Positions 1 to 64,000 of a DNA stretch of 64,000 bases are shown here, in pieces. The stretch spans positions 72,850,001-72,914,000 of the forward strand of contig NW_027266275.1 in assembly GCF_022045235.1 (NCBI RefSeq), given 5' to 3'. Numbering within the stretch: the first letter of the stretch is position 1; the number at the start of each line of letters is the position of its first letter. The notes beneath the pieces were generated by a model that did not search any database, had not been told where the DNA came from, and saw only the letters and a program-made list of their open reading frames with translations. Source of the stretch: Haliotis cracherodii. Its lineage: Eukaryota. Both the position numbers and the translations under genes were made by a program.

Positions 1-490
1 ACCAGCCGCCTTCCTACAAGATGACCACACAACTGGACAAACCAGCTGCCTTCCCGCTAGATGACCACACAACTGTACAAACCAGCTGCCTTCCCATGAG
101 ATGACCACACAATTGGACAAACCAGCTGCCTTCCCCCTAGATGACCACACAACTGGACAAACCAGCTGCCTTCCCGCTAGATGACCACACAACTGGACAA
201 ACCAGCTGCCTTCCCGCTAGATGACCACACAACTGGACAAACCAGCTACCTTCCGGCTAGATGACCACACAACTGGACAAACCAGCTACCTTCCCACGAG
301 ATGACCACACAACTGGACAAAACAGCTGCCTTCCTGCTAGATGACCACACAACTGGACAAAACAGCTGCCTTCCCGCTAGATGACCACACAATTGAACAA
401 ACCAGCAACCTTCCCACCAGATGACCACACAACTGAACAAACCAGCTGTCTTCCCGCTAGATGACCACACAACTGAACAAACTGGCTGCT
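1..490. repeat. 40-bp minisatellite, about 12 copies (truncated by window edge)
   Basis: Unit accagctgccttcccgctagatgaccacacaactggacaa. Confidence 0.95.
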
Positions 491-529
491 GCTTCAACAG
501 TCTTGGGCATCAGCAATTCTTACACCACT

Positions 530-1745
530 AACATTGTCTACAGTGTCTTACAGCCTGATCGTCACATAAACACTCCCTACAGCTTGTTACTATTACGGTC
601 TACAGCGTTCTATAGCCTACTCGTCACGTAGCGTGTCTTGTTACTATTACGGTCTACAGCATCATACAGCCTGATCGTCACATAAACACTCCCTGTAGCT
701 TGTTACTATTACGGTCTACAGCGTCTTACAGCCTGATCGTCACATAAACACTCCCTGTAGCTTGTTACTATTACGGTCTACAGCATTCCATCGCCTGCTC
801 ATCACGTAGCATGTCTTGTTACAATTACGGTCTACAGCGTCTTACAGCCTGATCGTCACATAAACAGTCCCTGTAGCTTGTTACTATTACGGTCTACAGC
901 ATTCCATCGCCTGTTCATCACGTAGCGTGTCTTGTTACAATTACGGTCTACAGCGTCTTACAGCCTGATCGTCACATAAACACTCCCTGTAGCTTGTTAC
1001 TATTACGGTCTACAGCATTCCATCGCCTGCTCATCATGTAGCGTGTCTTGTTACAATTACGGTCTACAGCATCATACAGCCTGATCGTCACATAAACACT
1101 TCCTGTAGCTTGTTACTATTACGGTCTACAGCATTCCATCGCCTACTCATCACGTAGCGTGTCTTGTTACAATTACGGTCTACAGCATCATACAGCCTGA
1201 TCGCGTCACATAAACACTTCCTGTAGCTTGTTACTATAACGGTCTACAGCGTTCCATAGCCTGCTCATCACGTAGCGTGTCTTGTTACTATTACGGTCTA
1301 CAGCGTCGTACAGCCTGATCGTCACATAAACACTCCCTGTAGCTTGTTACTATTACGGTCTACAGCATCATACAGCCTGATCGTCACATAAACACTCCCT
1401 GTAGCTTGTTACTATTACGGTCTACAGCATCATACAGCCTGATCGTCACATAAACACTCCCTGTAGCTTGTTACTATTACGGTCTACATCATTCCATCGC
1501 CTGCTCATCACGTAGCGTGTCTTGTTACTATTACGGTCTAGAGCATCATACAGCCTGATCGCGTCACATAAACACTTCCTGTAGCTTGTTACTATTACGG
1601 TCTACAGCATCATACAGCCTGATCGTCACATAAACACTCCCTGTAGCTTGTTACTATTACGGTCTACAGCGTTCCATAGCCTGCTCATCACGTAGCGTGT
1701 CTTGTTACTATTACGGTCTACAGAGTCATACCACCTGATCATCAC
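530..1745. repeat. Composite minisatellite of 62-bp and 54-bp related units (116-bp higher-order period)
   Basis: Shared core ttgttactattacggtctacagc; matching register at 725, 841 and 957. Confidence 0.92.
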
Positions 1746-2089
1746 ATGTCACTGAAGTGTGCCTTTAACACAACTACCAATATCTAGGTACACCACTGAA
1801 GCTAATACACACTAACAAGACAAAGGCATCATAAACAAAGACTTTCTCTAATTATGCAAGTGGGGATATGCCAGGGGAGAAGACTCTGATGACTGGTTCC
1901 TCTGTGGTTCTGTGGGGCACAAGAGAGATTGTTGTGCACTCTGCATGATAGGCCTGAGAGGCCTGGACAGCTTTGTGTCAGTACACATTTGCACACAGAA
2001 AGGCGCACCATCTGTGAGGAGGAGGTTCAAGTGCAGAGCAGGATATTCTGGCATCTATTGGAGAACTGAGTGTCAAGCAGTGTGAGGAT

Positions 2090-2675
2090 AGGCTACCCTG
2101 CTGCTGGGCTCTGTTTTGCTTGTGGGCAAAGCAGGGTGTTGACACATTGAGTGCTATTTTGGCTGTGGCAGATCAGGGTGCCCTGCTGCAGAGTGCTATG
2201 TTTGCTGTGGACTGATCAAGGTGCCCTGCTGCTGAGTGCTATTTTTGCTGTGGGCAGATCAGGGTGCCCTGCTGCTGAGTGCTATGTTTGCTGTGGACTG
2301 ATCAGGGTGCCCTGCTACTGAGTGCAGTTTCTGCTGTTGGCAGATCAGGGTGCCCTGCTGCTGAGTGCTATGTTTGCTTTGGGCAGATCAAGGTGCCCTG
2401 CTGCTGAGTGCAGTTTTTGCTGTGGGCAGATCAGGGTGCCCTGCTGCTGAGTGCTATGTTTGCTTTGGGCAGATCAAGGTGCCCTGCTGCTGAGTGCAGT
2501 TTTTGCTGTGGGCAGATCAGGGTGCCCTGCTGCGGAGTGCTATGTTTGCTTTGGGCAGATCAAGGTGCCCTGCTGCTGAGTGCAGTTTTTGCTGTGGGCA
2601 GATCAGGGTGCCCTGCTGCAGAGTGCGATGCTGTCTGTATGGAGATCAGGGTATCCTGCTGCCAAGTGCAGTGTT
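2090..2675. repeat. 43-bp minisatellite, about 13 copies, abutting the TEX2 stop codon
   Basis: Unit gcagatcagggtgccctgctgctgagtgctatgtttgctttgg. Confidence 0.92.
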
Positions 2676-2682
2676 GTCAGAG

Positions 2683-2793
2683 TCAGACCGAGGAGGTGGT
2701 GGACGGCGTGGCAACAGGGATGGCTTCAGGGAGGATGCCAGGGAGAAGGATCGGGATAGCCAGGTCATCCATGTTGGGCATAACAAACACACG
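2683..2793 (-). CDS. TEX2: TEX2 last coding exon
   Basis: tttcag|RVFVMPNMDDLAIPIL...TSSV-TGA. Confidence 0.9.
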   Translation of the reverse strand, partial: RVFVMPNMDDLAIPILLPGILPEAIPVATPSTTSSV

Positions 2794-5700
2794 CTGAAAC
2801 ATACACAGTTGATCTGGTTAGTTTTATACCTGGTACAAGCATCAATCCAAACAAATTTCACAATATCAACTTATGAACTCCACCTCAACAGATGTGTACA
2901 TAAAATCACTATGATGTATTACCTTGTTGTTTCCACCTTAACACTGTTATCAGTACAAACAGCACATGGGGGACATAGAAATTAATACACAAGTGTCTGT
3001 CAGATAACATTTATCTTACAAGTTGTTTCAAAACCTATCTAACACAAGGAAGCGAGTTAGATACATTCTGAAACGAGCTACAAGATAAATGGTCTCTGAC
3101 AGGCAGGAATGCAGTAATCTGTTTCTTACATACCCCAAAATTGCACCATTTTAGCCTTCAATTGATGCATAATGTCTATTCTGATGATCGCAGTGGTGCA
3201 GTAATACGTAACACAACAACCATTATTGACCGACTTACTGCTTACTACTCATACTTAGGGTGATTCTCCATAAAACAGTCCCAGCAATATCTGTGGATCA
3301 TCAAGGTGATGATGATAATGCAAACTAGATAAGATCAACATATGTTGAACACTTTATTACAGGGATGTGAGCAGGTTTTCCTGTAAAAAGAGGAAAAGTC
3401 TAGGGGGGTCTGGGAGCATGCCCTCCCAGAAATCTTTTAAACATTTGATTGCATTTTAAGCAATTTTGTGCAGTTCACAACATTCAACATTCACACCAAG
3501 ACATGTAATAAGTCAATGGCAAAAGTCAATAAGTCAAATAAACAAGATGGCAGATGCAGTAAAATTTTCAAGTTAAATCAGTACTTTTAAAAAATCGGGC
3601 ATAGCTTCCGCGCACCTGGCTACCTGCCAGGTCTGGGAGCAATACTGCCATAAACTTCAACCCCAATCCCCCAGACACAAGGACAACTGTCACAAGCGTG
3701 CAATGTCAACTGTAAAACATCTCATTCACTTACAGGCTAAAAGACAACTTTATCTTAAAAACAAGAGTATTTACAATTTCTGTGTGATAGAAAACGTATG
3801 ATGTCCGAAAACCTATGCTGCGGAAAGCTCTGATTGAAAACAGGACAATCTGCGACGGGTGTCCGGTTTTCGATCATATTTTTTGGAGTGTTTTTTTTAA
3901 ATCTTTGATTTTATTTTACGCGAAGATGATTTTTCCCGAGGACTACTGTTTTAAAATACATGATTTTCCACGGGGATATTTCACATCCCTGTTATTAAAC
4001 ACTAGAACCATAAAGTTTCAACACAGACATTGTTGAATTCGACTGAAGCACGAGAAATGTATCCACGAATTACAATCAGTCGTCCGTCATTATCTGAACT
4101 TAGATCATAACCATGGAGTAGCTAATCACGAACTCAATATTTGATCTCCCATATGTTTGATACCAGTTATATCAAATGGGTTACTCACCCACAGGTGTGT
4201 AAATATATCAAGCACCTCCCAACCCAATCAATAGTCATTCTCTCTTAATCAAAGAATTGTTCCAAGAAAGAGAGCTCTCATAGATCAGTCAGCAAGTAAG
4301 TATCACTACTGCATTGTCTTACCTGGAACTCTACTGACAGCTTCTTCTCTATCCATTCTGTGATATAGTTGAATGTTACCTCACGCTCACCAACTTTCGG
4401 CTTAGCTGACAGCCATAATCTAGGGTTGCCACGGAAACCATACCTAAAACATGAGAGATCAATTTTAGTAACTGCAACCAACAAGAGGAATGTTTCAGTA
4501 TATGTTTGTACTGTATTTATCTAGCATGAGACAAAAACTTGCCAATACTGAAATACAACAAAAACACTTCTTTAAAACCTCTAAAGTCAGAATTTTTAAC
4601 ACAGTTTTACCTTACCACACTAGGTGTTGTTGTAAATGTAAAACATGTAAGTGTTGAAATGAATAAAGACTGGTTCTCTATCATATGAACACATCTGACA
4701 GTCTAAAAAAAAATGCCCCAAAGGGTTTATCCTTTATTAAAGTATTTGAATCCAGGGACTTTCTAATTGTAACAAGTGTTATATTTGGGATAACACTTTG
4801 TTAGTAAAGTACAGATTCTCATATCTTATAGGTTGAGTCCCAAATGAGGCTTGTGGAGTCCCATAGTCTCAGGAATTTCTATCCCTGCATTCTGGCACCA
4901 CTCAGCCACCAAGGCTTCCACAAAATGAAAGTCCGCCAACTGGTAGTCTAGATCACATACTTTGTGTACCCCTCTGACAAGTGTAAATTGGCACGGCTCC
5001 CATGGCAAAAAGCTATGAACAACACAATGCCATTTAGAAAGTGGTCAAATGTAACAAATGTTATACGATGGGATGCGATGACCTGCATCAACCAAGTCAG
5101 CGAGTCTGACCACCTGATCCTGTGAATCACCTCTTACGACAAGCAGTCTAATTCTAACCTGGATCTTCACAGGTAGTGTTGTGTACCTACCAGAACCTGT
5201 CTGTCGGTGGGGGCGGGATGTTGAGGGCCATGGTCCCCACCAGGGTCTTCACCTCCACCGTGAGAATGAGGGGCGTGTTGGATACCCCCTCCATGGCACG
5301 CTTGATATACTTATACTCAGTGGCCTGCTGGAAGTATTTACTTTGTGTGATCTTGTCCAGGTATCTCAGGAACTTCTTACTGGTGGTGCCACCTGATGCT
5401 GCACTGTAAACAAAGCATGGGGTCAGCGTCAGCATCCATTCATTTAACTGCTGATGCACTCCAACTGAATGTTTGGCAAGATATCAGTGGCTCACTTACA
5501 GTCCACAGTTTTAGTCCACTAGTCCTTAAAATGATAACATAAATCAAAGCCCCTAAAAATAGCAAATTTCTTCTAGTCTTTATGATACCTTTACTATTGG
5601 GCAGTTTGGCAAGGACTATAGGACTAAAGTACTCACGGAAATGAAAAAAACCTGTTTTTCTCAATTTAAAAATCGACACAAAGTGTTACGTAGCTGTAAA

Positions 5701-8700
5701 TACGAAATGACAAAACAACTCGAAAAGTACTAGTCTGGATTTGCTACTTTGATCTCAGTGAACAATACAGAATGTACTTTACAGGAGGTAATTTGTCGGC
5801 ACTTTCAACATTCAAAAATAAAACTAAGTCCAAATTGACATAGCAGAAACAGACTATACGCATTATGTACCTGTTCTCACCTGTCGTCAAGGTGTCATAG
5901 GTCACCTTGATCTACTTACACCTGGTTATGCCCTGTTTCACAATAGTCTGTTTTATTCACATTTTTACACACTTTTACGTCTAAAAAGGCATAAAAACAT
6001 TTGATAAACTGTATTTGTGCCACCGCCCAATTAGTTCTAATTTAGTTGTTTGAATATTTACATATTTTGTATATTAACTGCATTTATTTAAGATCTGAGG
6101 TCGAAAAAACAGTTTTTTTTCATTTCCGTGAGTACTTTAGTGAATGTTTCTACTCCACACCATAATGAGGTCTGTGTAAAGTAACAGCTCCAGTACTACT
6201 ACACTACTGACCTCTCATCAGTGGCTGGGGTCTCCTCCTCTTCGTCCGTGGAGGACTCCGCACTATCCTCCTCATCAGAGTCTGTTATGGGCGACCTGCC
6301 AACATTCAGGGTTGGAATATGTGAGTTGGGGTTAATGTTTTTCCATGGCATCTGGTATGGAGCGTTCTACCTTCCCCTAACAAATGTTTACGGTATCCAC
6401 ACAATTTCAAACACTTTTACAAATGACGCTTGTGGAGTCCCATAGACTCAGGGATTTCTATCCCTGCATTCTGGTACCTGAAATTACAGGACAAATTACT
6501 TATACAGTAGTCAGAGTGACTTGCAAGTAAACATACTCTAAAGTTCCCCCTATCCAAACACTTCGCTTGATAACAGTCTTTATCTTTTGGGTTGGGTAGT
6601 GAGAGGTGGTTTGACATGATCAATAGCAAATGTTTATCCTGATTATGAAGGAAAAACATAAAGTGGTGATCTTTAAATTCCAGTCATGTACAGCAGTATG
6701 TATGATAGACATGCACATGCACATGCACATGTACTTTTTTGGTAATTAAATTTCTATTTCTGTCCTCTTACAGAGAGGAGCTTCTGCCCAAGAGTGAGTG
6801 AGTTTGATTTTATGCAGCTTTTAGCAATATTCCAGCAATATCAGAGCGGGGGACACGAAAAACAGGCTTCATGATTTCTACCCATATGGGGATCAAACCC
6901 AGGTCATCAGTGTGATGAGCGAACACCTAACCACCAGACTACCCAACCTCCCGTCTTCTATCCTGGAAAGCCTGAATCTCCTTGGAATGAAGATTGAGAG
7001 ATGAAATGCATGACATTGGAGTTTTCAGAACAACCATTCACACACAGACACTCTCATCTGTACATGTAGTGCTGACCTTATACACAGGGTGTTGTGAGTA
7101 CGCTTACCTCTTATCAAGTGGCCGCTGTGAGACGTTATGATGTGTAGTTTTCTTCAGCTTCATCAAGTTCACCTTGGTTGCGATTGTCATCTTGAAGCCC
7201 CCATTGTAAGCAATGTCCAGGTCCACCCAGAAACCCTTCTCGTCCAGGTACGGTTTGCCTGCACGCCGGATGGCAGGGATCTCGGAGCCCATGTCAATAT
7301 CCATCACTTGCAGTTCCTCTATGAAATATGGCACCTGCAATTGAAATTCAGATTGTGTTAATGCCTCCCTCATATATAGTATAGCTGGTTGATGGCAACC
7401 TGTAAATAAAACATAATCGAGGCTGGACCAGATAAACCAGAGATTGGTATTGTCTTCAAAGTCCCAAAGTCTGCAGTACAGAAGCGTTAAGGGTGTTGAA
7501 GAATATTGCTTGTTGACTATACTATATGATATGTTATATTTGGTCATTGTGCATAGTAAATATATTCTACTCTGTCTTATTCTTCTTGATCTTTCCCTTC
7601 ATGGGCTGGTCTACTATGCTTCCGAAGGAGTCAGCTCATCTCTCCTTTAATCACTGATGTAATACTTTGTTATGATAGAATTGTAGACAAAAGTACAGTC
7701 AAACAGCACCCCCCCCCCCCCCCCCCCCCCCCCCAACACACACCCACACCCACCCATGTATCTTACTGAGGTGCTACCATCCTTCAACAGACACCACTTA
7801 CATGTATCTTACTGAGGTCCTACCATCCTTCAACAGACACCACTTACATGTATCTTACTGTGGTCCTACCATCCTTCAAAAAACCACTTACATGTATCTT
7901 ACTGAGGTCCTACCATCCTTCAACAGACACCACTTACATGTATCTTACTGTGGTCCTACCATCCTTCAAAAAACCACTTACATGTATCTTACTGAGGTCC
8001 TACCATCCTTCAACAGACACCACTTACATGTATCTTACTGTGGTCCTACCATCCTTCAACAGACACCACTTACATGTATCTTACTGAGGTCCTACTATCC
8101 CATGGGCAGACACCACTTACATGTATCTTACTGAGGTCCTACCATCCTTCAACAGACACCACTTACATGTATCTTACTGAGGTCCTACTATCCCATGGGC
8201 AGACACCACTTACATGTATCTTACTGAGGTCCTACCATCCTTCAACAGACACAACTTACATGTATCTTACTGAGGTCCAACCATCCTTCAACAGACACCA
8301 CTTACATGTATCTTACTGAGGTCCTACCATCCTTCAACAGACACCACTTACATGTATCTTACTGTGGTCCTACCATCCTTCAACAGACACCACTTACATG
8401 TATCTTACTGAGGTCCTACTATCCCATGGGCAGACACCACTTACATGTATCTTACTGAGGTCCTACCATCCTTCAACAGACACCACTTACATGTATCTTA
8501 CTGAGGTCCTACCATCCTTCAACAGACACCACTTACATGTATCTTACTGAGGTCCTACTATCCCATGGGCAGACACTACTTACATGTATCTTACTGAGGT
8601 GCTACCATCCTTCAACAAACACCACTTACATGTATCTTACTGAGGTCCTACCATCCTTCAACAGACACCACTTACATGTATCTTACTGAGGTCCTACTAT

Positions 8701-11700
8701 CCCATGGGCAGACACCACTTACATGTATCTTACTGAGGTCCTACCATCCTTCAACAGACACAACTTACATGTATCTTACTGTGGTCCTACCATCCTTCAA
8801 CAGACACCACTTACATGTATCTTACTGAGGTCCTACCATCCTTCAACAGACACCACTTACATGTATCTTACTGTGGTCCTACCATCCTTCAACAGACACC
8901 ACTTACATGTATCTTACTGAGGTCCTACTATCCCATGGGCAGACACCACTTACATGTATCTTACTGAGGTGCTACCATCCTTCAACAAACACCACTTACA
9001 TGTATCTTACTGAGGTCCTACCATCCTTCAACAGACACCACTTACATGTACCTTACTGTGGTCCAACCATCCTTTAGCAGACACTACTTACTTCTTCCCG
9101 AGGCAAGGGCGTTAACTGACTATGAAAGTCCAGTTTCCACCCTTGCCGAACTAGGCTGGAATTTCTAGACTTGATTAAAGCCCCACTAGTTTTATGTCCC
9201 TTCTATGTGCCCACATATCACCAGTCAGATTCTGACTTACATGTATTTTACTCAGTTTTCTCTGTAACTTCTCGGTCACCTTCTCAGACCACCATTTGTC
9301 TCGAAGAAAATCCCAGAATATGCGACCAACCATGGCATTGACCCAAAATAGTTGTTTATCACAGATGAGGGAACCACTGATGGTGCTCCATGTACTGTTC
9401 TCCTTCCCAGGGCTGGACACACCCGTGGTGGATGGCATGAGGCGCCCCATGTACTGTGCAAACGCCAGGAGGTCCACATCTAACGCAGATTGATTTTCTT
9501 TTGGGGGTGGTGGTACTGGTGACTCAGTTTGTGATGATGTGGACGAAATAGAATCTGTAGAACCTTGTCGTTTGTGTCTCAAAGAAGTGTCTGAATTGCT
9601 CCGTTTATGTTTGGATTGACTTGAAATTGCTTTCTTGAGATCTAGCAAGTGATTGCCTAAAGGCTTACCCATAGATGCACACACGAAACGTTTATACCAG
9701 TCTTCCTTTTCTCTTCCTGTTCGAGCGAAGAGATAGAGGATACTACTGTCACATTTCTCTTCATCAATGATTTCAAATCCGGACTCTCCATCACTGTTGG
9801 GTGTGGTGGTGTGTTTGGGAGATCCAGACACTGTAGTGGGTGCACTGGTTGACTTGGTCCCAGCCTGAGCCAGGGCCACGCAGATAGGGTACTTCTTGCT
9901 CCATATCCTCTTTTTCACTAAACCAGGGGGGAGCAGGAACACACGGCTACCCTGTAGGTCAAAATGCCGCTGGTGTATGAATGATGACGGTGTGAATGCT
10001 TCATCCCACATGGCACGTTTTGGCACCCCTATCTTTGGCCGTTGCAGTCTAAGATGTGCACCTTCGAGACTGATGTAGACAGAGTGTGTCTGGTTGATAT
10101 GGTAGTCATCGGAGCTGTATTCCAACAGCTCATTCATCCAGCCCTGGATTAAATAGACAAGACATTCTACAGCTTCAGTTGATTATTATGACAACTTTTT
10201 TTGGACACTAATTGATAAAATTTAAGGATCAGACAGAGACTGTATCTGTTTGCTGGATATAGTCTACACTTTCAATCACAAATTTGAAGCCACAGTAAAG
10301 AGCTAAAAACAAATATGCTAAATATGATTGCATAAAATTTGATAGCAAAACCTCATGTTAGTAGGGCCACATCAAACATGCAGAATTTTACCCACTAAGA
10401 GAGCAAATTGAGTATTGTAACATGTATCTTATTGTGACTCAAATATATTGAAGTGTATCAATATGCGAAATATGCTTATAATGACTTCCCAGTTAACTTT
10501 GGGCGGTCGGGTAGCCTAGTGGTTAAAGCGTTTGCTCGTCACGCCAAAGACCCGGGTTCGATTCCCGACATGGGTACAATGTGTGAAGCCCATTTCTGGT
10601 GTCCCCCGCTGTGATATTGCTGGAATATTGCAAAAAACAAAAAGCGGCGTAAAACCATACTCACTCACTCAATGTGCAAATGTGTGAATCTGTTTTAACC
10701 TGTCTGGTTGAGTTAAGGGCTGATTGATTGTATACATTTATACAGTGTTTGAAGCGGGTCCTGGGGTCCATAAGATATACTCCTATACTATATGAATCTA
10801 TGGACATTAAACCATAAAGTTGTGACAAGACCCCCTTAACTCTCATGCTTAATTTTGAACACTGTTTATTTTACACATAAGAAAGAAAATGAACAAAAGA
10901 ACTCATCACCTGTAACATTTCTACTTGCAGTGTCATTCATAACAATTAGACCTGTGAAGATCTGGGGCAGGTCTTCAGCAACCCATGCTTGTCGTAAGAG
11001 GCGACTTATGGGATCAGGTAGTGAGGCTCACTGACTTGGTTGATGCATGGCACCATATCCCAATTGCGTGGATCGATGTTCATGATGTCAATCACTGGAC
11101 TGTCTGGTCCAGCTACAATTTTGTACAGACCGCCGTCATATAGCTGGAATATTGCTGAGTGTGGCGTTAACCAACAAACATAACAATTGACTATCTTACC
11201 AAAGGGCAGAGAGTGAGGGAGTGAGCATAATTTTACGCTGCTTTTAGCAATATCAGAAATTGGCTTCACACATTGTACCCATTTGGGGAATCAAAGCCAG
11301 ACTTTCAGGGTCATCACTGATTGGACTAGCTTTAACCACTAGACTATCCCGTCAAAGACACAAGCTTGTATCAACTTACCTTATAAATACCATCATCTTT
11401 GACAGGATCCTTCATCTCTGGAAGAAGCATGGGAGGTAAATCCTCAAGCGGGGTGAGTTTGAAATCATCGTGTTGTTTTGGTGGTTGTTTGTACCAGAGA
11501 TACAGGGCCCATCCAGCCGACGTTATCATGGCCCCCATCAACAGCCCTGACACATAGGAGGGAAGGGGCATGATAAGATATGCAAACACACACACAGCTA
11601 TTGCTGCCAGCTTTTGTATGGGGACGGTCTTCTCTGCTGGCTTCACTACATCGAATGTGGTTGGTGTTTTTTTGTCACGATTTATCGAAATCTCCAGGTC

Positions 11701-12621
11701 TGGTTTTGGTCCTGGCTCTGTTGACTCCATAACAGGTTCATTATGTTCATCTTGTACTTCCACATTAAACTGCGGTTCTTCCTCCGCTGGACTGGTGTCC
11801 ATCAGAGTTGACATAGAGATAGTTGCTGATGTTACAGGTTTAGAGTTTTTCTTGACTAAACGGTTTAGTTTTGATCTCTGCCTGACAGACACATTCAGTC
11901 CAGGGCTGGAACTAAAATCCTCCATTGAGTTCATACTAAAGTATTCATCAATAACAGCTATATCATCATCTTCTTCTTCATCATCCTTTCCAACAGCACT
12001 TGTGTCTTCCTCACATTCCTGGAACTGGTCAACCAAGTCATCTTTCACAGCACCAGGTACAGCATCTTGAACAACAGGTGCCCTTTCTGGCCTAACCTCA
12101 GTCAAAATGTTCACTCTCTCAGTAACCAACATGTCATCATCAAAAGGCTGCTCATTTTCAGGGCTGGGGTTGGAGCTGGAATCTCCCGAAAATTCTTCTA
12201 TTCTTTTGCTTATTGAATCAGTTATCTTTTCTTTTGTGTCAGTTATCTTATGTCTGATATCTGAAATGATATCTTTATATTCAAAAAAGCTCTTCTTAGT
12301 GGGAGATGAGTTACCATCATCTAAGGATTTTGAATTTGGGTGAAGTTTAGTGAGTTTTGAATCTTGTATGGAGGTTGATCCTGCCCTGACGAGCTTCGGT
12401 TCCCCTGATGACCCCCTTCTTTCATTGCCGGAGCGATGGGACTTGTGGGCCTCCTCAACAACCTTATCAAACTTGCCCGTGAAGATGGTGAGATCCTCAT
12501 CATCCTCCTCCTCCAGTGCCTTGAAGCTGATGCCTATTGCCCCTGAACTCATCTTGGAGCCCAAGCTCACCTTCGGGGGAGGAGGGCGAGGGGGCTTGTG
12601 TCCCTCTCGTTTATAACTCAT
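2683..12621 (-). CDS. TEX2: Testis-expressed protein 2 (TEX2/Nvj2-like; TM hairpin + PH + SMP lipid-transfer domain), 966 aa; join(complement) 12621-11380, 10143-9241, 7334-7108, 6295-6212, 5403-5191, 4443-4323, 2793-2683
   Basis: All introns GT-AG and in phase (2901 nt). TEX2 motifs: KGWMNEL, RIWSKKYPIC, LYLFARTGREKEDWY, WVNAMVGRIFWDFLR, KLSKIHVPYFIEEL, NIPPPPTDRFWYGFR, VFVMPNMDD. Confidence 0.93.
4323..4443 (-). CDS. TEX2: TEX2 coding exon 6
   Basis: YGFRGNPRLWLSAKPKVGEREV...WIEKKLSVEFQ. Confidence 0.92.
5191..5403 (-). CDS. TEX2: TEX2 coding exon 5
   Basis: KKFLRYLDKITQSKYFQQATEY...NIPPPPTDRFW. Confidence 0.92.
5624..6140. mobile_element. Non-autonomous DNA transposon with about 35-bp TIRs
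   Basis: ctaaagtactcacggaaatgaaaaaaa ... tttttttcatttccgtgagtactttag. Confidence 0.75.
6212..6295 (-). CDS. TEX2: TEX2 coding exon 4 (acidic insert)
   Basis: SPITDSDEEDSAESSTDEEEE; phase 2/2 junctions. Confidence 0.85.
7108..7334 (-). CDS. TEX2: TEX2 coding exon 3 (SMP)
   Basis: VPYFIEELQVMDIDMG...TKVNLMKLKK; cag| and |gtaagc. Confidence 0.92.
7709..9092. repeat. C26 tract followed by a 46-bp minisatellite (about 29 copies; 44- and 47-bp variants)
   Basis: Unit cacttacatgtatcttactgaggtcctaccatccttcaacagacac. Confidence 0.95.
9241..10143 (-). CDS. TEX2: TEX2 coding exon 2 (PH domain, start of SMP)
   Basis: cag|GGC TGG ATG ... AAA ATA CAT|gtaagt; 903 nt, phase 0/0. Confidence 0.93.
10501..10670 (+). 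mobile_element. tRNA(Asp-like)-derived SINE, family A
   Basis: A box tagcctagtgg, GTC anticodon loop, B box ggttcgattcc, (ACTC)n tail; near-identical to the copies at 24400 and 43198. Degenerate minus-strand copies at about 6795-6950, 11215-11350 and 14100-14175. Confidence 0.88.
10949..11182 (+). mobile_element. SINE-like family B (other copies about 5058-5175-, 13515-13780+, 23965-24250+, 33638-33865-, 39795-39970+, 48550-48716-, 60770-60980+)
   Basis: Recurrent cagcaacccatgcttgtcgtaagaggcgact...tctggtccagac...gctggaatattgctgagtgtggcgttaa. Confidence 0.8.
11380..12621 (-). CDS. TEX2: TEX2 coding exon 1 (acidic disordered N-terminus + TM hairpin)
   Basis: 416-aa ORF; acceptor ttcag|GGAG ATG at 12625; donor AAG|gtaagt at 11380; hydrophobic LAAIAVCVFAYLIMPLPSYVSGLLMGAMITSAGWALYLW. 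Confidence 0.9.
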
Positions 12622-47330: not shown

Positions 47331-49826
47331 CAATAGAGGATATTTGGCTAATCTTGTTAAATGACACATTTATCTCATTAAAACTGAAGTGATGCAGTCA
47401 CAAGTAAAGTATCGACGTTTGTGTGACGAGTGGCTCAGTCATCTTCACTTATGAGTGACAGAAGACTTTACAATGGACGTTGGTTTGAATCCAAGAATCT
47501 CCCCGATTGTTGCTCGGTTTGTCAGCACCATACCTGTACTTTTGGGTTGTACCAAAGTGGTAAGCGTCCAAGTCCCAATAACATGTCTCTTATGTGTGAG
47601 TAGTTGCACCTGAACTGTTTCATCTATTCAAACATCTATCAAAATTCTGTATTTGAAATGTGGGACCATGTGTAGAGGTAATGAGTTCTAGATTGTTGTA
47701 TTACGTGGTGTCTCACTGAGACGTTAAGCTTGCAGTCATGTCCACCATGACTGCAGACAAGGGGAAATGTGTTTTGTCATGTATGATTTTATATTTTTAT
47801 TGCCAACTGTTTTTCATGGCCATATGTTTAGTTTCTAGTTCTGTTGTAACCATGGTAACATGGGATGTCTCTGACCGACCTGACTTCCTTGGGTCAGAAA
47901 CTGATATTCTTTCTGATACAGTGAGTTCCAGGAAACCAAACTTCTATGATCCGTTCACGTAAATTGTAGCTTTAAGGATCTAAAATGACTAATATATTTA
48001 TTAATATTTATAAATATTAAATTCTTGCCTATTCTTATGATTCTTGTGATGTGTTGTAAATATTTATTTTTAGTCAAAAGGACTGTATGTATGTATCATG
48101 ATGGATCTTTGAATAAAATGATTTGTAACTATGTTCGTTTTTCTTACTGATTGAGTAAAGCATGACCCGACTCTTAAAACAGGTATCAGGTACATTCAGA
48201 GTGAATGTTGCATTCATGTATGTGAAGTCTTTTTGTCTCAAGTAAGATCTCTATATAGTCTTTGGACAAAGTTGAGAGGCGATCCCATGATGCCACAAAG
48301 AAACTTATTAATATCATTATGACCTCACTGAAATCAGATCGGTAACTGTAATACATTATACCTCTCTGCGTTCAAGATCTGAGGACATGTCAAGTGAATT
48401 CTGGACAAGCAATGACTGCCGAATCTAATTGTAGGATGCTTGGTTTTTTAGCCAATAAGATGTCAGTTTTGTAAAACAATTCGGCTTCATTTCTTTACCA
48501 TCATGACTGAAATTTTGCCTTGTGCAAATGTAGACTCAAATATTCAGTGTTGACGTCATGAGCATCGATCCACGCAATTGGTATAAGATGACATGCATCA
48601 ACCATTTTAGCGAGTCTGACTACCCGATCCGGTTAGTTGTCTCTTATGACAAGCATAGTCGCCTGTTACGGCAAGCTTGGCTTGCTGAAGACCTATTCTA
48701 CCACGGATCTTCACAGGTCAGAAGGACAAGAACACAGCTGCAATGAGGTAATCTTTCGTAGTGTGTTTTAGGTGAACTGCTGGACGTGGAAGTCAGGAGG
48801 TGCTGTAGAGCTATCACACCAAGACACAAAGACCGACTTCATTAAATATAAGCAAATTTATTTAGGAAGTAATTGTCAACAAGTGAAGCATGTAACCTGT
48901 CAGCCCATACAAGGGTAACTGTAGTACAAGTCAAACGGAGGAACACAGGTCAAACACATGCCACACAATCACAGACATACATTCAACACCTGGCAGTCCA
49001 ATACAACCTTGACCAGCACTGGCAGGACTCCCTACTGTAACTAGTTCATGCACGGGACTGTCACAGCACACAACCTGGGGCAGTTGTGAACATTACGCTG
49101 CCCAAATTGTTTCCATTTGCTTTTGTCTTCAAATCAAAGTGTACACCTAGTTTCTGTGAGGAACATAATAGCATGTCTTCAACAACAGCCGTCCTGTTAT
49201 ACGAGCAGTATGCAGTGGGATCCGCATTACATAGTTTACAGTGAATTAATGCAATGTAATTACCCCACTCATGCCCAAGGGATTATACAGGTGTCGGAAT
49301 AATCTCAGTGAACCTGTGTGATACAATCAAGGGGAGTCTACCCAACAGCCTCCAAAAGGATGTAAAAATATCTTGAGCAAAGTTCGAACAACTAGAATGG
49401 CTATCTGATGTGACCGTGTTGAAATGGATACAGCTACCATGACAAGATACATCGGTATAGAGGTAAAAATATAGTCTCTACTTTCTGCGGGGTATAGTCT
49501 TAAGTCCAACTCATTGTGTGACATATCTACCATCTACTAGTTTGAAACTAGAGACCAGATAAAGGTGACTTGCCGATTGATGTCGCACCTTTAAAAAAGC
49601 ATGTACATGTTCTTCTTTTGGAGACTTTCCCAACAGATTCCAGTTCATTTCCTGCAAGTTTGAGTTAAAGTCTGGCATGTCCATTGTTCCCTCCCGGCTT
49701 AATGTTAGACAAAAAATAAATATATCTTTCCTATTTCAGACAGGCAAAAAAAGAGCAAGTAGGTAATATTTCTTTTTTGTTTTTTAATCTTTTCTTGAAA
49801 ATACAGTTATTTGCAATAAATGTGTA

Positions 49827-50419
49827 CAATCGCATTAAAATCGGATCTAAGTTCTTGCTGCCGCTAAACAAAGATCTGAGGACATCCCATTTTTGATCAC
49901 GTCAGAATGAACTTTCGCGAACTTTGACCGACCACTGAAACCACTAACAAGAAGTCGACATCAGTCAATTAAAAAGCAGCTTACTCTAGCTTTATGGCAC
50001 TCATTTCAACCTTGCAACTTCCATTTCAGACTACGCTTGAAAAATATGTTGCCACAGTTCTTGATTAAAATTTTGAAAACTGAACAAACAAACTTTCCAG
50101 AATGTCTAATATATTGTTGCGATTGTAGGGCAGTGGTTCCCATGTACTGTGCAACACCTATTCCGTTCAAATGTTTATCCCACGGAAGCGAGAGATAGAC
50201 GATAATTTCATACGGGCTGTAACTGTCGTTTGGAATACCCCGTGTTAACGTGTTCGAGGTTGCATGATTAGAAAACACATTCTGACTGTCACTTTCATGA
50301 TAGGGTTAGCGACGCTTTGATTGGTTGGATGAAAGACACACTGACGTGACCCGTAATGGGATGTCCTTAGGTCTTTGTTTAGCGATAGCGAGAACTAACA
50401 TCTGATTTTAATGAGATTG
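49827..50419. mobile_element. MULE-type MITE copy 3
   Basis: Same TIRs; 10-bp TSD taaatgtgta. Confidence 0.9.
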
Positions 50420-50623
50420 TAAATGTGTATCAATAAAGCCTTCTTTTAAATTGACATGACTTGTTTATCAATTGTGATGGTCAACACCATTACTTTGATG
50501 ATGTGAATACAGAACACCAGAATGGTATATTAAAGATTGAGAAAAGGGGTTTAGAGTTTGAGGTTCAGTGTCAATCATAAAACCACACATAGGCTGCCTC
50601 ACAACCCCCTGTCTAGATGGAGG

Positions 50624-51056
50624 CAATCTCATTAAAATCAGACCTTAGTTCTCGCTACCGCTAAACAAAGATCTGAAGACATCCCATTAGGGGTCACGTC
50701 AGAATGACCTTTCATCCGACCAATCAGAGCGTCACTTACAGATCATGAAAGTGACAGTCGGAATGTGATTTCTAATCATACAACCTCAAAAACATTAACA
50801 CGGGATATTCCGAACGATAGTTACAGGTTTAACGACTGAATCCATATAATCTAGACCATCTATTAGCCATTCCAGAATGTTCTTTTGTTCAGGTTTCAAA
50901 TTTGTAATCAAGAATTTGTCAAAATATGTTTTGAAGCGTAGTCGCCAATTTGAAATTAGTGCCGTAAAGCACAAGAAAGCTGCCTTCTGATAAGTCATTC
51001 CACTGGTCCATCAAAGTTCGCGCAAGGTCGGTCTGACATGACCTGTAATGAGATTG
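50624..51056. mobile_element. MULE-type MITE copy 4 (inverted; deletion inside the right TIR)
   Basis: 9-bp TSD agatggagg; right TIR collapsed between two taatg motifs. Confidence 0.88.
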
Positions 51057-51592
51057 AGATGGAGGCAAAGGAGATGGCCCTTACACGAGCCATAGGATAG
51101 ACTGGTTACATATCAACCATTGGGACACTACGTTGCCATGGTTACATGGAACCAAACAGTTGAATCCACTGAGAACCTTAGAATGTGAAAAATGAGAAGT
51201 AGGTTTTAATAACAGCCATATAATAGCTCTGGTGTCTGTTAGAGAGAAGCACTCATGCTACCTGTAACACCAAGCTGTCGTTGTCGTTGATATTTCCCAA
51301 GAAAATAAAAACATAGAGAATAATGCAACAACAAAGGATTTCAATTAACAACACAACCTGTTTGTAATATGATTGTCAAACATTTAAACATAAATAAACT
51401 TTCTTGTGGATTTAAGAGGCCTTGATTTCCTAGACAACAAAACCATAAACTATTGTACAAATAGTTTGAAGGAAAGCGCATCTTAAGCTAGTACATGTAG
51501 TACATTATGAATTGCCAATCTATTCTCATAACTGTCATTTCATCTTTGACAACACACGGAGGAATAAGTTAAATATATTATATTAAGCCTGA

Positions 51593-51927
51593 CACTGGCA
51601 ATATCTACGCCATGTAGCAACACTAGGGAAGTATACTGGCAATATCTACGCCATGTAGCAACACTAGGGAAGTAGACTGGCAATATCTATGCCATGTAGC
51701 AACACTAGGGAAGTAGACTGGCAATATCTACGCCATGTAGCAACACTAGGGAAGTAGACTGGCAATATCTACGCCATGTAGCAACACTAGGGAAGTAGAC
51801 TGGCAATATCTACGCCATGTAGCAACACTAGGGAAGTAGACTGGCAATATCTACGCCATGTAGCAACACCAGGGAAGTAGACTGGCAATATCTATGCGAT
51901 GTAGCAACACTAGGGAAGTAGACTGGG
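51593..51927. repeat. 41-bp minisatellite, about 8 copies
   Basis: actggcaatatctacgccatgtagcaacactagggaagtag. Confidence 0.93.
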
Positions 51928-53791
51928 AACATGATGCTTTCTCACATCGACAAGTACACACAGAGATTCACAATTTTCAGTAAAACATAGTAACAAATAT
52001 TCAAAGATAAATCTAAAAAATAGAAATAATCTTTTTTAGAAATATTGCAAAAAGTAGAAGATGAGATTTCAATACTTTGGCCCTTGTGGCAAGAAAAACA
52101 AGGAGAAGTGAGGGTCTCGGTCAGCGGCGTCAGAAGAAACTGAGTTAACGACCCCGTGAGTTTAGTGTCCCCTTCACACACCCTGTGACAGGTCGACACC
52201 CGATCATGTAAGTCAGAAGCAGCAACTGGCTGGATGCTGCTTATCCATGTGCCATCCCCAGGGCTTTGTGTCAATAATTTTCTGTCTAAACAAACGGATT
52301 AACTATGGTTACCCAAGGGTTGGTTTTTTATGAAGTTGGTCATACTACTCAACGTGTGATAGGGCTATGCTTAGTGTGGGACCTGAATGTGTGACTGGCT
52401 GCTTGGAGATGGTGTCCTACAAACAGTATCCCATATTGCCATGCATCTTGAGCATGTTCAGCTTCATGTCAAGTTAATAAAAGCAAGTGCACAAGTTGCT
52501 GTCCTCTAGTCATGTAACAGTATGTAGTTCTCCTCTCAAATGTTGAGTAGTATATAGTATTGTTATTTTCAGATGAGATACAGATATACTAACTAATTTC
52601 CTTCTGTTGAAATCAAAGTAGAAAAACCAAAAATGTAGCAATTACATCATTATTCAGTAACAATGATACCTGCTGACCTTGACCTTCCCCCCTGGACAAT
52701 GGGAGATGACCTTGCACATCCGGAGCACAGCAGGAACCAGCACACACACATTAGTACACACCAATACACACATCAATACACTTAGTACACCAGTCTACAT
52801 CTGGCAGCAACCAGCCTCAGGGTTGTCATTGGGAAGCAAGTCTTGTACAACTTTGTTACATTTTGAATGGCTAAACAAGGGAACCATTTCCACACATAGC
52901 ACTCAACATTTTGTGAATATTTGGTCCACTGATGAACAAGGTCGTACTCTGTAACAAAAGCCTTGTTCAATGTTTCCAATTGAGAGTAAGAAAAGCATTG
53001 ACCTTTTGGCAAGGTCAAGATTCACTCAAGCAACTGATACTGTGGCAAATCCTGATAGTCTACAACCCAGATACGTGGAACTTGAGTTGATCAGTAAACG
53101 TGGGTGAATCTGTTGATGAGATGATGGATGATGCTGAAATCAGGACCAATTCCGCTGTTTGTTTTCAGCCAAGATGTTCCTGTACAATGAGAGTTCGTCA
53201 GGGCAGTAGCAGGTTATAGATTCTCAGTGATGTTCAGAGCTTCTGTAAGATCAAGTTCTCACTGCTAATCAGCTGCCAATGTTCACACACAGTCAAAGGA
53301 AATCACATTTAAACAATGATGAACACACCAGATGGCTTCAGCATGCAGGCAAGCATTGCCCATACAATTCTACCAGCATCAAGGTCAAAAACATTCCCTG
53401 GTCAACAGAGTCTACAGAACTGGGGACATCACTGACAACTAACACATCATCATCACAGATGCAAAGTCAGATTTTCATGGAAGCCAAATCACTAATGCTA
53501 CATAGTCAGGGGCAACAGGACAAAAGATAGACCAGTTAGCAGTGCTTCAGATTGAAAGAGGGCCTGTTTCATTAACCCTTAAAATATCCCGAACCTCCAT
53601 TAAATGAGCAATACGTCCCCTGGCAACATATTTAATAAGCCTGCCATTTCCCCAACTAATGAGGGACTTGACCTCAGAGTAATCAAATCAACCTGAAGCG
53701 CTGCTGGATGTTTAAATCAATATTAAGTTACAGCAGTATCATACCGACAGTAACCACACATGAAGAGAATTACAAGGAAGCAGTCCAACAC

Positions 53792-54068
53792 AACGGTCAT
53801 CTGCCAGACACAGACGGTCATCTGTCAGACACAGACGGTCATCTGTCAGACACAGACGGTCATCTGTCAGACACAGACGGTCATCTGCCAAACACAGACT
53901 GCCAGACACAGACGGTCATCTGCCAGACACAGACGGTCATCTGACAGACACAGACGGTCATCTGCCAGACACAGACTGCCATACACAGACGGTCATCTGT
54001 CAGACACAGACTGTTATCTGCCAGACACAGACTGCCAGACACAGACGGTCATCTGCCAGACACAGACA
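53792..54068. repeat. 21-bp minisatellite
   Basis: cagacacagacggtcatctg(t/c). Confidence 0.9.
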
Positions 54069-54489
54069 GCCATAATTCAGCCACTCTTACAAAGTTTGGC
54101 TAGAACTCTAAATAACCATCATTATAAAAATCAAAGAAACAGGGTTGAAAGCCACAGAAAATGTCTTGGACTAGCAACCTAGCAGTTGATGTAGTTGATC
54201 AGGGCCAATAGTGTAAGTTAAAGCTCCTGCATGTATGACATAAATAAACAAGTTTTCATCCATCGCAGGGCCTATTATTACCCCAGACTGGATCACCAGA
54301 AGCTAATGACTTGTCTTCATTAACTTTTCAACACCATATACCTGTGTATGTGTTGTACTGCCACGAAACAGATAAGAAGCAGTGTTTGAAATCAAGGCTG
54401 AAATTCAAGGGATCCTTATCACAACCCTAATGTTAAAAGTTAACCATTGAGGGGGTCCCTACATTCAAACACCATAGGAGAAGATTTCC

Positions 54490-55492
54490 AGGGCCCGGGA
54501 TCCCCTTTAAAATTGAACACTGGAAAGGAATCGGGGCATTGGTCGATCTAACAGTAAACTGGTTGAATAAGGGCCAGGATCCCCTTTAACTTTGAACACT
54601 GGAAAGGAATCGAGGCATTGGCCGATCTAACAGTAAACTGGTTGAATAAGGGCCAGGATCCCCTTTAACTTTGAACACTGGAAAGGAATCGGGGCATGGG
54701 CCGATCTAACAGTAAATGGTAAACTGGTAGAATCAGGGCATTGGCCGATCTAACAGTAAACTGGTTGAATAAGGGCCAGGATCCCCTTTAACTTTGAACA
54801 CTGGAGAGGAATCAGGGCATTGGCCGATCTAACAGTAAACTGGTTGAATAAGGGCCAGGATCCCCTTTAACTTTGAACACTGGAGAGGAATCAGGGCATT
54901 GGCCGATCTAACAGTAAACTGGTTGAATAAGGGCCAGGATCACCTTTAACTTTGAACACTGGAAAGGAATCGGGGCATGGGCCGATCTAACAGTAAATGG
55001 TAAACTGGTAGAATCAGGGCATGGGACAATCTAACAGTAAACTGGTTGAATAAGGGCCAGGATCCCCTTTAACTTTGAACACTGGAGAGGAATCGGGGCA
55101 TTGGCCGATCTAACAGTAAATTGGTTGAATAAGGGCCAGGATCACCTTTAACTTTGAACACTGGAAAGGAATCAGGGCATGGGCCGATTTAACAGTAAAC
55201 TGGCAGAATTAGGGCATGGGACAATCTAACAGTAAACTGGCAGAATAAGGGCTTGGGACGATCTAACAGTAAACTGGCAGAATAAGGGCTTGAATGATCT
55301 AACAGTAAACTGGCAGAATAGAGCTTGAACCATCTAACAGTAAACTGGCAGAATAGAGCTTGAACGATCTAACAGTAAACTGGCAGAATAAGGGCTTGAA
55401 TGATCTAACAGTAAACTGGCAGAATAAGGGCTTGAATGATCTAACAGTAAAGTGGCAGAATAAGGGCTTGGGCCAATGGAAAAGTAAACTGG
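54490..55492. repeat. Composite satellite: 79-bp units grading into 36-bp units
   Basis: Shared core gatctaacagtaaactgg; 79-bp period at 54545 and 54624. Confidence 0.9.
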
Positions 55493-56293
55493 AAGAAGCC
55501 TGTCTTCCTAATGGAGGAAATATGTCTCTTACAGATAATCTGAACATAATAAGTGTGACTCAACAAAGAAGTATTTGACTTGTGCTGATAAGAAGATATG
55601 AAGAGACTGTTGACATGGGAGCAACTGAACACAACATGCATATAAACTGTCACAGACACTCAAACACTTTTCCATGCCCTCACTTTCCCATACATTTACA
55701 AATATCCCAGATCACAAAACAGCATTATATAACCATTTGCTCAAACGATGAGGTTAACTTCCCCTATGACTAAAGGTATCAGTCTGAATTCTACACTACA
55801 CATGAAGCCCATGTAATATATTACAAGCATAATCAGTAACCAACAAAATATACAAAACAATCTCCTCGACCATTTCAAATGAGTTTCTGTTATCACATAA
55901 CATTTCAAAGCCAATAATTCACATAAAATCAATTCCATAAAACGTCTGTGAAAGAGGCATTCTTGTAATCATGTGGTTGAGCATGTTAAATAAATGAAGA
56001 AAGAAAAACATCTAAAAATATATGGCTTGTAATCATGAAAACAGATACAATGGTAATGATGGACATTGACAGATGGTTATGATGTACAGCAGTATGTGTT
56101 CTGCCAATATACCAAGGCCACTACTGCACTAGCACAAACTGTTTAGCTTAGAGAAATGTTTACACTCACAGCCATTATAGCACTTAAGCAAACTTTGCTA
56201 ACAAACATTATGAAAGAATGATAATGATTATACAAAATAGTTTTCCATTTCTTGACATTTATGTTGGAGTTATGCACTGTGTGACCTTAGAAT

Positions 56294-56455
56294 GGGGCAC
56301 AGGTGGATATCCAGATATGCAACAGCATGTGGCACAGGTGAATATCCAGGTATGCAACAGCATGCGGCACAGGTGAATATCCAGGTATGCAACAGCATGT
56401 GGCACAGGTGAATATCCAGGTATGCAACAGCATATGGCACAGGTGGATCTCCAGC
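56294..56455. repeat. 35-bp repeat, about 4.5 copies, just downstream of the ASB stop
   Basis: ggcacaggtgaatatccaggtatgcaacagcatgt. Confidence 0.88.
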
Positions 56456-56465
56456 TATCAGGGCA

Positions 56466-57572
56466 TCATCTGTTGAGGAGCAGGTAGTGTTTGAGACTTG
56501 ATGGCAGTGGGAGACTGTCAACACTCTGCAAAAAGTTCTTACCATCAGACTGTTTAATAATGTGAGATCGGAGAACACACTTGCATTGATGACGGAGGGA
56601 GTGGGGTGTTTTGGATTCCATGTCCAAGAGTTCAACAATATCTTCATCAATGTCACTGTTTTGGAGCGCCATACGCACTGAACGGATCTGTGGAGGTGAT
56701 ACCCCAGCCATTAACACAAGTTTGATTATTTCCACATTCCCATGCTTGGCAGCCCAGAACAAAGGAGACTGCTCTGCGGGACAGTAGGGCCCCACGCCAC
56801 CCAGACTGCTGCCATGCACAATCAGGGTCTTGAGTATTATTGAACTCACTCTGTACATAAATGCGGCAAGAAGGGGTGTACAGTTATACTTATCCATCTT
56901 GTTGACACTAGCACCATTCGCAATAAGATACTGTACAAGATCAGGCATCTGCTGTCGTGATGCCACCCACAATGCAGTATGGCCCATGTTGTCTGCAGCA
57001 TCAATATCTGCACCTTGTGACACCAGGGTGACGACACCCTCGAGGAAGTGCATCCGACAGGACGTCACAACAGGAGGTTCAACACGACCTAAATGGTCTT
57101 TGCTGCTCATGTTCAAGTCAATATTTTTTGTCTTCTCATGGTGTCTCATAAATAAATGAAATATGTCAAAATGTCTCTTGTAGAGAGTCAAAGATAGTGG
57201 AGTAATATCTTTGATATGATAGTTCAGATCCAAATCCGGATAAGACAAAAGCAAGTTGCGAACAGATGTTAAACATCCTTCTTCAATTGCAGAAAACAAA
57301 TCATATGACAAGTAAGACTGGACATAACGGTTGGAAGTCTCAAATGTTGTTTGTGTGCTGTTTGGTGATTTGCACTGTACCTCTTTGTGCACTGCAGCTT
57401 TTGCTACAATGGTTGCCTTTGCAACTATGGCTGCGATTTGTGACATTGTGGTAGAATACATGTATAGAAGGGTCACAATAGGGCCTAACAGATTCTTGTT
57501 GGACAGACTTGGATTTACCTTTTGCCAACTCCTCTCTACAGTTTCAATGGTGTCATTTTCATTGTCCCACAT
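56466..57572 (-). CDS. Ankyrin repeat and SOCS box protein (ASB-like Cullin-5 adaptor), intronless CDS
   Basis: 368-aa ORF with ankyrin motifs (ITPLSL, GADIDAADNMGHTALWVA, GASVNKMDKYNCTPLLAA, QSPLFWAAKHGN) and a C-terminal SOCS box PHSLRHQCKCVLR...LPLPSSLKHYLL. The true start may be an internal Met. Confidence 0.9.
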   Translation of the reverse strand: MWDNENDTIETVERSWQKVNPSLSNKNLLGPIVTLLYMYSTTMSQIAAIVAKATIVAKAAVHKEVQCKSPNSTQTTFETSNRYVQSYLSYDLFSAIEEGCLTSVRNLLLSYPDLDLNYHIKDITPLSLTLYKRHFDIFHLFMRHHEKTKNIDLNMSSKDHLGRVEPPVVTSCRMHFLEGVVTLVSQGADIDAADNMGHTALWVASRQQMPDLVQYLIANGASVNKMDKYNCTPLLAAFMYRVSSIILKTLIVHGSSLGGVGPYCPAEQSPLFWAAKHGNVEIIKLVLMAGVSPPQIRSVRMALQNSDIDEDIVELLDMESKTPHSLRHQCKCVLRSHIIKQSDGKNFLQSVDSLPLPSSLKHYLLLNR

Positions 57573-59388
57573 TCATTATTTGTGGAAAAACATCATGTAA
57601 ACACAGTTTGAAACGTTTTCTTGCTGTTGTTATTGTACTTCTGTCGAGACAACTAACAGCTTGCCGATGTCATGTGTATCCCAGACGACAGTCACAGCAC
57701 AGGGTCATTCTTCCATCCTTCACGTCCAGTCTTCACTTTCTTGACTTCTGTCTATCCATTCAAACGTGAATAATACCCTCTGTTGCCAGTTTTTCCGACA
57801 GATGCAGACAAATTCGTTACAATAACATTCAATCTGGTGCAGCCACGAACAATTTTCCATCTACGATATCTCAGCTACATTCGAGCTGTCAAATGTTGAT
57901 ATTAGCCCCGGAAGTATAAAGAACGTCACCGTGCCTACTATTTTCCACAAAACCTTTACAACAAGCTACTGGTAACGGTTGTCGAATGATCACTGAATCA
58001 AAACATATAAAAACACACAATAAATTAACAAAATGCCATTCGAGGACTTAGAGAGTGTAATGCACTTGGGCCTGGAGTATAAGGTTAACGCTATTTTTCA
58101 GGCATTATCATTTGCAGAAGCCTGCGGTCTGCCATATACTGCCAGGCGTCTATACCTGCATATCGGCACAGTATGCACGTGCCTTCACTTATATTTTCTA
58201 AACAAAATAAAAACTATCTATATATTTTTTTAAGAAGTTTTTTTTGGCTGCGCATCTCCCCTATATGTGCACAGAGAAATTCCTTTTTGCATTTATAGAG
58301 TCATGGAAGGGATTTTTGGTTTAAAAGAAATGCCTTGACTTCATTTGAGATGACAATAGACAATGGAGTATTTTCATATCATGATATTATCTAAAGACTG
58401 AAGACACGCCTAGAGGTGACTTTCCTAAGCAGGAATTTCTTCAATGACTCTTTCCCATCATATCTTCCATCAAGCCAAATGAAAGGGCACCAAACTTACC
58501 AAGGGTATGATAATGAATGAAAGTTATTCCTAATTTTAAAACATCTGAATTATCACGAATGAAACAGATGCAGAAACAGCTTTTATGGCGATGCAGTGAT
58601 TGGGTGGGGACATGCCCTAACCCCCTTGTTAACTCGAGCAGTTTGGCAGCCCTAAATTTATGGTACTCACTTTGGTGCCATCGTATTTAGAGTTTGTTAC
58701 GCCCCTGAGATATACATTTCATCTCGTTACTTCATGCCCAGGTCAGAGGAGGTCAGGCACTTACTGCGCTTATACATGGGACGTGCATGCATATCCCGCT
58801 CAGACACATTATACTGACTCTGAGCCGACCAATCATGGTTTTATCCCAAGAATGCCAAACTACAAGAACCATCTTTTGGGACGACGCGGTCAGAGGATCG
58901 AACCACTGACCTAGCTTCCGCTCCACGGGCAGACGCGTTATCCACTTGACCACAGTATGTGGGAGGACCGCCAAATAAACTCTAGGACTAACTAACTAAC
59001 TAACTACAACAATAGTGATGACACTTATGATGATATTCAACAATATTATATATTTACGTATGACATTAAATGCCATTTGAAGGGTCTTGAAAGTGCTCTC
59101 GCTCATTATGAAAGCAATTTAGAAAACAAATTTGAGCGAATGTAGTCCCATGGTGTTTCAAATTTTATTTACTAATCTGATTTGTCAAGTATCATTGTCA
59201 ATGTTAGGTTCCTTTCTCATTCGGTCGTCTGCTGATTTAATACAGAGTTGTTTGGAAAATATTATTGACAAATTTCAACCAATCAGGAGCATGTATTTTC
59301 TTCTTGCGAGACTTGCATAGTTTGACAAGTGCGGCAAGGTACGAGTTTACGTTGGTTACAGGCGAAGGGTTTCTAACAGCAGATCGTT

Positions 59389-62300
59389 ATGCCGACTATT
59401 TTGCGAGCCAAGTGTATTGTTGTCGGTAAGATTTCGAATTCGAACTTTTGACATCTTACTCGTGATTGAATATATGTATACATAACGTTGACAGTGAAGT
59501 CCGGTGATGTTTTGATTGATGTGCTGTTTTAGCTATAACCCCTCCATATTACTCTTCAGTGTTTCCTGAGTGACATGGGCACCAGAATTCACGGTGCATG
59601 TCAGAGTGCAGTATTTTAAGTGAACACATGAAGAATGAGTGCACTGCGCACAAATTGAAAACAACAGTCTTGCAAGCAACAAGCTCATCTGTATTGAATT
59701 TCCCACAAACACAACAAAATGTTTGGAAATGTTTGTTTGGTTGGAAGCAGCAGGTTGTCGTGTCATTAAGTGCCCGATGTGCATGGCTCATGCATCCAGT
59801 CACTGGTTTGCTTGGACTCAATTACTTGAAGGCCACTTGATGTAGCTGCAGGCTGTCCTACTGCATCATATTACAACAGTCACTCATTCTTGTCACTTCA
59901 GGGGAGTCCGGGGTTGGCAAGAGCAGCATTTGCCAAGTGTTTCACAGTGATGGATCCAGCTTTCCAAAAACTTATTCCATGGTATGTTGTAATGATTTTC
60001 ATTTGTCATGATAACGTATTACTTCTAATTCATCTCTTTGCTCAATAACTGAAATACAAACATGGTTTTGCTTTATTTGGACTTTGTATTGTATGACCTA
60101 ATAATGATATCATGTAGGCAAAATACAAATGTAAGGAATCTTTAACATGGGTCGAGAGGTTGAGTGCATTATGTCAGCTTCATAGTGTGATTCTGGTTGG
60201 CTAGTAAGTAGGCTAGGACACAGTTTTCTAAGTGATCCCAGCCACACTGTTCTTATATGTATTTTCTGTAATTGTTAAGCCGATAAACAAAGAGTTACCG
60301 TCCTTGACGTAATAAGCGCCCCGCTCTAATAAGCACCCACAGCGATATTTGCTATTATATTGGCTAGTTGACAATCCCAATTAGCACCCCTTCCGATTGA
60401 TCAATGTGCACTTATTTAATCGTGTATAATACCCTCTCGTGTGTTATATTCACCCTTAATTATGGGCAATTAAATTCTGGAAAAATATATCTGTCGTATA
60501 TGAACATTTCAGGCAGTCAGCATAAACCACAAAATTTACAATCTTTTAACTCTGTTTTTTTTTCATCAAAATAATATTCTAATAAGAGACCCTATTTCTA
60601 TTTTTGAGAGCACCCTGTGCGCTTATTACGTCGAATGCAGTAATGTATTTTCAGAGATTGAGAAGTAGTGAACAGACATTGATCAAATGTTGATAAAACA
60701 AACTTTTTTGATAATAGGAAATATGTAATTATATAGTTATTATCATATGGATTACAAACTGTCTTAAACAACCCATGCTTGTCGTAAGACGTGACTAATG
60801 GGATTGGGTAGTCAGACTCACTGATTTGGTTGATGCATGTCATCATATCCTAACTGCGTGGATTGATGCTCGTGGTGTCAATCACTTGATCGTCTGGTCC
60901 TCCCCTAGATTATTTACAGATCACCGTCATTTAGCTGGAATATTGCTGTGTGTGGCGTTAAACAACAAACAAACAAACAAAAGAAACTTACAAACTGGTC
61001 TGGAATTTGGAGTGGGGGCTAAATACAGTGAATATGGCCTGGAAATGTTTTCGGCCTGCCCAACCACACAGTTCTAGATGATTTGCCTATGTGTAACTTG
61101 ACTACATTGTATATGATTCCCAGAATGCAGGGGTGGAGCTGCTCGTGAAGTCCGTCAATATCCCCGACTCTCATGACAGTGTGGTGAGTACACAGCCAGG
61201 TGGGCTTGGGGTGGAAGTGTTAGAAGATAAGGTGGGTGTGTTTGGGATGAAGTATCACTACTGTCATCTTAGGACCTTTAGTTCTATAGGGATAAGTACA
61301 CAAGGACCACTTTACTCATCTGTAAACTCTGAACATAACAAGAGTTCCAATCACTGAGAGATTTCGTTCTTAAACCTGTCATTATTAGTTACTGATTATT
61401 CTGTAGATGTTTGAAGTCCATTGAACAGATGTGTGCTTGTGTATCATATGCCTTGCAATATAGAAGTATTAATTGTTACTCTTGTACGAGTGTTAAACAT
61501 GAAGCATATACAGTAAACTACGGTTATAACGAACACGCTTATAACGAGCTGACGGATATAACGAACTTATTTTTTGGTCCCGACTATTTGCTGTAGTTAT
61601 GTTGTATATATGCTTATAACGAACTACGGTTATAACGAACAAAAATTAGTAGTCCCTTTGAGTTCGTTATAACCGTAGTTTACTGTATGTGTGTTTGTAA
61701 TTGATCAATGACTTTGTGATTGCAGGAAATATTCATGTTTGATTCAGCTGGTAAAGAAATATTCTCAGAAGCAGTCAAGAAATTTGTAAGTTAACCCTTT
61801 CAAACGTAGTTCTATTCCACTTTTCCCTCTAATGAGTACTTCTTGATCATGTTGATGTACTTGTGGAATGTTCAGTTGTATCAGTGTCCCCGTTTACCGG
61901 CATTTACCATTTTTTACCGGTAAAATTAGGCTGGTAATGCATGAGACTGCCAGTCCTCGTGGACCGGCAAATAAAGTACCTTATAAATCTCTGTTGTTGA
62001 ACAAAACATTGGTGATATTCAGATAAGTATAATTTTCTAACAAAGTCAGCTTGTCTTTTACTATCAGGGATTTCCTGTTGTCTATTTTTTTTGCAAGGAA
62101 AGAACATTTCTCTTTGCTTTGAGGTTAAATATATATTTGAAGCGACTTAGTCTCAATATACTAAAAAAACGAGAAAATTGTGACTAAACTTTGTGTGAAT
62201 GACATGTAGATCTAACTCAGTTGCTTCAGAGATGACGTCATTGCATTTATTTGTTGAAAGTTGGACTTACAAAAATTAGAGGGGACTGGTAATTTTTAGA

Positions 62301-62717
62301 GTTGCCAGTCTACCAGGACCGGCAGTTTCAAAACCCAATGGAAACACTGTGTATTTAATTCTACCATCAGAACTTGTATCCTGGGAAGGTGACAAACATT
62401 AGTATGCTATACACAAAGTTGATAGGTGCTAGTTACAATTTCTGTGATAGATCTTTGGGTTAATTAATGAAGTTGTCATGTTACTCTAAACGAAACACTC
62501 TAAATTGTCTTACTTAATCTTAATTCTGGGCATCAGTAACATGTCGGATAACGATGAGTTTAATCCTTGTACTCCTCCTCATCTCCTGTGTCCCTGCAGT
62601 GGCAGAACCCGTCCATGGTGATGGTTGTGTACGATGTGACCAGCGAGACCTCCTTCTCCAGCTGTGAAAAGTGGTTACAGAGGGTTCGCTCCCAGTTTCC
62701 AGATGTGGAACTACCAG
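59389..62717 (+). CDS. IFT27: Intraflagellar transport protein 27 (RABL4), 5' part: 59389-59425, 59902-59981, 61124-61183, 61726-61785, 62600-62717; remainder outside window
   Basis: MPTILRAKCIVVGESGVGKSSICQVFHSDG...[32 protein letters not shown]...VYDVTSETSFSSCEKWL; P-loop and the DSAGKE motif typical of IFT27; phases consistent. Confidence 0.92.
60298..60640. mobile_element. Tc1/pogo-type MITE (TA TSD)
   Basis: ta|ccgtccttgacgtaataagcgc ... gcgcttattacgtcgaatgcag|ta. Confidence 0.65.
61511..61685. mobile_element. Tc1/pogo-type MITE (TA TSD, perfect TIR of about 24 bp)
   Basis: ta|cagtaaactacggttataacgaac ... gttcgttataaccgtagtttactg|ta. Confidence 0.88.
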
Positions 62718-64000
62718 GTACACTTGCACCAGCAACTCTTCTTTTACACTCATGGACCTCAAGTTTTGAAAGCTGTTTGGCTTCATTCTGCAAAAAAAAG
62801 TTTTGATGTTAATCTTATAATATTCTGATGTTTTAATCAGTTGATAGTCTGGTGTGAAAGATAAAGTGAAAGAAATGTGTGGCTTGAAATGGTGCTTTGA
62901 ATAACCATTAAAGAGTTACTTCCCTTTTCATGTAAGTCTACTTTGGTGTTTTGAATTACTGACATTAACACGCTTGATAGTCGTCTAAGGCGCCGTGATT
63001 CACTGTACAGAGTTGCGTCTCTTGGACCCAACAGAAACCTATGATTGTGGGTTTGAATCCCGGTTCGCCCCAAATATGTTTCTAGTTTTGTCAGCACCAT
63101 ACCCATGCTTGTGGGTTTTACCGAAGTGGTAAAGGTCTGAGACCTGCATCACTTCGAGCTTTCCCCCCACACTAAGCTGACACGCCGTGATATAACTGGA
63201 ATACTGTTAAAAGCAGCGTAAAACCCACTCACTCGCTCACTCACTATGTATAAAAATAATCTTTTACTTATCCTACATTACTCCTTAATGCATTCACTGC
63301 TTACCTTGCGTCAAAGAAAACAGGACAGCGTACCGGTGACGGTCCTGGGTGAAGAAATAAACTGTTCATGAGTCCCACTTTTCGTACCCTGCTGTCGCTG
63401 TCCTGTGACCTCTGGTGACCTTAGGTCACCTCTTCACATCACTGCCTGTCGCGCTACAGCACAGACGTGTACCAGCGGAGCTCTCGTTTTGGATATATTT
63501 AGACCTTCAGTTTTTGTCTACAATTCTAAAATTCATCTGCAACGGGTGATGTATTCTTTTTATATTACTCTCAACATGTTGTGAACTTGTATATGATTTA
63601 TTTAAAAAGACTTTTCCCCCCCAGGTGCTATCTGTTCACTGCCATTTTGAATTGTGTTACAATTGTTTGTCTGCCAGGGTAGTCAATTTGTTTACAATTC
63701 TCAGCTATGTATGTATAACATATTTATGTGTTTTTAAATACTACTAGCTTTGGCGTTTCTTTGAGTTGCTTTTATACAAATCATTGAATACACTTTGAAC
63801 TCGTTACAAAATTTGCCGATAGATTAACTAGATTTCTATGGCAGTTTTCCAGTCCAGCATCATCAAAAGTCTCTAATTTGCAAAACTTATGCTTGGGCGT
63901 TGTACTAATTGTTGTGGAAATAAATGTGCTAAAGACTCTCATCCATGTTGTTTGGCATGCACGTAAATTTGTGCAGCAAATTCTGAACGTGTTTTTTGCG

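Follow-up and report, generated by a model that had tools for sequence, protein, structure and literature searches.

A junction-spanning minisatellite, probably separated from its splice donor by a MITE, in a TEX2 intron of the abalone Haliotis cracherodii

Minisatellites whose first unit lies across an exon-intron boundary are known from several human genes, namely F7 (intron 7, 37-bp unit), the interferon-inducible gene 6-16 (intron 2, 25 pseudo-sites), CBS (intron 13, 31 bp), LMNB2 (100 bp) and PDGF (intron 4, 81 bp) (PMC1557585). In F7, the best-studied case, identical downstream pseudo-donors stay silent, while 6-16 and CBS do make use of the pseudo-donors closest to the real site (PMC1557585). 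In amphioxus, 'mirage' minisatellites have been described in Adh3 and in the globins BflGb6 and BflGb9 as tandem duplications of an intron-exon boundary. They keep splice signals in many units, appear not to disturb splicing and occur several to a genome (PMC3087553).

Here we describe an array in a TEX2 intron of Haliotis cracherodii, located in a window of 64,000 nucleotides (contig NW_027266275.1, positions 72,850,001 to 72,914,000) whose coordinates are used throughout. Once an inserted MITE is discounted, the TEX2 array belongs to the known class of junction-spanning minisatellites exemplified by F7, CBS, 6-16 and the mirages. Quite probably it is a mirage-type minisatellite that arose by tandem duplication, was later split from its donor by the MITE and is silent in splicing. 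A first-pass annotation of the same DNA did not recognise the array as a member of a class already described. Our literature search, whose coverage excluded most subscription journals, returned no fitting paper on an abalone case or on a MITE-interrupted junction minisatellite.

The gene name TEX2 was assigned from homologues, and tblastn placed six coding exons of the gene. The exon of interest, which ends in LSKIH, was delimited with the TEX2-like protein of Haliotis asinina, to which it is 92% identical, and occupies positions 9241 to 10143 of the minus strand (its start is approximate to within 2-3 nt). All features of this locus given below lie on that strand. The true 5' splice site, CAT/GTAAGT (9235 to 9243), is cut between 9241 and 9240, a placement that draws on the sequence, on the continuity of homologous proteins and on a contig of run X7. 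The following exon (VPYFIEEL..., 7107 to 7334) is preceded by an acceptor AG at 7336-7335. The two exons are thus separated by a phase-0 intron of 1906 nt, between the donor at 9241/9240 and the acceptor before 7334, and in homologues the protein runs LSKIH-VPYF. A match to the motif was found in 115 of the 120 homologues examined, and LSKIH-like ends with H at the last codon of the exon were present in 39 of these 115, among them nearly all of the molluscs listed. Since this exon end is shared across molluscs, the exon predates the array and the direction of copying was from exon to array. Pfam searches with four exon pieces gave only a weak PH_SMPa match, for one of the four. Pyrimidine content did not discriminate cryptic acceptors inside the array, being 0.55 at the true acceptor and 0.55-0.6 at the highest-scoring AGs of the first 1490 intron bases.

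The array extends from 7755 to 9091 and was delimited by TRF (period 46, 29.0 copies, 90% matches), by splitting into units and by its occurrence at a single genomic locus. It comprises 29 units of 44-47 bp in 10 variants, a tandem arrangement whose unit lies inside the 10-160-bp range of minisatellites. Each 46-bp unit combines 31 nt of intron start with 15 nt of exon end, and therefore reproduces, from the adjacent junction of its own host gene, both the end of the exon and the splice donor. The exon-derived part measures only about 15 nt, and the ungapped match stops there. Compared on the minus strand with the true junction (-15 to +6), 21 of the 29 units match at 19 of 21 positions, a figure that the first-pass annotation had given and that holds for these units; another six, which carry CAC instead of CTC, match at 18, and the first unit matches at 17. 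The last unit (7756) lacks a donor, the bases after it being GGGTGG. The odd units of the array are thus the boundary ones, units 1 and 29. Pseudo-donors reading CAT/GTAAGT occur in 28 units, and a single GAA/GTAAGT stands at the start of the array (9091). Consequently, of the roughly 29 decoy donors matching the real one that had been annotated, the 29 units stand and the number of exact decoys becomes 28. Outside the array, GTAAGT occurs 17 and 18 times on the two strands. Only 9 substitution types set the 46-nt units apart from the commonest unit. Beyond the array lies a G-rich tail (7709 to 7755), which ends in a G26 tract (7709-7734) and in which local alignment likely identifies a decayed final intron half-unit; this half-unit matches the unit at 10 of 11 positions, with a weak p of about 0.02 against 2000 shuffles in one of six comparisons.

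Searches of the 1.18 Gb genome place the unit at this locus. An 18-nt junction pattern gave 28 matches, all at TEX2 (27 units and the true donor), and its reversed control gave 2 matches genome-wide. The intronic part of the unit gave 16 matches, all inside the array, with 0 for the control, and three units used as DNA queries, in a search that passes over very common words, returned the TEX2 locus only. The exon part matches the exon at 13 of 15 positions. With shuffles of the 90 bases at the exon's end as control, this match has a p of about 0.001, and the exon part alone set against shuffles of the whole exon has a p of about 0.1, which indicates that the signal is carried by position at the junction. 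Together, these sequence comparisons support derivation of the unit from the adjacent TEX2 exon-intron junction. GTAAGT is a common motif, and a dispersed repeat unit could in principle resemble the junction by chance. The finding of both the 18-nt pattern (against 2 control matches) and the unit at one locus refutes this explanation, to which we assign a negligible probability. The proposal of the first-pass annotation that the array arose from a copy of the junction is supported by the one-locus motif and by the mollusc-conserved exon end; that annotation had named occurrence of the unit at many unrelated loci as the observation that would speak against such an origin, and we found it at this locus alone. 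Both differences between unit and exon are synonymous, and the array may preserve an older state of the exon. Copying of the intronic part of the unit from exon sequence further upstream was also considered and is unsupported (p of 0.13 and 0.37).

At present the donor and the array are 149 nt apart, and nearly all of this gap (9232-9091) is transposon; 8 intron bases separate the element from the donor. On sequence grounds the spacer is a MITE fragment, namely the right-hand 142 nt (9091 to 9232) of an element of about 530 bp whose left approximately 390 nt are missing, as established from genome search, family ends and target duplication. A genome search with the spacer produced 3031 candidate places; among the 40 that were scored, 9232-9093 (query positions 14-153) matched at 78-93%. 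Furthermore, when public contigs were placed on 9040-10200, thousands from three runs piled onto the spacer. Comparison of 29 copies defined an element that measures about 530 bp and has long inverted ends, both of which were present in 22 of the 29 at a distance of 383-553 bp. Identity between the flanks of these copies peaks at a length of 9 bp (mean 0.62, with 4 exact and 12 at 7 of 9 or better), other lengths giving 0.18-0.34. The family is thus short, present in high copy number, bounded by terminal inverted repeats and flanked by target duplications of fixed length; in the TEX2 copy, the left side of the duplication keeps 5 of 9 bases. The putative right copy, TAAGTAGTG (9082 to 9090), was assigned from the target duplication length of the family; the opening 5 nt of it are found again at 9239-9235, to the left of the fragment, where they are intron bases +2 to +6. 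The final base of the MITE is the G of the first GTAAGT of the array. By the 9-bp length of its target duplications the element may be Mutator-like. It resembles the MITEs that combine such duplications with long terminal inverted repeats in its length of about 530 bp, its inverted ends and its very high copy number, but differs from them in that its ends read CA...TG. The first-pass annotation overlooked the MITE nature of the gap between donor and array, which is not unique sequence. We had also considered intron bases 1-47 as a decayed unit, an idea that was dropped since the sequence from 9232 onward is MITE.

The position of the element suggests a chronology of the locus. From the last G of the MITE to the next CAT/GT there are exactly 46 nt, so that removal of the MITE brings unit 1 into register with the true donor. 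Since plain tandem duplication cannot yield the unit with a MITE already at +2, the array is likely older than the insertion. We therefore propose that exon bases -15 to -1 and intron bases +1 to +31, about 46 bp across the boundary, would have been duplicated first, and that the array would have been amplified and turned over through the slippage or unequal exchange usual for minisatellites. The MITE would then have inserted after intron base +1, where its 9-bp target duplication would have kept the real GTAAGT whole and rebuilt a second one downstream. A later deletion would have removed the left approximately 390 nt of the element together with four target bases. Under this reconstructed history, the first unit, which the 149-nt gap now holds away from the boundary, spans it once the MITE fragment is discounted. 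The five of nine target bases that remain on the left equal the donor consensus and are weak proof of this history, and we estimate that roughly 10 of 46 MITE landing phases would look equally in register. It is possible that the MITE entered a later unit and that a larger deletion followed; whichever unit it entered, the array most likely began at the true donor. No MITE-free allele of the TEX2 intron was seen.

The geometry implied by the first-pass annotation differs from this history in that a templated copy of the junction would have been detached from the start, about 150 nt downstream, with the MITE landing in or beside it independently. Donor and array do stand apart now, the left target copy is incomplete, and the deletion conceals the original spacer. 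However, the spacer at 9232-9091 is almost wholly MITE, just 8 intron bases lie between donor and element, and the phase of the array continues that of the true donor exactly. We consequently regard a detached copy as very unlikely and favor duplication across the boundary.

Two related organisms, B and C, allow the insertion to be dated in relative terms. Their DNA contigs join the exon to the MITE fragment and, over about 1060 nt, show 11 and 13 differences, respectively, which places both insertion and truncation before their split from H. cracherodii. The unit is present at high depth in the DNA runs of both organisms, and no contig bridging flank and array was found in either. Rough lower bounds on the number of units are at least about 47 in B (8 of 22 contigs) and at least about 85 in C (8 of 11 contigs), compared to 29 here; these bounds are word arithmetic on the listed contigs with k=31 assumed and single-copy depth, and contig depth is not equivalent to copy number. 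A change at unit position 29 is dominant in B and C and appears in four of six reads of the raw DNA run X20 (six reads on units being too few for copy number), and it is absent from the 29 units described here. A donor variant, A to G at +3, accounts for roughly one third of the depth in C. As far as sequence comparison goes, the unit changes among organisms are ordinary minisatellite turnover. Both relatives have AGG at the codon ending at 9259, which would lengthen the match of the unit by a few bases, a weak indication.

Every decoy-spliced or intron-retaining message must read through the true donor, and any such transcript meets the in-frame TAA inside the MITE fragment (9177-9175). The annotated stop at 9175 and G26 tract are as first described, and so is the consequence that use of a decoy would include the stop. 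Were the array to abut the donor directly, a stop would still be met at the sixth codon of unit 1. In run X7, which we take to be RNA by guess, contig 24 (depth 45.4) matches 9239-10145 perfectly and parts from the genomic sequence at either edge of the exon. Its two extra bases are GT, which also start the next exon, and by the homologous protein it presumably joins the acceptor at 7334. Over the donor, the bin has a depth of 40.7, which equals 45.4 x 35/39; contig 24 explains all of this depth, leaving no room for a read-through contig. Indeed, no contig in X7 reads past the true donor, contigs being prone to drop rare forms degraded by NMD. The only spliced contig is thus at the true donor, in one likely RNA run and in a type of data that misses rare forms. 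In run X8, also likely RNA, the repeat is present as a single 76-nt contig on the unit (depth 2.8), which equals one 46-bp cycle plus 30 and fits pure repeat if k=31 is assumed; 14 of its letters lie outside the stretch, and it has no loose end leading from unit to exon. The contigs of the one likely RNA run X7 make it quite probable that the decoy donors are silent. In the scheme proposed above, the most upstream donor would win and any leak to decoys would be cleared by nonsense-mediated decay.

The role that had initially been suggested for the array, as a U1 sink, a source of NMD isoforms or a copy-number control of splicing, found no positive support, given that X7 shows the spliced form only and that the F7 pseudo-donors are silent; it found no refutation either, since contigs lose scarce products that NMD degrades. 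G-runs can enhance nearby donors, and in a functional array the pseudo-donors likeliest to be used would be the first ones, or the last one beside the G-run. Some pseudo-donors would then be used at a rate dependent on copy number, and NMD-targeted isoforms would tune TEX2 output. The donors are intact in 28 of 29 units and the array is kept in three organisms with apparent length differences. However, only 9 substitution types occur, too few independent changes to show either purging or retention of donors, and homogenisation alone explains donor integrity, which is consequently uninformative on function. The absence of a read-through contig in X7, and in X8 of any loose end that leads out of the unit into the exon, also argues against decoy use. 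The sole donor variant in the relatives, A to G at +3, is within the consensus guragu, and proximal pseudo-sites are used in human 6-16 and CBS; against this, F7 pseudo-sites identical to the real one are silent, and use falls with distance (PMC1557585). Overall, we consider a functional decoy array unlikely. An elaborate version, in which a length-variable bank of decoys (29 in this genome and probably between 50 and more than 85 in the sister organisms) would drain TEX2 pre-mRNA into NMD by copy number and the MITE in the real donor would be a spacer resetting the leak, so as to form a transposon-tuned rheostat kept across several abalone species, strikes us as highly improbable. If decoy use did scale with copy number, the locus would serve as a natural experiment on how a 5' splice site is chosen when 28 identical competitors lie at a distance.

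The TEX2 array is accompanied by a second one in the window. For this test tblastn gave the positions of 15 donors in IRE1, where those with unplaceable exon ends were left out, and of 5 in TEX2. Echoes within 1.5 kb were found for 2 of these 20, compared to 1 of 346 control pairs. The IRE1 donor at 36254 has a 28-bp array of 5 copies in register with the donor itself. This frequency fits the view that such arrays are common and tolerated in repeat-rich invertebrate genomes. The TEX2 array, in turn, represents a clean mollusc example with a readable three-step history, which would comprise a junction duplication, a MITE insertion rescued by its own target duplication, and a deletion.

The array is like those of human F7, 6-16, CBS, LMNB2 and PDGF in that its unit joins exon end and intron start, so that copies of the exact donor follow one another along the intron. 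The human boundary minisatellites are also similar in unit size and copy number, and length may vary here as well. It is unlike the human cases in that a truncated MITE precedes unit 1, which today does not lie across the boundary, and in that its host is a mollusc, without known link to disease or expression. With the amphioxus mirages, it shares the duplication of a boundary, the kept splice signals and the divergent boundary units; it differs from them in phylum, in the transposon interruption and in size, with at least 29 units compared to 3-6 in BflGb6.

Minisatellites are dense across the whole window, with 59 rows in the TRF output, including arrays at 1-489, 536-1747, 26324-27718, 28757-29526, 35272-36018, 51594-51926, 53788-54067 and 54490-55470. 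A second junction-spanning minisatellite, recovered by TRF and by the donor echo comparison, lies in IRE1 (36240-36386, plus strand); this array of five 28-bp units begins at the donor at 36254, in register, and GTGAG is kept in three of its four downstream copies.

The MITE family, a fragment of which separates the true TEX2 donor from the 46-bp array, is about 530 bp long, has CA...TG ends and a 9-bp target duplication, and is highly abundant in DNA runs and in runs guessed to be RNA-like from three organism labels. The 3' end of the same TEX2 intron is partly occupied by a lower-copy dispersed repeat (7470-7700; 62 candidate places, 72-86% identity). Since a TRF array of twelve 43-bp units (2148-2669) starts about 20 nt past the point where the coding match to TEX2 stops, it likely lies within the 3' UTR.

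An open frame of 368 codons on the minus strand (56466-57572) reads, by eye, like an ankyrin-repeat and SOCS-box protein, and a TRF array of 4.8 35-bp units (56292-56458) lies a short way beyond its end.

TEX2 (2690-12621, minus strand) and IRE1 (ERN1; 19489-40903, plus strand) form a head-to-head pair. They are likewise adjacent in the human genome, so that this arrangement would be old synteny.
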